A DNA stretch of 64,000 nucleotides. It comes from Limnothrix sp. BL-A-16 (GTDB lineage: Bacteria > Cyanobacteriota > Cyanobacteriia > CACIAM-69d). Below the pieces are notes generated by a model, which ran no database searches, was not told where the DNA came from, and worked only from the letters and a program-made list of their open reading frames with translations. Positions 1 to 64,000 of the stretch are shown in pieces (the stretch's first letter is position 1; the number at the start of each line of letters is the position of its first letter). The stretch spans positions 2,048,001 through 2,112,000 of the forward strand of contig CP166615.1 in the NCBI GenBank assembly GCA_041937175.2, written 5' to 3'. The translations under genes and the position numbers were made by a program.

Positions 1-2172
1 ATCGCCCCGCAGGGCATCCATTCTTTGATGCTTTATGGCTGTCCCGATCGCCCGGAGGCCGCGCCCCAGTGGGTGGAATGGATGGACTTGCCAGCGGCCA
101 GCCGATCGGACTTGGCCGAATCCACCCTCACCCTGGCCCAAAGTGACGATCACGCGGCCCAGGTGTTCTTGCTGGAGCGGCTGATTAATCCGCATTTAGA
201 TCAGTGGATGGCTTCCGGAGGGCTGCGGGTTCAGCTCTGTCGGCGGGGCGATTTGCTGCATGTGATGTTGGATGGGCCCCGTTGCCCCGAACAGGCCACC
301 GTAACCACTGCCGTGGCTAAGCTGATCCATGATTTGCAAGTGCCGGGTCTGTCCGGGGTGCGGATCTATGGACGGGCGGCCGGCAGCAAACAGCCCCAAT
401 GGCAATTTGCCGAAGATTTCACCGCCCGCTCTGGCCGTCTCAGCTCCCATGATGCGGTGCCGGATTTTGTGGGCGCGGAGGCGGCCGCGGCCCGGGCAGC
501 CGAAGCCACCGCCACTGCCCCCCATTCACCCCATGGTTCCGATGGGGCCCTTGCCCGGGAGTTTGATCCAGAGTTGGATCAGCCCATTGAACGAGAATCG
601 TTGCAGCCCCTGTCGTTACCCGATGCTGGGCGATCGGGCTGGTCTTGGTCTCAGTTCTGGGAACGGGCTTGGGTGGAAGCGAGATCGACCCTCACGGCCA
701 CGGGCATTTGGACCACGGACGCGGAACCGCCCGAGTCAGCCACCACCCATCCCAACACCCGCACCCGGGTTTGGTATTCCGATCGCCCGGAACCGGCCCC
801 ATGGCTCCCCCTCCTCAGCGCCGGGGCGATCGGGTGCAGCCTCGTTGTGGGGCTAGATTGGATTGCCGCTCGGCCCGAATGGGCCCTGTCTTCGGCCGCC
901 CAAGCCCGCCGTTCCGCCTCGGCCCTGTTGAACCTCTCCAGCGGCCCAGCCGAAGCAGCGGAGGTGCTCCCGGAACCGCCCCAGTTTCCCAGTTTTAATA
1001 GCCCCCAGTTCGATCGCCAGCTTCTGCTCTATCAGCAGTTTGTGCTGCGGGAAGGCGTGCCCGATGTGTTGGTGGTGGGCAGTTCTCGGGCCCTGCGCGG
1101 CATTGACCCCGCCCGATTGCGTGATCAGTTGGCTCGCCATGGTCACCCCAAGCTCAAAATCTTTAACTTTGGGATTAATGGGGCCACGGCCAAGGTTGTG
1201 CAGGCGATCGTACAGGGCATTTTGCCGCCGGAACAACTGCCCAAGCTCATTCTCTGGGCCGATGGCACTCGCGCCTTTAACAGCGGGCGGGCCGATGCCA
1301 CCTACCAAGCCATGGCCGCCTCGCCCGCTTACCGGGCCCTGCAACAGGGGAAATTTCCGCGCCCCGTGAGTCCGTTGGTCAGTGTCCCGAGCGGGGCCAC
1401 ACCCCCGCCACCACCGGCACCGCCCGATCGCCCCAGTAGCCTCACCAGCACCCGCGAAGCTCCGGCCCTGCTGCGTCAATCTTGGCTAGGCTCCACCGTC
1501 GAAACCATCCCCACCCCCGAAGATGTGGAAGCCTGGTTGCAGGAGCGCACCACGGGACTCTCCCAGGTGCATAGCCGCCGTGATAGTCTCAAGGCCACCC
1601 TGCGCGATCGGTGGCAAGGGTGGGATCTATTTGCGTTATTGGGTGCTCGCGAGACCCTCCGTCGGGGTCTCAGCCCTGCTCTGCCCGATTTGGTGCAGGG
1701 GGCCCGGGCCCACTTGGGGAAAGTGGCGGCCACGGCTGGTACAGGGCGTGATGGGGTAGTGGATTTACACGGCTTCTTACCCCTGTCTGTCAAGTTTGAT
1801 CCGGCTACGTACTATCAAACCTATCCACGGGTTCCGGGGGATTTTGATAGCGATTACCGTAGTTTTTCCTTGGGGGGCGAGCAGTTTGATGCGCTGACGG
1901 GAATTCTGCAATATACCCAACAGCGAGGAGTAAAGGTGGCTTTTGTGAATGTGCCTTTGACGGATGACTATTTAGATCCGCCCCGATCGGCCTATGAGCA
2001 AAAGTTTCACCAATTCATGAATTCACAGCCGTTGTTATATCTCAATCTCTCGCGGCTTTGGGTGAATAAGTACGATCGATTCTCGGATCCCAGCCACCTC
2101 AATCGCTACGGGGCCCAGTCCCTAACAGATGCGATCGCCCAGCAGAAAACCATCCCTTGGCCAAGCCCCTAG
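1..2172 (+). CDS. DUF1574-like / SGNH-hydrolase-like membrane-anchored protein, 5'-truncated by window edge
   Basis: Frame is open from base 1; one TM segment; C-terminal SGNH-like blocks VLVVGSSRALRG, FNFGINGAT and FSDPSHLN. Confidence 0.7.
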   Translation: MAPQGIHSLMLYGCPDRPEAAPQWVEWMDLPAASRSDLAESTLTLAQSDDHAAQVFLLERLINPHLDQWMASGGLRVQLCRRGDLLHVMLDGPRCPEQATVTTAVAKLIHDLQVPGLSGVRIYGRAAGSKQPQWQFAEDFTARSGRLSSHDAVPDFVGAEAAAARAAEATATAPHSPHGSDGALAREFDPELDQPIERESLQPLSLPDAGRSGWSWSQFWERAWVEARSTLTATGIWTTDAEPPESATTHPNTRTRVWYSDRPEPAPWLPLLSAGAIGCSLVVGLDWIAARPEWALSSAAQARRSASALLNLSSGPAEAAEVLPEPPQFPSFNSPQFDRQLLLYQQFVLREGVPDVLVVGSSRALRGIDPARLRDQLARHGHPKLKIFNFGINGATAKVVQAIVQGILPPEQLPKLILWADGTRAFNSGRADATYQAMAASPAYRALQQGKFPRPVSPLVSVPSGATPPPPPAPPDRPSSLTSTREAPALLRQSWLGSTVETIPTPEDVEAWLQERTTGLSQVHSRRDSLKATLRDRWQGWDLFALLGARETLRRGLSPALPDLVQGARAHLGKVAATAGTGRDGVVDLHGFLPLSVKFDPATYYQTYPRVPGDFDSDYRSFSLGGEQFDALTGILQYTQQRGVKVAFVNVPLTDDYLDPPRSAYEQKFHQFMNSQPLLYLNLSRLWVNKYDRFSDPSHLNRYGAQSLTDAIAQQKTIPWPSP

Positions 2173-2569
2173 AGGGTGAAACCTCAGGGACTCAGGATAA
2201 CTCTCCGGGGTACGATCGCAAATGTTTGTATAACCAATCAATCTCTTCCATGGGCAGAGACCGGTTGGGAGGATCACCCCAAGCGCGATCAAAACTTCGT
2301 TACGGTTGAGCCAAGGCTTGATTCGCTTCGCTTGATTGGCTGAATTCACTGAATTCGCTAGATTAACTTAGTTGCTTTGACTGGCGGAAAATTGGCGGTG
2401 GGACAATTTCAGCCCATCAGTGGCGAATTCTTCTCCCTCGGTCTAACAATAAGGTGGGTCGCAAAGGGGCATTGGGTGGGGAGCTGCCCTTTGCAGTTAG
2501 GCTGAATTCTTGATTTGATTGTTTCCGTTTTGTGTTTGCGCCTCTGCTCCTTTGGGTTGCGCCATCGTC

Positions 2570-5092
2570 ATGACTTTTGCTGGCACTGGCAGTTTTTTGG
2601 CATCGTTAACGCGACCCGATCGGGTGGGCTTGCTCACCCAACGGGTTAAAGATCTTCCGGTTGCGGAATTTGTTTGCCTCCTGGACTTCATCACAGCGGA
2701 GTTTCAGCAGTTTTTGCGTGCCTTTGATTTGGTCAATAATGCGGCGCTCGAAAGCATCCTGGAGCAAATTCTCGATGCCTTGACCCTCAAAATTGGGCTG
2801 ATTTTGCAGGCGGAACGCACCACCATTTTTTTGCTGGATCCCGATCGCGCGGAGCTGTGGGCCCGGCCCAATGGCGATCAGGTGTCCGCGGCCGATGAAA
2901 TTCGGATTCCGCTGAATGTGGGCATCACGGGCCGATCGGCTGCCACGGGTGAGGTGGTCAACATGGCTAATGTGCAGCAGGCGGCGGGGTTTGAGCTGGC
3001 CTTTGATGGTCTGGGCGATCGCCCCACGGAGGCCCTGCTTTGTATGCCCATTCGCAGCACCGATGGGGCCGTGGTGGCCGTGGTGCAATTGCTGAATAAA
3101 ACCACTGCCCCGGCCTTTGACCGCGAAGACGAGGCCCGCTTTCGGGAATTTGCGGAATCGATCGGGATCATCCTGGAAAGTTGCCAGTCCTTTTATCAAG
3201 CGGCCCGTAACCAACGCGGGGTGGCCGCTCTGCTGAAGGTCACCACCCTATTTGCCCAAACGGGCCTGGAATTGGATCGGGTTTTGCAGGCGGTGATGGC
3301 GGAAGCCCGCGACTTTATGCAGGCGGAATATGGCACGTTGTACCGGCTCGATCGGGACACGGGCCGGCTGCGCACCACCTTTGAGGATGGGCGATCGTTG
3401 GAGGTGTCGAGCGATCGGGGGTTGGTGGGCCATGTGGTGCGCAAGGGACAGCCCCTGAACCTGAGCCATGCGCCCTCCCACGAGGATTTTGATGCCCTGC
3501 TCGATCGCCCCCATGGTCTGAATACTCGGAATGCCCTTTGCTTGCCGATCTTTGACCCCTCGGGGCAACTGATTGGCGTGAGTCAACTGCTCAACCGCAA
3601 ACAGGGCAATTTCACCGCCTCCGATGAAGCCTTCATGCGGGCCTTCAACACCCAGGCCGGCATCGCCCTGGAAAATGCCCGCCTTTTTGACAGCGTACTC
3701 ACGGAACAGCAGTACCAAAAAGACATCCTGCGGAGCCTGTCCAATGGCGTAATTTCCACGGATCTGCAAGGGCGGGTGGTGACGATCAACGAGGCCGCTT
3801 TGGAACTGCTGGGCTGTCCAGTGCGGCGGGACGGGATGGCGGGTCGCCGCAGCATCCAAACCATCTGGGAACAGCAACTTCTGAAACGGCCCGTGTGGGA
3901 AATTATCCCGATCGAGTCCTTGGAAACACGCTTGAAAGACAGCCTCAGTACCGGCGCACGCCATCGGGTTCCTGAGCAGGCCCTGCGGGTTGGGCGTTAC
4001 TTCAGCCCCCAAGAGGGAACCGTCTGGGTCGTCCCCCAGGGCAACAATCAAGTGCGGCTGTGGAACGATCCGGCCCGCCCGCTGGAGTATCTAAATCCCG
4101 ATGATATGCAACTGTTCGATCGCAACGTCAACCTAGCCGTGAATCCCCTGACGGATTTGGATGGCAAAGTGCGGGGCGGGTTGGTGGTGTTAGAAGACAT
4201 CAGCCGCGAACAACGACTCAAGGCCACCATGTCTCGCTACATGACCCCCGAGGTGGCCGAGCGGGCCGTGGAACTGGGGGCAGACATGCTGACCGGCGAG
4301 CGCAAGGATGTGACAATCCTGTTTTGCGATATTCGGGGCTACACCAGCTTGGCCGAGGCTCTGGATGCCACGGAGGTGGTGGCCCTGCTGAATCAATATT
4401 TTGAAACCATGGTGGAGGCCATTTTCGATCGCAAGGGCACCCTCGACAAATTCATTGGCGATGCGCTGATGGCGGTCTTTGGTGCGCCGTTGCCCCTCGA
4501 AGAGGATCACGCCTGGTTAGCGGTGCTGACGGCTTTGGATATGCGCGATCGCCTGAAGGTGTTTAACCGAGCCTTGGTGGCCACCGATCGACCACCCCTC
4601 CGCGTTGGCATTGGTATCAGCTCCGGCGAGGTGATTGTGGGTAACATCGGTTCCCAACGGCGCATGGACTACACCGCGATCGGGGATGCCGTGAACGTCA
4701 GCTCCCGCCTGGAAGGGCTAACCAAAGAATATGGCTGTGACATCATCCTCAGCGAAGCCACCTACGAGCGCTGTGCCGATCGGCTCTGGGTGCGCGAACT
4801 CGATCGGGTGCGGGTGAAAGGCCGCACCAAACCAATTCGCATCTTTGAACTGATTGGCGATCGCGCCCGTCCCCTCTCCTTTGAAGATGAAACCTTCCTG
4901 GAACAATACGAACTGGGCAAAGAAGCCTTTAACCGCTTCCATTTCCACAAAGCCATGGTGCATTTTGCCGCCGCCCAGCAACTGCGGCCCCATGATCACT
5001 CCGTGAAACTCCATATAGAACGGGCAACCCAATATCTGGATTGCCCGCCCCCAGAATACTGGGATGGGGTTTTTAACACCCCCAACATGTAG
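2570..5092 (+). CDS. cyaB1: Class III adenylate cyclase, GAF-GAF-PAS-cyclase (CyaB1 type)
   Basis: Two GAF domains with NKFDE-like motifs; PAS; catalytic motifs LFCDIRGYT, DKFIGDA and YTAIGDAVNVSSRLE; N-terminus EFVCLLDFITAEFQQFLRA resembles Anabaena CyaB1. Confidence 0.9.
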   Translation: MTFAGTGSFLASLTRPDRVGLLTQRVKDLPVAEFVCLLDFITAEFQQFLRAFDLVNNAALESILEQILDALTLKIGLILQAERTTIFLLDPDRAELWARPNGDQVSAADEIRIPLNVGITGRSAATGEVVNMANVQQAAGFELAFDGLGDRPTEALLCMPIRSTDGAVVAVVQLLNKTTAPAFDREDEARFREFAESIGIILESCQSFYQAARNQRGVAALLKVTTLFAQTGLELDRVLQAVMAEARDFMQAEYGTLYRLDRDTGRLRTTFEDGRSLEVSSDRGLVGHVVRKGQPLNLSHAPSHEDFDALLDRPHGLNTRNALCLPIFDPSGQLIGVSQLLNRKQGNFTASDEAFMRAFNTQAGIALENARLFDSVLTEQQYQKDILRSLSNGVISTDLQGRVVTINEAALELLGCPVRRDGMAGRRSIQTIWEQQLLKRPVWEIIPIESLETRLKDSLSTGARHRVPEQALRVGRYFSPQEGTVWVVPQGNNQVRLWNDPARPLEYLNPDDMQLFDRNVNLAVNPLTDLDGKVRGGLVVLEDISREQRLKATMSRYMTPEVAERAVELGADMLTGERKDVTILFCDIRGYTSLAEALDATEVVALLNQYFETMVEAIFDRKGTLDKFIGDALMAVFGAPLPLEEDHAWLAVLTALDMRDRLKVFNRALVATDRPPLRVGIGISSGEVIVGNIGSQRRMDYTAIGDAVNVSSRLEGLTKEYGCDIILSEATYERCADRLWVRELDRVRVKGRTKPIRIFELIGDRARPLSFEDETFLEQYELGKEAFNRFHFHKAMVHFAAAQQLRPHDHSVKLHIERATQYLDCPPPEYWDGVFNTPNM

Positions 5093-5186
5093 GCGATCGG
5101 TTCGCCAATCGGTGAAAAACTCTGCCACCTGAAACCAAGTGGCAGCGCCCGTCCAAAGCATGAAGTTGTAAAGATCAGTCACCCTA

Positions 5187-5421
5187 AACAAGGGGCTTAA
5201 GCCCCTTGTCCCCCACGGTCTCGCCACGATGGAATCAGGGTTTCAGGCAATTCGACGATAGGCCCTAGGGGGTGTCGTCATTTTTCGAGGTGATGCTGAA
5301 ACGGCTGATCTTCCGTACCCTAATCGTCGTAACAAGATGCTCAAGCCCCTTGTCCCCCACGATCCGCTAACGGCAGATCTAGGGTTTCGGGTTCAACGAC
5401 GACAAGCCCTAAGCCCCTTGT
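5187..5421. repeat. Cluster of three REP-like palindromes (CAAGGGGCTTAAGCCCCTTG family); the first two lie in a duplicated ~80-bp unit 144 bp apart
   Basis: Perfect 20-bp palindrome at 5189-5208; variants at about 5333-5352 and 5402-5421; lies between convergent cyaB1 and pdhB. Confidence 0.8.
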
Positions 5422-5506
5422 GACCTCGCGATCGGGTAACGGCAACAGTCGTTTAACTTGACCGATCAAAATAAGTTTGCCGTGCTGCTAGACGCGGCGA
5501 TCCTAA

Positions 5507-6490
5507 CTAAATGCGGTTGTCCAACAGTTTCTTCGTGGCTTCCACAATTTGGCCTGGTTGCACGATCGTCAGATTCTCCAACATCCCGTTATAGGGCGTG
5601 GGAATATCCTGCGAAGACAACCGTACCGGCGGTGCATCCAAATCATCAAAGCATTGTTCAATGATCTGGGCCGTCAGTTCTGCCGCAATGCCGCCCGTCT
5701 TCATGCACTCTTCCACAATCAGCACCCGATGGGTCTTACGCACTGACGCGGCGATCGTGGCCATATCCAACGGTTTCAGGGAAATCAGGTCAATCACTTC
5801 CGGATCGATCCCTTCCTTCTCCAGGGTTTTCACCGCCTGCATCACGTGGTGGCGCATTCGGGAATAGGTCAGGATCGTGATGTCCTCGCCCGATCGCACC
5901 ACTTCCGCCTTATCCAACGGCAGCAGATATTCTTCGTCCGGCAAATCTTCCTTCAGGTTGTAGAGCAGCACATGCTCAAAAAACAGCACCGGGTTATTGT
6001 CGCGAATGGCAGACTTCAACAGACCCTTGGCGTTATAGGGCGTGGAACAAGCCACAATTTTCAACCCAGGAACCGCTTGGAAATAAGCCTCTAGACGCTG
6101 GGAATGTTCTGCTCCCAACTGGCGACCCACCCCGCCGGGGCCCCGGATCACCATCGGAATCGTGAAGTTACCGCCGGAGGTGTAGCGCAGCATCCCGGCG
6201 TTGTTGGAAATTTGGTTAAAGGCCAGCAACAAAAAGCCCATATTCATGCCTTCCACGATCGGGCGAAGACCCGTCATCGCCGCTCCCACAGCCATCCCCG
6301 TAAAGCTGTTTTCGGCGATCGGGGTATCCAGCAGCCGCAGATCACCGTATTTCTTATACAAATCCTTGGTGACCTTGTAGGAGCCGCCATAGTGACCCAC
6401 ATCTTCTCCCATCACCAACACCCGAGGGTCACGGGCCATTTCTTCGTCGGTTGCTTCACGAAGGGCGTTGAAGAAAATCGTTTCTGCCAT
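5507..6490 (-). CDS. pdhB: Pyruvate dehydrogenase E1 beta subunit
   Basis: [20 protein letters not shown] and [12 protein letters not shown] motifs; 327 aa. Confidence 0.97.
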
Positions 6491-6776
6491 CGGTTTGTTG
6501 TGGAATTCGTTGTGGAAGTTGAATCAAGGTTGGCTCAGCGGGGTTTATTGTACCGCCAAGGTTGCGCCCGATCGCGCCGAACTCCGGCCATGGGGCCCCA
6601 AATCCCGTCACGGTTTGTTCAAAAATCAACCTTAACGATCGCCCCCAACCCACGGAAACCAAGCCACAATACGAGGCGACGCGCACTGCAAACCGCGCCA
6701 CCGCAAACCGCACCAAAAACCCCACGCTCGCTAGGGTTTTGATTTTTAGGGTTTTGACTTTAAGGACGGATTCACC

Positions 6777-7226
6777 ATGGGCCTACTTGACAGCGTGTTT
6801 CGGAAAGCAACTCCCGACGGGACGATCACCCTGTCCTCGCCCGAGGCGTTTGCGGCGATTTTGGTGATTGCCATGGCCGCCGACGGTTACGCCACCGATG
6901 AAGAAGTGCGCACCCTCCGCGACAGCCTCTATCGAATGCAACTGTTCAAGCGCTTTGACGAAGAGCACATGGCCAAAATGATCGACAAACTCTTGGGCAT
7001 CATGCAATCCCAAGGGCCCGATGCGCTGTTCCAAGGGGCCCAAGTGGCCTTGCCCGAAGAGCTGCGCGAAACCGCCTACGCCGTGGCCGCCGATATGACC
7101 CTCACGGACGGAACCTTGGACGCTTCCGAGCAAGAATTTCTGACGGAACTGGCCAGCGCCCTCGCCATTTCCCCCCAAACCGCTGAATTGTTGATCACCG
7201 CCATGACCATCAAAAATCGCGGCTAA
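6777..7226 (+). CDS. TerB-family (tellurite resistance-like) protein
   Basis: AMAADG...EE and MTLTDGTLDASEQEFL paired acidic motifs typical of the TerB fold. Confidence 0.8.
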   Translation: MGLLDSVFRKATPDGTITLSSPEAFAAILVIAMAADGYATDEEVRTLRDSLYRMQLFKRFDEEHMAKMIDKLLGIMQSQGPDALFQGAQVALPEELRETAYAVAADMTLTDGTLDASEQEFLTELASALAISPQTAELLITAMTIKNRG

Positions 7227-7447
7227 GCAAAAATCGCGGCTAAGGCTGAGGCCAACAGGTCAGCAGCCCAAGAACCGCGATCGGGGGTAGGCTGCCCCAG
7301 AAGCGCAGCAGTTTTTGAGGGCTAATCAGAGGGCTAATCAACGGAGCGATCGACCACCGCCCCAGAAAGATTTCCTCAAACGCTCGTTTGGGGAGCACCG
7401 TTTGCTAGGCTGGCTTTGCACCGAAATGCAATCTCCAACGTTCCTCA

Positions 7448-7999
7448 ATGGGCGCGACTTTAGAACAAATTGCCAGCTACCTCGATCGCCGGGGTTGGAC
7501 CTACGACATTGACCACGAGCGATCGTGGATTGTCACCGCCGTTCAGGCCGACAACCTTGATGACTTTCAATTGGTGGTGCAGCTCGAAGAAGAAGGGCGT
7601 TTTTTCAAGCTGTTTGCGCCCCAGGTCATCAGCGGTATTCAAAGCCACCCTCACAAAGCCGCCATTTTGCAAACCATGTTGAGCATTTCCTGGGAAACCA
7701 AAATGCTCCAGTGGGAATATGACCCCTCCGATGGGGAAATTCGGGCCATCATTGAATTTCCCCTGGAAGATGCGCCCCTCACGGAAAAACAATTTAATCG
7801 CTGCTTGGTGGGGCTGATTCAGATTGTTGATGATTTCGCCATGCCGCGCCTGATGGCGGTGATGGAAACTGGGCTAGACCCAAACGATGAGGAGGTTGGG
7901 GAGCGGCTGTTGTTGGCCCTCCAGGAAGAAGCCCCCGGCCTGTTGGGCCTGTTGGAACGGGCCATGGAAGCTCGCAAGCGGCGCGGCTTGTTCCCTTGA
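7448..7999 (+). CDS. Conserved cyanobacterial YbjN-like protein
   Basis: 183 aa; WETKMLQWEYDPSDGEIRAIIEFPLED block. Confidence 0.65.
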   Translation: MGATLEQIASYLDRRGWTYDIDHERSWIVTAVQADNLDDFQLVVQLEEEGRFFKLFAPQVISGIQSHPHKAAILQTMLSISWETKMLQWEYDPSDGEIRAIIEFPLEDAPLTEKQFNRCLVGLIQIVDDFAMPRLMAVMETGLDPNDEEVGERLLLALQEEAPGLLGLLERAMEARKRRGLFP

Positions 8000-8264
8000 A
8001 GAACCAATGGCGCGATCAATCCAGCGATTGGTCTCCACCAGCGCTTAATCTCCAATCATGATCAGAGTGCTGACAACGAGCTGCTGAGGGCAAGGGCATT
8101 ACGCGAAGTCGAGATAAAGAGGGCTAATTCACCGGTCGTTTTGGGTTGAGTCTTTTACGGTTCCTTTGCGATCGGCAGTGGATTGATAGTTGATTGGGTT
8201 GCCGAGGCCCGCAAGAAGATGCTGAGGCCGGTGGCCAGGAATCGGCACAGGAGCGAGAGGAGGA

Positions 8265-9239
8265 GTGATGATCAACACGGCAAGGGGCGATCGGGTGGAC
8301 ATGGCTCCCGTCACGATCGCCATCATTGGTGCGGGCGTTTGGGGATCGGCCTTGGCCCGGCTGGCGCGGCAAAATCCCCAAGCGATCGTGCGGCTGTGGT
8401 CGCGGCGGAATCTCGAGAGCCTGGGAGAAGCGATCAGGGGAGCCAACTTCGTCCTGTCGGCGGTGTCAATGAAGGGGGTCAGTGACTCGATCGCCCGGTT
8501 AGCGGCCACGGAGATGCCCCCCTCCACGGTGTTGATCACCGCCACCAAGGGACTGGATGCCCAGAGCCACCAAACGCCTTCCCAGATGTGGCATTCGGCT
8601 TTTCCCCAGAACCCGATCGTCGTGTTGTCGGGGCCCAACCTCTCCCAGGAAATTGAACATGGGTTGCCGGCCGCCACGGTGGTGGCCAGCTATGACCAAG
8701 GGGCGGCCGAAGCGGCCCAGCGGCTCTTTGCCTCCAATGTGTTGCGAGTCTATGCCAACCTCGACCCGATCGGGACGGAATTGGGCGGAACCCTCAAGAA
8801 CGTGATGGCGATCGCGGCGGGCGTTTGCGACGGTCTGCAATTGGGAACCAACGCCAAGGCGGCCCTCCTGACCCGGGCCCTGCCGGAAATGATTCGGATT
8901 GGCACGCATTTGGGGGCCCAGGCGGAAACATTTTTCGGGTTGGCGGGCTTGGGCGATTTGCTGGCCACCTGTAACAGCGCCCTCTCGCGCAATTACCAGG
9001 TGGGCTATGGTCTGGCCCAAGGAAAACCGCTCGATCGCGTCCTGGCGGAAATTCACAGCACCGTGGAGGGGATCAACACCGTGGAAGTGTTGGTGGCCAT
9101 TGCCCGCGAGCAACAAATTCCTGTCCCGATCGCCCGTCAAGTCCATCGCCTGTTGCATGGCCAAATCACACCGCAGCAGGCCGTGCGCGCCTTGATTGAT
9201 CGCGATCTCAAGCAAGAATTTGAAGACGAATTGCTTTGA
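8265..9239 (+). CDS. gpsA: NAD(P)H-dependent glycerol-3-phosphate dehydrogenase (start may be 8301)
   Basis: GAGVWG Rossmann motif, ATKGL, LSGPN, GGTLKNVMAIAAG and SRNY motifs. Confidence 0.95.
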   Translation: MMINTARGDRVDMAPVTIAIIGAGVWGSALARLARQNPQAIVRLWSRRNLESLGEAIRGANFVLSAVSMKGVSDSIARLAATEMPPSTVLITATKGLDAQSHQTPSQMWHSAFPQNPIVVLSGPNLSQEIEHGLPAATVVASYDQGAAEAAQRLFASNVLRVYANLDPIGTELGGTLKNVMAIAAGVCDGLQLGTNAKAALLTRALPEMIRIGTHLGAQAETFFGLAGLGDLLATCNSALSRNYQVGYGLAQGKPLDRVLAEIHSTVEGINTVEVLVAIAREQQIPVPIARQVHRLLHGQITPQQAVRALIDRDLKQEFEDELL

Positions 9240-9506
9240 AGCAGTTGCCCGTTAATTCCCAACGAATCCCCAACGAATTCCAAACCAGTCCCAAACCAAC
9301 TCCCAAGCCATCGCCAGCCCAACGTGCGATCGCCCCACCTCAAGGCGCGTCCCCCAGACCAGCCGATCGCCCCGCCAAGCACTCGTCAAATTGCCCGTAA
9401 AATAAGGATTGGCTCATGGCTTCCAGGGCCGGCGTTTCCCAACTCAACGCCCCTTGTCCAGGCGATCGCCCTTTCCTCGCCGGTTGAAATCACCGTTGAA
9501 ATTCCC

Positions 9507-9713
9507 ATGCAAGACTTTTTGAATAACGTTTTACGCTATCCCCGATTTCTGATTAGCTTCAGCCTGGGCGTGGTGCTCACGCTGCTCTCGCCCTTTACGG
9601 GATTGATGCAAGACCGGCGATCGGCGATTGCCGTGGGCTGCCTGTTTGCCTCTGCCTTGGGATTTGTATTCTTTACGCTGCGGGCCATGTTGGGTTTGGC
9701 AGAAGTTCAATAG
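9507..9713 (+). CDS. ycf33: DUF751 / Ycf33 family small membrane protein
   Basis: MQDFLNNVLRYPRFLI...FFTLRAMLGL; directly upstream of rbfA. Confidence 0.8.
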   Translation: MQDFLNNVLRYPRFLISFSLGVVLTLLSPFTGLMQDRRSAIAVGCLFASALGFVFFTLRAMLGLAEVQ

Positions 9714-9880
9714 CGTTCAACGCCAGTCCAGTCCAACTTCAGGAGCGACGAACTCAAGGAGTAGCCAACTCAAGTTCAAGGCAAATTCAAATCAAGCTCA
9801 GCAAATTCAAATCAAGCTCAATCGAGCTTCATGGCCGATGCTTTAACGGCCTTTCGACTGCATTTTTGGAGAATTAAGCA

Positions 9881-10453
9881 ATGGCTACAAACCGGCGAGT
9901 CGCGCGGGTGGCGGAAATGATTCGGCGCGAAGTCAGCCAAATGCTGATGAATGATATTAAGGACGATCGGGTGGGGCTGGGAATGGTCAGCGTCACCGAT
10001 GTGGATGTGTCCGGCGATTTGCAACATGCCAAGATTTTTGTCAGTGTCTATGGCACAACGGAAGCTCGCGAAGCCGCCATGGCCGGTTTGCGATCGGCTA
10101 CTGGCTATGTGCGCAGCGAATTGGGGCAGCGGGTGCGGCTGCGACGAACCCCGGAAGTGATTTTCATCGAAGACAGTTCGATCGAGCGGGGGAGCCGCGT
10201 TCTCAGTCTTTTGGATCAGCTTGAACAACATCGCAAAGAACATCCCCTGGACTTGGAGACGGATCGCCAAATTGGGGCCGATTCAGACTTAGTTGATGAT
10301 GAACTAGATGACGAGCTAGATGATGAATTCGACGATGAACTAGACGACGAATTTGAAGACGAGTTCGACGATGAAGATGATGAATTCGACGATGAGCTAG
10401 ACGACGAAGACGAACTTGATCATGAATTAAATGCAGGATCAGAGGCTGGCTAA
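9881..10453 (+). CDS. rbfA: Ribosome-binding factor A with long acidic C-terminal tail
   Basis: [33 protein letters not shown] and LRRTPEVIF motifs. Confidence 0.95.
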
Positions 10454-10458
10454 TTGCC

Positions 10459-11427
10459 ATGAGTTACCTAGAAACCGCTGCTGATTTTTACCGGGCCGCC
10501 GCCGTTACCCCAGAGGTGGGGCTATGTTGCGTTCAAGGCAGCACGGTGCAATTTCCAGGGCTGCGAATTCCCGCCCGGATGTCCAACATGAATTATGGTT
10601 GCGGCACAACGGTGCAGCCCACGGAACTGACGGGACAACCCACCGTGCTCTATGTGGGCGTGGGTGGTGGACTGGAAGCTTTGCAATTTGCCTATTTTTC
10701 GCGGCGGCCGGGCGCGGTGATTGCGGTGGAGCCGGTGGCAGAAATGCGATCGGCAGCGATCGAGAACTTACAGCAAGCCGCCCAGTTAAACGACTGGTTT
10801 GATTTGAGCTTTGTGCAAATTGTGGCCGGTGATGCCTTTGATTTGCCGATCGCCCCTGAGTCAGTGGATGTGATGGCCCAAAACTGCTTGTTCAATATTT
10901 TTGAACCGGCGGATCTCGATCGAGCCCTGGCGGAAGCACACCGCGTTCTGAAACCCGGCGGCCGGTTAATGATGAGCGACCCGATCGCGCAGGAACCCAT
11001 TCCCGAACACCTGCGCCAGGATGACCGGCTGCGGGCCATGTGCCTTTCCGGGGCCCTCCCCTACGAAACCTACGTCGATCAAATTGTGGCCGCCGGATTT
11101 GGCCAAGTGGAAATTCGGGCCCGCCGTCCCTATCGCCTCCTCGATCGCGCCACCTACCAAATTGAGAGCGACCTGCTGCTCGAAAGCCTTGATAGTGTTG
11201 CCTTTAAAGTCCCCATTCCTGAGGATGGCCCCTGCATTTTCACGGGCAAAACGGCCATTTACACCGGCCCCCAGGATCACTACAACGATGGCCAAGGTCA
11301 TCAACTCGATCGAGGTGTCCCGGCGGGTGTTTGCGACAAAACCGCTGCCAACTTAGCAGCCCAAGAACCCGCTCAAATAACCATCACCCCTTCCACTTGG
11401 CACTATCGCGGTGATGGCTGCTGTTAG
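10459..11427 (+). CDS. arsM: SAM-dependent arsenite methyltransferase (arsenosugar-pathway ArsM type)
   Basis: GLCC, NYGCG, VGVGGG SAM motif, AQNCLFN, AMCLSGA and C-terminal GCC. Confidence 0.85.
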   Translation: MSYLETAADFYRAAAVTPEVGLCCVQGSTVQFPGLRIPARMSNMNYGCGTTVQPTELTGQPTVLYVGVGGGLEALQFAYFSRRPGAVIAVEPVAEMRSAAIENLQQAAQLNDWFDLSFVQIVAGDAFDLPIAPESVDVMAQNCLFNIFEPADLDRALAEAHRVLKPGGRLMMSDPIAQEPIPEHLRQDDRLRAMCLSGALPYETYVDQIVAAGFGQVEIRARRPYRLLDRATYQIESDLLLESLDSVAFKVPIPEDGPCIFTGKTAIYTGPQDHYNDGQGHQLDRGVPAGVCDKTAANLAAQEPAQITITPSTWHYRGDGCC

Positions 11428-11473
11428 AAATTGGGGGGGTATTCAGCATCAGCCGTTTGAGAACCTTGCCTGC

Positions 11474-12784
11474 TCAAACCGATTCGGCACGCAGGGCGAT
11501 CGGCAACTCAATGCAGAATTCAGCCCCCGCTCCCTTGGCTGACTCAACGGTCAATTGCCCGTGGTGATGATTCACAATAATTTGATAGCTACTGGCCAAA
11601 TTTAAACCTACTCCTTGCCCGATCGGCTTCGTGGTGAAGAATGGGTCAAATAATTGGCGCTGAACTTCTGGAGAAATTCCCACCCCGTTGTCCCGAATTC
11701 GCACCTGAATGGTGGTGGGGCTAATGCGTTCGGTGCAAATCCAAATCGTTGGATCTTCCTGAAGTTGCTGTTTTTGCACCGCAGAACTCAGTGCTTCGAT
11801 CGCATTATTCAAAATATTCAGAAAAACCTGATTTACCTGGCCCGCATGGCACTTCACAGGCGGCAAATCCCCATAGGCTTTAATCACGCGAATTTTCAAA
11901 TCGGCTAAGGGTTGATTCAGCAACAGCAAAGTGCTGTCCAATCCATCGTGCAAGTTCACCGACTTAATTTCAGCTTCTCCTAATCGCGAAAAAATACGCA
12001 AAGCCAGGATAATTGACTGAATGCGATCGACCCCATTTTGCATCGCATCCACCAGTGATTGAAAGTCACGGGCAATGAACTCCAAATCGATTTCTTTCAG
12101 AATCCTTTGCACCGACTCCGGCGGATTAGGGCAAGCCGCCTGATACTGATTTAGTAACTCAAATAGTGTTGCCAAATACTCCCTTGCAGGCGACAAATTA
12201 CCCGCAATAAAACTCAGAGGATTATTAATTTCATGGGCCATTCCCGCCGCCAATTGGCCAATGCTGGCCATTTTTTCCTGCTGCAACAGTCGCAAATGGG
12301 TTTGGCGCAATTCTTCCAGCACCCTTTGCAGGGTTAGGTTTTGGGTAACAAGGCTCTCTTGGGCCCGCTTCAGAGCGAGCTGATTTTCAATGCGGGCAAT
12401 GACTTCTTCTAATTGAAAAGGCTTGGTGATGTAGTCAGCACCACCCATTTGAAAGGCTTGCACTTTATCCTGGGCACTATCGAGGGCGCTCAAGAAAATA
12501 ATCGGAATTTCTTTGAGGTGATCATTTTCCTTGAGGACGCGACAAACGTCATAGCCATTCATGCCCGGCATGTTGATATCCAACAGAATCAGTCTGGGTG
12601 GATCGGCATGAATTGATTGCAAAGCCATGGGGCCGTTGAGGGCTTTGCGAACGGAGTAGCCCTGTTCTACTAAGAGGGATGATAGGAACTGAATATTGGC
12701 GATCGTGTCGTCAACAATCAGAATGTCCTCTTTTGTGTCCGATTGGGTAGACATCGCGGGTGCAACCGTGGCATTCATCGGCAA
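11474..12784 (-). CDS. Hybrid response regulator / histidine kinase (REC-HisKA-HATPase)
   Basis: IVDD..LLDINMP..TKPF receiver; AHEINNPL H-box; NILNNAI, DNGVG and FDPFFTTK. Confidence 0.9.
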   Translation of the reverse strand: MPMNATVAPAMSTQSDTKEDILIVDDTIANIQFLSSLLVEQGYSVRKALNGPMALQSIHADPPRLILLDINMPGMNGYDVCRVLKENDHLKEIPIIFLSALDSAQDKVQAFQMGGADYITKPFQLEEVIARIENQLALKRAQESLVTQNLTLQRVLEELRQTHLRLLQQEKMASIGQLAAGMAHEINNPLSFIAGNLSPAREYLATLFELLNQYQAACPNPPESVQRILKEIDLEFIARDFQSLVDAMQNGVDRIQSIILALRIFSRLGEAEIKSVNLHDGLDSTLLLLNQPLADLKIRVIKAYGDLPPVKCHAGQVNQVFLNILNNAIEALSSAVQKQQLQEDPTIWICTERISPTTIQVRIRDNGVGISPEVQRQLFDPFFTTKPIGQGVGLNLASSYQIIVNHHHGQLTVESAKGAGAEFCIELPIALRAESV

Positions 12785-12801
12785 AACTCAGGAAATAGAT
12801 A

Positions 12802-14910
12802 TCAACCCTGATGAGACCAGGATTTAATGGGATAGTTGATCAAGAAATCTTCCATTTCGGCAACCATGAGGGGTTTAGCCACCCAATAGCCTTGAATGAA
12901 ATCACATTGAAATTCTTGTAATTTTTGGAGTTGAGCGATCGTTTCAACGCCTTCCGCCACAATCTGTTTTTGCATGGTTTGGGCAATGTGGATGATGGCG
13001 GCTACGAGTTCGCCCCGTTCGTGGGACTCATCCAGGGGCGTGATGAAGGAGCGATCGATCTTGAGAATGTCCACGGGCAGTTTTTGTAAATAACTCAGGG
13101 ATGAATAGCCCGTTCCAAAATCATCGACGCAAATTTGAATTTGTCGATCACGCAAATTATTTAAAACGGCAATATTCTGCGGGGTGTGACCCATAAACAC
13201 CCCTTCGGTAATTTCTAGCTTCAGGCAGGAGAGATCTACAGCCAGGCTTTGCACAATTTGATTGAACTTTTCTAAAAAGTCCTGTTGGCTAATTTGGCGA
13301 ACTGAAAGATTCACGCTCACAAATAGAGGCCGATCGCCCGGGCGATCGCGATTCCACCGTTGAATCTGTTTCAGCGCTTCAGCCAACACAAACTCCCCGA
13401 TCGCCACAATTAGTCCTGTCTCTTCTGCGACGGGAATAAACATGGAAGGGGGCACATAACCATGCACCGGATGGGGCCAGCGCACCAGGGCTTCGCAACC
13501 GGCCAATTCCCCAGTGGCCACGCAAACAATGGGCTGATAGGCCACTTGCAGTGCCTGGTTTTGGAGGGCATGGCGCAGCTCGGTTTCCATCTCCAGGGTC
13601 TGGAGGGCGTAGCGATGCATGGCCTTGTTGAACTGTTGGTATTGACCCCGGCCCATGGCTTTGGCTTGATACATGGCCGCGTCGGCATCCCGCAGCAGGT
13701 GTTCTGGGTGGCTGTAGTTGTCCGAGTCTACGGCAATGCCAATGCTGGCGTTGGTGAAAATTTCATGGCCCTGGAGCTTAAACGATCGCTGCAAGGCTTC
13801 CATGACCCGATCGGCATAGGTTTGGGCCAAGGTGAGGGGATCGGGCCCCTGTAACAGCAGGGTAAATTCATCGCCCCCAAACCGCGCCATGAGGTGGGGC
13901 GGCTCCAACAGGGACTGAAGCCGTTGGGCCAGGCTAATTAACAGTTGATCGCCCACAAAATGCCCCAAGGAATCGTTCACCACTTTGAACCGATCGCAGT
14001 CAACAAACAGCACTGCCACCCGATCGGCTTGGGCTTGGCGAGCGGCTTGAAACCGTTCCGCCAACTCCCGCGTAAAAGCGGTACGGTTGGGCAACCCCGT
14101 GAGGTCATCCCGCAGCACCAGATCCATCAGTTGTTCTTGTAGCCGTTGGCGCTCTTGAATTTCCGTATGCAGGGCCGCATTCGCCTGTTCCAGGGCCCAA
14201 GTGCGCTCCCGCACACGCCGTTCCAAGTCCAAGTTCAACTCGGCCATTCGCTGTTGAGCCGATCGAGCCTGCAAATGGGTGCGTACCCGGGCGAGCACTT
14301 CCTGACCATGAAAGGGCTTGGTGATGTAGTCTGAACCACCCACATCAAAGGCCCGCACCTTGTCGAAGGCATCGCTGAGGCCACTGAGAAAAATGACGGG
14401 AATGTCGGCGGTGCTGGGATTCGCCTTCAGGGCCTGGCAAACGCTGTAGCCGTCCATGTCCGGCATCATGATATCGAGCAGGATCAGATCCGGTGCGTCG
14501 GCGGCCACGGCCCGCAGGGCCATGGAACCGTTGATCGCCTTGCGAATTTGATATTGCTCACTGGCCAAAAGGGCTGCCAAGAGTTTCAGGTTTTCGGGGG
14601 TATCGTCCACAATCAAGATATCGGCCGGCTGGAGATCCACCTGTTGAAAACTAGCTGGCTCGATATTGGTGTCAGCCATTGCAGGGGTCGCAGCCCGATC
14701 GGGAGCGATCACCGCAGCGGCCGCGGGTCGATCGAGCGGTTGGTCGGCATGGGGCCAGCCGCTCGATCGATCCCGGCCAGGTTCCTGGAATTCACTCACA
14801 ACCCCGGGCAAATGCCCCGCAAGGGGCGCGTGAGTGGCGGCAGGCGAGTCCGGTGGCTGGTCGGGTTGGGAAGCGGAGTGCGACATGGCAGGCAACAACT
14901 CAGGCGGCAT
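12802..14910 (-). CDS. REC-GGDEF-EAL c-di-GMP cyclase/phosphodiesterase
   Basis: Receiver LLDIMMP; RFGGDEF; EALVRW; DDFGTGYSSL. Confidence 0.92.
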   Translation of the reverse strand: MPPELLPAMSHSASQPDQPPDSPAATHAPLAGHLPGVVSEFQEPGRDRSSGWPHADQPLDRPAAAAVIAPDRAATPAMADTNIEPASFQQVDLQPADILIVDDTPENLKLLAALLASEQYQIRKAINGSMALRAVAADAPDLILLDIMMPDMDGYSVCQALKANPSTADIPVIFLSGLSDAFDKVRAFDVGGSDYITKPFHGQEVLARVRTHLQARSAQQRMAELNLDLERRVRERTWALEQANAALHTEIQERQRLQEQLMDLVLRDDLTGLPNRTAFTRELAERFQAARQAQADRVAVLFVDCDRFKVVNDSLGHFVGDQLLISLAQRLQSLLEPPHLMARFGGDEFTLLLQGPDPLTLAQTYADRVMEALQRSFKLQGHEIFTNASIGIAVDSDNYSHPEHLLRDADAAMYQAKAMGRGQYQQFNKAMHRYALQTLEMETELRHALQNQALQVAYQPIVCVATGELAGCEALVRWPHPVHGYVPPSMFIPVAEETGLIVAIGEFVLAEALKQIQRWNRDRPGDRPLFVSVNLSVRQISQQDFLEKFNQIVQSLAVDLSCLKLEITEGVFMGHTPQNIAVLNNLRDRQIQICVDDFGTGYSSLSYLQKLPVDILKIDRSFITPLDESHERGELVAAIIHIAQTMQKQIVAEGVETIAQLQKLQEFQCDFIQGYWVAKPLMVAEMEDFLINYPIKSWSHQG

Positions 14911-14930
14911 GTTGAGACAAACGGACTGAT

Positions 14931-17900
14931 CTAGGGGGCGGATTGCGCTTCATCCAGTAACTCCAACACCCGATCGAACCGCAAACCGTCAATCCATTGG
15001 CTGAAGACTTGGCGCAAGGCGTTGGCACTGTCCGGCAGCGCCTCCAAAAGCTGCAAGGCTTGGCTATCGCTGCCTCGGGTGACGGCCGCTCGGAATTGCT
15101 GCTGCCAAGGATCGGGCAAGCTCGCCAGTTGGGCCAGCAAGGTATGGGGATCCGCATCGATCGGGGCGGTGTTGGGTTCCGGTTCCACAGGCGCTTGGTA
15201 GAGATATTGCACCCCTAATTTTTGACCCAACAACTCCAGCAGATCGGTGAAGTTAAAAGGTTTACAGATCAACTCATCACAGCCGGCCGCCAAGATCGCC
15301 GCTCGATCTTGATCAAAGGCGCTGGCCGTTAAAGCAATGATCAGCGTTTGGTGGCCGCCGGGCTGGGATTTGATCAGGCGACTGGCCGCGTAACCATCCA
15401 AACCAGGCATTTTCATATCCATAAAGATGGCCTGGGGGTGGTGCTGTTGCCACAGTTCGACAGCCATTTGACCATTGATGGCGGTGATGGTCTGAAAGCC
15501 CACTTGGTTCAGCAAGTCCGTGAGCAGGGCGCGGCTGTCCGCATGGTCATCGGCCACCAAAATCAAATAGGCCGGTTGTCCCGGAGCCAACCGCAGGATG
15601 GGCTGCTGGGAAGCGGAGTCGATCGCGCCGCTGGTTGCTGCCCGCTGGGCTTGGATCGTGACCGTGAAGGTAGCTCCCGTTTGCGGTTGACTATAAACCG
15701 AGATGTCGCCGCCTAACAAGCGGGCAAATTCCCGAGAAATGGACAGGCCCAACCCGGTTCCCTGGCCCGATCGCTGGCCAACGGCTGTTTGCTCAAAGGG
15801 ACGAAACAGTTGGGCAATTTCTTCAGCCGACAGGCCCGGCCCCGTGTCGCTGATGGTGAACTCCAGACCAATGGCGGCGGGGTCGGTCTCGCGGGTGGCC
15901 GGGGTCTCGGCGATCAGTGGCGATCGCTCCCCGATCGGGGTGGTTGACAGTTCCCGCGCCGTCAAAATCACCCGCCCCCGATCGGTAAATTTCAACGCAT
16001 TGCCCAACAGATTCAACAAAATTTGCCGCAATCGGTTCTGATCCGTAATCACAAATTGCGACAGGGTGGCCGATCGCTCAAAAAGCAATACCAACCCCTT
16101 GCTTTCCGCCTTCACGGTCAACAGATCTTGCAAGCTGTCTAGCAACCGGTGCAGATCAAACCGTTCCAGTTGCAGCGTCATTTGGGCCGCTTCGATTTTG
16201 GACATATCCAAAATGCTGTTGATCAGGCCCAAGAGATGCTCGCCGCTGCGGTTCACAATATTGGTCTGCTGGCGGTGTGTCAGGGAAAGGGACGGATCGC
16301 GCGCCATCAGTTGAGTAAAGCCCAAAATCGCATTCAGGGGGGTGCGAAGTTCGTGGCTCATTTGGGCTAAAAAGTGACTTTTGGCCCGGTTGGCTCGATC
16401 GGCCTCTTCCTTGGCGGCCAATAGTTCGATCGTTTGCTGTTGGGTTTTGGCGAGCAATTCGGCCTGTTGCACGGCCACGCCAAATTGCTCAGCAATCCGC
16501 ACCACGCTGGCCACTTCCACCTCCGTCCAACTGCGCGGCTGGTCATTTTGGTAGCAAGCCAACAGGCCCCACAACTGCTCCCGACAGAAAATCGGCACGA
16601 TGATATAGGCCCTGGCCTCCAGGGCCTCTAGTAACCGGAGATAGCAATCATCGAAGTTGTAGGCGTAGATATCACTGACACAGCGACAACTACGGGTGGT
16701 TTGGTAGCTGCCTCCTTGGGTGTCCTGGAGGTAGGAATCTTGAATCAACAGGTTTTGGCTATCGATCGTTTTGATAATGCATTCCGGGCGATCGACCGCA
16801 ATTCGCTCAATGGTGGTGTTGTTATAAACCGGTGTCCAACCGGGAACCACGGACTCTGAAACCACTCGCCCGCTCCAGTTCGGCTCAAAGCGGTAGACCA
16901 AAACGCGATCGCACTCAATAATTTGCTGAAGCTCGCTGGTGGTGGTGTCCAGGATGGTTTGTAATTCCAGGGTGCGCCGCATCCGTTGAATCACGCGGGC
17001 GATGGTGGTTTCGCGGCGGGCAGTTTTTTGGAGGGCTAACTCGGCCAGCCGGCGATCGGTAATGTCCGTCAGGGAACAAACCACCCGCTCCACCTGCTGA
17101 TCTTCATTCAGAATTGGATCCGCATTCACCAACAACCAGCGCCGCTGTTCGCCTTCGTTCAAGCTCAAGATGGTGTTGGCCAAGCGCCATTGGGGATTGG
17201 TGATGCGATCGGTAGTCCAAGATTGCCCCGTCGATCGATTGGCGGCCCCACCGCCACCGGTTTCACCCCCATCCCAACCCAAACTGGCGCTGAAGCTGGA
17301 ACTGAAGCCGGTGAAATTGGCTTTTAGCAGGTTGCCTACGCCTCGGTTCACCGTCGGGCGATTGGGCACGGTGGCATCCGGCTCCCCCAACGCCAAAATC
17401 TGCTGAAGCGGCATCAGGTCTTGGCCAAGGGTGAAATCATTCGGATTAAGAGTGGGCAACCCCGCATGGAAAATTTGCCCCTGAAGAGCCTCGACAGAGG
17501 TGCCCAGCAGCTTGGCCGCCATGGGATTGCAAGACAAGATACGCCCACCCGCATCCACCAGCAGCACCCCCGTTGGCAGGCGATCGATCAGCAGTCGAAA
17601 CCGCATCTCACTTTCGCTGAGGGTTTGCTCCCGCACTCGCTGTCGATCGAGTATTCGCTCAAACGTGGAAATGGCTAGAGCAATCACCAAAATGACGATC
17701 GCCCCCAAGGCCACATCCACCGCCAACCCCGCCGAAGTGATGCTGGGTAAGTTGGCAGGCTGATTGAAAGATCCGCTCCCGATCGGGAAATCTGGGGTCT
17801 GCTCCGAAAACCCAGAAGCTGGGTGATTCACCATCCAAAACTGCGTGCTGGCCATGGCGGTGTAGTGCATCCCGCCAATTCCGCAACCCATGATGGTGGC

Positions 17901-18470
17901 GCTGCTGAGGGACTGCCAGGAGAAGGGAACGCCACTGCCAGCCGCTTCCATGCCCGATCGCCCCAACCGCAACGACAGCCAAGCCGCCCCATAGGCAGAC
18001 ACCAGGGCAATCACCACAGAAGCACCAACCCCCAGCCAGGAATAGTGAACCTCGCCGGGCAACTGCATCGCTGCCATGCCGGTATAGTGCATCGCCACGA
18101 TCGCCAGCCCCATGCACAGCCCCCCCACCAACAGTGAAAAACGCACTGCGCTGCGGCTCATCACATACAGGCCAATCCCCGAGGCGATCAGGGCCCAAAA
18201 CAGAGACAGCAACGTGGTGTTGAGGTCGTAGTGAACGGCCATGGGCAACTGAAAAGCCAACATGCCCACAAAATGCATAGACCAAACACCCACCCCCATG
18301 GCCAGGCTGCCACTGACCAACCACAACACCTGTTGGCGCGCGGTTTGGGCCAGGCGCAACCGGCCCGCCACATCGAGGGCTGTGTAGGATGCAACGATCG
18401 CGATCGCCAGCGAAGCACTAACCAACGACCAGTCATACATCCCAAAAACGGGACTCAGCAGAGGCTCCAT
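14931..18470 (-). CDS. MHYT-PAS-CBCR GAF-HisKA-HATPase-REC hybrid sensor kinase
   Basis: Three MH(F/Y)x motifs in TM helices; split PAS; GAF with DSYLQ and DCYL; SHELRTPL; NLLGNALKFT; GTGLGL; receiver FMDMKMP. Confidence 0.9.
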   Translation of the reverse strand: MEPLLSPVFGMYDWSLVSASLAIAIVASYTALDVAGRLRLAQTARQQVLWLVSGSLAMGVGVWSMHFVGMLAFQLPMAVHYDLNTTLLSLFWALIASGIGLYVMSRSAVRFSLLVGGLCMGLAIVAMHYTGMAAMQLPGEVHYSWLGVGASVVIALVSAYGAAWLSLRLGRSGMEAAGSGVPFSWQSLSSATIMGCGIGGMHYTAMASTQFWMVNHPASGFSEQTPDFPIGSGSFNQPANLPSITSAGLAVDVALGAIVILVIALAISTFERILDRQRVREQTLSESEMRFRLLIDRLPTGVLLVDAGGRILSCNPMAAKLLGTSVEALQGQIFHAGLPTLNPNDFTLGQDLMPLQQILALGEPDATVPNRPTVNRGVGNLLKANFTGFSSSFSASLGWDGGETGGGGAANRSTGQSWTTDRITNPQWRLANTILSLNEGEQRRWLLVNADPILNEDQQVERVVCSLTDITDRRLAELALQKTARRETTIARVIQRMRRTLELQTILDTTTSELQQIIECDRVLVYRFEPNWSGRVVSESVVPGWTPVYNNTTIERIAVDRPECIIKTIDSQNLLIQDSYLQDTQGGSYQTTRSCRCVSDIYAYNFDDCYLRLLEALEARAYIIVPIFCREQLWGLLACYQNDQPRSWTEVEVASVVRIAEQFGVAVQQAELLAKTQQQTIELLAAKEEADRANRAKSHFLAQMSHELRTPLNAILGFTQLMARDPSLSLTHRQQTNIVNRSGEHLLGLINSILDMSKIEAAQMTLQLERFDLHRLLDSLQDLLTVKAESKGLVLLFERSATLSQFVITDQNRLRQILLNLLGNALKFTDRGRVILTARELSTTPIGERSPLIAETPATRETDPAAIGLEFTISDTGPGLSAEEIAQLFRPFEQTAVGQRSGQGTGLGLSISREFARLLGGDISVYSQPQTGATFTVTIQAQRAATSGAIDSASQQPILRLAPGQPAYLILVADDHADSRALLTDLLNQVGFQTITAINGQMAVELWQQHHPQAIFMDMKMPGLDGYAASRLIKSQPGGHQTLIIALTASAFDQDRAAILAAGCDELICKPFNFTDLLELLGQKLGVQYLYQAPVEPEPNTAPIDADPHTLLAQLASLPDPWQQQFRAAVTRGSDSQALQLLEALPDSANALRQVFSQWIDGLRFDRVLELLDEAQSAP

Positions 18471-18780
18471 GGGCAATTGTTGAACAATTCAGGGCGATGG
18501 TGGCGGGCAGCTAATTAGCTCGGGCAATTAGAGCTTGTTTTGTATAGTTTTCCCAGCCTCACGGGGAATTGGGGCCCTGAGGAAACAACTGCGTTGCTGA
18601 TCAGTGGCGATCGGCCATGATGATGAGTCCCGATGATCTTCTAAATGATGATCAATCTTGACAGGGTTGATACTCACTCAGGCCTTTCAACGTGCCTCTT
18701 TCAATGTGCCTCAATGAGCCAATTTGTGCATCTTGCACCGATGGATTTTTCTGTGAATCTTATGGAGCTGATTGATCAAG

Positions 18781-19950
18781 TTATTGATCGAAGCTGACCC
18801 AGAGTCGGTAATTGGTGAAGCCACCCATCGTGCCCACGGAAATGTCATAGCGAGCATCTTCTAGGGCCCGGAAGCGCGTTTTGCTGACTTGGCGGGCCAG
18901 GACGCGGCCATCATCATTGGTTAAGTCGAACCTGGCGCGACCATTGTAAGAATCAAGCCGGATTTCAACCGACCCAGCCGGTAAATCCACCTGCCAGATA
19001 TCTTGCTCACCACTGGTCACCTCCCCCTGGGCCGTGCCGTAGCGGCTGAGGGGGTCGATCGACAGGGCGTAGGTGTTAGAGCGATTGGCCAGGGTGGGGC
19101 CCGCTTGGAAAGGACGGGTCACCACCTCGCGCTCCCAAGGGTTGCTCTCGTCGCGGTTGGTGGATTGGGGCCGTTGTTCGATCGGGGACAGTTCCACCGA
19201 CAGCTCATAGGTTTCCGGGCCACGCAAACTGCTGACCACCACTTGGTATTGGCCTTCGCTGGGAATTTCAATAAATGCTTCGCCCGTATTGGTGGCCAAC
19301 CGAGACCCATCGGGCCCCAGCACATCAAAGCGTGCATTGCGATTGCGGGAGGAAATCAGCACCTGCATTCGCCCGGGCCGCCCATTCACCAACCACACAT
19401 CACTGCGATCGCTCGTGACCGTGCCGGTGACCAGGCCGGCCGTCCCGGCCGCATTCAAAGACAGCACTTGCGGGCCACTGGCTGTTGGGGGCGAGGGCCG
19501 AAAATCAGAGCTGGAAAAGTCCACACAGCCGACGTTCGATCGCGCACCGCTGGGCACGATCGCCCCGCACAGGTTCGCCCCATCAAGGCGTGCTCCGGTT
19601 AAATCTGTGCCCCACAGGTAAGCGCCCCGCAAATCTGCACCGCTCAGGTCGGCTCCCCGCAAGTTAGCCCGAATGATCAGCGTGTCGCGCAGGTTAGCCC
19701 CTCGCAGGTTGGCCCCTCGCAGATCCAACCCATTCAAATCATTGCCCTGAAGATTGCAACTGGGGCATTGGTTGCTTTGCACCAAGTTGCGCCGATTGAA
19801 GGTGGTTTGGTTAAAGTCGCTGGCCTGGGCGGGAGTGGCAAATCCCATGGCCAGGGCGGCGATCGAGCCAGCTAACCCCCAGCGGCCGACGGCGGAAACA
19901 GCAGCAACGGCCAGGGAACGATTGCGGAAGTGGGATTCGATCGCGGACAT
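18781..19950 (-). CDS. Secreted pentapeptide-repeat protein with two PPC-like beta domains (start uncertain, ORF open to 20055)
   Basis: Signal peptide ending AQA; CPSCNL followed by A(N/D)LRG repeats; two related ~90-aa units (G.VTS...D.W.V...RARFD...Y.I.V). Confidence 0.7.
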   Translation of the reverse strand: MSAIESHFRNRSLAVAAVSAVGRWGLAGSIAALAMGFATPAQASDFNQTTFNRRNLVQSNQCPSCNLQGNDLNGLDLRGANLRGANLRDTLIIRANLRGADLSGADLRGAYLWGTDLTGARLDGANLCGAIVPSGARSNVGCVDFSSSDFRPSPPTASGPQVLSLNAAGTAGLVTGTVTSDRSDVWLVNGRPGRMQVLISSRNRNARFDVLGPDGSRLATNTGEAFIEIPSEGQYQVVVSSLRGPETYELSVELSPIEQRPQSTNRDESNPWEREVVTRPFQAGPTLANRSNTYALSIDPLSRYGTAQGEVTSGEQDIWQVDLPAGSVEIRLDSYNGRARFDLTNDDGRVLARQVSKTRFRALEDARYDISVGTMGGFTNYRLWVSFDQ

Positions 19951-20168
19951 GGCAGGGAAATATGGTTGAAATGCTGGCTGGAGTGCTGCTGAAAATTCGT
20001 TCTTTGCGAGGTTGTTTGGACGCAAGAGGCTTGAGCATCCATTCGTTTTTAACATTCGTTGGCCAAGACTGCGAGTGATCGAGGTGCGGCAATTGGTTCA
20101 AGGGCGCAGAATTCCCCAGGACTCCATTGGCCCCTCGATCAATATCAATCCCTCAATAGCTTCCTGGG

Positions 20169-21212
20169 TTAATCCCGTGACCGATCGCCCTGCTCAGTTT
20201 GGCCGCTGGCAGACTCGGCCGGCAACCAAACCAGCCAACGATCAAGCACCCGCACCACAGCCCCCTGAGGTAGGGAGCGGGTTTGGCTGCCCTGGGGCGC
20301 GGTCACCAAGGCCAACACCGCCGCCACTTGGGCGTAGGTGGGCGATCGGGCGGTCTGTTGGGTCAACCAGCAACGCAACACCCGCCGCTGAAGGGCGATC
20401 GGCTCCCGTTGCAGTTGCGTGCGATCGAGCCGATCGCCCCCATTGCCCAGGTCTGGCCCAGCGAGATTGTGCCCATGGGTCTCCAGCCATTGGGCGGTGA
20501 GCTGTTCCAACCATTGGGCCTCATCCGCCAACAGTTCCGCCGTTTGGGCCAAGTGGCGTTCCACCTGGGGGTTAAACGCTGCTCGCAACAGGGGCAACAC
20601 CTGCGATCGCAACCGGTTCCGAAAATAGCGCTGATCCTGATTGGTGCTGTCTTCCCAGCGGGGTAGCTGCCAAGTTTGGCAAAATTCCGCCGTTTCTGCC
20701 CTTGTCCAATCCAGCAGCGGGCGCACCAATTGCAGCGACCCGAGCGATCGTTGCCAATCCAAAGACCCCAGACCATCGCCCCCACTGCCGCGAATTAAAT
20801 GATGCAACAAGGTTTCTGCCCGATCGCTGGCCGTATGTCCCGTCACGATCGCGCTGCACCGGTGCTGTTGGGCCAAGCTGCTCAGGGCATCGTAGCGCCA
20901 GGTGCGGGCGGCCGCCTCGTTGGCTTGGGGTGCGTCCCAGGTAGCCAAAACGGCGGGCAATCCCCAATCGTTGGCTAATTGAATCACAAAGTCCCCATTG
21001 GCGGCCGCATCGGAGCGCCAACCGTGGTTACAGTGCCCCACCACCAATTCCCAATCCCAAAGGCGGCGTAAATCCACCAACAACCGCAACAGGCCGATCG
21101 AATCTTGGCCGCCGGAAACAGCCACCAACACCCTGGTTCCGATCGGGAGCAGGCCGCGCGATCGCAGGGTCTGGTGAAAACGGGCATGTTGATCACTCCA
21201 GGGTTCCGCCAC
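20169..21212 (-). CDS. tilS: tRNA(Ile)-lysidine synthase
   Basis: PP-loop VAVSGGQDS, GHTASDRAET, RPLL, EDSTN and RNRLR. Confidence 0.95.
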   Translation of the reverse strand: MAEPWSDQHARFHQTLRSRGLLPIGTRVLVAVSGGQDSIGLLRLLVDLRRLWDWELVVGHCNHGWRSDAAANGDFVIQLANDWGLPAVLATWDAPQANEAAARTWRYDALSSLAQQHRCSAIVTGHTASDRAETLLHHLIRGSGGDGLGSLDWQRSLGSLQLVRPLLDWTRAETAEFCQTWQLPRWEDSTNQDQRYFRNRLRSQVLPLLRAAFNPQVERHLAQTAELLADEAQWLEQLTAQWLETHGHNLAGPDLGNGGDRLDRTQLQREPIALQRRVLRCWLTQQTARSPTYAQVAAVLALVTAPQGSQTRSLPQGAVVRVLDRWLVWLPAESASGQTEQGDRSRD

Positions 21213-21284
21213 CCTTACTGTTCCCCCTGCACCTCAAGGAGTGGAATCGCCTAGGACTATCAATGAGCACTCTAGGACTATTGC

Positions 21285-23354
21285 CTAGAACTTGGGCAAC
21301 TCAACGGCGGCTAACGAATCGCGCCGTTTGCGAGCCTTGGCCAAGGTGGGAGCGGGCCATTGGGGTAACGGTTCCGAGGTCGCCACTGGAGTCGATCGCG
21401 CCGGCCAATCCATCAACTCCGCTTCCAGGGAAAGAACCTCCGCCAAAGGCGTTGCTAAATCTTCCCCATCAATGGGTTCAAGATCAATAGGTTCAATGGA
21501 TTCCATCGAATCCGGTTTCCGAGATCGATCGCTTAGATCCAGTCGATCAGGCTCCGACAGTGGATCAAAGTCCGGCGAATGGGAGTCCAGGGGATACAAA
21601 TCAATCGAAGGGCGGGCCGGGCGATCGCGCTGGGTTGATTCGGCTTCGATCATCCCTAAATCTGCCAGCGGGGGCGAACTGCTGTGGTGCGGTTCGGTCA
21701 AGGGCAGTTGGATCGATCGCCTCGGAGCGGGGGCCGGCAGGGGGGAAACTGGGCTGGGCAAATCCGCTGCCTCGGTCTCCGCCAAGGCCATCAACTTAGC
21801 CAACAGATCGCTTTGCTCCGTGGGACTGAGGGGGCGGGGCCAATCGCTCAACCACAGAGCATCGGCTAGATCATCGAGGCCATCGGGATCCAGACCCGCG
21901 AGGTCATCGGTTGCCGCCGCGTCCGGCAGGGATTCCCACTCGGAGGCCGCCCCATCGAACCCGATCGGGGGAAAAGCCTTGGGGGTAAGGTCTTGTGCAT
22001 GATTAGCATGATCGGCCGATGCATGATCGATCGCCGCCAATTGTGCTTGCTGCCGGATTTGATAGGACAAATTTGGTGCGGTTTGCTCTAGATCCCAATT
22101 CAGCAAGGCCAAAATTTCTTCAGTCCGAATAGCATCGATCGGGTCGGCCGTCAGTTCCGCAGGCGGCTCCGGTGCTTGGGTCGAGATTGCCGTTGCCTCC
22201 AAATCGCCATCAGCCCAATCCCCATCAGTCCAACCCTGATCAACCCATTGATCCTCGTGATCATCAATCAAGTCACCTTGATCATCAGTCAAGTCACCTT
22301 GATCATCAGTCAAGTCACCACTGCCCAAGGAGGACGGCTCAGATTGCGCCAGGGCCGCTGGATTTGCCAACGATCGGGGTTCTGTTTCGTTCAAGGGCGG
22401 CAACACCGATCGCCCATATTCCTGCTCCAGGCATTGTTCCAAGGCGGTTCGTAGTTGCAGGGTTTGCCGTTGTTGGCGCTTGAGGCGTTCCTGCAAGTCC
22501 TGTTGCCGCCCTTGCAGTTGCATCAACTCATCGGCTTGCTTTAAGCACTGCTCTTGCAGCAATGCACAGGCCCGCTCCAGTTGGGCAATGCGTCCCCGAT
22601 CGCAGGCCTCCTGCTGCACCCACTCCGCCCGTTCCCGATCCTGTTGGGCTAACTGAGCTTGGGCCGCTGCCAAGGCTTCGGCCAGGCGTGCCGCCTCCTG
22701 TTTGGTGCTCTCAAAATCCCGTGATCGCGCGTCGTAGAGGGCCTGTTGGGTTTGGGCCCGCATTTGTTGCAAATCCAGGGTGGCCCGGCATTCCGCCACC
22801 GCCGTTTCCAAGCGGGTCACCTGTTGCCGCAATTGCTCGTTTTCTTGGTTCAGGGACTCCGCCACCGCCACCAATTGGGCCACATCTGTGGGCCCGGTGG
22901 GCAACCCGCCTGAGGAGCGATCGGCCCTGAGTCGGGAGTTACCCAGCCGGGAACCATGCAGCCGGGAATGATTCGGAGAAGACTGATTGAACGAAGCATC
23001 ATTCAGCCGAGAGCCGCCATTATTGGGTTCTTCACGCTGGAATGGAAGTTCCGCAGGCGATCGGGCTGGCCGATTCCCTGACCAATAGGGCTGCAAAACG
23101 TCCGTGCCCGATCGCGCCGGCCCCGTTGCTGCTGGGTTGGTGCTGCTGGGATTAGGGATTTGGGGATTGATCATCTCGGAACTCGGGTTCGCTCCCGATT
23201 CCATCCGATCGCCCCGATCGGCCAGGTGATCCAGGGCCGCATCCGCTCCGTCATCCGCTCCATCCTCAACCAATGCTTCCAAAGACAGTGCTCCCGGAAA
23301 ATTAACCGTCGTCCAGTCTTGGTCAGAATCAGGGCAAGGGGGCGTTAAATCCAT
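21285..23354 (-). CDS. Coiled-coil protein with long acidic disordered regions
   Basis: Central Q/E/L/R heptad-rich segment; acidic linker; C-terminal LAAVELPKF. Confidence 0.65.
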   Translation of the reverse strand: MDLTPPCPDSDQDWTTVNFPGALSLEALVEDGADDGADAALDHLADRGDRMESGANPSSEMINPQIPNPSSTNPAATGPARSGTDVLQPYWSGNRPARSPAELPFQREEPNNGGSRLNDASFNQSSPNHSRLHGSRLGNSRLRADRSSGGLPTGPTDVAQLVAVAESLNQENEQLRQQVTRLETAVAECRATLDLQQMRAQTQQALYDARSRDFESTKQEAARLAEALAAAQAQLAQQDRERAEWVQQEACDRGRIAQLERACALLQEQCLKQADELMQLQGRQQDLQERLKRQQRQTLQLRTALEQCLEQEYGRSVLPPLNETEPRSLANPAALAQSEPSSLGSGDLTDDQGDLTDDQGDLIDDHEDQWVDQGWTDGDWADGDLEATAISTQAPEPPAELTADPIDAIRTEEILALLNWDLEQTAPNLSYQIRQQAQLAAIDHASADHANHAQDLTPKAFPPIGFDGAASEWESLPDAAATDDLAGLDPDGLDDLADALWLSDWPRPLSPTEQSDLLAKLMALAETEAADLPSPVSPLPAPAPRRSIQLPLTEPHHSSSPPLADLGMIEAESTQRDRPARPSIDLYPLDSHSPDFDPLSEPDRLDLSDRSRKPDSMESIEPIDLEPIDGEDLATPLAEVLSLEAELMDWPARSTPVATSEPLPQWPAPTLAKARKRRDSLAAVELPKF

Positions 23355-23525
23355 AGTCGCTGCTCGGGCCGTTTCGCAAGCATCCCAACAAAGGGTGGCT
23401 TTCTCAGTAACGCATACAATTTTCTGGAGTGCAATTTTTTCTGGAGTGCAATCCACAAAACGCTAATCTGACGTTTTAGTAATGGGATTCAATGATGGGC
23501 CACTCCCTGATTGTGCTCCCTGATT

Positions 23526-24482
23526 TTAAGGTTGCCACCCCCACCAGAGCCGCGCCCCAACGATCAACAACAGCACCCCGATCGCCACCCCATCCCGGGC
23601 CCGCAACCGGGGCACAGACAGGGGCAAAGAATGACGATCGGGACTGGTGAACCCGCGTACTTGCATGGCGGTGGCCATCTGTTCCGCCCGCATCAGCAGA
23701 TTTTCCAGCAAGCGTTCCGCCAAAATCAGCCAAATTTTGACCGTGCCGCGCCAACCCAGCCGCCGCCAGTTGATGGCGCGGGTGCGAATCGATCGAACCA
23801 GATTTTGCACCTCTTCCAACACCAGCGGAATGAACCGCAGGGAAAGGGTCAAGGTCAGGGTCACTTCTGCCACGGGCAGGCCCAAGCGTCCCAAAGGAGC
23901 CATCAAGCTTTCTAAACCCGCTGCGATTTCCTCGGGAGCCGTGGTCAACAAAAACAGCGTGGTGCTGTAAATCAAAATGAAGACCAAACTGCCAACTCGC
24001 ACGCCCAAACCCAGCGATCGCCGGGACACCTTCAACCAGCCCTGTTGCACCAACCAATATCGATAGGAGGTGGGCTGGGGCAAGGCTTCAGGCGCGATCG
24101 CCTGGCCCGCTGGGGCTGAGCCGCTGGCCGGGTATGGGTTGTTAACCCCGCTCAAATTAGGCCAATTCAAGTCCGCAGGCGATCGAGGTTGATATTTCAG
24201 GCCATAGCCATCGGGAGACAGGGCCGTGAGCAAGGTGGCAAAAAAGCCCACCAGCAACAACCAAACCAACTGCTGTCGCCAAACTCGCCAGGGAATCCCG
24301 GCCCCCACGGTCAACAGCACCAGCAAGGCCACCAACCCCAACCGAGCCACTCCGCTGGCCAAAACGGGCATCAGCAGAAAAGCCAACAGCCAACCCAGCT
24401 TCACCCGAGAATCCAGGCGATGGAGCCAGGTGACCGGTTGCTCAAGGTACAGCCCCAAGGGGAGCGATCGCATTAAGTCCAT
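23526..24482 (-). CDS. ecfT: ECF transporter transmembrane T component (CbiQ/EcfT family)
   Basis: LHRLDSRVKL, LSLRFIPLVLEE, IRTRA and MQVRGF motifs. Confidence 0.88.
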   Translation of the reverse strand: MDLMRSLPLGLYLEQPVTWLHRLDSRVKLGWLLAFLLMPVLASGVARLGLVALLVLLTVGAGIPWRVWRQQLVWLLLVGFFATLLTALSPDGYGLKYQPRSPADLNWPNLSGVNNPYPASGSAPAGQAIAPEALPQPTSYRYWLVQQGWLKVSRRSLGLGVRVGSLVFILIYSTTLFLLTTAPEEIAAGLESLMAPLGRLGLPVAEVTLTLTLSLRFIPLVLEEVQNLVRSIRTRAINWRRLGWRGTVKIWLILAERLLENLLMRAEQMATAMQVRGFTSPDRHSLPLSVPRLRARDGVAIGVLLLIVGARLWWGWQP

Positions 24483-24505
24483 GAACGGCAGCGCCTAGGG
24501 CAGCG

Positions 24506-25738
24506 CTAGTTGGCGAGCGTATCAAACCGCACGAGAGATTGGCGCTGCTCGATCGGCTGGTACGATGCCCCATGTTCACCCGTGTAGATTTGGGTGGGTC
24601 GGAAGATGCGATTGGTGGACAGTTGTTCGCGCCAGTGAGCTAACCAACCGGCCACGCGGGCGATCGCGAAAACCGGCGTGAACAGATCCGTCGGGATGCC
24701 CAGGCGACGATAAACCAAGCCCGAGTAGAAGTCCACGTTGGGGTAAATGCCCTTGTGGCCCAGGCGATCGGACACGACGCGCTCCACTTCCAAGGCCAAG
24801 TCGTAATATTGGTCGCGGCCCAAGTTGTCAAACAGTTCTTCTGCGAGGCTTTGCAGCACCGTGGCCCTTGGATCTTTGACCTTGTACACCCGGTGACCAA
24901 AACCCATAATTTTTTGCTTTTCCGCGATGCAGCGATCGATGTAGGGAACCACATTCTCGATCGAGCCGATCGCCTCCAGCATATCGATCACTTCCTCATT
25001 CGCCCCGCCGTGCAGCGGCCCCGCCAGCGTGCCCACCGCCGAAGCCACCACCGCGTAGGGGTCGGTCATGGTGGAAGCGGTCACCATGGCCGAGAAGGTG
25101 GATGCATTGATCGTGTGCTCCGCATGGAGGATCAAGCAGGTGTCAAACACCCGGGCCGCCAGGGGAGCCGGCTCGCGCTCATTGAGCATGTACAGGAAGT
25201 TGGCCGCATAGCCCAAATCATCCCGAGGCTGAATCGGGTCATTGCCCTTGCGGATCGACTGGAAGGCCGCCACCATCGTTGGAATCTTCGCTAGCAACCG
25301 AATGGCCGCTTGGCGGATGTAGGCCGGGTTGGGCAGGGCCCGCCGCGAATAAAACAGCCCCAGGGCCGCGGCCGAAGCTTGCAGCGCATCCATCGGGTGG
25401 CCGCTTTCCGGGAAACATTTCATCATGTCCCGAATCCGAAACTTCACCCGCCGATGATAGCGAATGTCATGCTCAAATTCTTCCAGCTCTTCCCGGGTGG
25501 GCAAACAGCCCCAAATCAACAAAAAGGTGGTTTCCAGGAAGGTGCTATGCCGCGCCAACTCCTCGATCGCCATCCCTCGATATTCCAAGATGCCGTTTTT
25601 GCCATCCACATAACTGATGGCCGATTGGGTTGCGGGAACACCTTCGAGACCCGGCCGGAATTCACAGGCAGGGGCAGCCGTTTTGGCTGAATCGCCAGTG
25701 CTTTCGTTGACGCGATCGGAGGTCGCTGGTGTAGCCAT
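24506..25738 (-). CDS. gltA: Citrate synthase
   Basis: GLEGVPA, LHAEHTINAST, GPLHGGANE, MGFGHRVY and YPNVDFYSG. Confidence 0.97.
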   Translation of the reverse strand: MATPATSDRVNESTGDSAKTAAPACEFRPGLEGVPATQSAISYVDGKNGILEYRGMAIEELARHSTFLETTFLLIWGCLPTREELEEFEHDIRYHRRVKFRIRDMMKCFPESGHPMDALQASAAALGLFYSRRALPNPAYIRQAAIRLLAKIPTMVAAFQSIRKGNDPIQPRDDLGYAANFLYMLNEREPAPLAARVFDTCLILHAEHTINASTFSAMVTASTMTDPYAVVASAVGTLAGPLHGGANEEVIDMLEAIGSIENVVPYIDRCIAEKQKIMGFGHRVYKVKDPRATVLQSLAEELFDNLGRDQYYDLALEVERVVSDRLGHKGIYPNVDFYSGLVYRRLGIPTDLFTPVFAIARVAGWLAHWREQLSTNRIFRPTQIYTGEHGASYQPIEQRQSLVRFDTLAN

Positions 25739-25755
25739 AGGGCAAGGGCAGAAAA

Positions 25756-26322
25756 CTATAGGAATAATCGGGGAGGGGTCAGCCAAAAGAGCTGGCTGCA
25801 ACCAAGAGGAGAACCCATGGGGGGCAAAATCAAACCAATAATACCTGCTTTTTTCAGCACGATTGTGTCCCGTGCATCATTGATCGGGTTTCCATCGCCC
25901 CAGATCAGTTGGTTGGCCCACTGGCTGAGGGTGGGTTCGTGGCCCACCAGGGCCAGCCGCAGCCGGGAAGAGGGCTTGGCGGGAAAGGCGGCTTGGGCCA
26001 GGTGCTGGGTTCGCCACTGATCGTAGCGCTCTAACCAGGGGTCGATCGCCCGATCGGGGGTCAGTTCGGGCCAAGTCTCCACTTGGGCGGCCAAGCCCGC
26101 CCCTTGCAGAATGGCGGCGGTTTCCCGGGCCCGCACGAGGGGGCTGGTGACCAGGGTGTCAAAGAATAGCTTCTGTTCCCGCAGCCGATCGGCCATGGCG
26201 TGGGTTTTAGTTTGGCCCGCAGGGGTGAGGGGGCGATCGTCATCGTTAACATAGGTGCCGCGTTCGGCGGCGATGCCATGGCGAATTAAATACAGCTCAA
26301 TGGCAGAAATCACGGAGGACAT
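25756..26322 (-). CDS. sixA: Phosphohistidine phosphatase SixA
   Basis: LYLIRHG, RPLT, TSPLVRARETA and LVGHEP. Confidence 0.92.
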   Translation of the reverse strand: MSSVISAIELYLIRHGIAAERGTYVNDDDRPLTPAGQTKTHAMADRLREQKLFFDTLVTSPLVRARETAAILQGAGLAAQVETWPELTPDRAIDPWLERYDQWRTQHLAQAAFPAKPSSRLRLALVGHEPTLSQWANQLIWGDGNPINDARDTIVLKKAGIIGLILPPMGSPLGCSQLFWLTPPRLFL

Positions 26323-26421
26323 GGAGGTTTTAGCCAAACCGGTAGCCAAACCAGGTTAGCCAACTCCGGGTTTCTCATCAAATTTTCAAAAATTTTCAAA
26401 AATTTCTAATTTCCGCCGTGG

Positions 26422-29400
26422 CTAGACCGCCGCTTGCCCGATCGAGGGGTGATTGGCTCGCACACAATAGCGATCGCGCCCGGCCTGCTTGGCACAGTAA
26501 AGGGCGGAATCGGCCATGGCAATCAGGGTCGCAGGTTTGCAGTCACTGCTAGGCACGAGGCAAGACACGCCAATGCTGACTGTCACAAAGGGGGCCACAA
26601 TCGATCGCTCATGGGGCAGTTGACGACCACGGATCCGGGTGCGGACTTGATGGGCAATGGCGATCGCCCCTTCCAAGGGAGTTTCCGGCAAAATAATCGC
26701 AAATTCCTCTCCCCCGTAGCGAGCCACCAAATCCGCCGGACGGCAAATCATGTCTGCCAACACCCGCGCCACTTGAATCAGGCAATCATCACCGGAGGGA
26801 TGGCCATAGCAATCGTTGTAGGCCTTGAAGCAGTCCACATCCAACAACAACAGGCTCAGGGGACGACCCGATCGCGCCAAGCGGGCCCACTCCCGCGCCA
26901 GGTGCTCATCGAATCCCCGTCGATTGGCCACTTGGGTTAGCCCATCCAGTTGCGCCAGGCGGGTTAGTTCTTGGTTGGCCCGCTGGAGTGCCTGTTCGGC
27001 CCGTTGCCGCTCCAAAATTTGAATTTCGAGCTGACGATTCGACTCAATCAGGGCTGCGGTGCGATTGGCCACTTCCGCTTCCAGCGATCGGGAATAGTTG
27101 GCCAGAATGGTGGCGGTTTTTTGGCGCTCGGTGATGTCTTGAAAGGTGACCACCGCATAGGTGACCTGCCCCGCTTCATCGGTGATGGGCACAGCCCGCA
27201 TTTCAAAGGGAATGCGCCTGCTGCCCCGATCGAGTTCAATGGTCTCCGTCACGGCCGCTTGGCCCGTTGCGCCCAACTGCACCGGGATCTGAGCCAGCTC
27301 AATGGGTTGATCGGTTCCGGCCCGATACAGGCGATCGGCCAGCGATACCGACAAGGGCGCAGCCGAATTTAAACTCGGGTCTAAGTTCGGATCTAAATTC
27401 AGCAGTTGTCGCCCCAAGCTGTTCAGGTAGAGCAGATCGCCCCCCGCTTGATAGACCGCCACCCCCACAGGCAACGCATCCAGAAACAGGGCAATTTTTC
27501 GCTCATGCTCGGCGGCCACTCGCTGTTGTTGCAGTTGCAGTTGGCGCACCTGCAAATGGGCCCGGGTGCGGGCAATCAGTTCGCTGGCCGTTACCGGTTT
27601 GGTGAGGTGATCATTAGCCCCTGCTGCCAAGCCGGCCACAATTTCTTGAGGACAGGCTCGCTCGCTTAACAGGACGATCGGCAAGGCCTGCGGCGACCAG
27701 GTTTGGCGCAACTGAGCAATCACCTCGTAACCCGTGAGATCGGGCATTCGCAAATCTAGCAACAGCAAGTCAGGCACAGGGCCTTGTTGAATTTGGGCCA
27801 GGGCCGATCGCCCGCTGAGGGCCACAGACACCCGAAACCCCGGTTCCAACGCCAACCAGTTGGCCAGCCCTTGCAAAATCAACGGATCATCATCCACCAC
27901 CAGGATGTGAGATGGCAGCAAATTGGGATCGGCGGTGGTTGGGGGCTGGGGCTGGGGCGCTGTCCAATGGTGGCTGGGGGCGATCTGGAGGGTGGGGGAT
28001 CCCTCTGTCCAGGCGATCGGGATTGTGAAACTGATGCGCTCGCGGGTTGTGGGAGCAGCAGTCGTTGTGCGATCTCCCGAGGAACTCTCCGGATGATTTC
28101 CCGAGTGATCCCCCCAGCCATGGCCGCAGACATCCCCCAAAGCCAGAGTTCCCCCATGTAATTCCACCAGGCGCTTGGTGATGGTTAAGCTCAGGCCACC
28201 AATGGAATCTAACTGAGCTGGCTCTAGGACTAGGGACGGGGGAGAATCAGCCATCATGGGCAGCACCGCACCCCCCTGAGCAAGGGCCGACTCTTGCCCC
28301 CAAGACCCGATCGCCGGTTCCGGGCCCCGATCGAGCGTTGACACCCGCACCATATCTTGCTCAGACAAAAACTCAGCCGTAATCAGAATCTGTTGGCCCG
28401 CAGTCTGTTGAATTGCATAGTCCAATAGATTCAGCAAAATTTGCTGGAGCCGATCGGGGTCGGCCATTACTGGCGGCAACTGGTCAGGAATTTGCATCAC
28501 CATGGTCAGATGCCGTCGATCGGCCAGGGGCTGCAACATCGTGATCGCCACCTGCACCGCCGATCGCAAATCGATCGCCTGCGGATCCAAACGCACATCC
28601 CCGTAACGCAACCGCGCCACATCCAGCAAATCATTCACCAAGTTTTGCAGGCGCTGATTACTGGTCAACAACAGTTCCAAATTCGTTTTTTGCAGGGAAG
28701 TCAGCGGGCCGCCCGTCCCCCGCAACAAAGACTCCACAATCGCAATCATCCCCGCCAAGGGCGACCGCAAAGCATGGGAAGTACTGGCCAAGAACTCATC
28801 CTTGAGCCGATCGATCCGTCGTAGCTCCTGATTTTGGGCCGTCAGTTGAATAAAAGCCCCCTCCACGCAATTGGCCATGAAGTTAAAGGCCCGGGCCAAT
28901 TCCCCCAGGCGATCGGGGCGATCGTCCCCCGTCACCCGTCGCTGCCACTGGCCACTGGCCAACGCTTGGGCCGCCTCATGCACCTCCATCAACGGCCGCG
29001 TCACCCAATGGGCCAAACCCCAGCCCGTCAACCCCGCCAGCACCATTGCACCGCCACACAACCCCCAAATCAGCCACAGGTTGTGCTCCAGGGGACTGCT
29101 ATAGACCTGATGGGGAGTCACCACCACCAACCACCAGTCCAAACCGCTGGCATCGTTGAACGGCCGCAAAAAAACGGCGTACTGTTCCTCATCGACCGTC
29201 ATGGTGGCCTGGCGATCCTGAAGCGGTTGCTGACCCTGAATTAACCGCATCGCGGCCCGGGCCGCCTCCGCCGTCACGGGGTTTTCGCTGTTGGTGGCTG
29301 CCAGGCGCTGGCGACCCCCTCCAGCCAACGGCAGCACCACCGGTTTTTCCCCCGTGGAAGCAGCAATTAAATGGCCGCTCCGTTCCAAGATCAGGAGTTG

Positions 29401-30126
29401 CCCCGGCTTTCCCGCCTGCATCGTGGCCAGCCGTTGCCCCAGATGCGAAAGCCGCAACCCCGCCATTAACACGCCTAACGGATTGCCCCGATCGCCCCAC
29501 AACGGTTGAGTCACACTTAAATAAGTTGTAGTTTTCTGAAAGGGGGGATCAATAATGCTCCAAGTGGGTTCCCCTGTCCCGACCGCCATTCGATACCAAG
29601 GTTGCTGTCGAAAATCTGGATTGGGAACGTTGGGCAAACAATCAACCTGGGCCTGGCGATCGCCCTGATGGTTCACGAGATAGCGACAAAGCTCCCCGGT
29701 GCCGGTAGTGCTACGGATCAGCAGCTTGCCCCGACTGTGACGCTCAACCCCCGTAAACTCCCCGGTGGCCGTTGCGAATCCCACCCAATCCACATCATCA
29801 CTGGTAATCACCTGATTCCACAGGTAGCGATCGAGTTGAACCCCTTGGGGCATGGTGTTGGTTTGTTGAATTCGCTGGCCTGCGACCGGGCGCAAATTAT
29901 TCGCATTCCGTTGGTTCGCATCTTGCAACCCGCGCAAGACCTCCTGCAACAGGTCATCGGCGCGCTCGGCCGTATCTCGCTGCATTTGCGCCAACACGCC
30001 CAAAATGGACGATTTGCCGCCGGCATAGGACAAATATCCCACCAAGCTCACGATCACCAAGATTTGCGCCATAAATGGCACAACCAACACGATCGGGAGT
30101 GGCAAACGTCGCAACTGCTGAATCAT
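26422..30126 (-). CDS. Membrane dCache-HAMP-HisKA-HATPase(degenerate)-REC-PAS-GGDEF diguanylate cyclase
   Basis: Two TM helices around a Cache-like domain; HAMP; SHALRSPL; receiver LLDLRMP; RPAD I-site and RYGGEEF. Confidence 0.85.
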   Translation of the reverse strand: MIQQLRRLPLPIVLVVPFMAQILVIVSLVGYLSYAGGKSSILGVLAQMQRDTAERADDLLQEVLRGLQDANQRNANNLRPVAGQRIQQTNTMPQGVQLDRYLWNQVITSDDVDWVGFATATGEFTGVERHSRGKLLIRSTTGTGELCRYLVNHQGDRQAQVDCLPNVPNPDFRQQPWYRMAVGTGEPTWSIIDPPFQKTTTYLSVTQPLWGDRGNPLGVLMAGLRLSHLGQRLATMQAGKPGQLLILERSGHLIAASTGEKPVVLPLAGGGRQRLAATNSENPVTAEAARAAMRLIQGQQPLQDRQATMTVDEEQYAVFLRPFNDASGLDWWLVVVTPHQVYSSPLEHNLWLIWGLCGGAMVLAGLTGWGLAHWVTRPLMEVHEAAQALASGQWQRRVTGDDRPDRLGELARAFNFMANCVEGAFIQLTAQNQELRRIDRLKDEFLASTSHALRSPLAGMIAIVESLLRGTGGPLTSLQKTNLELLLTSNQRLQNLVNDLLDVARLRYGDVRLDPQAIDLRSAVQVAITMLQPLADRRHLTMVMQIPDQLPPVMADPDRLQQILLNLLDYAIQQTAGQQILITAEFLSEQDMVRVSTLDRGPEPAIGSWGQESALAQGGAVLPMMADSPPSLVLEPAQLDSIGGLSLTITKRLVELHGGTLALGDVCGHGWGDHSGNHPESSSGDRTTTAAPTTRERISFTIPIAWTEGSPTLQIAPSHHWTAPQPQPPTTADPNLLPSHILVVDDDPLILQGLANWLALEPGFRVSVALSGRSALAQIQQGPVPDLLLLDLRMPDLTGYEVIAQLRQTWSPQALPIVLLSERACPQEIVAGLAAGANDHLTKPVTASELIARTRAHLQVRQLQLQQQRVAAEHERKIALFLDALPVGVAVYQAGGDLLYLNSLGRQLLNLDPNLDPSLNSAAPLSVSLADRLYRAGTDQPIELAQIPVQLGATGQAAVTETIELDRGSRRIPFEMRAVPITDEAGQVTYAVVTFQDITERQKTATILANYSRSLEAEVANRTAALIESNRQLEIQILERQRAEQALQRANQELTRLAQLDGLTQVANRRGFDEHLAREWARLARSGRPLSLLLLDVDCFKAYNDCYGHPSGDDCLIQVARVLADMICRPADLVARYGGEEFAIILPETPLEGAIAIAHQVRTRIRGRQLPHERSIVAPFVTVSIGVSCLVPSSDCKPATLIAMADSALYCAKQAGRDRYCVRANHPSIGQAAV

Positions 30127-30895
30127 GAAAACGGTTTTCTGATCAAGGTTTTCTGCTCAATTGAGGTTGCGGCATCATCTAGGCTTGCCAAGCAGCGACC
30201 AAACTCAACCTCGATCCCATCCCAACCCCAGCAACGGTTCACGACAGTAGCCCCTAGCGATAGCTATCTATTCCCACCTGGCGATTGACCGAATTTTGCT
30301 GCACAACGAAACCAACTGCGAGTGATCGATTATCTGAACTCTGTCATTTTAGTGATTTGTGATTACTCTAAACTGACTCAGCAATCAGGGTTTCAGACCC
30401 AGATCACTCGATCGCGGGGTTCCCGTGGGCTAATTTCTTTGAGAATAATCCACCCTAATCAAGGTTTTTCATTCATTGTTTGTCTAAATGTTTTCAAAAG
30501 TGTGAATTATGTTCGGAAATCGCAATTTTTTTGAAATTATTGTGAATCTTGGTTTGTTTTTGGCAATTTCCGCAAAACAAGCCTTGAGGAAATCAATTTT
30601 TCTCAGACAAAAATTTCGTAAGAGTCTTTAGAGTTCCTCAAGATTAAGATAGACCAAATTTGAAAAATCGGGGGCCACCGCCACTCCCTGCGCCGGGGGC
30701 AATTGGTTAATAGCTCACTCTACAAAGATGAGTTGATACAGAAAAATTTACAAAAACAGCCAAGATTCCCAAAATCAGTTCACTCAACTCAAGTTTGATC
30801 GATTCAAGTTCGATCACCATCCCCTAGAACATTTCCCTGAGAGGATGTCTGAGAAGTATCTTTCGGCCCGAACTAAGCACCAATAGTCGTGGCAG

Positions 30896-30915
30896 CAAGG
30901 GGCTTAAGCCCCTTG
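30896..30915. repeat. REP-like perfect palindrome CAAGGGGCTTAAGCCCCTTG
   Basis: Identical to the copies at 5189, 35935 and 56949. Confidence 0.85.
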
Positions 30916-30976
30916 TTTCCGTCGATCGCTGGAGCATACAGAGTAGCAATTTTGGCTTTTCAGACATCCTCTGAGG

Positions 30977-31744
30977 TCATCTGTTGTTCAAGGCTTCTTC
31001 CAGGGCAACGGTGCGCTGATCAGATAAGCGAATCACACAGCGATCGCCCGTTGATTGCAGACTTTGTTCAAAGGCACAGGCGCGATCACGAAACCGAATC
31101 CAGGCTTCTTCGGCCGCAATCAGGCGCGATCGCTGGCTGCCCGACTGGGCTTGCAACAGGGTTTGGTAGGCCCGATTTAAAGCCGCATCCGCAGCGGGTT
31201 GGCTGAGGCGGCCGGCGGGAGGAGTTGTGCCTTGGCGATAGGCCTGCAAATCGTTCAGCCGCTCCTGGGTCACAATCTCCTTGCAACTCCATTCAATCAA
31301 CGGTTGCATGGAGCCACCTTCAAACTCGCCAGACGCAAAAGCACAGTGGCGATCGCGGAAGGCGATCCAAGCCTGCTGGGCACTCACCAACTGTTGCTGT
31401 TGGGGGGCACTGAGCCGGACGATCGCCCGTTGGTAGGTTTGATTCAAGGTGCGATCGACCCGTTCCCAGCTTTCATAGGCACAGCGGTTCATGGTGGCTT
31501 GATCTTGCGGATCCCGGCAATCCTGAGCCTGGGCCGCAGCGGGCAAAACCCCCACCCCAACAGCCATTCCCACCCCAGCGATCGACCCAACGAACCATAA
31601 CCCCAGCCATCCGGGGGCCGATCGTTGGATTCGCTGCTGGATCCAAGTTGGGAAATGATTGTGCGAATTCATCTGCGAATTTATCTGCGAACTCATTTGC
31701 GAACCAGCTTCTACCGATGATTGCGCCAGTGGGTGGTGCAACAT
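30977..31744 (-). CDS. Secreted LprI / DUF1311 (lysozyme-inhibitor-like) protein with tandem domains; start uncertain
   Basis: Signal peptide; Q..MN.CA...D..LN..Y...AQQAWIAFRDRHC, repeated as D..LN..Y...AEEAWIRFRDRAC. Confidence 0.8.
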   Translation of the reverse strand: MLHHPLAQSSVEAGSQMSSQINSQMNSHNHFPTWIQQRIQRSAPGWLGLWFVGSIAGVGMAVGVGVLPAAAQAQDCRDPQDQATMNRCAYESWERVDRTLNQTYQRAIVRLSAPQQQQLVSAQQAWIAFRDRHCAFASGEFEGGSMQPLIEWSCKEIVTQERLNDLQAYRQGTTPPAGRLSQPAADAALNRAYQTLLQAQSGSQRSRLIAAEEAWIRFRDRACAFEQSLQSTGDRCVIRLSDQRTVALEEALNNR

Positions 31745-32357
31745 GATTCAACCCCCTATTTGCCGACTTATTCAATGCTGATTAGATTCGCTGCCCAGTT
31801 GATGCCTATTCAATCACTTGGGATTTGAAGGGATTGGATTTTGAGGGAATGGGGCATCGAATCTTCAAATCGAATCCTTCAGTTAAATCCATCAATCGAA
31901 TCTGTGGCTCAGAGCCAGGAGCATGATCTAGCGATCAATACTTAGTAATAAATACTTAGCAATGTCAGGTTACTGATCAACTATTTGGATATTTGGATCG
32001 ATTTCGATCAGTCACGATCGCCCGTTGCCATCCGCCTCATAGTCCTTTACAGCCCCACAGCGCGATCGCCCTCCGGATCATTGACCCAAAACTCCTGATT
32101 GGCCCTGGCGATCGGCCCTCACAGGGATCCCAAATGTCAGGGATTAGCAATAAGCCACACTTAGACCCTTCATCGGAGTTTCCAAGCATTTGCTTATAGA
32201 TTTTCCCTTTTGAACCCAGTAATCTTAAAAACAACTAAAGCATTCTTAAACTTGCATAACAGGACTGCGTTGCTGCATTGTCTGTTTCAGACTCTGCGGC
32301 CCAAAATTCTGCGCCCGAAACCTGCTATTCGTACCCTGATTCCCATGGAAAACGCCT

Positions 32358-34202
32358 ATGGATCGCTGGATTATCGATAACCTTTGGCTGGTGCCGACCT
32401 ACGCCCTCTTTGGCGGGTTGTTGGCCCTGCTTTGGTCGCCGGCCTTCATTCGGCGCACCGGCCCGCGACCGGCGGGCTATTTCAACATTCTGTCTACGGG
32501 CTTAGCGTTTTTGCATAGCGCGATCGCCCTGCCCCTGATTTGGAACCGACCAGAAGCCACCATTTCCTTTAACTGGCTGGATGCGGCGGGGCTGAATGTG
32601 GATCTTGACCTCAAGGCTTCCGTGGTGAACGTGGGCACGATGGCCCTGATTTCCGGGATTACCTTCCTGGCGCAACTTTTCGCCGTGGGCTACATGGAAA
32701 TGGACTGGGGTTGGGCCCGGTTCTATTCCTTGCTGGGCCTGTTTGAAGGCGGCATGTGCCTGTTGGTGCTGTGCGACTCGGCGTTTTTCAGCTACATCGT
32801 GCTGGAAATTCTGACCCTGGGCACTTACCTGCTGGTGGGTCTGTGGTTCAGCCAACCGCTGGTGGTGACGGGGGCGCGTGATGCGTTCTTGACCAAGCGG
32901 GTTGGGGACTTGGTGTTGCTGATGGGCGTGGTGGCGTTGCTGCCGATCGCCGGGACTTGGAACTTTACGGACTTGGCCGAATGGGCCAAGACGGCGGAAC
33001 TGGATCCGACCGTGGCGACCCTGCTGGGCTTAGCCCTGGTGGCCGGGCCGATCGGGAAATGTGCCCAAATTCCGCTGCACCTGTGGCTGGATGAGGCCAT
33101 GGAAGGGCCGCTGCCCGCGTCGATTTTGCGGAATGCGGTGGTTGTCCCGATCGGGGCTTGGGTGTTGGTGAAATTCCAGCCGGTGATTGCCCTGTCGCCC
33201 GTGGCGGTGACGGTGGAGTGGGTGGTGGGCTTGGTGACAGCTCTGCTGTGCAGCGCGATCGCGATCGCCCAAATCGACATTAAGCGGGTGATGTCCTACG
33301 CCACCAGTACCTACATGGGGTTGGTGTTCGTGGCGATCGGCTTTGGCCAATCTGACCTGGCCCTGTTGCTCTGCTTCACCTATTCCGTGGCCATGGTGCT
33401 GTTGAGCATGAGCATTGGCTGCGTAATTTCCAACTGCGTCACCCAGGATGTGACCCAGTTGGGCGGTCTGTGGCCCAAGCGCCCAGCAGCGGGCCCCGGA
33501 TTCCTGGTGGGGATGTTGGGCTTGGTGGCCGTGCCGCCCTTGGGCTGCTTTTGGGCCCTGTCGGCCCTGGGTGGCGCTTTGTTGGAAGCCAATCAACCGT
33601 TGATTTTTGCGGCCTTGCTGCTGATCAACGCCATGACGGGCTTTAGCCTGATGCGCACCTTTGGCTTGGTGTTCTTTGGCTCCGAGTCGCCCATGACCCA
33701 GCGCGCGCCGGAAGTGCTCTGGCCCATGAGCTTCCCGACGCTGGTGATGGTGGGGGTGGTGTTGCATACGCCACTGCTGTTGATCCAATGGCAGATTTTG
33801 CCGAGCCTGGGAACCACGGAGGCGATCGCCCTGGCGGCTTCGTCCTTGGTGGGTTTGGGGTCGGCGGCAGCTCTGTACCTGAATCCGCAGGTGGCCAAGC
33901 CGATTCACTCGATTCCGGCTCCGATTCGCGATTTCTTTGCCTATGACCTCTATACGGCGAAGCTCTATCGCAACACGATCGTGCTGGTGGTGGGCGCTGT
34001 GTCCGGCGTTCTGTTCTGGATCGATCGGTTCATTGTCGATGGTTTTGTGAATGCGGTGGGGGCGCTGACGGTGGTGGGTGGCCAAGGCTTGCGCTACAAC
34101 ACCACGGGTCAAGTGCAGTTCTATGCCCTGTCGATTCTGTTGGGGGTGGTGCTGTTTGGGGCGTTGGTCGCTTGGCCGATTCTGGCCCCGGCGGTTCCCT
34201 AG
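32358..34202 (+). CDS. ndhF3: NDH-1MS subunit F3 (inducible CO2 uptake)
   Basis: TGPRPAGY, YMEMDWGWARF and KCAQIPLHLWLDEAMEGP; operon with ndhD and cupA. Confidence 0.92.
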   Translation: MDRWIIDNLWLVPTYALFGGLLALLWSPAFIRRTGPRPAGYFNILSTGLAFLHSAIALPLIWNRPEATISFNWLDAAGLNVDLDLKASVVNVGTMALISGITFLAQLFAVGYMEMDWGWARFYSLLGLFEGGMCLLVLCDSAFFSYIVLEILTLGTYLLVGLWFSQPLVVTGARDAFLTKRVGDLVLLMGVVALLPIAGTWNFTDLAEWAKTAELDPTVATLLGLALVAGPIGKCAQIPLHLWLDEAMEGPLPASILRNAVVVPIGAWVLVKFQPVIALSPVAVTVEWVVGLVTALLCSAIAIAQIDIKRVMSYATSTYMGLVFVAIGFGQSDLALLLCFTYSVAMVLLSMSIGCVISNCVTQDVTQLGGLWPKRPAAGPGFLVGMLGLVAVPPLGCFWALSALGGALLEANQPLIFAALLLINAMTGFSLMRTFGLVFFGSESPMTQRAPEVLWPMSFPTLVMVGVVLHTPLLLIQWQILPSLGTTEAIALAASSLVGLGSAAALYLNPQVAKPIHSIPAPIRDFFAYDLYTAKLYRNTIVLVVGAVSGVLFWIDRFIVDGFVNAVGALTVVGGQGLRYNTTGQVQFYALSILLGVVLFGALVAWPILAPAVP

Positions 34203-34223
34203 GGTTCGATCGCAGCCCAACCT

Positions 34224-34251
34224 GTAGGGGCGCACGGCGGTGCGCCCCTAC
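34224..34251. repeat. GTAG-type REP hairpin GTAGGGGCGCAC-N4-GTGCGCCCCTAC
   Basis: 12-bp perfect inverted repeat; related elements at 55593-55616 and 62944-62967. Confidence 0.75.
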
Positions 34252-34301
34252 CCGAGACTTCATCACAGCCGTACATCGCAGCAATATCACAGTAAAAGCC
34301 T

Positions 34302-35828
34302 ATGTTGAGCGCATTGATTTTAATTCCGGCGATCGGGGCGGCCCTGGTGGGCCTGTGGCCCGGTCAGCCCAACTCCGCCCTGTTGAAAAAGGTGAGCCTG
34401 GCGATCGCCAGCGTGATTTCCCTTTGGACGTTGTATTTATTTGCTCAGGTCGATGTAAATGCGATCGGGGCGCAAATGACCGAATATTTGCCCTGGGTTC
34501 CCCAACTGGGCTTGAGCTACAGCCTGGGCGTGGATGGGTTGTCGCTGCCCCTGGTGGGCTTGACCGCCCTGCTGGCCTGGATCGCCATTTGCAGCAGCGA
34601 TCGGGACTTGCAGCGACCCCGGCTCTACTACGCGATGATTTTGCTGGCGATCGCCGGGATTAACGGCGCATTCCTGGCCCAAAACCTGCTGCTGTTCGTG
34701 ATGTTCTACGAACTAGAACTGATTCCCTTCTACTTGTTGATCGCCATTTGGGGCAGCGAACAAAAACGCAGCTACGCCGCCACCAAATTTCTGATCTACA
34801 CCGCCATTTCCGGCATTTTGGTGCTGGCGGGCTTCCTGGCCCTCACCTGGCTCAGTGGCTCCACCAGCTTTGATATCGGTCAAATCGACATTCATAAGCT
34901 GTCCGACAGCGCCCAACTAATTTGCCTGTTGCTGTTGGTGGTGGGCTTCGGGATCAAGATTCCCCTCGTGCCCCTGCATACTTGGCTGCCCGATGCCTAT
35001 GTGGAATCGTCGCCCGCCACCACGGTGTTGCTGGGCGGTGTGCTGGCTAAGCTGGGCACCTACGGCTTGCTGCGCTACGGCTTGGGTCTGCTGCCCGATG
35101 CTTGGGGGACGATCGCCCCGGGGTTGGCCCTGGTGGGCGTGGTCAGCGTGATGTATGGCGCATTGACCGCGATCGCCCAAAAGGACATCAAACGGATGGT
35201 GGCCTACAGCTCGATCGGACACATGGGCTACATCATCGTGGCCGCCGCCGCCCTCAACCCCCTCTCGTTGCTGGGTTCGGTGGCTCAAATGGTCAGCCAC
35301 GGCTTGATTTTGGCGATTCTGTTCTACCTGGTGGGTGTGATCGAAAAGAAAGTCGGCACCCGCGACCTGGACAAGCTGAACGGCTTGATGAGTCCGATTC
35401 GGGGCTTGCCCCTGACCAGCGGCCTGTTGGTGCTGGCGGGCATGGCCAGCGCGGGCATTCCCGGGATGGTCGGCTTTGTGGCGGAATACATGGTGTTCCA
35501 AGGCAGCTTCACCACCTATCCCGTGATTTCGCTGCTTTGCATCCTGGCTTCCGGGCTGACGGCGGTGTACTTCGTGATTTTGCTGAATCGCACCTGCTTT
35601 GGTCGCCTGGACAACGCCACCGCCTACTATCCTGCTGTGCGGTTTGATGAGCACCTGCCGGGTCTGATTTTGACCGCGCTGATCGTTTGGCTGGGGATTC
35701 AACCCACCTGGCTGGTGAAGTGGATCGAGCCGACCACAGACGCGATGATCGCTGCGATTCCCACGGTGACCCAACCGGTGGCGATCGCCCCAACCAAGCC
35801 AGCCCAGTCTGCCCCCGCGATCGACTAA
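34302..35828 (+). CDS. ndhD3: NDH-1MS subunit D3
   Basis: NuoM-like YELELIP, KIPLVPLHTWLPDAY and YSSIGHMG; lies between ndhF3 and cupA. Confidence 0.92.
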   Translation: MLSALILIPAIGAALVGLWPGQPNSALLKKVSLAIASVISLWTLYLFAQVDVNAIGAQMTEYLPWVPQLGLSYSLGVDGLSLPLVGLTALLAWIAICSSDRDLQRPRLYYAMILLAIAGINGAFLAQNLLLFVMFYELELIPFYLLIAIWGSEQKRSYAATKFLIYTAISGILVLAGFLALTWLSGSTSFDIGQIDIHKLSDSAQLICLLLLVVGFGIKIPLVPLHTWLPDAYVESSPATTVLLGGVLAKLGTYGLLRYGLGLLPDAWGTIAPGLALVGVVSVMYGALTAIAQKDIKRMVAYSSIGHMGYIIVAAAALNPLSLLGSVAQMVSHGLILAILFYLVGVIEKKVGTRDLDKLNGLMSPIRGLPLTSGLLVLAGMASAGIPGMVGFVAEYMVFQGSFTTYPVISLLCILASGLTAVYFVILLNRTCFGRLDNATAYYPAVRFDEHLPGLILTALIVWLGIQPTWLVKWIEPTTDAMIAAIPTVTQPVAIAPTKPAQSAPAID

Positions 35829-35853
35829 TCGGCTACGCGGCAACCCAACCAGA

Positions 35854-35954
35854 CAAGGGGCTTGAGCATCTTGCTGCCCAATGAGGTCGTTGGTTGGAGC
35901 CAATTGGATTGATGTTCGTTGACCACTGACTAGACAAGGGGCTTAAGCCCCTTG
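35854..35954. repeat. Pair of CAAGGGGCTT-family palindromes between ndhD3 and cupA
   Basis: 35854-35873 (variant) and 35935-35954 (perfect). Confidence 0.8.
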
Positions 35955-35967
35955 CCCCCACAACATC

Positions 35968-37278
35968 ATGGTTCAGACCCCAATCAAACCGGACACCGCC
36001 CCCAAAATTCCCCCGTCGCAGCATGAATTTGCGGAAGTGATTCATCGGCTGGAAGCGGGCGGCGCAATGTTGCCCGACACGCCAGAAAACCTGATGCAAA
36101 TCATCGGCATTTACAAGGCCTATGCCGTGCCGATGGACTTCTATTGGCGCGACTTGCTCTACATTGCCGAAGAAGTTTTCCTCAATCCCTTTCCCTTCTT
36201 CAAATATTTCCTACCCCAGAAATATTTAGACCTGCCGAACCACTACGCAGGCGACACGGCCGACTTGCGAATTTGGCGCGGCATCGCCACGGCACACCCA
36301 GAATTGCTCGACTTCATGAGCAAGGGTGAAACGATCAAAATGCCGAAGCTGTTCCATCACCTGTGGCACGATCGGGTGAATATGGAATTCGCCGAAGCCT
36401 GTATGCAGGCCATGCTCTGGCATCGCAAAATGTATGCGGGCGTGAATCGGTTTGATGATTTCCTAAACACCGAGGAATATCGCCAAAACTGCGATCGCGC
36501 CATCAAAGCCTACTTCAAAGGCAATCCGATCATGTTGGGGATGTATAAACTCTTCCCCGAAGCCTTCATTGAGCAATGCCGAATGATGTCCTATTACAGC
36601 AACTTGGGGCTGTTTTGGGAAATCATGGCTCCGGTGTTCTTTGAGATGTCAGACATCTATGATGAAGGCGGCTTCAAGGGTGTGCCCGATGCCATGAACT
36701 TCCTGATTAATGGCATCTTTGCGATTTCCGGTCGCCCGATCTATCACCGCGTGAATATTCGTGGTGAATGGTTCGATTTGGTGCCCAAAGATAAGGGTTT
36801 TATGTGGCTCTATGATGCGGCATTACCCTACGTGGAGGCGGTGTTTTATCGCACGGCTCCGTTCCGGGGAACCAAGTCCTACAACGCCCAAGCGGGGCAA
36901 GTCCCCAGCGAGCAAGCGGACTTCCATTACGGCATTCTGTACGCCGACGTATTCCCCGTGGGAACTGCCGGGATTCCGCCCACACAATTGATGCAGGATA
37001 TGTTGCATTTCCTGCCGCAATATCTGTTGGATTACTATCACCAACATTGCCGGGGCGAGGACGATATGTTGATCCAGCTCGGGATTACCTTCCAGCGATC
37101 GATGTATTGCGTCACCTCCGCCGTAATCCAAGCGCTGCGGGCGGCGTTGCTCTATCCGTTGGATGACGAAAACCCGGAGCACCTGATGGCCAACCGCAAA
37201 TTCTTTGAGGCGCAAATGGATCGCTTCAAGCGTCCTGAGGCTCGCCTGCGCGACATCCAAAATCGCGATTACCGCTAA
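35968..37278 (+). CDS. cupA: CO2 hydration protein CupA (ChpY)
   Basis: HEFAEVIHRLEAGGAMLPDTPENLMQIIG; 436 aa fits CupA rather than the shorter CupB. Confidence 0.95.
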   Translation: MVQTPIKPDTAPKIPPSQHEFAEVIHRLEAGGAMLPDTPENLMQIIGIYKAYAVPMDFYWRDLLYIAEEVFLNPFPFFKYFLPQKYLDLPNHYAGDTADLRIWRGIATAHPELLDFMSKGETIKMPKLFHHLWHDRVNMEFAEACMQAMLWHRKMYAGVNRFDDFLNTEEYRQNCDRAIKAYFKGNPIMLGMYKLFPEAFIEQCRMMSYYSNLGLFWEIMAPVFFEMSDIYDEGGFKGVPDAMNFLINGIFAISGRPIYHRVNIRGEWFDLVPKDKGFMWLYDAALPYVEAVFYRTAPFRGTKSYNAQAGQVPSEQADFHYGILYADVFPVGTAGIPPTQLMQDMLHFLPQYLLDYYHQHCRGEDDMLIQLGITFQRSMYCVTSAVIQALRAALLYPLDDENPEHLMANRKFFEAQMDRFKRPEARLRDIQNRDYR

Positions 37279-37322
37279 GTTTCCTTCCTAAGAGTTGCTT
37301 GCTCTGATCGAGCAGCCAGGCG

Positions 37323-37356
37323 ATCGGGTTAGTGTGTCCCACTAGCCCGATTTTTT
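37323..37356 (+). terminator. Intrinsic terminator after cupA
   Basis: ATCGGGTTAGTG-TGTCC-CACTAGCCCGAT stem followed by a T run. Confidence 0.75.
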
Positions 37357-37365
37357 ATCTTCTGT

Positions 37366-37743
37366 TTAAATGTGGGTCTCAGCCAATGATCGCTCTGCTG
37401 TTTCACTACCTTGGCGGTTTAGGGCTTGCCAATTGGCAGCGATCGGCTCGAATGCACAATAGCAAGTAATCACTTCGCGCCCGCTATTGCTTATAAATTG
37501 TTCCACTTCAATCACGACCCAATCGCCGTCCCGCCCATGGGTTACGCCATTACCCGGATCGGTCAAATTGCTGTAGTCCCTTAGCCGATCGCCCGGCTTC
37601 GGTAATCGATTAGCACCGTAGTCCAGCTCCTGCGCCAACAAATTCGTTAAACTGCCCCGAGGCATCAATCACCGTTCTTCCCAGCCAGGTTCGTCGGCCG
37701 CAGCCACATACAAAATCCGCCGATTTGGAATTAGTTCAGTCAT
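37366..37743 (-). pseudogene. Small hypothetical gene interrupted by an in-frame TGA at codon 25 (37669-37671)
   Basis: AGGAGG Shine-Dalgarno before ATG 37743; MTELIPNRRILYVAAADEPGWEER*LMPRGSL... continues in the same frame for 100 codons. Confidence 0.65.
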
Positions 37744-37927
37744 CGCCTTTTTCCTCCTGCCAAGTTTCATCCATAAAACTGGTTTGCGGCCCTTCAAAGA
37801 CGCAATCTACACCCAAGGCCATGCCTCCAGCAGCCTTCACAATATCTTTGAGTTTTCATCTATTTCGCTGGGCCATTTTTCGACAATCGGCAGGAGTAGC
37901 AGCCCCATGAACATTTTCGGTTTCTGA
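37736..37927 (-). pseudogene. Decayed small hypothetical gene with an internal TGA (37856-37858), overlapping the next start
   Basis: ETENVHGAATPADCRKMAQRNR*KLKDIV...VDCVFEGPQT; its stop overlaps ATG 37743; no intact upstream start codon. Confidence 0.45.
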
Positions 37928-38004
37928 TCAGTACAAATTTTACTGTATCAGTCATTAATATTAACCTTGGAATACACTGGGAATTGTCTTTAAGTCAGTG
38001 GTTT

Positions 38005-38460
38005 ATGCTGAGATCATTCATCCTTCGTCAATCGGCGATCGCTCTAGCGGGATTAGCCTTGGTTGCAACTCCCACGTCAGCGCAGACAGTTAATTGGGAA
38101 CAATTGCGGCGAGTTTGTCCCCAAAATCCCCAAGCTTATGTGGGTTCAACGGCTCAAGCGGCATCTATGAAAGAAGCGGTTCGACGCTATCTTGGCGCAA
38201 CTGCTGATAGTTTGGAGCACATGTCTGACCCAACAATTTATCGGGGTTGGGGTGAGCTATCTTTTTTGTCTGGTGAGATGTCTAGCGCTCGTCAATTTTT
38301 GATTAACCCTAACGGTCGTGTCACTGAGTTGTCATTTTCACTGGACTTTGCTTCCGGTCAACATGACAATTACCGTTCATTGGAGCGAATGCGTAATTTA
38401 GGCGTTTCGCCCGAGGTAACAGCTTGTTTGCATGAAGGAGCAAGACTTTTTCATTTTTAG
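38005..38460 (+). CDS. Hypothetical secreted protein, AT-rich relative to core genes
   Basis: Signal peptide ending TSA-Q; two Cys; 151 aa. Confidence 0.6.
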   Translation: MLRSFILRQSAIALAGLALVATPTSAQTVNWEQLRRVCPQNPQAYVGSTAQAASMKEAVRRYLGATADSLEHMSDPTIYRGWGELSFLSGEMSSARQFLINPNGRVTELSFSLDFASGQHDNYRSLERMRNLGVSPEVTACLHEGARLFHF

Positions 38461-38484
38461 TGCTGTGGTTGGAGATGAATTGCG

Positions 38485-38592
38485 ATGACTAGGCCAAGCA
38501 TTCTGCGTCCGGGTCAGTCCTATCATTTCCAGCAATATTTTGAGATGGCCGATGAGCCAGACGATATTTTGGCGGAGTTTGGTTATACGTTA
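38485..38592 (+). pseudogene. 5' fragment (~36 codons) of a conserved cyanobacterial hypothetical gene
   Basis: MTRPSILRPGQSYHFQQYFEMADEPDDILAEFGYTL resembles a recurrent cyanobacterial N-terminus (recalled, not searched); the frame then runs into the hepT antisense strand. Confidence 0.5.
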
Positions 38593-38619
38593 TTTCTTTG
38601 GTTTGGGTTCAAAATCAAC

Positions 38620-38994
38620 TCAATCTTGATAGGTTTTGATCATCGACTGAATTGCATTGAGTAATGCAGGAAGCTGTTTTTGGCAGACTGTGAAAATTTC
38701 CTCAGCATCAATATCAAAATAGCGATGCGCTAAAACATCACGAATGCCTTTTGCACCGCGCCAGTTAACTTGCGAGTAAGGAGCAAAAATTTCACCATTG
38801 GTCTCTCGATCGAGCCATTTTAGATTTTCACCGATCGCAATCAGCATCATACTAATCGCATCAAGCAGATCTTGACCATGCTCAGTATCCAAAAAGTCAT
38901 CAGGTGTTGAAATTTGAACAAATCGGCGATTAATGCGTTGTAAAGCATCATCAACCTGTAAAAGTTTTTCGTAAATCAGCGATCGGTCAGACAT
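38620..38994 (-). CDS. hepT: HepT-like HEPN ribonuclease toxin (DUF86)
   Basis: IGE motif and RX4HXY motif RDVLAHRY; 124 aa; directly downstream of an MNT gene. Confidence 0.9.
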   Translation of the reverse strand: MSDRSLIYEKLLQVDDALQRINRRFVQISTPDDFLDTEHGQDLLDAISMMLIAIGENLKWLDRETNGEIFAPYSQVNWRGAKGIRDVLAHRYFDIDAEEIFTVCQKQLPALLNAIQSMIKTYQD

Positions 38995-39053
38995 AGAGAA
39001 TTAGATATAAATTGCATCGCGATCGATCCGGCGTTTCAGGTAGGGATTCATGC
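38958..39053. repeat. 96-bp imperfect direct repeat, copy 1 (mntA end / hepT start)
   Basis: 89/96 identical to 44358-44453 by manual alignment. Confidence 0.92.
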
Positions 39054-39366
39054 GCGGGCGATAACGAATTAGGTCGATCGAGCATTGAAAAATTTGCTCT
39101 AAATCCGCTTTGATATCCACCATTGTGAATAGATCCGGCACGGTCAATTCCAAGACGATATCGATATCGCTATCAGGCTTGGCCTCGTTGCGGGCCACTG
39201 AACCAAAAATACCAAGCCGGGTTACACCATATTTTTGGTGAAGATCGGGAGCGAGTTGCCGCAGCGTGGCGAGGATGCGATCGCGATCGGGTGGCTCGCT
39301 CGTAGGGGGCAAGGGGCTGGAGCACCTTGTCTGGGGTTGGTTGGGAGGTGGCTCGTGATGGGTCAT
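39001..39366 (-). CDS. mntA: MntA-like minimal nucleotidyltransferase antitoxin
   Basis: GSX10DXD motif FGSVARNEAKPDSDIDI; ATG overlaps the upstream stop (ATGA). Confidence 0.9.
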   Translation of the reverse strand: MTHHEPPPNQPQTRCSSPLPPTSEPPDRDRILATLRQLAPDLHQKYGVTRLGIFGSVARNEAKPDSDIDIVLELTVPDLFTMVDIKADLEQIFQCSIDLIRYRPRMNPYLKRRIDRDAIYI

Positions 39367-42300
39367 CGCTCGTTGAGGGGTGGGAGGTTGTTGACGATCG
39401 CGACGGTTTCCAAACTGACGCGGACGATGCGTTTTAGGAGATCGATGATGTAGTGGGGGTCGTCGCTCCAGTGGTTGGGATTGTTGGTGATGCCGCTGTC
39501 TTTGTCTTTGGTGATTTGGTAGCGTTCCATGATCCATTCGATCGCGGATCGATCGCACACTTTGTACTCATAGGCGGCGAGGGGAATGCCGATCAGTTTG
39601 ATTTTGTGGTTATAGATAATCGTGGTTTTATCGATTTGTTTGTTGTGGCGGCCGAAGGTCATTTTGGTGACTTGATAATCGTCGGCTTCGACAAAGAGGG
39701 TTTCTTTGAGTTCGTCGATCGGGTAAGGTTCGATCGCCTCATAATTCAGATGCCAATGGGCGAGTTGGCGACCGGCGCGGCTGAAGGCCCAAAAGTCGGC
39801 GGCGAAGGGAATCCGGGGCAACATTTTCTTCAGGTCGGCGGCGAACCGGGTTTTATATTCGGGGCTGTGGAGGATGCCGTAGACGTAATAGAAAATGTCT
39901 TCTTTGGTGATTTTGGGGTCGCGATAGGTGGTTTGGAAGTCGTGCAAAATCGCGTCGGGAATGTTGTCGTTGCGGCGATAGTCGCTTTGGTTGGAATCGG
40001 CGGTTTGGAAGAGTTCGCCGAGGTCGGTGTTTTTGGTATAGGTGTAGAGGGGAAAATACTGAGTTTTTGAGAGAATATCATCAGCGACAGTATTAACAAT
40101 CAAAGCTGAGTAATCTCTTTGTGCTCCTGCTCCCGTTACGCAAATTGCCACGTTTTCCAGAGGGGCGATCGGGAAAATCTTCGGCATTTGGTAAACCATG
40201 TCATTCCAATGCTTATTGAAATAAACCCATTGTTTACAATACGGTCGATAGATTCCTGAAACCACTGAATCAGATTCAAGGCGATAGGTTCTAAGCTTGC
40301 TTAGATCACTTTTCAGTCCACGCGACCAGTTGATTTTACTGGAATCAGTCACAATGAAATGATCAATGGTCGGTTTTTCGCCTTGGATCGCTTGATACTG
40401 CTCAACCTGTTGATTGTAAAAATCAATCATGCGGCTCATATTATTGGCAACCGCATCACGCGAGAAGTTATAGCACCAAGCATCTCGACTGGTTGCAACT
40501 CCTCGTGAATACACATCAAAGATGGTTTTTGCTGTGGCATCTTTTTTGTCACCCATGGAAAGGAACGCATCAAACACTGGATTGCGTTGATTAATCCAAT
40601 CGTGGCTGTCGTTGGGTGTGATGGTTTGCCAATTAATCCCAGAAATGTCGCCAAAATCTTGAATGATTTTCAGCTTTTCTTCGCGGCTGAGATAATCGCC
40701 AATATCGTGATAGAAAACCTGACAAGCTCCCGAATGCTCGGGATTTTTAATCAACAAACTAATTGCGACATTTGTTCTTGTTCCTTCACCAAAAACACTC
40801 CCCTTTTCCATGCGACGCTGCTCGCCTGATGTTCTCGCGTTGCCTCGCAAATTAAAGACATAAACCTTACTAAATTCATCCGTTAAACATTTTCGCAATC
40901 CATCCATTGCGTTGTTGTCGATAAACGAACCATTCGAGACAAAGCAAACAATTCCCTGATCTTGAAGGCGATCACTCGCCCAACGAATCGCCCGAATATA
41001 GGAATCATAAAGACTATTTTTATTCGTCGCGCTGGAATATTTTGCATAAGTCTCGGTAATCCGACCATCCAATGCGTCATATTTCAGATTCTTGTTATTC
41101 TCATTCTCACTGCCCTGACCCGCTGAATAGGGCGGATTGCCAATAATCACCCGAATATCGCGCCCTTTCTGCGCCTTCACCCGTTGATTATTTTCAGGAA
41201 ACATCAAATCTTCCAACGTTCCCGCCGTCTCAAACATTTGGAACGTATCCGTCAAAACAATCCCATTAAACGGTTGATAGGCTCCACCGCTCAACCCGTG
41301 AAACGTTTCCTCAATGTTGATCGCCGCAATGTAATAGGCCAACAACACAATTTCATTGGCGTGTAACTCACCCGTAAACTTCCGCGCCAAATCCTCCCGC
41401 CGAATCAAACCACTTTGCAACAACCGCACCATAAACGTGCCCGTGCCCGTAAACGGATCGAGCACATGCACCCCCTGATCCGTCAACCCCACCCCAAATT
41501 CCTGCTTCAGGGCCTGGTCGGCACTGTGAATAATGAAATCCACCACCTCAACCGGCGTGTAGACAATTCCCAGGCGATCGGACATACGCGGAAACGCATT
41601 CCGAAAAAACTTGTCGTATAACTCCAAAACAACCGTTTGCTTGCCCGCCGCATTGTCGATTTTGCTCGCCCGCTGCCGCACACTGTCGTAAAACTTTGCC
41701 AGTTTTGCCGTGTCCTTTTGCAACGATTCGCGCTCCAGCAAATCCAGCATTTTTTGCATCGCGATCGACACCGGATTTTGTTCCGTAAACGCATAGCCCT
41801 CAAACAACGCATCAAACACCGGCTTCGTGATCAAATGTTGCGCCAACATCTCGATCGCATCCAGTTCCGACACATTGGGATTCAGGTTTTCGCGCAGACC
41901 CGCCAAAAATTCCTCAAAGGCCCGGCGATGGTCCCGATCGGCCCGTTCAATTAACCCCTTGATCCGCGAAATATGCCGATCGGCAATTTGCGCCACATCC
42001 GCCGCCCACTGTTCCCAATAGCGGCGATCGCCACACTTCTGGACAATCTTGGCGTAGATCGCATTTCGCCACTCCTCCAAATCCGGGAAATTCAGCGATA
42101 GTTGCGTCGTTTTGCCGCCACCTCCGGCCGGGCGATCGCCAATCACCTCCAACTCGCCCGATTCCCCCATCCCCACCCCAATCACACCAATTTGCGCCGG
42201 TTTCGATTGGTTCAGCTCCAACTTATTCACCGTCGCATTGAAGCGATCGTCGTGAGCCCGCAACGCCTGCAACACCTCCCACACCACCGCATAGCGCTTG

Positions 42301-44183
42301 TTGTCCTTCAGCGCTTCCTCGGGCGTGATCCCCGCCGGAATCCCGATCGGCAAAATGATGTAGCCATACTTTTTGCCGGTCGCCAGCCGCATCACCCGCC
42401 CCACCGACTGCACCACATCCACCACCGACCCGCGCGGCGACAAAAACATCACCGCATCCAACGCGGGCACATCCACCCCCTCCGACAAACAGCGCACATT
42501 CGACAAAATGCGGCAAACATTCCCCTCGCCGCTGGTGTCCGCCTTCAGCCAATCCAACTTGGCGTGGCGCTCCAGCATGTTTTGCTTGCTGTCCACATGG
42601 TCGAGCTGGCAATCCAACAGCGCTTCATCGTCCGGGTGCGTGCGCTTGTATTCGCTCACCATGGCCGAAAACATCCGCACGATCGCCTCAGATTTCACGA
42701 TCGACGGCGCAAAAGCCACCGCCCGCCGCATTGGCTCGCGATCGGCGCTAGTGTACCCATCGGTCTCCGCTTCTTCCCCGTCTCCTGCGATCCGCTTGGC
42801 CAAACCGTTCCAACAACCCGCGATCTTGACCGCATCCTCTAGCTTCAGTTCATTGTTCTCGTCAGCCAACTGGTGCTGAAAGGCTTGGCTCACGGCCTTT
42901 TCGTCCACCGCCAACACCATCACGCGGTAGTCTGCCAACAACCCCTGGGCCACCGCGTCCCCAAACCCCAGCCGATAGAACTCCGAGCCGTAGAGCGCCT
43001 CATCATCCATCGAACAGAGCACAATATTGTTCTCTTTCGCCGTCGTTTTGGCATTGTCGCCATACAAACGCGGTGTAGCGGTCATATACAACCGTTTGCG
43101 CGCCTGGATGAACTGGTTGTCGTGAATCCGCACAAAATAGGATTCTTCCTTGCCCGCGATCGTCGCCCCCGTCGTCCGGTGAGCCTCGTCGCACAAAATC
43201 AAATCAAACTCGCCCAAGCCCTCCCGCAACTGCTGGGCCTCGGCGATCGCCTGCAACGATTGATAGGTCGAAAACACCACCAATAGATCGCACTGGCCCG
43301 ACGCGGCGATCGCCTGGGCCTGCTGGGCAATCACCGCCGGATCGGTCGTCGCCGGTAGGGCCAAATCCTGGGCGCTCATGTCCTCGCTGTCGGTTTTGCC
43401 CTTGCTGGCCTTCGCATCGGAACAGACCGCAATGCTTTGGAGCTTCACCGCCGTTTCCGCCGACCACTCCCGCAACGTTTGCGACAACAGGGCGATCGAC
43501 GGCACCAAAAACAACACCCGCGCCGGTTGGCCCTGGCCCCGACTGCCCACAAATCCTTCAGCGATTTTCAGGCCCGTGAAGGTCTTGCCCGTGCCGCAAG
43601 CCATGATCAATTTGCCCCGATCGGCACTGCCAAACCCGGCCATCACCTGGGCGATCGCCTCCTCTTGGTGGGGGCGCGGCGTTTTCTTGGGTTTCAGGGT
43701 CAGGGCGATCGCCTTGCCCCGACTGCTGAACTGGCCCCAATCGATCGCGCTTTCTTCCAAATCCCGCAGGCTCAACCGCGTTACGGGGATTTGCTGATTT
43801 TTCAGGGCCGCTTCGGCGTGCTTCGTCCACTTGTCCGTGGTGGAAGCAATGATCCGGCTGCTAAATTCCTTCGTGCCCGACGCGGTGAAAAACGAGTCAA
43901 TATCGCTCTTGTCGAGATAGTGATTGAAGTCGTAGAACTTGCACTGAATCGCGCAATAGTCCCCCGTGGCCCGCTCCTGAGCTACTAAATCGATCCCCGT
44001 GTCCGGTCTGCCATTGCGCCGGGGCCAATCCATCCACATCCACACATTCGAGAACCGTTCGTAATAAAGCGGCTCCTTGCGCAGGTAGCTCAACATCAAC
44101 AATTCAAAGCGATCGCCCAGGTCTCGGGTGGAACTGGCGGCGGCTTGGAATTCTTGAAGGATGCTGCGAAGGGTGGTAGCCAT
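39363..44183 (-). CDS. Type ISP single-polypeptide restriction-modification enzyme (LlaGI/LlaBIII-like)
   Basis: Mrr-type nuclease E..D..QCK; SF2 motifs MACGTGKT, DEAH and QSVGRVMR; N6-MTase motifs LDPFTGTG and NPPY; C-terminal TRD; 1606 aa. Confidence 0.93.
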   Translation of the reverse strand: MATTLRSILQEFQAAASSTRDLGDRFELLMLSYLRKEPLYYERFSNVWMWMDWPRRNGRPDTGIDLVAQERATGDYCAIQCKFYDFNHYLDKSDIDSFFTASGTKEFSSRIIASTTDKWTKHAEAALKNQQIPVTRLSLRDLEESAIDWGQFSSRGKAIALTLKPKKTPRPHQEEAIAQVMAGFGSADRGKLIMACGTGKTFTGLKIAEGFVGSRGQGQPARVLFLVPSIALLSQTLREWSAETAVKLQSIAVCSDAKASKGKTDSEDMSAQDLALPATTDPAVIAQQAQAIAASGQCDLLVVFSTYQSLQAIAEAQQLREGLGEFDLILCDEAHRTTGATIAGKEESYFVRIHDNQFIQARKRLYMTATPRLYGDNAKTTAKENNIVLCSMDDEALYGSEFYRLGFGDAVAQGLLADYRVMVLAVDEKAVSQAFQHQLADENNELKLEDAVKIAGCWNGLAKRIAGDGEEAETDGYTSADREPMRRAVAFAPSIVKSEAIVRMFSAMVSEYKRTHPDDEALLDCQLDHVDSKQNMLERHAKLDWLKADTSGEGNVCRILSNVRCLSEGVDVPALDAVMFLSPRGSVVDVVQSVGRVMRLATGKKYGYIILPIGIPAGITPEEALKDNKRYAVVWEVLQALRAHDDRFNATVNKLELNQSKPAQIGVIGVGMGESGELEVIGDRPAGGGGKTTQLSLNFPDLEEWRNAIYAKIVQKCGDRRYWEQWAADVAQIADRHISRIKGLIERADRDHRRAFEEFLAGLRENLNPNVSELDAIEMLAQHLITKPVFDALFEGYAFTEQNPVSIAMQKMLDLLERESLQKDTAKLAKFYDSVRQRASKIDNAAGKQTVVLELYDKFFRNAFPRMSDRLGIVYTPVEVVDFIIHSADQALKQEFGVGLTDQGVHVLDPFTGTGTFMVRLLQSGLIRREDLARKFTGELHANEIVLLAYYIAAINIEETFHGLSGGAYQPFNGIVLTDTFQMFETAGTLEDLMFPENNQRVKAQKGRDIRVIIGNPPYSAGQGSENENNKNLKYDALDGRITETYAKYSSATNKNSLYDSYIRAIRWASDRLQDQGIVCFVSNGSFIDNNAMDGLRKCLTDEFSKVYVFNLRGNARTSGEQRRMEKGSVFGEGTRTNVAISLLIKNPEHSGACQVFYHDIGDYLSREEKLKIIQDFGDISGINWQTITPNDSHDWINQRNPVFDAFLSMGDKKDATAKTIFDVYSRGVATSRDAWCYNFSRDAVANNMSRMIDFYNQQVEQYQAIQGEKPTIDHFIVTDSSKINWSRGLKSDLSKLRTYRLESDSVVSGIYRPYCKQWVYFNKHWNDMVYQMPKIFPIAPLENVAICVTGAGAQRDYSALIVNTVADDILSKTQYFPLYTYTKNTDLGELFQTADSNQSDYRRNDNIPDAILHDFQTTYRDPKITKEDIFYYVYGILHSPEYKTRFAADLKKMLPRIPFAADFWAFSRAGRQLAHWHLNYEAIEPYPIDELKETLFVEADDYQVTKMTFGRHNKQIDKTTIIYNHKIKLIGIPLAAYEYKVCDRSAIEWIMERYQITKDKDSGITNNPNHWSDDPHYIIDLLKRIVRVSLETVAIVNNLPPLNER

Positions 44184-44357
44184 GGGCGGGCGCTCGATCG
44201 GTCAATCAATACGTCAATATAATGCGTCGATACAAGGCATCGATAGGCGCATCAACTTATACAAAGGTTACTCGATATGATCGAAGAATTCAGGTGAGGA
44301 AATCTTTCATTTTTGTAAAATTCGTCTATCCAAGCAGTCACCATTCTTGATTAATTC

Positions 44358-44453
44358 GTAAGAGTTTTTCGTAAATCAGCGATCGATTAGACATAGAAAA
44401 TCAGATATAAATTGCGTCGCGATCGATCCGGCGTTTTAGGTAGGGATTCATGC
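44358..44453. repeat. 96-bp imperfect direct repeat, copy 2 (remnant of an mntA-hepT junction)
   Basis: On the minus strand encodes MNPYLKRRIDRDAIYI* then MSNRSLIYEKLL; exactly 5400 bp from copy 1. Confidence 0.92.
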
Positions 44454-44468
44454 AAGGATATTGATATT

Positions 44469-46001
44469 CTATTCATTCAATAATTGCTGTTGGCGATGCC
44501 AGGCAACAGAGAGGGCGCGGATTGCGGCCATTTCTTCGGCGGGGATTTTTTCCAGATGCTTCAAAATTAGGCTCATGCGCCCCTGCGATCGCAATTTGCT
44601 CTCGTGCCGCGCCAGGAAATCCCAATAGAAAAAGTTAAATGGACAAGCTTTTGGCCCCGTGCGATCGCGCGGACTATAACGACAACCTTTGCAATAATCA
44701 CTCATCCGATTGATGTAGTTCGCTGAGGCGGCATAGGGCTTGGAAGCCAACAAGCCCCCATCGGCAAATAGCCCCATACCCATCACATTGGTTTGCATCA
44801 CCCAATCGTAGGCATCAATAAAAACCGCGTGGAACCAGTTCTCCACTTCCTGGGGATTCAGACCCGCAATCAGGGCAAAGTTCGACAACACCATGAGCCG
44901 CTGAATGTGGTGAGCATAGCCGGTGCGATCGACCTGTTGCAGCACCTGGCGCAGGCAGTTCATATCAGTGTTGCCGTCCCAAAACCACTGGGGCAGAGCG
45001 TGTTGGTGGCCAAACCAGTTGCGATCGGGGTAGGGCGGTTCCTCGTCAGCTTTCAGCACTTGCAGGTAGATGCCGCGCATGTATTCTCGCCAGCCCAGCA
45101 CTTGCCGAATGAAGCCTTCAACGCTGGCGATCGGCAGACCCCGATCGCGCCAGGCCTTTTCGGCGGCAAAGATCACCTCACGCGGATGCAGCAAGCCGAG
45201 GTTGAGGTAGGGCGAGAGCAGGGCGTGCCACAGGGTGTCTTGGCCCGTCACCATCGCATCTTGGTAGGGGCCAAAGGTGCGGAGCCGGTGGGCGATGAAG
45301 TGGTCGAGCACGTCGAGGGCACGCGATCGGGTGGTGGCCCAGCGGAAGGAGTCGATCGATCCGTAGGTGGGCAAATCGAGCGATCGCACCTTTTCGATCA
45401 CCGTCAGCACAATTTCATCGGGCGCAAATTCCAGCGGTGTGGGCGGATGTAGCGGCCCCTTGGGGGGTTGGCGGTTGTCCTTGTCAAAGTTCCACTGGCC
45501 GCCGACGGGCTTGGAACCTTCCATCAAAATTTGGAATCGTTTGCGCCCTTCCCGATAGAAATCTTCCATGAGGAAGCGTTTTCGGCTGCCAAACCAGTTG
45601 GCTAGCTCTGTCTCGCTCCAGAGAAATTGGTTATTGGGGATTTGTTCCAGTTTGCAGGGCAAATCGAGCTGATTCAGGGTTTGCTGAAAGGGCCGATCAA
45701 CCGGAGCCATCACCAACAGCCGATCAATTTGGTGCTTGATCACCCAGGCGCGTAGGGGTGTGGCGAAATCTTCTGCCTCGGCCCAGGTGGCGGGCCAGCC
45801 CATATCCTGCAACTCCCGCACAAAGTGGCGCATGGCCGACCAAACCAGCACCAATTTTTGGGCATGGTAGGGCCGTTGGCGCACATGAGCCAGGGACTCG
45901 ATCGCGATTACCGGAACCCGCGCCCGATCGCCCGCACAGGCCACCAACGCCGCTTGCTCGTGCCACAGTTGATCGCCCAAAATCCACACCCCCGTTTTCA
46001 T
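44469..46001 (-). CDS. FeS-containing bacterial cryptochrome/(6-4) photolyase (PhrB/CryB class)
   Basis: WILGDQL, GGQWNFDKDNR and YAHHIQRLMV; four FeS Cys (MNCL, YCKGC, ACPF). Confidence 0.9.
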   Translation of the reverse strand: MKTGVWILGDQLWHEQAALVACAGDRARVPVIAIESLAHVRQRPYHAQKLVLVWSAMRHFVRELQDMGWPATWAEAEDFATPLRAWVIKHQIDRLLVMAPVDRPFQQTLNQLDLPCKLEQIPNNQFLWSETELANWFGSRKRFLMEDFYREGRKRFQILMEGSKPVGGQWNFDKDNRQPPKGPLHPPTPLEFAPDEIVLTVIEKVRSLDLPTYGSIDSFRWATTRSRALDVLDHFIAHRLRTFGPYQDAMVTGQDTLWHALLSPYLNLGLLHPREVIFAAEKAWRDRGLPIASVEGFIRQVLGWREYMRGIYLQVLKADEEPPYPDRNWFGHQHALPQWFWDGNTDMNCLRQVLQQVDRTGYAHHIQRLMVLSNFALIAGLNPQEVENWFHAVFIDAYDWVMQTNVMGMGLFADGGLLASKPYAASANYINRMSDYCKGCRYSPRDRTGPKACPFNFFYWDFLARHESKLRSQGRMSLILKHLEKIPAEEMAAIRALSVAWHRQQQLLNE

Positions 46002-46119
46002 GGGGATGCTCAATTGCTGGAGTTCCGCACCCATTAAGCCCTACCGATTTCTGACGGATTCTCGACCGATTTCTATTGCTTGACTGATTTCTACTGCTTG
46101 TGCGCCTAAGCATGTACGC

Positions 46120-46461
46120 CTAAGCATCGGTGGGCCGATCGCCCCGGCTCCCCTGCACCCAAAGCTGCACCATCAGCGCCAACAACCCCAGGGCCACAAA
46201 GCTAAAGACAAAGGTTCCCAGGGTGCCCACCCCGACCACCAAGGTGCGCACCGCACCGCCAATGCTGAGGGTGAGACGGTTGGTGCTGGTGATGGGGTGA
46301 GCGGCAAAAGTTTGGGCAATTTTATAGGTCAGTGCGCCGGCTCCCACCGCGATCGCCGCCGAAATTCCGGAACCCCCCAGGCAATCCAGGGGTGAGGGCA
46401 TTTTCTTGGCGGGAGTTTCGGGGGTGGTTTTGCTGGTTTTGGGGTTGGGTTTGGAGGTCAT
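46120..46461 (-). CDS. DUF3082-like small membrane protein
   Basis: PLDCL.G...IAQTFA..P...AVRTLVVG pattern; two TM helices. Confidence 0.7.
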   Translation of the reverse strand: MTSKPNPKTSKTTPETPAKKMPSPLDCLGGSGISAAIAVGAGALTYKIAQTFAAHPITSTNRLTLSIGGAVRTLVVGVGTLGTFVFSFVALGLLALMVQLWVQGSRGDRPTDA

Positions 46462-47120
46462 GGCAAGGCGGCGCTAAACGCTGACTCCCCTTAATTTACA
46501 GCCGATCGGGTCGTTCCCACCGCGCAAAGGCAGATCCCGGGGCGATCGGGGCAGTTTCCCCTTCAGCCGCATCAGTGCAGAGTGAATTGGGGTGAATTCA
46601 AGGCGATCGGGGGCGATTTGGAGCCAGTCGGCAACCCATTCTCTCCCTGATGACTGGGTTACTTCCCCTGGCTCGTTACAAGCCAGTTGTAGAACTTCAT
46701 GAAGAAATTCATAAACTTCATAAACTTCTTCATGGGATTAAAAAGAGATCAAACATTTATTTTGGTATTTTCGGGATCATGCTCCCGCATCATCAACCAC
46801 CTTGAGCATTTGATCCCTATTTTTACTTAGTGATTCCCTAAAGGTGTTCTTAAGAATTGCTGGAATAAAGTCAGTGCAAAATTCTTTTCTCTGATGAAGC
46901 AGTTTTGACGATGATTGTTTTTCTTCAAAGCAAGGGAAAAGCTTATCTCCAAAGGCGATGAGCGTTCTTTGGAAAGCCCGTGAAATTGCAACAAATTCCT
47001 TTAGGCAAGTTGTTATAAATGTCATCACTCGATCGCGCGATCGATAAGACAAGTTGAAAATTCCGATCGCAACCGGGGGATCGGCCTAGGATGCAAGCAG
47101 TTGCGCGGAAGCGAACGCGT

Positions 47121-48293
47121 ATGAAAGTTGCGGTTGTGAAAGAAGTGGCGCTGGATGAACGGCGCGTGGCCCTGGTTCCCGACGTGGTAGCTCGTTGGGT
47201 CAAAAAAGGGCTAGCGATTGTCGTTGAAGCCGGCGCGGGAGAACGCGCAGGATTTACGGATTCGGCCTATGAAGCGGCGGGTGCAACAGTGACGAGCGAT
47301 CGCGCTCAACTGTGGCAAACGTCGGATTTGGTGACGAAGGTTTTGCCCCCCACCGATGAGGAACTGGGTTGGCTGAAGTCGGGATCGATGTTGATGGGCT
47401 TTTTGGAGCCGCTCGATCGCCCTCAGTCCATCAAAACCCTGACAGAACGGGGTATCACAGCGATTTCCCTAGAATTCGTGCCTCGCAGCACCCGTGCTCA
47501 GGTGGCGGATGCCCTTTCGTCTCAGGCCAACGCAGCCGGCTACAAAGCTGTGCTGTTGGCGGCGGCGGCCCTGCCCAAATATTTCCCCATGTTGACCACA
47601 GCGGCGGGAACCATCCCGCCGGCCAAGGTGCTGGTGTTGGGTGTGGGTGTGGCCGGGTTGCAGGCGATCGCCACCGCCCGCCGATTGGGGGCCGTGGTGG
47701 AAGCCTTTGACATCCGCCCGGAAACCCGCGACGAGGTGCAAAGCCTCGGGGCCCGGTTTGTGGAGATGAAGATCGAGGAAGAAACCAGCGGGCAAAACGG
47801 TTATGCCAAAGCGGTTTCCGATAATTTGCAAGCTCGGATCCAAGCCACCGTGGCTGAACGGGCGATCGGGGCCGACGTGGTGATCACCACCGCCAAAATT
47901 CCCGGCCGCCGTGCCCCGATCATGATCACCGCCGACACCGTGGCCCAAATGAAGCCCGGTTCCGTGATTGTGGACTTGGCCGCAGAACAGGGCGGTAACT
48001 GTGAATGCAGTCAGCCGGGCCATGACCATGTGGTGAATGGGGTGCAAATTTTGGCCCCGATGCACTTGGCCGGCACGGTCACCACCCACGCCAGTATGCA
48101 ATACGCCAAAAACTGTTCGGCCCTGTTGGACTGGTTGATCAAAGATGGGCAACCGGTGTTCAACTTTGCTGACGACATTTTGGACGCGGTTTGCATCACC
48201 CACGGTGGCGAAATTCGCAACGATCGGGTGCGAAATTTGGTCGCTACTCTCTCAGAAACCCCTTCGGCTGAATCAATGGTGTTGGCCTCATGA
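47121..48293 (+). CDS. pntA: NAD(P) transhydrogenase alpha subunit part 1 (domain I)
   Basis: ERRVALVP, LSSQANAAGYKAV, GVGVAGLQA and DLAAEQGGNC. Confidence 0.95.
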   Translation: MKVAVVKEVALDERRVALVPDVVARWVKKGLAIVVEAGAGERAGFTDSAYEAAGATVTSDRAQLWQTSDLVTKVLPPTDEELGWLKSGSMLMGFLEPLDRPQSIKTLTERGITAISLEFVPRSTRAQVADALSSQANAAGYKAVLLAAAALPKYFPMLTTAAGTIPPAKVLVLGVGVAGLQAIATARRLGAVVEAFDIRPETRDEVQSLGARFVEMKIEEETSGQNGYAKAVSDNLQARIQATVAERAIGADVVITTAKIPGRRAPIMITADTVAQMKPGSVIVDLAAEQGGNCECSQPGHDHVVNGVQILAPMHLAGTVTTHASMQYAKNCSALLDWLIKDGQPVFNFADDILDAVCITHGGEIRNDRVRNLVATLSETPSAESMVLAS

Positions 48294-48568
48294 GTGAAAC
48301 CTTGGTAACGGGTTTGGTGGTGTTTGTTTTGGCCTCCTTTGTGGGGTTTGAAATCATCAACAAAGTGCCGCCCACGCTTCACACCCCTTTGATGTCCGGT
48401 GCGAATGCTATTTCGGGAATTGCTGTCGTGGGGGCAATTTGGGCCGGCGGCGCAGCACAACTCAGTGGCCCCACCATTCTGGGTCTGGTGGCCATTGTGC
48501 TGGCCATGGTGAACGTGGTTGGTGGCTTTTGGGTGACCGATCGAATGCTGCAAATGTTTAAGAAATAG
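48290..48568 (+). CDS. pntA: NAD(P) transhydrogenase alpha subunit part 2 (membrane)
   Basis: VPPTLHTPLMSGANAISG and GGFWVTDRMLQMFK; ATGA overlap with part 1. Confidence 0.95.
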   Translation: MSETLVTGLVVFVLASFVGFEIINKVPPTLHTPLMSGANAISGIAVVGAIWAGGAAQLSGPTILGLVAIVLAMVNVVGGFWVTDRMLQMFKK

Positions 48569-48952
48569 CCTGACAGCCACTGGAAAAGCGCTTGAAAAAG
48601 GCTTGAACTTAAAAGGCTCGAAGACAACCTGAGAAGCAACCTCCAAATTTCCCTGCAATGACCCTTTCCTAAACCGATCGACTGACTCGATTGTCCAGCC
48701 GTTCCATCGCCCAATGGCTATTTTTCATCTTCAAAATGGGCAAGCGATCGAGAGCAAAGGCCAATCGAAGTCAGCCGGTACAAAGTCAGGATGCAATTGA
48801 GGGTTTGATGCAGGGGATCGCCAAAGGTTGAATTCTGGGGTTCAATTCCAGAGTTGAATTCAAGACTTCACTCAACGCTTCATTCAACGCTTGGCTCAAT
48901 GAAAGGCTGGAATTTTGAAGCATCCTGAGACCAAAGGGCGAGGACATAAGGA

Positions 48953-50392
48953 ATGATCGATGGACTTGTATCGGGTGTTTTGCCCGCTGAATGGTGGACA
49001 ACGATCGCCCGGCTAAGCAACTTAGCCGCCGCGGCCCTGTTCATTGTGGGGATCAAAATGTTGGGATCGCCCGCCACCGCTCGCCGGGGCAACTGGCTGG
49101 CGGCCGTGGGTATGGCCATGGCGATCGGGGTGACCCTGCTCGATCGCTCCGCCGTCAACTACGGCGCATTGTTGGCCACCCTGGTGGCGGGATCGGTGAT
49201 TGGTCTGATTGCCGCCAAGCGCGTTGCCATGACCGACATGCCCCAGATGGTGGGCCTGTTGAACGGGTTGGGCGGCGCGGCTTCGGCTCTGGTGGCAGCA
49301 GCAGAATATTGGCGGATTGTGAACACAGGCGCACCGGTTCCCACCGATACGGCCGTGACCGTGATTGCCGGGCTGTTAATTGGGGGCATCACCCTCACGG
49401 GTAGTTTCATGGCCTTTGCCAAGCTGCAAGGATTGGTGACCGGCGCACCCATCACTTTTCCCCTGCAACAACCGGTGAATTTCGGCTTGCTGGTGGGCTT
49501 TGTGGTCAGCGGTGCTTATTTGCTGATTCATCCGGGTGATTTGACGGTTTTGTGGCTGCTGACGGGCATTTCCCTGGTGCAGGGGGTGTTGGTGGTGTTG
49601 CCGATCGGGGGGGCGGATACTCCGGTGGTGATTTCGCTGCTGAACTCCCTGTCCGGTCTGGCGGCCAGTGCGGCGGGTTTTGTGTTGGGCAATGAAATGC
49701 TGGTGATTGCCGGGGCGCTGGTGGGCGCTTCGGGGCTGATCTTGACCCAAATCATGTGCAAGGCCATGAACCGATCGCTGACCAATGTGCTCTTTGGGGC
49801 CTTTGGCAGTGTCAGCACGGCTACGGGTGATGGCGGCAGCGGCGATGCGGGTTCCCACACGGTGCGCTCGATCGACCCGGAAGAATGCGCCATGATGCTG
49901 GGTTATGCCCGATCGGTGGCAATTGTGCCCGGCTATGGCATGGCAGTAGCCCAGGCCCAGCACGCCGTGCGGGAACTGGCCGATCAGCTAGAGCGGTTGG
50001 GGGTTGATGTGCGCTATGCCATTCACCCGGTGGCGGGCCGGATGCCGGGCCACATGAACGTGTTGTTGGCGGAAGCCAACGTGCCCTATACCCAACTGTG
50101 CGACCTGGACGACATTAACCCGGACTTTGAGCGGGTGGATGTGGCGCTGGTGATTGGGGCCAATGATGTGGTGAACCCGGATGCCCGGGACAATCCCCAA
50201 AGTCCAATCTACGGGATGCCGATTCTGGAGGTCGATCGCGCCAAACACACGATCGTGATCAAGCGCAGCATGAACCCCGGATTCGCCGGTTTGGATAATG
50301 CGCTGTTCTACGAAGACAAGACGATGATGCTGTTTGGCAGTGCAAAAGAAAAAGTGTCTGAGCTGGTGGCCAGCGTTAAGGAACTGAGCTAG
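48953..50392 (+). CDS. pntB: NAD(P) transhydrogenase beta subunit
   Basis: MTDMPQMV, IGGADTPVVISLLNS, HPVAGRMPGHMNVLLAEA and GANDVVNP. Confidence 0.96.
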   Translation: MIDGLVSGVLPAEWWTTIARLSNLAAAALFIVGIKMLGSPATARRGNWLAAVGMAMAIGVTLLDRSAVNYGALLATLVAGSVIGLIAAKRVAMTDMPQMVGLLNGLGGAASALVAAAEYWRIVNTGAPVPTDTAVTVIAGLLIGGITLTGSFMAFAKLQGLVTGAPITFPLQQPVNFGLLVGFVVSGAYLLIHPGDLTVLWLLTGISLVQGVLVVLPIGGADTPVVISLLNSLSGLAASAAGFVLGNEMLVIAGALVGASGLILTQIMCKAMNRSLTNVLFGAFGSVSTATGDGGSGDAGSHTVRSIDPEECAMMLGYARSVAIVPGYGMAVAQAQHAVRELADQLERLGVDVRYAIHPVAGRMPGHMNVLLAEANVPYTQLCDLDDINPDFERVDVALVIGANDVVNPDARDNPQSPIYGMPILEVDRAKHTIVIKRSMNPGFAGLDNALFYEDKTMMLFGSAKEKVSELVASVKELS

Positions 50393-50839
50393 GAATTAAT
50401 AGGAATTAAACAGACCACCATCCCCGATCGGGGTTGAAAAGCAGGTTTGGAGTGCGGGTTGATTGTGCGGGTTGGTTGTGCGGGCTTGCGATGTCAATTG
50501 CAACCTGTGCTCTGGCCTTCGCAATCATCCAGGACTTGAATCATTCAAGGCTTGCAACCCAAAAGTGCGGGGATGAGTCTTTTAATTCAATCAGTTAACT
50601 CAACCCGTGCATGGGCCAATCAACACATGGGGGCGATCGCCGTTCCCATCATGAGCCGAACTGATTTGGAGAGCTTGAGCGATCAATCACGATCCCGCAA
50701 CTTTCCCGATCGTTCGGCTTGACCTATGCAAAGGTTGAAATCGACTGAGGGTAGCTTTGCTCAGGCTCGCCAGTATCGTCTTGCGAGACGGGCTGTCGGT
50801 GTGGGCTGTGGGCTGCTGATTTCAAACAACCACGACACT

Positions 50840-51241
50840 ATGAAACGTAACTTTCCGACCCAGGCGCTGCAATCGTTGACCATCGTAGGAAGCTTTGTGG
50901 CCCTGGGCCTTGCGTCCGGTTTGAGCGCCCAAGCCGCAGAGCCGATCGAGACCGATCGCCAGTCGATCGGGAGCCTGACCCAGCGCAATGCTTACCCGCC
51001 AGAATTTTCGCGCGCCTTTTTGCAAAGCTGTACCCGATCGGCCCAACAGTCGGGCCAGTTTAACCAACAGCAGGCTACGCAATATTGCCAATGCTCCTTG
51101 GCGGAATTCCAGTCGCGCTATACCTTGCAGCAAACCATGAACCTCTACCAACGGATGCAGCAATCGAACAGCAATGAGCTGCCGCCGGAAATGATGCAAA
51201 TTGCGCGTACCTGTGTGCAACGGGTGTTTGGCACTCGCTAA
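50840..51241 (+). CDS. Hypothetical secreted Gln-rich protein with four Cys
   Basis: Signal peptide ending AQA; YP..F...F..SC, YCQC and terminal C. Confidence 0.65.
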   Translation: MKRNFPTQALQSLTIVGSFVALGLASGLSAQAAEPIETDRQSIGSLTQRNAYPPEFSRAFLQSCTRSAQQSGQFNQQQATQYCQCSLAEFQSRYTLQQTMNLYQRMQQSNSNELPPEMMQIARTCVQRVFGTR

Positions 51242-51306
51242 TCAAGTTGAGCTAATCAGACTGAGCTAATCAGACTGAGCTAATCAGGTTGAGCTAATCA
51301 AGTTGA
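51237..51306. repeat. Five tandem copies of a 14-bp unit GCTAATCA(A/G)(G/A)(T/C)TGA
   Basis: Read directly; lies between convergent gene ends. Confidence 0.85.
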
Positions 51307-51329
51307 TCCCGTGAGTAACAACTCGCTCT

Positions 51330-53293
51330 TCAACTTCCTCCCTCGTTGGCCGGGGCCCCAAGCGTGAACCGATCGAACGGTTGAGCGGGTTGCTCCGGCT
51401 TTCTGATGTCAAAGGCATAGCTGGTGACCGTTCCGGCGGCCGTGTCCAAAATGCTGAAGGCGGTGATTTCGTTGCTGGCCAAGTAGGGCTGGGGGGTTTG
51501 ATCCAGGGGATCAATCAAAGGCGCGATCGAGGGCACAATCGGGGGCAATCCATTGGGATCCCCGATTGCCACGTAGTCCGATCGCTCAAATCCGCTGCCC
51601 TCCGCTGGAATGCCCGATCGCCCCCGATCGCCCCAGGCTGCCCCATAGCTATTGCCCACGTTAGAAGTTTCCAAGTAATGGGTGCGGCCACGGTGGAATC
51701 GATTCCACAGGTGCGAGTGGCCATACAACACCAAGTCCACCCCCGCCGATTCCAGCAGGGGGGACAAGTATTGGGCAATGACATCTCGATCGCGCGGATA
51801 GGCATATTTCACCGCCGTCACCTGGCCCAGGTCATCCCGCTCGATCGTCTGGATTGGATCCGTAAACGGCGGCACGCTGTTATCCCCCAAGGTATGGGGC
51901 GGGTGGTGAAACATAACCACGCGATACTTGGCTTGGCGAAACGGCTCGCCGGCCAATTCCGCCTGGAGCCATTGAAATTGCGGACTCCCCGGGGCGATCG
52001 ACTCAAAAATATGCTGACCCCAACCCCAATCGATCGGACTGTGGGGCTGGCCTTCGTGGAAGCGGCCGCCAAACTTTGCTGTCAAAATGGGCGATCGCCA
52101 AGCTTGGGTCACGTTCAACACCACCAATCGCAGATCCCCAAAGCTGACGGCGTAATAATTGCCCTCGCTCCGATCGTTGGTTGGCAGCGTCCAAATTTCT
52201 TCGTAGGTGCGCGTGTTGAAGGATTGATCCACCAAGGCGGCCTGGCTGATTGCTTCCCCCGGTGTTTCCCCCAGCGTTTCCCTTGGAACCTCGCCGGAAG
52301 CCGGATCTAAATCGCTCGCCCACCGTTGCGCGACCCAGCGCGGCACCGTGTCATAAAATTCCCGGTTGAGATCTCGGCCCGCCCCACCCGCCCCATCACC
52401 TCATGGTTGCCTAGGGCCGGGAACAGGGGAGCCTCCTGCAAAATGGCCCCGCCTTGGTAGGTATGACCTTGGAGCGATCGATTGGCTCGTCCTTGCAAAC
52501 AGGGAAAAAACGCCCCACCGCCCGCATCGTCAAACCATTCCGAAGCGCGATCGGGCACATTCACCAAATCCCCCGCAAACAACACCCCATCCACCCGACC
52601 CACCGTGGCCAACACCTGTTGCAAATTGGCCGCCACCATCGGTTTCAATTGGTGATCCGAAGTCAACAGCAGTTGCAGCGGTTGGCCCGGCTGCGGTTGG
52701 GGCGACAGGCGAAACACCCCGCTACTAACGGTGTGATCGCCCCCTTGACTCGTCACCCGATAGGGAACCGACTGACCCGGCAGCAACCCTGAAACGATCG
52801 CCTCATGTCGCCAAATGGGCCGCTCCCAAACCTTCACCCCCTCCGGTTGCTGGGCTGCCACTCGCTCCGGTAGTCGCGATTGGCCGTCTTCGCGGGTGCG
52901 GGTCAGGCGGCGGGTTTGGGCCAAGGCTTGCCGATCGAGCCGATCGCCCCAATCCACCCAATGGCGATCGCCCGGCCATTCCGTGAACCAAACCACATGC
53001 ACCGAGTCCGGCCCCGGCAACTGCAAAAACGGATCCGTCAAAAGCTCCATAGCATCCCCCTCGGATAACTGGGCCGACCACTGGGAAAGCGGGTGCAGGG
53101 CTGCGGATCCCGCAGCGGGCGGCATTTCCAGCGCCAACATCCCCCCGATCGCCAGCAACACCAACAGCAGCAGCCCCCAAACGCCGCCACCTCGCGCCAT
53201 TTTCGGGAGTTGCCGGATCCGTTGCCACCGGCCAAGCTCCCGAGCGCGATCGCTCAACCACCGTCCCCTTGGTCGCCCCATCGCCCTAGGCAA
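51330..53293 (-). pseudogene. Purple-acid-phosphatase-like metallophosphoesterase split by a single-base frameshift near 52382 (real or sequencing error)
   Basis: TSDHQ, AGDLV and GNHE motifs in ORF 52307-53293; FHHP and YGHSH motifs in ORF 51330-52346; one extra G in a G4 run restores one frame. Confidence 0.75.
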
Positions 53294-53753
53294 ACAAATC
53301 TAAGGGTAAATGGCCATACATCGCATTGAGTTCCTCATCTACCTGGGACTGACAGGACACCAAAACCCCTCGATTTTCACCCTGGTAGGGTTCCGCATAA
53401 AACAACAGGGAGTTGGTGTTGCACTTGATATAAATCGGCTGTTCCGGATTGGCCACCCCCCGCTGTTCCGGCTCCGGCGGCACTTCGCGACCTAAACCGA
53501 CCCCATAGGCCCGCACGGCCGCCAACCCTTGGGCGATCGAATCCGCACAAACCCCAAAAATCACGCAGTCCGCCTCATGAACCACCGTCCGCAGGGCCGA
53601 TCGAATAATCGCCTGCTGGCTCTCCAAGAGGGTAGGCGCTTCTTCCAAACAGTTAAACACCGCCAAAACCTTTTGGGCTTCCAGCAACGACAGGGGAGCC
53701 GTTCCCGCCCCATTAGCCCCTAACGCATCCGATCGACGAGTTGAGTTGTCCAT
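53286..53753 (-). CDS. DUF1824-family protein
   Basis: IFGVCADS..QG, PIYIKCN, Y.G..RGVLVSCQ and YGHLPLDLF. Confidence 0.8.
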   Translation of the reverse strand: MDNSTRRSDALGANGAGTAPLSLLEAQKVLAVFNCLEEAPTLLESQQAIIRSALRTVVHEADCVIFGVCADSIAQGLAAVRAYGVGLGREVPPEPEQRGVANPEQPIYIKCNTNSLLFYAEPYQGENRGVLVSCQSQVDEELNAMYGHLPLDLFA

Positions 53754-54440
53754 AGCAATCCAGAGTTTCCCTTGTCCACAAACTTCACCGCAAACTTCAC
53801 CGCAAGCAATCAAGACTGCAAGCAATCCGGGATTCGATCCGCTTAAAGTTGCCCAAAAATGACCCAACCTGTAAACGAAGCCGCCCGATCGCTCTCTGAT
53901 GGTTGCTCCCCCCCATCTGTCGCAATCCATTCCGGGATCCCAAATCGTAGCGTAGGGCCGGAAACCAACTAGAGCCAATCTTGATCAAAATTCTGGCCAA
54001 TTCTCATCCCCATTTCCATCTTGCCCCACCCAGCTAGCAACAACCCGATGGAGAATTTCACCGAAACCTCCACTGAGAAATAGAGCATTAGCGTGATTTT
54101 TCAATTCTGATTCCGGAAATGTGACGGTTAAAAATCCGGCAACAATCAATGGGTTTTCCTGGCACAAGTAACAAGAGATACATATCCCTTGAATATCCCC
54201 TGAAGCACCAAAGAATCTCTAAAATACGAAAAATTCAAGTTAAAACAGCATTTTTCCGCATCAGCAATCAAAAGCGCCTGATTACTCGATGAATCAAATC
54301 ATACCAAGCACAATCGTGGTCAGTGGCTATCAAGGGTGATGCACAGCGCGATCGAACAGAGCAGTTCGGCAGGACAATTCGACAGGGCAAAAAAATTTTT
54401 TAGAAAAGCTGGAACTTTTTCCCCTTTCAAGGCAACAATA

Positions 54441-54518
54441 TAGGCAAGAGTAGTGGAGAGATGTGTCACCGCTGCGGAGACCTGGCAGATTCGTCTGCCG
54501 GATCTCTGCATTTTTTTT
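54441..54518 (+). ncRNA. Candidate small RNA ending in a strong intrinsic terminator (5' end approximate)
   Basis: 17-nt arms 54473-54489 and 54494-54510, TTCG loop, T8 tail; no plus-strand CDS upstream. Confidence 0.45.
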
Positions 54519-54566
54519 GGGAATTTTTTGAGCCGCTACCCGCTCCCACTGTCGTTACGAAGTGAC

Positions 54567-54914
54567 CCAAAAGAAAAGGGTACAAGCCCCGTCCTTCTAG
54601 GGCGGCTTTGGTTGCTAGAATGAGAATGGTTGAAATCCCCACCTCATCTTGCAGCGATATACCAGCCGTTGGGCTGTGAAACCGGGACTCGGACAGCGAG
54701 AGGGAAAGAATCTGAGGGCAACGGAGAAGCCGACCCGAAGACACCCAATTTAGTCGCGGGCGGGCAGTCCGAGACTCAAAACGGACGTGGAGGGAGCGTC
54801 AGACTGGCTTGCCAGCAGCACCCTATGAAGCGTCAACCCGTGGTCTAGTCGAGCAACTTCGGTTGTTTGCCTAGGGCCGGAATCCCCGCTCCTTTAGGAC
54901 GGGGAGGATGTCAA
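54567..54914 (+). mobile_element. Non-autonomous IS200/IS605-family miniature element retaining an omega-RNA-like right end
   Basis: Related subterminal hairpins at 54584-54608 and 54883-54905; ends in GGATGTCAA; encodes a TnpB-tail-like peptide VAGGQSETQNGRGG; no tnpA or RuvC domain. Confidence 0.8.
54613..54621 (+). promoter_or_regulatory. Extended -10 promoter TGcTAGAAT inside the element left end
   Basis: TGn plus 5/6 match to TATAAT, 7 nt before the start of the self-complementary segment at 54629. Confidence 0.5.
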
Positions 54915-54932
54915 CGCATGAGGGTTTCAGCC

Positions 54933-55355
54933 ATGGAAAGTCGTCCGCCCCTGCCGCCGTTTACCCACGAAACCGCGATCGCCAAAGTGCAAGCCGCCGA
55001 AGATGCTTGGAACACCCGCGACCCGGAGCGCGTATCGCTGGCTTACACGGAAGATTCGGTTTGGCGCAATCGATCGGAATTTTTTTCAGGGCGGGACAAA
55101 ATTCGTGAGTTCCTGACCCGCAAGTGGAATCATGAGCTGGACTATCGGCTCAAGAAAGAACTCTGGAGCTTCACCGATCACCGCATCTCCGTGAAGTTCG
55201 AGTATGAGTACCACACGGATTCGGGGCAGTGGTATCGCGCCTATGGCAACGAGCAATGGGAATTCGCGCCCAATGGCCTAATGCAGCGCCGGGAAGCCAG
55301 CATTAATGATGTGCCGATCGCCGAGGTCGATCGCAAGTTCCGCTGGGAACGGTAG
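54933..55355 (+). CDS. DUF1348 / NTF2-like (SnoaL-like) protein
   Basis: RPPLPPFT...[24 protein letters not shown]...YGNEQWEF...REASIND. Confidence 0.9.
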
Positions 55356-55371
55356 CCCGAGCACCGGAACC

Positions 55372-55563
55372 ATGAAACTGCACGCCGACCTCCACCCGCA
55401 CATTGTGATTGACATCAAACTTACCTGGATGGATTCGCCCATGCCGGGAATGCAACGACGGAGGCTCGATCGCGATGGGAAAGAAGCGGCCCGGGGCACC
55501 TCGATCATCCGTTACGGCCCCGACAGCCGCCTTGCCAGCCACACCCACGGCGGCTCGGCATGA
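55372..55563 (+). pseudogene. Truncated ChrR-like cupin gene (63 codons)
   Basis: W.DSPMPG.QRRRLDRDG.E.AR.TSIIRY.P.S....HTHGG, then a stop within the first cupin motif. Confidence 0.75.
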
Positions 55564-55639
55564 TTGATCGATGGGCGATTCACCTCGATCGAGGGCGCAC
55601 ATTGGTGCGCCCGTACAAGCGATGACCCGGGTTTAGGGA

Positions 55640-56875
55640 TTAGGCCTTGAAGGTTTCGACGATCCGGCGGGTGGCTTCTTCCACGTTGGCCCGGCTGTTG
55701 AAAGCCGAAATGCGGAAATAGCCTTCGCCCGCTGCGCCGAAGCCCGAACCCGGCGTGCCCACCACATTGCAGGTGTGCAGCAACTTATCAAAGAAATCCC
55801 AGCTCGACAGGCCGTGCGGCGTTTTCACCCACACATAGGGCGCGTTGATGCCGCCGTAGACCGCCAAACCCGCTTCGGTCAGCTTCTCGCGGATGATTTG
55901 GGCGTTTTCGAGATAGAAGCTCACCAGGGCCTTGGTTTGGGCTTGACCCTCCGGCGAGTAGACCGCCTCGGCCCCGCGCTGGACGATGTAGGACACGCCG
56001 TTAAACTTGGTAGATTGGCGACGGTTCCAGAGGCTCCACAGATCCACGCCCGTGCCGTCGGTGGTTTGGCCCTTCAGAGTTTTGGGCACGACGGTCAAGG
56101 CGCAACGGGTTCCGGTGAAGCCCGCATTTTTGGAGAAGGAACGGAACTCGATCGCGCAGTCGCGGGCCCCTTCAATTTCAAAAATCGAGTGGGGGATTGC
56201 CGGATCGGTGATGAAGGCTTCGTAGGCGGCATCGAAGAAGATGATCGAGCCGTGGCTGCGGGCGTAATCGACCCAGGCTTGCAGGTGCTCGCGGGTGGCG
56301 ACGGATCCGGTGGGGTTGTTGGGGAAGCAGAGATAGATCAGATCGACTTTTTCGCTGGGGATTTGGGCGGTGAAGTCGTTTTCAGCGGAAATCGGCAGGT
56401 AAACCAAGCCGCCGTATTCACCCCGATCGTTCGCGTCGCCCGTGTGGCCGGCCATCACGTTGGTGTCCACATAAACTGGGTAGACCGGATCGGTGACGGC
56501 GATCGTGTTGTCGTTGCCGAAGATGTCCAGAATGTTGCCGCAGTCGCATTTGGAACCATCGGAGATGAAAATTTCCGAGGCATCAATATCACAGCCGCGT
56601 GCTTGGAAATCGTGCTGGGCGATCGCCTCGCGCAGCCAAGCGTAGCCCTGTTCGGGGCCGTAGCCCTTGAAGCTGCCCCGATCGCCCATGTCGTTGACCG
56701 CATTGATCATGGCGGTGCGGCAGGCTTCCGGCAGCGGCTCGGTCACGTCACCGATGCCCAGGCGGATAATCGGCGCATCGGGATGTTCGGCGGCGAAGGC
56801 ATTCACCCGGCGGGCGATTTCGGGAAACAGATAACCGGCTTTGAGCTTTAGGTAGTTGTCGTTAATTCTGGCCAT
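55640..56875 (-). CDS. dapL: LL-diaminopimelate aminotransferase
   Basis: [33 protein letters not shown] and [12 protein letters not shown]. Confidence 0.97.
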
Positions 56876-56940
56876 GGTTGCCCCTGGGGGTTGCGATCGG
56901 GAATGTTCACCACTCACTCACCCGGTTCACTGACCCAACC

Positions 56941-57025
56941 AACCCAGACAAGGGGCTTAAGCCCCTTGCCCCGCCGCGATCAACCAGCCAGACAAGGGGC
57001 TTGAGCACCTTGCCCCGCCGCGATC
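56941..57025. repeat. Two tandem 44-bp units, each with a CAAGGGGCTT-family palindrome
   Basis: Palindromes at 56949-56968 and 56993-57012, each followed by CCCCGCCGCGATC. Confidence 0.85.
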
Positions 57026-57194
57026 GCGCGTCACAGGTTTGATGGGGTGAACGTTTCCCGAGTTGGAGTGTCTAACCAGCCTACGGCCCTGGCGGGATCT
57101 TCTGGCGATTCGGGGGGAAAATTCCGCCGAACTCCCGCCCCATAAGCAAAGCGCTACAATGCCAAGGGTTTTGATCAACAGGCGCGGGCGATCG

Positions 57195-58043
57195 ATGGCG
57201 GGACAAGCGGCACAGTGGCGTGAGTTGGATGGCGCTTGGGTTCTGATTCCAGCGAATCCATTGGGAGTTATTCATTTCTTGGGCGGGGCCTTCGTGGGGG
57301 CCGCGCCGCAGTTCACCTACCGTTGGCTGCTGGAGCGGCTGGCCAATCGCGGCTATGGGACGATCGCCACGCCCTTTGTGAATTCTGGGTTTGACCATGA
57401 GGCGATCGCGGAAGATGCGCTGATTCGGTTCGATCGGGCGATCGATTGGCTCTACCGCCACGGCCAATTGCGGCGGCGATCGATCCCGGTCTATGGCTTG
57501 GGCCACAGCATGGGTTGCAAGCTGCATCTATTGATCGGCAGCATCTTTGAGGTGGAGCGGGCGGGCAATGCGCTGATGGCGTTCAATAACTATTCGGCGC
57601 AACGGGCGATTCCGCTGTTCGATCGCTTCGGCCCCGTGCTGGAGTCGATTAACCGCGCTGTGCCTGGGGCTGTTCCGGCCGATGTGTTTGATAAGCGGTT
57701 GAATGCGGAATTCACCCCCTCACCCACGGAAACGGAGCAACTGATCGCCGCCCAATACGGGATTCGCCGCAATTTGCTCATTCGTTTTGCCACCGACGAT
57801 CTGGATCAATCGGCGCGTTTGGCTCCGATTTTGCAGCGGCGCTTTCCCGGCTGGCTGGCGATCCAAGATTTACCGGGAAATCACCTCACGCCGCTGGGCC
57901 AGGATATTCAGTGGCAAACTCGCGGGGCTTTTAGTCCGTTGGATGCGATCGGGCAGTGGGCCAAGCAGGAATTTTTGTTCCGCGATCTGAACCGTTTAAG
58001 CCAGGAATTGCTACGTTGGCTGAATCCGTTTGAATCGGCCTGA
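57195..58043 (+). CDS. DUF1350-family alpha/beta hydrolase
   Basis: HFLGGAFVG, GHSMGCKLH, F..DDLDQS and GNHLTP. Confidence 0.85.
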   Translation: MAGQAAQWRELDGAWVLIPANPLGVIHFLGGAFVGAAPQFTYRWLLERLANRGYGTIATPFVNSGFDHEAIAEDALIRFDRAIDWLYRHGQLRRRSIPVYGLGHSMGCKLHLLIGSIFEVERAGNALMAFNNYSAQRAIPLFDRFGPVLESINRAVPGAVPADVFDKRLNAEFTPSPTETEQLIAAQYGIRRNLLIRFATDDLDQSARLAPILQRRFPGWLAIQDLPGNHLTPLGQDIQWQTRGAFSPLDAIGQWAKQEFLFRDLNRLSQELLRWLNPFESA

Positions 58044-58449
58044 GTCGGATTGAATCGGTTTAGGATGGGCAGCCGGTTATCCCCGGCCTTGGCATGGGGA
58101 CGGGCTGAGGATGGGCAGCCAGCGATCAATGATCTCCGGCTCAGGCGGCTAGCCGGTTGAAAGCTGAAATATTGCAAGTTGAAATATCTGAAAGCTGAAA
58201 TGTTGGAAGCTGCAATGTTGCAAGTTCCAATGAAAAGGATGGCGCTTTGCGTTGGGTGGTTCAGCGGCTTTCGAGGGTGCTTTCGCGCAGTCTGATAGGA
58301 TATGGGTGAAAGCCGCTCCTGAGCTTGTGGCTAGCCCATTGGCTCGGGCCAGCGCAAGGGAAGAGCGAAAGGGACAGGGCCCTTGTTTGGAGCAATTGGC
58401 GGCCCATCGGGGCCCAAGTAAAGGACTCAAGCAAAAGTACGAGAAGTTA

Positions 58450-59118
58450 ATGAGCGATCGGGAGCGGTTGCTGAAACGTTGGATGGTGACGGCCAAGGTG
58501 CGCAGTTGGCGGGCCTTGGCAGATGCCGCACAGGTTTCTATGTATCAGGTGCGATTGTTGCGGCAAGGCAATCTAGATCGCTTGCGCCTCGATGCGATCG
58601 GGCGGATTGCCAAGGCCTTAAACGTCACCCCGATCGATCTGTTGGGCATGGCCAACAATGCCGACAACACCAAGCCCGCCTCCGACCAATCCCCGGCCCA
58701 GCGGTTGGCTCCTGATGTTCATGCGGCCGAGTTGGTGCAGCTTCAGCAGGAATATCACCGGCTGAAAACCCGCCTGGAAAGCGAACGAGAGCAACTGTTG
58801 GCAGAATTCCAGCGATCGAGCTTGCAAATCCTGGAGCCTTGGCTGCTGAATTGGTATAAGGCCGTTGCCGCCGCCCAGCACAATCCCCACATTCCCGCCA
58901 CCAATCTTTTGCCCCTGTTGCGGCCGCTGGATCAGTTGCTGGAGCATTGGGCCGTTGAACAAATCGCCCCGATCGGGGAAGAGGTGGTCTATGACCCCCA
59001 ATGGCATCAATTGGCCTGGGGTCATGCGCAACCGGGCGATCGCGTCAAAGTAACTATGCCCGGTTTTCGTCATCAGGGCCGATTGCTGCATCGGGCCCAG
59101 GTCAGCATCGTGCAGTGA
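58450..59118 (+). CDS. Cro/C1-type HTH fused to a GrpE-like C-terminal domain
   Basis: N-terminal RALADAAQVS...IAKALNVTPIDL; coiled coil; GEEVVYDPQWHQ...PGFRHQGRLLHRAQV. Confidence 0.75.
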   Translation: MSDRERLLKRWMVTAKVRSWRALADAAQVSMYQVRLLRQGNLDRLRLDAIGRIAKALNVTPIDLLGMANNADNTKPASDQSPAQRLAPDVHAAELVQLQQEYHRLKTRLESEREQLLAEFQRSSLQILEPWLLNWYKAVAAAQHNPHIPATNLLPLLRPLDQLLEHWAVEQIAPIGEEVVYDPQWHQLAWGHAQPGDRVKVTMPGFRHQGRLLHRAQVSIVQ

Positions 59119-59879
59119 TCCCATCACCGATCGTTGGTTGATCGCAGACTCATTGCAGGTTGATCCCGGGGCTGTTTTGCTCTGAACTAGTGGGCATTTA
59201 GCAATGATCCCAGTACCATTTTTGAGTGACTTCATCGTGACCCCGTGGTGATCCAAAGCACTCCAAATCGTCGCAACTGTCCGCATTACCGACGCTCGAT
59301 CGCGCTCTTGCGGCCTTCTGGTCACTTATCGGAAGCCCTCGGAGGCTGCTTCCAATCAGCGCGAATCTGCGTTAGAGTTTGACTGTCAGGGTGTCAGTCT
59401 TTTGATGTTCGTGCAATGTTTGGGATCTCAGCGGCTGAGCAGGTATGCCGATTGTCATAGGCTGGCTAAGAAATGCTGATGAATAATTCACTTAGTGAGC
59501 TTGACAGCCCGCATACCTGCTAGCCTGAGTTTCCAGAATCGGGTGCTGCCGTGGAGCTGTTATCGCTCCCGCTCAATCAGCGTCAGTTCCATCCCTTGGC
59601 CTCCAGTTCATGGAACTCTCATTCATTCGCTGTTAACAATGCATACCTTGGGCGATCGCCCCGGGAATTGTCTGTGGTGGTTTACCCGGGCCCAGGGGGC
59701 GGTTGTGGGGAAATGAGTGCAGCCGGATGGTCACGACACCAGCAACGACCGGTGACCCATAGGCGACCGGTAGCCTCTAAATTATCCAGAGGACTCATTG
59801 GGTGGATTGCGATTACTCTCTAATCCCCATCTGCTCTTGGTACAACGACTGACGTGGCAAATTCTGAGGGCGCTCTCGC

Positions 59880-61778
59880 GTGGCTGACTCCCTTCAACCT
59901 TCCTATGGTTCCGTGTCTCCAGGAAATAACCATCGGTTTGAGTCTTTGCTGGCCAATGCCAGTGACATCATCGTCATCCTTGATCAGCAAGGGACGTTTT
60001 GCTACGTTAGCCCTTCGGCCGAGCGGATTTTAGGATATTCCCCCCAAGAGGCCGTTAACCATCACCTCAGCACCTTCGTGCATGAGGACGATGTGCAGGT
60101 GGTGTTGCAAACCCTGTTGCGTTCCCTGGCGGAACCGGGGTTGAGTCAGCCCCCCGTTCGCTACCGTGTGCGCCACCGCAATGGAGACTGGAATTTGCTG
60201 GAGGCGGTCACGACCAATTTGTTGGATGATCCGTCGGTGCGGGGGGTGGTGGTGAACTGCCACGACATCACGGCCCATGAGCAGGCGGAAAGCTGGCTGC
60301 GATATCACGCGCTCTATGACCCATTGACGGCGCTGCCCAATCGGCGGGCTTTGGCGGAGCGGGTGCAGTCATTGATCGATCGAGAGCAGTTGGATTTTGC
60401 GCTGTTGTTGTTGGATGTGGATCGCTTCAAGCTGGTGAACAGCAGCCACGGCCACGGCACGGGCGATCGCCTGTTACAAATGATTGCTCGGCGGCTGGTT
60501 TCAGCCTTGCCTCAGCAGGGGATGGTGGCCCGGTTGGGCGGGGATGAGTTTGTGGTGCTGGCGGAGCAGGTACGGCAGTTGGAAACGGCGGAGGCCGTGA
60601 CCCAGCGGGTTCATGCGGCGCTGAGTGACCCGTTCACGATCGATGAGATGGAAATCTTTGCCAGCGCCAGTGTGGGGGTGGTGTTTAGCCGCACGGGGCC
60701 GGGCAAACCGGCCTATCGCCACGCGGAAGAGCTGCTGCGCGATGCGGATATTGCGATGTATCGGGCCAAGACCCTACGTCAGAGCCACTCGGTGGTGTTT
60801 GATCCCAGTATGCGCGATCGGGCGGTGGCACGCTTGCAACTGGAAAATCAACTTTGGCGGGCGATCGAGCGGGGGGAACTGGAACCCTACTATCAACCGA
60901 TCATTTGCTTGGCAACCGGGGAAGTGAAGGCCTTTGAGGCGCTGATCCGGTGGCATCACCCACAACGGGGCCTGATTTCTCCGGCGGAGTTTGTGCCGAT
61001 CGCGGAAGAAAGCGGGGTGATCAGCCAAATTGGGGAATGGGTGCTGGAAATGACCTGTCGCCACCTGCGCTACTGGAATTCGGGCTTGCGGGCCGGGCGA
61101 CCAACCACCGTGGCGGTGAACCTGTCGGTGCAACAGTTAGCCCAACCCAACTTGGCTCAGCACATGCGATCGATCTGTGTTCGAGAGGAAATTGATCCCA
61201 GTTGGATTGGGTTTGAGATTACCGAAAGCATGATGCTCGATCGCGAAGATACGATCGCCGCCACCTTGGCCGAGTTTCGGGAATTGGGCTTTCGACTCAG
61301 CATCGATGACTTTGGCACGGGCTATTCGTCCCTGAGTCGTTTACATCAACTGCCGATCGATACGCTGAAGATTGATCGCGCCTTTGTGGCCCCGATCGAG
61401 TCCGATGGGCGCAACGTGGCGATCGCCCGCACCATTTTGGCCCTGGCGGAAAGCCTGAATATGAACGTGGTGGCCGAGGGCATTGAAACATCCGCCCAAG
61501 CCCGTGAGCTACGCGCCTTGGGTTGCCAATACGGCCAAGGCTATTGGTTTTCGCCGCCGGTCAGCGGTTCCGGAGTGGCCAGCTTGCTGAATCATCGGTT
61601 CAACCTCGTTGAAGGAATCGCCACGCCCCCCATCTCCCGCCTTGGCACGGCCCCAGATTACCCGGACTATGGCGACTACCGGCAAGATTATTCAGAAGAC
61701 TGCGAAGGCTGTGAAGACTACAGGGACGATTATGCAGAGAATTATTCGGATTATCCGGTGAACTCCCAAGCCCCCTAG
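59880..61778 (+). CDS. PAS-GGDEF-EAL c-di-GMP enzyme
   Basis: PAS (YVSPS...FVHEDD); RLGGDEF; FEALIRW; DDFGTGYSSL. Confidence 0.92.
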   Translation: MADSLQPSYGSVSPGNNHRFESLLANASDIIVILDQQGTFCYVSPSAERILGYSPQEAVNHHLSTFVHEDDVQVVLQTLLRSLAEPGLSQPPVRYRVRHRNGDWNLLEAVTTNLLDDPSVRGVVVNCHDITAHEQAESWLRYHALYDPLTALPNRRALAERVQSLIDREQLDFALLLLDVDRFKLVNSSHGHGTGDRLLQMIARRLVSALPQQGMVARLGGDEFVVLAEQVRQLETAEAVTQRVHAALSDPFTIDEMEIFASASVGVVFSRTGPGKPAYRHAEELLRDADIAMYRAKTLRQSHSVVFDPSMRDRAVARLQLENQLWRAIERGELEPYYQPIICLATGEVKAFEALIRWHHPQRGLISPAEFVPIAEESGVISQIGEWVLEMTCRHLRYWNSGLRAGRPTTVAVNLSVQQLAQPNLAQHMRSICVREEIDPSWIGFEITESMMLDREDTIAATLAEFRELGFRLSIDDFGTGYSSLSRLHQLPIDTLKIDRAFVAPIESDGRNVAIARTILALAESLNMNVVAEGIETSAQARELRALGCQYGQGYWFSPPVSGSGVASLLNHRFNLVEGIATPPISRLGTAPDYPDYGDYRQDYSEDCEGCEDYRDDYAENYSDYPVNSQAP

Positions 61779-61801
61779 GCCAACTCTCTAGGCTAAAACC
61801 C

Positions 61802-62650
61802 CTAGGCCACCAACCCCGGAGTTGTCGTTTCCGGCACATGGTTCACCTGGGCCCAACCGCTAAATACCAATTGTTGGCCGCGGGTTTCGATCGTGTTGAT
61901 CCGCAGGGTCACCCCATCCAAATTGAAGCGATCGAGATCCACCAACTGATCCAAAACTTTGCCGAGCTGCTCACTGGCCGAAGCCGCCAGGGCGATCATT
62001 TCTTCGCCCAGAGCCGCGCGATCGGGCAGGCCATCGGGATCAAATTGGCAATTCAAAAACCGCAACCGACGGCGGCGCTCAATGCCCAAGGTCGCTTGCA
62101 GGGCGATCGGCACCGGTTGATCGGCCCCAAAACAAGCCTGGGCGCTAAGGGCAATGCGGTTACTGGCCAGCAAGCGCACCTGAAGCGATTGGAACGAAAC
62201 GCTTTCAGCCTTGGCCAGCTCGCCCCCTGGCAAGTTCTGCCAATCCTGGAGCGGCAAATTTTCCAAATGTTGAACGACCAAGGGAGCCGTGAAAGCCCGG
62301 TTGATATCTTCCTCTAGCAGCACCACCTTCGCGATCGCCTGGGTGGGTTGGCGCAGCGACAATCGCCCCTGCAACAGGCCCGCAAAGTCGATCGACACCG
62401 CATCGGTCTCGAATTCCATGGCCTCTGTGCGGAAGGCATGGCGAATCACCAAGCCCGAACCGGACATCTGGAAGCGATCGACCTGACCTTGCAGCAGCTT
62501 GATCGGCGGCGTACAGTCCACCCGCACCTCCACCCGATCGCTCGCGGTGAACAGGTGGCGGATAACCTGAGTAGCCACAACACTCAGCAACTGTTCGCCC
62601 CAGTCGGCACTTGGCATACTCGAAAACCTAGTTATCGATCCAAACATCAT
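61802..62650 (-). CDS. DUF2993 (LmeA-like) family protein
   Basis: DWGEQLL...IRHLF, KLLQGQVD.F.MSG.GLVIR and LVDLDRFNLDG. Confidence 0.7.
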   Translation of the reverse strand: MMFGSITRFSSMPSADWGEQLLSVVATQVIRHLFTASDRVEVRVDCTPPIKLLQGQVDRFQMSGSGLVIRHAFRTEAMEFETDAVSIDFAGLLQGRLSLRQPTQAIAKVVLLEEDINRAFTAPLVVQHLENLPLQDWQNLPGGELAKAESVSFQSLQVRLLASNRIALSAQACFGADQPVPIALQATLGIERRRRLRFLNCQFDPDGLPDRAALGEEMIALAASASEQLGKVLDQLVDLDRFNLDGVTLRINTIETRGQQLVFSGWAQVNHVPETTTPGLVA

Positions 62651-63528
62651 TTCAGCTAGCGATCAGTCGTTGGGATCTTGCTCCGGGGGACTGCCATCAA
62701 CCACGCATCACCCATGGCATTTTTCAGTTTCCTGCCCGATTCGCAGACCACCTGGGGTTGATTACTTTGATTTAGCAGCCTTTATTAAGAATCTTTTAAA
62801 ATTATTATGACAGAATATGACAAAAAACAACCCATCCCTTAAATTGCCCAATCAAAACGACTGATGCTGATCATTTTTACGGCTCAAGATTTTTGTCATT
62901 ATTTCAATACAGCCCTTACCTCGCTTAATAAGTACAGCGAACTGTAGGGTGAGCAATGCCCACCGACTAACAGCTTCGTAATCATCTGCGATCTGACGTA
63001 CCAATCGTTTGAGGTAAAGGCTATATTTGGTATTCCAGTTAACAATTATTTTCTTGAATTTTGATTATCTCATTTGCCTGAAATCTAGATTTTATTTCAG
63101 AAATTCTTGGATCAGCAATCGCTTCAACCTTGCTTCAGTGCCAATTTTCCAAGAGTCAAAATCCTGAGCAAAGTCCTAAGGTCGAGTTTTTTTGATTGCA
63201 ACCATGGAATTCTGTGTTGAATCTAATATTAGAAAAATCAATCAATAACATCAATAAAAACGATATTATAAATTCTATGAAATTCCATAAAAGCAATTTG
63301 AATGGTTAGTTTTGGCATGGTCAAGGGCGAGCCATCTCTTAATAGCCTACCCCCAATCATTGGGCAGATTTGCGTTTTCAACTTTCAGCTTTCAACGGGG
63401 AGCCAAAGGGCTGCCACAGCCTCACTCGCCACTGCTCCAAACAAGGCCATAAGACACGACACCAATTCAGCCCCATTCAGCGCAAACTTAGCAAATTCCC
63501 AACCCGATCGCCCTTGGAGCAAGGGAAA

Positions 63529-64000
63529 CTAGGCAGGAAACTGATTAAAGAAGGTGGCGATTTCTTGAAATGCCTGTTCGCGATCATAGTCCAGCGTCAG
63601 GATATGGTCTGATTTTTCCAACCAGCAAAGACGCTTGGACGAAGAACCCAGGGACTCAAAAAGATACAGCGCACCTTGGGGGTTCACCACCCGATCGCGC
63701 TTCGGTTGCACAATCAGCGTTGGAACCGTAATTTCCCCTAAGCGGGGCCGCACTTGTTGAATCAGCGCCAACGCACTCTGCACAGCGCCCAGGTGAAAGG
63801 AGCGATAGGGCGCGACCCGATCGGCCGCTGCCCGTCCTTCCGGATCCGCAATGGCCAAGGCCGATCGGGGCACTTCCTTCAACAGCGGATAAACCCAAGG
63901 CAACAACTGTTCCGCCGAGGGCAACCAGGCCGCAGGGCGAACAATTGCCATAAACGGACTCAGCAGCACCAACCCCCCGATCGATCGCTGGAGGGCTAGC
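63529..64000 (-). CDS. Alpha/beta-fold carboxylesterase, 5'-truncated by window edge
   Basis: Frame is open to the edge; PTLIVQ...DRVV (Asp) and SDHILTLD (His) triad motifs. Confidence 0.8.
   Translation of the reverse strand, partial: LALQRSIGGLVLLSPFMAIVRPAAWLPSAEQLLPWVYPLLKEVPRSALAIADPEGRAAADRVAPYRSFHLGAVQSALALIQQVRPRLGEITVPTLIVQPKRDRVVNPQGALYLFESLGSSSKRLCWLEKSDHILTLDYDREQAFQEIATFFNQFPA

Follow-up and report, generated by a model that had tools for sequence, protein, structure and literature searches.

In a 64,000-nucleotide stretch of the genome of Limnothrix sp. BL-A-16 (hereafter the window; the genome itself is G000 in comparisons), a pair of 96-nt direct repeats brackets a Type ISP restriction-modification (RM) gene together with the antitoxin gene of a predicted toxin-antitoxin (TA) pair. 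On balance, we lean towards regarding the two copies as the passive scar of an RM insertion that was accompanied by a long target duplication, the upstream copy of which was trimmed later. The repeat is unique in the genome, an intact RM gene and mntA lie between its two copies, and no mobility gene is present in the 29 ORFs scanned, all of which supports an insertion scar.

Anatomy of the repeat pair and of the bracketed genes

The features of the locus, with positions in the window, are as follows.

38485..38592, plus strand: PD-(D/E)XK gene remnant of 36 N-terminal codons; the same-genus genome G002 has the whole gene (204 aa)
38620..38994, minus strand: hepT, 124 aa, predicted HEPN RNase toxin of a type VII TA pair (Pfam HepT-like, E 2e-17)
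38958..39053, minus strand: repeat copy A, the working mntA-hepT junction
39001..39366, minus strand: mntA, predicted nucleotidyltransferase antitoxin (Pfam NTP_transf_2, E 1e-11)
39300..39345, no strand assigned: copy of a short dispersed repeat (50 genome matches including this copy)
39346..44210, minus strand: RM unit in common with the same-genus genome G001, which has it at another locus
39363..44183, minus strand: Type ISP RM enzyme, a single polypeptide of 1606 aa (Pfam, LlaBIII/LlaGI match, PADLOC)
44208..44357, minus strand: AT-rich orphan spacer between copy B and the RM unit
44358..44453, minus strand: repeat copy B, a stub without gene body on either side
44454..44468, minus strand: junction of 15 nt between the stop codon of the photolyase-related gene and copy B
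44469..46034, minus strand: photolyase-related (DPRP) core gene, the left flank

The repeats at 38958-39053 and 44358-44453, described in an earlier note on this DNA, were recovered by a repeat search as two 96-nt copies that are 89/96 identical (93%) and lie 5400 nt apart from start to start, with 5304 nt (<20 kb) of DNA separating them. The seven differences fall at repeat positions 5, 29, 31, 41, 45, 59 and 80 and delimit identical blocks of 4, 23, 1, 9, 3, 13, 20 and 16 nt, and beyond either end the 93% identity gives way to background within a few bases. Being 96 nt long, the repeat exceeds 30 bp, and it is not dispersed: the 4,555,668-base genome holds only these two full-length matches (E 1.8e-44 and 7.8e-35), the next best match being of 24 nt.

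Translation of the minus strand agrees with the assignment of the repeats to the mntA 3' end and the hepT 5' start. Both copies encode MNPYLKRRIDRDAIYI followed by a stop codon, which is the 3' end of mntA, and then, after a 6-nt spacer, the 5' end of hepT, read as MSDRSLIYEKLL in copy A and as MSNRSLIYEKLL in copy B. Copy A thus consists of the last 16 codons and stop of the intact mntA, the spacer, and codons 1 to 12 of the intact hepT. Copy B, which begins 15 nt past the stop of the photolyase-related gene, carries the same 16 mntA codons and stop and then 12 hepT codons, with the substitution D3N.

Polarization of the differences with two relatives, G002 and the metagenome lineage L119, assigned four derived changes to copy A (two synonymous, one stop-to-stop and one in the spacer), all of which are harmless, and three to copy B (one synonymous and two in hepT codon 3). 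This pattern would fit a constrained copy (A) versus a free copy (B). A TAC that is common to copies A and B, where L119 and G002 have TAT, seems to fit no route cleanly without gene conversion or parallel change. The 7% divergence between A and B is equal to or higher than the 4-6% found for the flanks of G000 and G002, so that either the event is old or the copies come from two lineages.

HepT-MntA pairs are recognized by the motif Rx4-6H in the toxin and by GSx10DxD in the minimal nucleotidyltransferase. Here, the hepT protein contains RDVLAHRY and the mntA protein contains GSVARNEAKPDSDID, as in such pairs, and from domains and motifs mntA-hepT is predicted to be a HepT-MntA type VII TA pair. 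Comparison of hepT by sequence with solved structures gave no match, and neither did its comparison with PADLOC. There are about ten hepT-like matches in this genome, and the nearest hepT relatives elsewhere are 61-62% identical. The PD-(D/E)XK remnant, which is cut off by hepT plus 28 nt, marks the right edge of the variable region.

The homology with the same-genus mntA begins at 39294 (codons PPDRDR), the N-terminus upstream of this point is new, and a candidate ATG at 39366 overlaps the RM stop codon (ATGA); the true start of mntA is therefore uncertain. The dispersed repeat copy is located precisely at the boundary where the shared RM unit ends and the mntA homology begins, and it contains an in-frame TTG that is a second candidate start for mntA. 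Because mntA lies directly behind the RM stop, with the ATGA overlap, the mntA-hepT pair is probably transcribed together with the RM gene. A promoter scan of 44184-44470 found no consensus promoter.

The RM polypeptide comprises a Mrr-like nuclease, a helicase-like ATPase, a coupler, an N6-methyltransferase and a target recognition domain (Pfam Mrr_cat_2, ResIII, ISP_coupler, N6_Mtase/Eco57I and Type_ISP_C). Both the restriction and the modification functions predicted from this one 1606-aa chain thus lie inside the bracketed stretch, in which the RM gene and mntA are the only complete genes. A Pfam scan of the 29 window ORFs between 21 and 62 kb detected no integrase, transposase or prophage domain, in keeping with the remark in the earlier note that neither an integrase nor a transposase is nearby.

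When the bracketed segment was deleted in silico, hepT kept all of its 124 codons and followed immediately on the 16-codon mntA stub, while mntA was gone; the predicted loss of the RM gene and mntA with retention of the toxin gene is therefore borne out by the product.

The spacer behind copy B

The earlier note had described a weak hepT-like similarity running towards about 44250, on which it had based the idea of a decayed second TA copy. This similarity proved to be at chance, and nothing significant was found in the spacer 44208-44357 against hepT or against anything else searched. The Smith-Waterman score of the spacer against hepT was 25, compared with 21.8 +/- 3.6 for shuffled sequences, of which 203/1000 reached it; tblastx of the spacer against the genome and all loci retrieved no hepT; and a HepT profile built from 76 sequences gave E values of 0.017-0.27 in a search of 3 sequences. 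With profile, shuffled Smith-Waterman comparison and tblastx all at chance, a hepT-like remnant past copy B was rejected as a feature.

It appears very improbable that copy B is what remains of a separate mntA-hepT paralogue pair that once stood upstream of the RM gene and decayed there. In favour of this origin, copy B is a piece of a second TA junction, paralogues are common (the hepT-like matches mentioned above), and a collinear, very weak and non-significant resemblance to HepT can be read in a shifted frame (ISSPEFFDHIE versus ISTPDDFLDTE). However, similarity past hepT codon 12 is at chance in the shuffles and the profile search, the abrupt loss of identity at both repeat ends looks like breakpoints and not like decay, and in L119 a hepT of the copy A type lies behind the same stub. 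A full second mntA-hepT pair at the locus, which the earlier note had named as the sign of simple paralogue decay, was seen in no relative.

Allele types of the locus in relatives

The locus was surveyed within the genus, using species representatives and one metagenome scan, and three allele types were found: the one described here, the G002 type and the L119/L120 type. The RM-bearing architecture was also present, at about 97-99% identity, in contigs of four public runs (X1, X2, X3 and X11). A single 15.4-kb contig of X11 spans the whole architecture, contigs of X3 and X2 span both junctions, and a contig of X1 spans the hepT-mntA-RM side. No joint across the repeats was found in the contigs of these four runs, a search that is uninformative on rare circles or deletions because contigs drop rare variants. 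A 195-nt contig of X3 (depth 2.4), which matches 38906-39053 with 16 differences and ends at the repeat edge, could be an L119-like allele.

In G002, the photolyase gene (94% identical) is followed by 65 nt, a whole 108-aa mntA, 12 nt, and the intact convergent 204-aa gene; there is no RM gene, hepT, stub or repeat at this locus. The G002 mntA is 91% identical to window positions 39003-39294.

The metagenome lineage L119/L120 has a single repeat, joined to the left flank of copy B and the right flank of copy A, and carries neither the RM gene nor the mntA body. From the photolyase stop it runs through the same 15-nt junction into the mntA stub and a single repeat, with 90/96 matches to copy B and 89/96 to copy A. 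The hepT of this lineage follows the copy A sequence to nt 89 (133/148 overall) and is cut after about 30 codons by a 324-nt deletion, which starts after hepT nt 89 and runs into the remnant of the 204-aa gene. An empty site of the kind looked for on the basis of the earlier note was thus found, with one repeat, without RM or mntA, and with a truncated hepT. L119 and L120 are 100% identical over 3436 nt, so the single-repeat allele represents one lineage only. It is not a naive empty site, since its trimmed junction is shared with the locus described here, and it could be a deletion product, an insertion recipient or a trimmed-junction donor.

It is worth mentioning that in this one natural single-repeat lineage (n=1) hepT is also destroyed, an observation no more than compatible with the idea that loss would be penalised unless the toxin is inactivated.

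A pristine site with photolyase gene, whole mntA and whole hepT was absent from every genome and contig examined. In the stretches examined from G001, G003, G004 and G005 (other genera, apart from G001), no mntA, hepT or RM gene was found beside the photolyase gene. Among 80 loci with hepT relatives (hepT 46-62% identical), none had a second copy of its own TA junction within about 8 kb, and only two trivial junction matches, of 26 and 16 nt, were obtained. The same junction repeated around other cargo, which had also been proposed as something to look for, was accordingly rejected at 0/80 loci. A plasmid search returned one unrelated 248-nt helicase match, and viral contigs gave no match to the junction pattern.

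The RM unit at other loci

The RM unit of G001 shares with the window the ends 39346 and about 44210, with a weaker gapped similarity extending to about 44265. The RM genes are 95% identical over the first two thirds and 81% identical in the recognition-domain part (about 40056-41079), which varies between strains. The G001 locus has neither a TA gene nor a flanking repeat, and its RM flanks of 690 nt and 700 nt share no match longer than 9 nt. As these flanks map about 240 kb apart in G000, no empty site can be defined for the G001 unit. The RM homologue of G014 is broken up into several ORFs, with repeats on one side only; that of G039 has no flanking repeats. The presence of the unit at another locus in G001 shows that it moves independently of the locus analysed here.

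These data bear on entry by homology at a TA locus, which the earlier note had put forward and which the findings in G001 and at the 80 loci speak against. In this scheme, a 5.4-kb circle or loop consisting of the repeat, the RM gene and most of mntA would have entered by a single crossover into a stub-hepT or mntA-hepT junction and would leave in the same way, its exit being penalised by the leftover hepT. Such a crossover at the repeat would yield two repeats around the insert and would join the incoming mntA body seamlessly to the resident mntA 3' end, both as seen; no recombinase gene is present, and L119/L120 provides a single-repeat allele with the right flanks, in which hepT is dead. 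We nevertheless consider it unlikely, given that the G001 unit resides elsewhere without repeat or TA gene and between flanks that share nothing above 9 nt, that 0/80 hepT-relative loci have a second copy of their own junction, that no perfect block in the repeat exceeds 23 nt, and that a viable recipient carrying hepT without antitoxin would be required. No circle was observed in the contigs of the four runs, from which rare variants are dropped. The more far-reaching proposal, that the RM gene and the antitoxin form a recombinase-free cassette which uses the mntA/hepT junction, belonging to a widespread type of TA pair, as a portable landing site for host homologous recombination in both directions, that its exit strands HepT, and that the dead-hepT single-repeat allele is a survived escape, seems quite improbable to us. 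A cassette of this kind would stay put because exit by the same route strands HepT without antitoxin.

Left flank and recombination breakpoint

The 15-nt junction 44454-44468 is identical in L119/L120, whereas G002 matches its first 9 nt only; it may be a trace of the deleted upstream mntA body. In the photolyase-related gene, the last ~190 nt (from about 44660) group with L119 and the rest with G002. From alignment column 1373 on, 17 sites support G000 with L119 versus 2 that support G000 with G002; before this column the numbers are 30 versus 197. The gene therefore holds a recombination breakpoint, and the site patterns show allele exchange between lineages in the left flank.

An illegitimate join would be another way to arrive at this arrangement. 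An incoming fragment composed of spacer, RM gene, mntA, hepT and flank, derived from a donor strain in which an intact TA pair follows the RM unit, would have recombined by homology on its right side, while its left end was joined at hepT nt 37 of an L119-like stub allele; the resident stub would then have been kept by accident, because the left end was joined illegitimately. This would account for the sharp right edge of copy B with the orphan spacer behind it, as well as for the letter-for-letter L119 junction and for the resemblance to L119 of the final ~190 nt of the photolyase gene. But photolyase homology was available on the left, so that plain allelic replacement would be expected, copies A and B lie about equally far from L119 (7 and 6 differences, respectively), and the donor allele was not observed. 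We rate this explanation as distinctly unlikely.

Comparison with known systems

Nobusato et al. are said to have described, in 2000, RM gene units inserted with long target duplication. The criteria set out by Furuta et al. 2010 (PMC2853133) are that R and M lie in the insert, that the insert is <20 kb and the repeat >30 bp, and, further, that an empty site with one copy exists. Mruk and Kobayashi 2013 (PMC3874152) speak of target duplications "in the order of 100 bp". In the published cases, which include Cyanobacteria (Microcystis), the repeats range from 45 to about 420 nt. As in those cases, an RM gene without mobility gene lies here between repeats that far exceed transposon target duplications, the repeat is unique in the genome, a relative has one copy and no RM gene, and the RM unit is also present elsewhere in the genome of a sister strain. 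The one-copy, RM-less relative for which both flanks align is L119/L120, which is one lineage with a trimmed junction and an extra 324-nt deletion; unlike a naive empty site, its single-copy allele combines the trimmed junction with a truncated toxin gene. In contrast to the published cases, what was duplicated here is a TA-pair junction, and most of the resident antitoxin gene lies in the interval between the repeats, which makes it probable that the duplication was originally longer and was cut back later. In the best reading, the locus is a further case of the RM insertion scar already described, situated here inside a TA locus.

An island driven by an integrase and bounded by att repeats was also considered and rejected, as no tyrosine or serine recombinase occurs in the 29 ORFs scanned.

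The RM polypeptide matches the Type ISP enzymes LlaBIII (4xqk) and LlaGI (5ffj) over its full length (1338 bits, residues 18-1602), with five Pfam domains in the same order in one chain; unlike in LlaBIII/LlaGI, the recognition-domain part differs between strains.

Some TA modules, such as those of superintegrons and genomic islands, protect the chromosomal DNA next to them from being deleted. Similarly, in the in-silico product, losing the bracketed segment removes the antitoxin gene and keeps the toxin gene. Unlike in those modules, the two TA genes here lie on opposite sides of the deletion endpoint, and only deletion through these particular repeats would therefore be penalised.

HepT-MntA (HEPN/MNT) modules are type VII TA pairs (Yao et al. 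2020, PMC7641770). In such a pair, HepT halts growth and MntA counteracts it through AMPylation. The pair in the window resembles known ones in its order, mntA followed by hepT, in its 6-nt spacer and in its HepT-like and NTP_transf_2 matches, and differs from them in that the N-terminus of mntA has been exchanged and the gene follows immediately on the RM stop.

Proposed origin and significance

Under the favoured interpretation as an insertion scar, a recombinase-less Type ISP RM unit would have inserted into an mntA-hepT locus behind the photolyase-related core gene. The insertion would have duplicated its target, probably a stretch of about 340 nt that began at mntA codon 13 and ended at hepT codon 12. 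A duplication of 96 nt alone would be insufficient, because the insert contains mntA nt 37-279, orthologous to the resident gene of G002. The downstream copy would have remained the working pair, with mntA fused behind the RM stop and followed by hepT, while the upstream copy would have lost its mntA body by a later deletion, leaving the 96-nt stub (copy B). Rare homologous recombination between the repeats would remove the RM gene and mntA and leave hepT alone, since the toxin gene, unlike the other two, is not bracketed by the repeats. From the present arrangement we infer how long the original duplication was, in which order the events took place, and the selective "lock"; loss through the repeats, by orphaning the toxin, may act as such a lock on the RM gene.

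There is still no good account of how recombinase-less defence genes spread between genomes, and the main lead comes from the long target duplications that surround RM units. The present locus adds a case of the RM scar with three natural allele types, in which a variable region has been swapped between lineages, recombination ending inside the neighbouring core gene. Its geometry is unusual, in that the repeat-mediated deletion that removes the RM gene would take the antitoxin as well and spare the toxin. If this geometry has been selected, a TA pair can protect an adjacent defence gene from the deletion that its own scar invites; if it has not, the locus is a well-documented example of a known scar.

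The repeat pair and the genes around it

The direct repeats of 96 bp described in the earlier note, 5400 bp apart, were recovered by a repeat search as a single two-copy family, copy A at 38958-39053 and copy B at 44358-44453 (93% identical). The two copies show 7 differences, their longest identical block is 23 nt, and the identity stops sharply at both ends. Full-length matches to the 96-nt repeat occur at two places only in the 4.56-Mb genome (E 1.8e-44 and 7.8e-35), the best further match being 24 nt. Every gene relevant to the repeat locus lies on the minus strand; the list here also gives the right-hand remnant of a convergent gene.

Features of the repeat locus
46034..44469, minus strand: photolyase-related DPRP gene, then 15 nt before copy B
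44358-44453, minus strand: copy B, then a 150-nt AT-rich spacer and 24 nt up to the RM start codon
44183..39363, minus strand: restriction-modification (RM) gene, 1606 aa
about 39366..39001, minus strand: antitoxin gene mntA, last 16 codons inside copy A, then a 6-nt spacer
38994..38620, minus strand: toxin gene hepT, first 12 codons inside copy A
38485-38592, plus strand: 204-aa PD-(D/E)XK gene, 36 codons (intact at L021:3315-3929 in the same-genus genome G002)

Copy B likewise encodes these 16 mntA residues and their stop codon, followed by MSNRSLIYEKLL, with a stop six codons on. The Pfam domains of the RM protein are an Mrr-like nuclease, ResIII/helicase, ISP coupler, N6-methyltransferase and Type ISP C-terminal domain, and LlaBIII (4xqk) and LlaGI (5ffj) match it over its full length, which identifies it as a Type ISP enzyme. 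The start ATG of the mntA ORF overlaps the RM stop codon (ATGA). In Pfam, HepT matches HepT-like (E 2e-17) and MntA matches NTP_transf_2 (E 1e-11); they contain RDVLAHRY and GSVARNEAKPDSDID, respectively, which correspond to the toxin and antitoxin motifs. A further hepT-like gene, 39-42% identical and split in two by a TAA stop, is located outside the window (G000:C1:2141063-2141430), and the genome holds other MNT proteins besides mntA. The 204-aa protein was assigned to PADLOC PD_DExK (E 3e-28), with no Pfam match. As had been noted earlier, no integrase or transposase is found nearby: none of the 29 ORFs in a Pfam scan from 21 to 62 kb of the window carries such a domain. The neighbours are core genes, among them those for ndh-type antiporter subunits, ChpXY, transhydrogenase and citrate synthase, and ChpXY, the GCGATCGC site density and the nearest hepT relatives mark a cyanobacterial host.

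Mobility and variation of the RM unit

The RM gene of the same-genus genome G001 is 95% identical to that of the window in the first two thirds and 81% in the recognition-domain part, and it sits between genes that map elsewhere in the window genome, with no TA gene adjoining. The unit common to both genomes spans 39346 to about 44210, beyond which gapped similarity continues to about 44265, and a comparison of its flanks in G001 revealed no repeat longer than 9 nt linking them. Judged from this comparison, the RM unit moves by itself. In the more distant genome G014, the RM homologue (L025:3238-8564) is split among four or more ORFs, probably as a pseudogene; on one side it is flanked by 300-, 206- and 69-nt repeats at a spacing of ~760 nt.

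One copy of a dispersed repeat 30-45 nt long is located at 39300-39345, exactly between the end of the RM unit and the point where mntA homology begins. The genome has 50 matches to this repeat (including this copy), and genomes of the same genus and family carry it too. The mntA ORF as annotated runs straight through the copy.

Contigs of four public sequencing runs (X1, X2, X3 and X11) were placed on window 36500-46500. A single 15.4-kb contig of X11 covers hepT, mntA, the RM gene, copy B and the photolyase gene; X3 provides two contigs, one for the hepT-mntA-RM 3' side and the other for the RM-copy B-photolyase side; both junctions are covered by contigs in X2, and the hepT-mntA-RM 3' side by a contig in X1. 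hepT and mntA are gap-free in the X1 and X2 contigs, and contig depth at the dispersed repeat is raised 4-8 fold in all four runs. The contigs are ~97-99% identical to the window, and replacement or strong divergence within the RM gene is confined to its recognition-domain part (about 40056-41079), in strains X3 and X11. Together with the lower identity of this part in G001, the pattern looks like swapping of the RM specificity domain. The GC content of this part is 0.42-0.46, vs 0.56-0.62 in the N-terminal half of the gene. Two extra bases (GA) are present in all four runs at window 44188, just upstream of the RM start codon. In the right flank, 590 nt (37356-37947) are replaced by the same 39 nt in X2 and X3, an indel polymorphism unrelated to the repeats.

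Alleles of the locus in relatives

G002, whose photolyase gene is 94.0% and 158-aa right-flank gene 96.0% identical to those of the window, has the order photolyase gene, 65 nt, a whole 108-aa mntA, 12 nt, and the intact convergent 204-aa gene; its locus contains no RM gene, hepT or 16-codon mntA stub. In the window, the 204-aa gene is broken off after codon 36 (~38592) by hepT and 28 nt, and the arrival of hepT removed about 516 nt at this site. The G002 mntA is 91% identical to window 39003-39294. An mntA without adjoining hepT is found both in G002 (L021:2977-3303) and in G003, a genome of another genus (L121:2757-3110). The mntA genes of the window genome, G002 and G003 all become homologous from the codons PPDRDR onwards (GATCGCGATCGC, which is a HIP1-type site), upstream of which the N-termini are unrelated. 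This comparison points to a mobile mntA module whose 5' breakpoint is fixed, because the start is common, the loci differ, and the G002 and G003 MntA proteins are 94% identical vs 63% for the photolyase proteins of the two genera.

Metagenome contigs were scanned once for a 27-nt pattern spanning the junction. This gave the kind of empty site sought in relatives, although not a naive one: a single-repeat allele without RM gene or mntA and with a truncated hepT (L119 and L120). The two contigs are 100% identical over 3436 nt and therefore represent one lineage only, which is more distant (photolyase gene 84.0% and 158-aa gene 78.7% identical to the window). On the left, the photolyase stop codon is followed by the 15 nt also seen in the window, then by the stub and one repeat, after which hepT extends in copy-A-type sequence as far as nt 89 (133/148 identical overall). 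Next comes a 324-nt deletion corresponding to window 38905..38582, edged by an imperfect 11-nt microhomology, and beyond it are a further decayed 204-aa gene 5' remnant (stop at codon 17) and the 151-aa right-flank gene. The left flank is thus that of copy B and the right flank that of copy A.

With L119 and G002 as outgroups, four derived changes were assigned to copy A (GAT and CTT, both synonymous; TAA, stop to stop; and one spacer base) and three to copy B (CTA, synonymous, and two in hepT codon 3, D to N). Silent changes make up 4 of the 6 coding differences (P about 0.05 vs a 27% expectation). Such changes would be expected if copy A were under coding constraint and copy B free. One change, TAC, is common to both copies against L119 and G002, and its sharing fits no route without gene conversion or parallel change.

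Up to column 1372 of the photolyase alignment, 197 sites place the window genome with its sister G002 vs 30 with L119; from column 1373 (~190 nt before the stop, near window 44660), 17 sites place it with L119 vs 2 with G002; 5 of these 17 fall past the stop codon, where the G002 sequence differs. The left edge of the variable allele therefore lies inside the photolyase-related core gene. The switch shows that the allele has been exchanged by crossovers inside that gene (~44660), and that the segment with the trimmed 15-nt junction passed between lineages otherwise 16-21% diverged. Nearly as good a fit as the duplication account below is a recombination event joining copy B and the 3' end of the photolyase gene, by which that junction would have been imported from an L119-like allele.

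Origin and consequences of the repeats

Duplication, trimming and recombination offer the simplest account of the locus. Insertion would have duplicated a stretch of about 340 nt that began at mntA codon 13 and ended at hepT codon 12; the mntA body of the upstream copy would later have been deleted, giving the 96-nt stub; and recombination between the two copies, with a hepT-inactivating deletion, would have produced the single-repeat allele. None of the genomes and contigs examined had the pre-insertion target predicted by this account (photolyase with both mntA and hepT whole). Nearly as good a fit is given by a circular RM-mntA piece integrated at the junction by a single crossover, and by an incoming RM-mntA-hepT fragment with an illegitimate left join into an already decayed L119-like allele.

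Nothing suggests an active role of the repeats. With copies this short (longest perfect block 23 nt) and 7% divergence between them, host recombination should be rare. The in-silico product of such recombination agrees with the predicted loss of the RM gene and mntA and retention of an intact hepT, which then follows the photolyase-related gene in the same orientation, after the 15 nt and the 16-codon stub. In the only natural single-repeat lineage (n=1) hepT is destroyed; this single case may fit counter-selection of an orphan toxin.

Insertion of RM units with long target duplication is a published footprint (Furuta 2010, PMC2853133; Mruk and Kobayashi 2013, PMC3874152). In contrast to that footprint, the bracketed stretch of the window also holds mntA nt 37-279, orthologous to the resident G002 gene. 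Among the papers listed by literature searches, none concerned an RM unit that lies between two copies of a TA junction. The insertion footprint itself is thus already known in print, and the TA junction geometry around the RM unit is an interesting twist and the part open to experimental test.

Follow-up and report, generated by a model that had tools for sequence, protein, structure and literature searches.

A mobile IS200/IS605 mini-element in Limnothrix that probably makes a promoter-driven, two-part guide RNA

Can the guide RNA of a TnpB nuclease exist as a gene of its own, apart from the nuclease gene? The omega RNAs of TnpB, from which Cas12 guide RNAs descend, are under development as very small genome editors and are as a rule excised from the tnpB mRNA. 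The question is raised by a 348-bp element, located just ahead of a DUF1348 gene in Limnothrix sp. BL-A-16 (G000), which a sequence-only reading had interpreted as a protein-free IS200/IS605 derivative encoding a stand-alone omega RNA. We compared this element with the rest of its genome, with other cyanobacterial genomes and with RNA and sequence collections. The observation itself was confirmed, and the interpretation was partly supported. Throughout, "the window" denotes the whole stretch of DNA analysed (64,000 nt; G000:C1:2048001-2112000), to which all coordinates refer unless stated otherwise. The features discussed are as follows.

54563..54566, + strand: TGAC transposon-adjacent motif, in the flank and outside the element; NTGAC precedes the copies with a left end
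54567..54612, + strand: left end with subterminal hairpin (about 54586-54606), resembling the left end of the intact tnpB element
54613..54621, + strand: extended -10 promoter TGCTAGAAT, hexamer at 54616-54621, predicted start at 54628
54628..54751, + strand: 5' RNA domain with several helices and a purine-rich single strand, based on covariation and seen in mini-elements only
54752..54914, + strand: 3' module, tnpB tail plus right end, putative omega-RNA scaffold, based on homology and covarying helices
54915..54930, + strand: predicted 16-nt guide CGCATGAGGGTTTCAG, in the flank after ...GTCAA, overlapping the ribosome-binding site of the next gene
54933..55355, + strand: DUF1348 gene, 140 aa (PF07080, E 1.5e-65; product 54933-55352)

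Boundaries, mobility and distribution of the element

The element spans 54567-54914 (348 bp) and is a non-autonomous member of the IS200/IS605 group. At the left junction, the flank GAAGTGAC is followed by the left end with its hairpin CCAAAAGAAAAGGGTACAAGCCCCGTCCTTCTAGGGCGGCTTT, which continues 3' into GGTTGCTAGAATGAGAAT (TGn-TAGAAT) and then into GGTTGAAATCCCC, the opening of a stretch of ~125 nt; on the right side, TAGTCGCGGGCGGGCAGTCCGAG ... GGAATCCCCGCTCCTTTAGGACGGGGAGGATGTCAA leads to the end of the element, followed by the flank CGCATGAGGGTTTCAGCC and ATG. The empty site expected in relatives (AAGTGAC|CGCAT...) was found in a genome of the same genus, G002, in which both flanks are joined directly at C85 72210|72211: window 54100-54566 corresponds to C85 72211-72666, and window 54915-55351 to the adjoining C85 71774-72210. 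The junction reads ...GTTACGAAGTGAC|CGCATAAGGGTTCCAGCCATGG (longer left side, GTCGTTACGAAGTGAC), and its left flank also ends in TGAC. This empty site fixes both ends of the element to the base, in agreement with the predicted 348 bp after TGAC, and indicates the absence of a target-site duplication; an insertion of this kind is the hallmark of IS200/IS605 elements. In addition, G002 carries a sister copy of 348 bp on C29, which is 99% identical, lies after TTGAC and has unrelated flanks, and this copy at a different site suggested that the element is mobile.

The window element is far from being a single copy, as many siblings were detected. Besides the window copy, our alignment comprised 20 whole or partial copies, drawn from the same genome and 10 other sources; 16 copies reach the right end. 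Where the left end is kept, it is preceded by NTGAC, mostly TTGAC; in the copies that reach it, the right end is ...GTCAA, with ...GCCAA in one case, and the sequences diverge beyond this point, and the flanks of copies with both ends are unrelated. Thus, the siblings share their body and the preceding NTGAC and differ in their flanks, as the mobile, protein-free derivative proposed earlier should. Imperfect subterminal hairpins are found at both ends and terminal inverted repeats are absent, as is characteristic of palindrome-associated transposable elements (PATEs). The matching hairpins first noticed in the sequence are present at about 54586-54606 and 54883-54905, and they share one arm, with CCCCGTCCT (54587-54595) being 100% complementary to 54896-54904. 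No protein gene was found inside the element, which contains only short unconserved ORFs with frame-shifting indels among the copies. The genome of the window strain contains a single ORF with a Y1_Tnp domain (PF01797), of 265 aa and with no similar ends adjoining, and a canonical small TnpA is absent from this genome.

Considerable variation was observed in the distribution of the family. The 5' domain is present in G001, G002, G033, G067, G280, G043, G160, G016 and G057, and further copies occur in genome_contigs and metagenome records, including Kastovskya adunca and Limnothrix redekei. By BLAST, the 5' domain was found in 9 of 401 genomes of the class (G000 counted), and any part of the element, mostly the 3' module, in 89 of the 401. 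A covariance model of the domain (R1, built from 15 copies) matched 12 of 151 sampled cyanobacterial genomes, again counting G000, and added shorter and more divergent versions in G014 (four copies), G013, G123 and G062; these versions are likewise protein-less, with a hairpin at the left end, a promoter-like box and a right end reading ...ATGTCAA. Every R1 match examined was a protein-less element. Copy numbers reach at least nine in G043 (mostly at contig ends) and four in G067, and within the family to which G067 belongs the domain was found in 1 of 57 genomes, namely G067 itself. Such a patchy distribution is the expectation for a horizontally moving element. An exact 16-mer scan returned 119 genome_contigs stretches, a pattern too short for this collection, and BLAST matched the element in five of them (L042, L052, L118, L132 and L139). 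A longer degenerate pattern gave three metagenome matches, two of which represent one genome already in the set, and none in viral_contigs. The plasmid collection yielded two partial matches covering the 3' module only and none to the 5' domain.

The tnpB-derived 3' module and the conserved 5' RNA domain

A cognate tnpB, the existence of which the sequence-only reading had left to a genome search, is encoded in the same genome by an intact element of ~1.3 kb, which lies after ATGAC and has TATAAT where the window element has TAGAAT. Its 402-aa intact ORF (C1:672141-673349) carries OrfB_IS605, Cas12f1-like TNB and HTH_OrfB_IS605 domains. The left end of the window element (54567-54609, 43 nt) is 95% identical to C1:672069-672111 of the intact element, and BLAST against the own genome aligned 54752-54916 with C1:673226-673391 at 87% identity. 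The 3' module begins at the tnpB codons for ...QVAGGQSETQNGRGG and runs through the right end; judged by eye, the resemblance of the translated window copy to the TnpB tail is limited to about the first 14 codons. This 87% identity of the last 163 nt to the tnpB tail and right end identifies them as an omega-RNA module. Four distant tnpB genes (30-34% identity) also occur in the genome. Among the other genomes, close relatives of the TnpB were found in G067 (64%), G280 (57%) and G057 (58%), and only distant ones in G033, G043, G160 and G016; in G160 and G016, a query with the L003 TnpB gave no match at E<=1e-20, and more distant genes with a TNB domain are present there. This uneven occurrence of TnpB relatives is difficult to reconcile with a purely selfish role of the element.

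Structural features of the 3' module are supported by covariation. The predicted cUUCGg stem is present at 54853-54866 and covaries (pairs 356-358 with 366-368), the right-end hairpin at 54883-54905 is likewise supported by covariation, with a UUUA loop at 54893-54896 (-22 to -19 from the end), and GACGU at 54782-54786 forms a covarying pairing with GCGUC at 54829-54833. GACGU had also been considered as a pseudoknot partner of AUGUC, which was rejected in view of its pairing with GCGUC. The archaeal IS605-associated RNA HgcC (RF00062) aligns end to end with the 3' 138 nt, including the hairpin and the GGAGGAnGUCA tail; its score of 20.1 bits, against a gathering score of 50, does not make the element a member by the Rfam criterion, and the HgcC model does not reach the 5' domain.

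The question is therefore what lies between the left end and this scaffold. The first ~125 transcribed nucleotides had been described as structured and as recognisably neither tnpA nor tnpB, and comparative evidence now indicates that they are a conserved RNA domain and neither tnpA, tnpB nor filler. RNAalifold on a 15-copy alignment gave 24 pairs in seven helices, with 93.9% of cells paired. Compensatory changes were observed at 13 pairs, compared with 2-6 when the 3' partners were slid by 1-3 columns, and the covariation score was 0.451, compared with at most 0.103 for the slid versions; none of 500 column shuffles reached the observed value. Slide and shuffle controls overstate significance for related sequences, and the signal is large and spread across five helices. 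For example, CAGCC/GGCUG is replaced by ACUUU/GAAGU or ACACC/GGUGU, and UCUU/GGGA by GUUU/GAAC, in other copies. Folded as a single sequence, the window copy shows no unusual stability (z -0.91).

Neither BLAST nor an nhmmer profile nor the covariance model revealed similarity between 54628-54751 and the tnpB element of the same genome, and for BLAST this extends to the whole of 54610-54751; the domain was also not found in or before tnpB in full-length elements of G000, G001, G002, G067, G280 and G057. In addition, R1 run over 35 loci gave two matches, L170 and L171, both of which are protein-less mini-elements of the G013/G014 type, and none among the remaining 33 loci, which hold full-length or 3'-only elements. 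Rfam 15 contained nothing overlapping most of 54628-54751 at E<=10; the nearest match was the hairpin ribozyme at 54719-54766 (12.6 bits against 65, E 8.2). The 5' domain thus looks new, and the TnpB-encoding elements examined do not carry it. In the openly accessible literature consulted, we found no description of a 5' domain with its own promoter in such elements, nor of a cyanobacterial stand-alone omega RNA. Two coding-sequence origins were tried and rejected: alignment of the domain with the zinc-finger or RuvC-III coding region of tnpB was not significant, and a likeness of "PTSSCS" to the TnpB "PTSQRCSSC" together with a shared 8-mer, TCATCTTG, at similar spacing, is most likely due to chance.

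These comparisons bear directly on one alternative, that the element is a decaying remnant of an internal deletion and 54628-54751 a functionless leftover of leader or coding sequence. Deletion derivatives do exist in the same genome, namely a 210-bp derivative (C1:3639786-3639989) in which the left end is fused straight to the 3' module, and a solo 3' module (C1:3908963-3909126) that is 90% identical to that of the window element. Moreover, when the window copy was aligned globally to the tnpB region preceding the 3' module, a z of 3 was obtained, with 30 of 2000 shuffles scoring as well; the six other family members aligned in this way were not significant (z -0.42 to 1.95). A remnant would not be expected to occur in multiple copies (the at least nine and four noted above) or to be kept, with compensatory changes, in genomes that belong to several families, nor should its inner stretch be absent from every full-length element examined, and the 1-2 nt indels shift the frame among copies, so that no conserved ORF exists and the stretch is non-coding. 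The earlier statement that the element is not a simple deletion therefore holds largely on covariation, copy number and absence from the full-length elements examined, in none of which the segment aligned to an ordinary leader, and we consider the remnant reading very improbable.

A different objection is that the conserved pairing may act in single-stranded DNA during peel-and-paste transposition by TnpA rather than in RNA. IS200/IS605 elements move as top-strand ssDNA, the DNA hairpins of which are read by TnpA according to the available text of Meers et al. (PMC10055086), and covariation alone cannot separate RNA from top-strand DNA. On the other hand, TnpA is known from the same text to need only subterminal hairpins and short guide motifs, and minimal elements consisting of two hairpins only exist in G043. 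Many G-U pairs are conserved in the domain, with U-G in 13 of 15 copies at one pair, a conserved promoter lies directly upstream, RNA contigs cover the domain, and copies that lack the left end keep it. Taken together, a role in ssDNA appears extremely improbable.

The two halves of the presumed RNA may also interact. It had been proposed that the 5' end of the RNA is complementary to its 3' end, and this complementarity is present; a shorter, 8-pair version of it covaries modestly, but fails in G043, G123 and G062. In an alignment of 16 complete copies (A2), RNAalifold predicted a closing helix in which nt 3-12 (UUGA.AU.CC) pair with the 9 nt at the 3' end (GG.AU.UCAA), and a similar helix is predicted by the single-sequence fold of the window copy. 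On its own, this helix comprises 8 pairs, with 95.3% paired over the 16 copies and three compensatory pairs from two lineages: A-U changes to G-C in G160, and the lineage of G000_b and G002_C26 shows U-A to C-G and C-G to U-A, yet is mismatched at three other positions of the helix. In the copies of G043, position 9 is a C opposite A, and right ends in this genome read ...GGAGGATGTCAA; the copies of G123 and G062 have a different 5' end with no visible complement; and in G013 and G014 the 5' motif lies ~50 nt inside the presumed transcript. A terminal 5'-3' helix is thus plausible from sequence comparison but not established. A likeness also exists between the same 5' stretch, GAAATCCCCACCTC, and GGAATCCCCGCTCC, the 5' half of the right-end hairpin; speculatively, the stretch might therefore compete with this hairpin. 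A second proposed long-range pairing, between CTCGGAC and GTCCGAG, did not fare as well: the complement exists in the window copy, but the C at 54690 is private to this copy (G in the 99% sister of G002 and in two metatranscriptome contigs), and in the consensus structure each strand pairs locally. As the pairing is not kept in other copies, we read it as chance.

Promoter, transcripts and the DUF1348 gene

The internal extended -10 sequence at 54613-54621 that had been pointed out earlier is present and conserved. The TAnnnT hexamer occupies the same alignment columns in all 21 copies, with TGn ahead of it in 18, and its spacing to GGTTGAAAT is 6 nt, constant across the copies. A sigma-70 scan of the element for -35/-10 promoters returned nothing; the -35 is missing, and the promoter is thus of the extended -10 type only. 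The same scan flagged the left-end hairpin and the following CTTT as terminator-like.

The RNA data are assembled contigs from environmental metatranscriptomes, which by their nature do not fix ends, strand or level. A freshwater metatranscriptome (X2) contains a 287-nt contig on 54645-54931 with two differences and a depth of 15.2, and a separate study (X1) contains a 492-nt contig on 54643-55134 with five differences, which spans the junction between the element and the DUF1348 gene. The contigs start at 54643 and 54645, 15-17 nt past the predicted start at 54628, and the X2 contig ends at 54931, 17 nt beyond the right end. In X1 and X2, the depth over 54300-54642 is zero, and the upstream flank thus serves as a silent control. 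Two raw-read runs (X23 and X24) had no reads on the whole stretch and were uninformative. This pattern is consistent with transcription starting inside the element near 54628, and likewise with read-through into the gene and an abundant species that extends ~16-17 nt beyond the right end.

Read-through bears on the downstream gene. The element is inserted 18 nt upstream of the DUF1348 ATG (54933), and the suggestion that its promoter may drive this gene gained support from the X1 contig, which runs from the element into the gene. An alternative explanation is a mobile promoter or 5'-UTR cassette, independent of TnpB, with its main effect on the host: the left-end hairpin would stop transcription arriving from upstream, and the promoter would drive the gene that follows, with the folded 5' domain as a leader, regulator or stabiliser. 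The terminator-like hairpin, the X1 contig (54643-55134) and the short distance to the ATG are what such a cassette would predict, and three of the five left-end-less lineages sit 19-129 nt upstream of a same-strand ORF. The left end is missing in five copy lineages, which therefore cannot move, and the promoter and RNA region are kept in them; G002, for example, holds three copies, one of which lacks the left end and is orthologous to G000 C1:2848370-2848781, and one left-end-less copy is common to G000, G002 and a Limnothrix redekei record. Such retention does not follow from a purely selfish homing role. Nevertheless, 5 of the 14 copies examined face an opposite-strand ORF ending 16-241 nt downstream, with no same-strand ORF starting as close, the X2 depth of 15.2 on the element falls to 2.8 on the DUF1348 gene, and a cassette would have no use for the complete omega-RNA scaffold and right end, both of which the element has kept. 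We regard this explanation as unlikely.

Predicted guide, use with TnpB and related systems

The sequence-only reading had further predicted a guide that matches the empty allele and overlaps the ribosome-binding site of the next gene. The overlap is present, and CGCATGAGGGTTTCAG agrees with the G002 empty site after TGAC in 14 of 16 positions. Within the genome, the locus itself is the only exact match to the first 12 guide nucleotides. When second genomic targets were sought for five guides, no TAM-flanked perfect matches were found.

On balance, the best explanation, which we hold to be probably correct, is a PATE-type element that makes a promoter-driven guide RNA in two halves; we infer that TnpB, and likewise TnpA, would be supplied in trans. 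The element, inserted after TGAC, would be derived from an IS1341-like, tnpB-only element. Its own extended -10 promoter most likely yields an RNA of ~300 nt, the 3' half of which would be an ordinary TnpB omega-RNA scaffold followed by a guide of ~16 nt from the flank, and the 5' half the conserved, folded domain that is restricted to this family of mini-elements; the 12 nt at the 5' terminus of the RNA may pair with the last 9 nt of the scaffold. This RNA would be loaded by a TnpB made elsewhere, for which the intact 402-aa copy is the candidate, and the complex would cut the empty site consisting of TGAC and the guide sequence, thereby keeping the element in place, whereas the occupied locus would be protected, as the guide sequence there is preceded by the right end and not by a TAM. 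As a side effect, the element promoter would read through into the DUF1348 gene, in line with the RNA contigs. The 5' domain may stabilise the RNA or assist its folding or loading, which is our preferred guess given that the RNA is no longer cut from a tnpB mRNA.

The core idea of a stand-alone omega-RNA mini-element is already published. According to the available text of Meers et al. (2023, PMC10055086), omega RNAs are often encoded by PATEs and would depend on TnpB from other elements, and the scheme of homing and retention with TnpB comes from the same work. PATEs, as described there, share with the window element the lack of proteins, two subterminal hairpins, motif-specific insertion without duplication, an omega-RNA scaffold and, as predicted for the window element, a flank-derived guide and a need for TnpB from another element. 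Compared with PATEs as this text presents them, the window family has two additions located between left end and scaffold, the conserved, covarying 5' domain of ~125 nt and a conserved extended -10 promoter of its own.

ISDra2 provides the closest structural reference. As far as the accessible text of Nakagawa et al. (2023, PMC10097598) describes it, the ISDra2 omega RNA arises from the tnpB 3' end and the right end, and it shares with the window element the origin of the scaffold, the position of the guide (a predicted one in the window element) directly after the right end and a UUUA tetraloop (-20 to -17 in ISDra2, -22 to -19 in the window element). In ISDra2, the guide-adjacent bases pair with a distant upstream strand, located ~100 nt upstream within a 116-nt core; the candidate partner in the window element lies at the extreme 5' end, ~280 nt upstream. 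Among seven right-end loci, no consistent position was found for a conserved tnpB-coding partner of the right-end terminus, and these loci include L157, L162 and L173, which were later recognised as mini-elements. The region of the ISDra2 RNA further 5' is disordered and dispensable in the accessible text, whereas the 5' half in the window family is conserved, structured and does not encode tnpB. As the ISDra2 5' region is dispensable, the 5' domain need not matter for cleavage.

A bolder view, which we consider possible but doubtful, takes the element as a hyperparasitic guide-RNA gene and the 5' domain as an evolved accessory module absent from all TnpB-encoding elements. The domain would help the RNA to survive and to compete for the TnpB of other, even distant, insertion sequences, for example through closure of the scaffold by the 5'-3' helix or through mimicry of the right-end hairpin half, and some left-end-less copies would persist for the benefit of the host, as fixed RNA genes or promoters. 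If true, the element would be a natural guide-RNA gene that stands alone and runs from its own promoter.

Under the preferred reading, the mini-element family presents a guide RNA uncoupled from the nuclease gene, with its own promoter and an extra folded domain under selection, and the locus appears to be a concrete case of an element taking over host-gene transcription. If the 5' domain does stabilise the RNA or improve its loading by TnpB, it would represent a natural design for stand-alone omega-RNA expression, and also an instance of a parasite of a parasite. The case lends itself to direct testing, since the element itself, the TAM, the empty site and an intact cognate TnpB have been determined.

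IStrons, which combine a group I intron with IS605/IS607, resemble the window element in being of IS605 type, with extra structured RNA at the left and an omega RNA at the right end, as far as the available part of the preprint describes them (10.1101/2023.11.20.567912). By comparison, the window domain measures merely ~125 nt, and no Rfam match at threshold to a group I intron (Intron_gpI) or any other ribozyme or intron was found in the element. With an internal promoter, the left end would stay untranscribed and thus cannot serve as an IStron-like 5' splice site. One figure legend of the preprint refers to a PATE that has IStron ends.

Pseudo-ends and short right-end units

Within the window element (54567-54914), a protein-less IS200/IS605 element of 348 bp, the internal string GTCAACCCGTG (54832-54842) repeats the right-end terminus together with its flank, GTCAACGCATG (54910-54920). 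The GAAGCGTCAACCC motif is nearly invariant in all copies, and GACGU at window positions 54782-54786 is the pairing partner of a portion of this motif. An internal ...GTCAA|CCCC site of the full element mimics the right-end terminus, and exactly at this site begins one family of the ~76-nt units that are numerous in G043, a cyanobacterial genome with at least nine copies of the 5' domain, the covarying RNA domain of the mini-elements. These units (L209, L210, L216, L217, L225 and L226, as well as L223, L224 and L229) consist solely of the final part of the 3' module, which comprises the tnpB tail and right end, and the right-end hairpin, with (T/C)TGAC immediately 5' of them. They look like the outcome of partial excision, from the left cleavage site to the internal pseudo-right-end; however, a second family of units starts after TGAA, which does not fit this idea.

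Full-length and deleted relatives

In the same-genus genome G002, the 3' module of a full-length tnpB element (L234, G002:C35) shares 95% identity with that of the window element. This tnpB element is a pseudogene, as it has an internal deletion and a TAG stop in the reading frame. Outside the window, the source genome carries a 210-bp mini-element after TTGAC (G000 C1:3639786-3639989), in which the left-end hairpin is joined straight to the 3' omega-RNA module without the 5' domain; there is partial complementarity between the short joint itself, CTTGATCC, and the terminus of the right end. A copy in a metagenome record (L196) retains an intact 5' domain but lacks most of the 3' module; the deletion appears to have occurred between two similar strings, ACGGACGTGGAGG and GGACGGGGAGGATG.

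A sibling lacking the left end

A divergent sibling that has lost the left-end hairpin, with a 5' domain of ~77% identity, was found in the source genome (L014, G000 C1:2848370-2848781), in G002 (L025, G002:C26) and in a Limnothrix redekei record (L052). It occupies the same site in all three, and a 361-aa ORF lies on the same strand 129 nt downstream. This sibling is immobile, yet retained.

Minor likenesses in the window

The end of the 5' domain includes a string, CGAAGACACCCAA (54736-54748), that is similar to the flank/left-end junction CGAAGTGACCCAA (54558-54570), and the A-rich linker that follows ...GGCAC in other copies bears a loose resemblance to the beginning of a left end. This likeness may be due to chance or may be a trace of nested origin. 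Elsewhere in the window, GGGCGCACATTGGTGCGCCC (55593-55612) forms a perfect G+C hairpin of 8 bp, located ~30 nt past the 3' end (55640) of a 425-aa opposite-strand ORF. Its match to the Salmonella sRNA STnc320 is at chance level (23.5 bits against 50), and the hairpin is probably a terminator.
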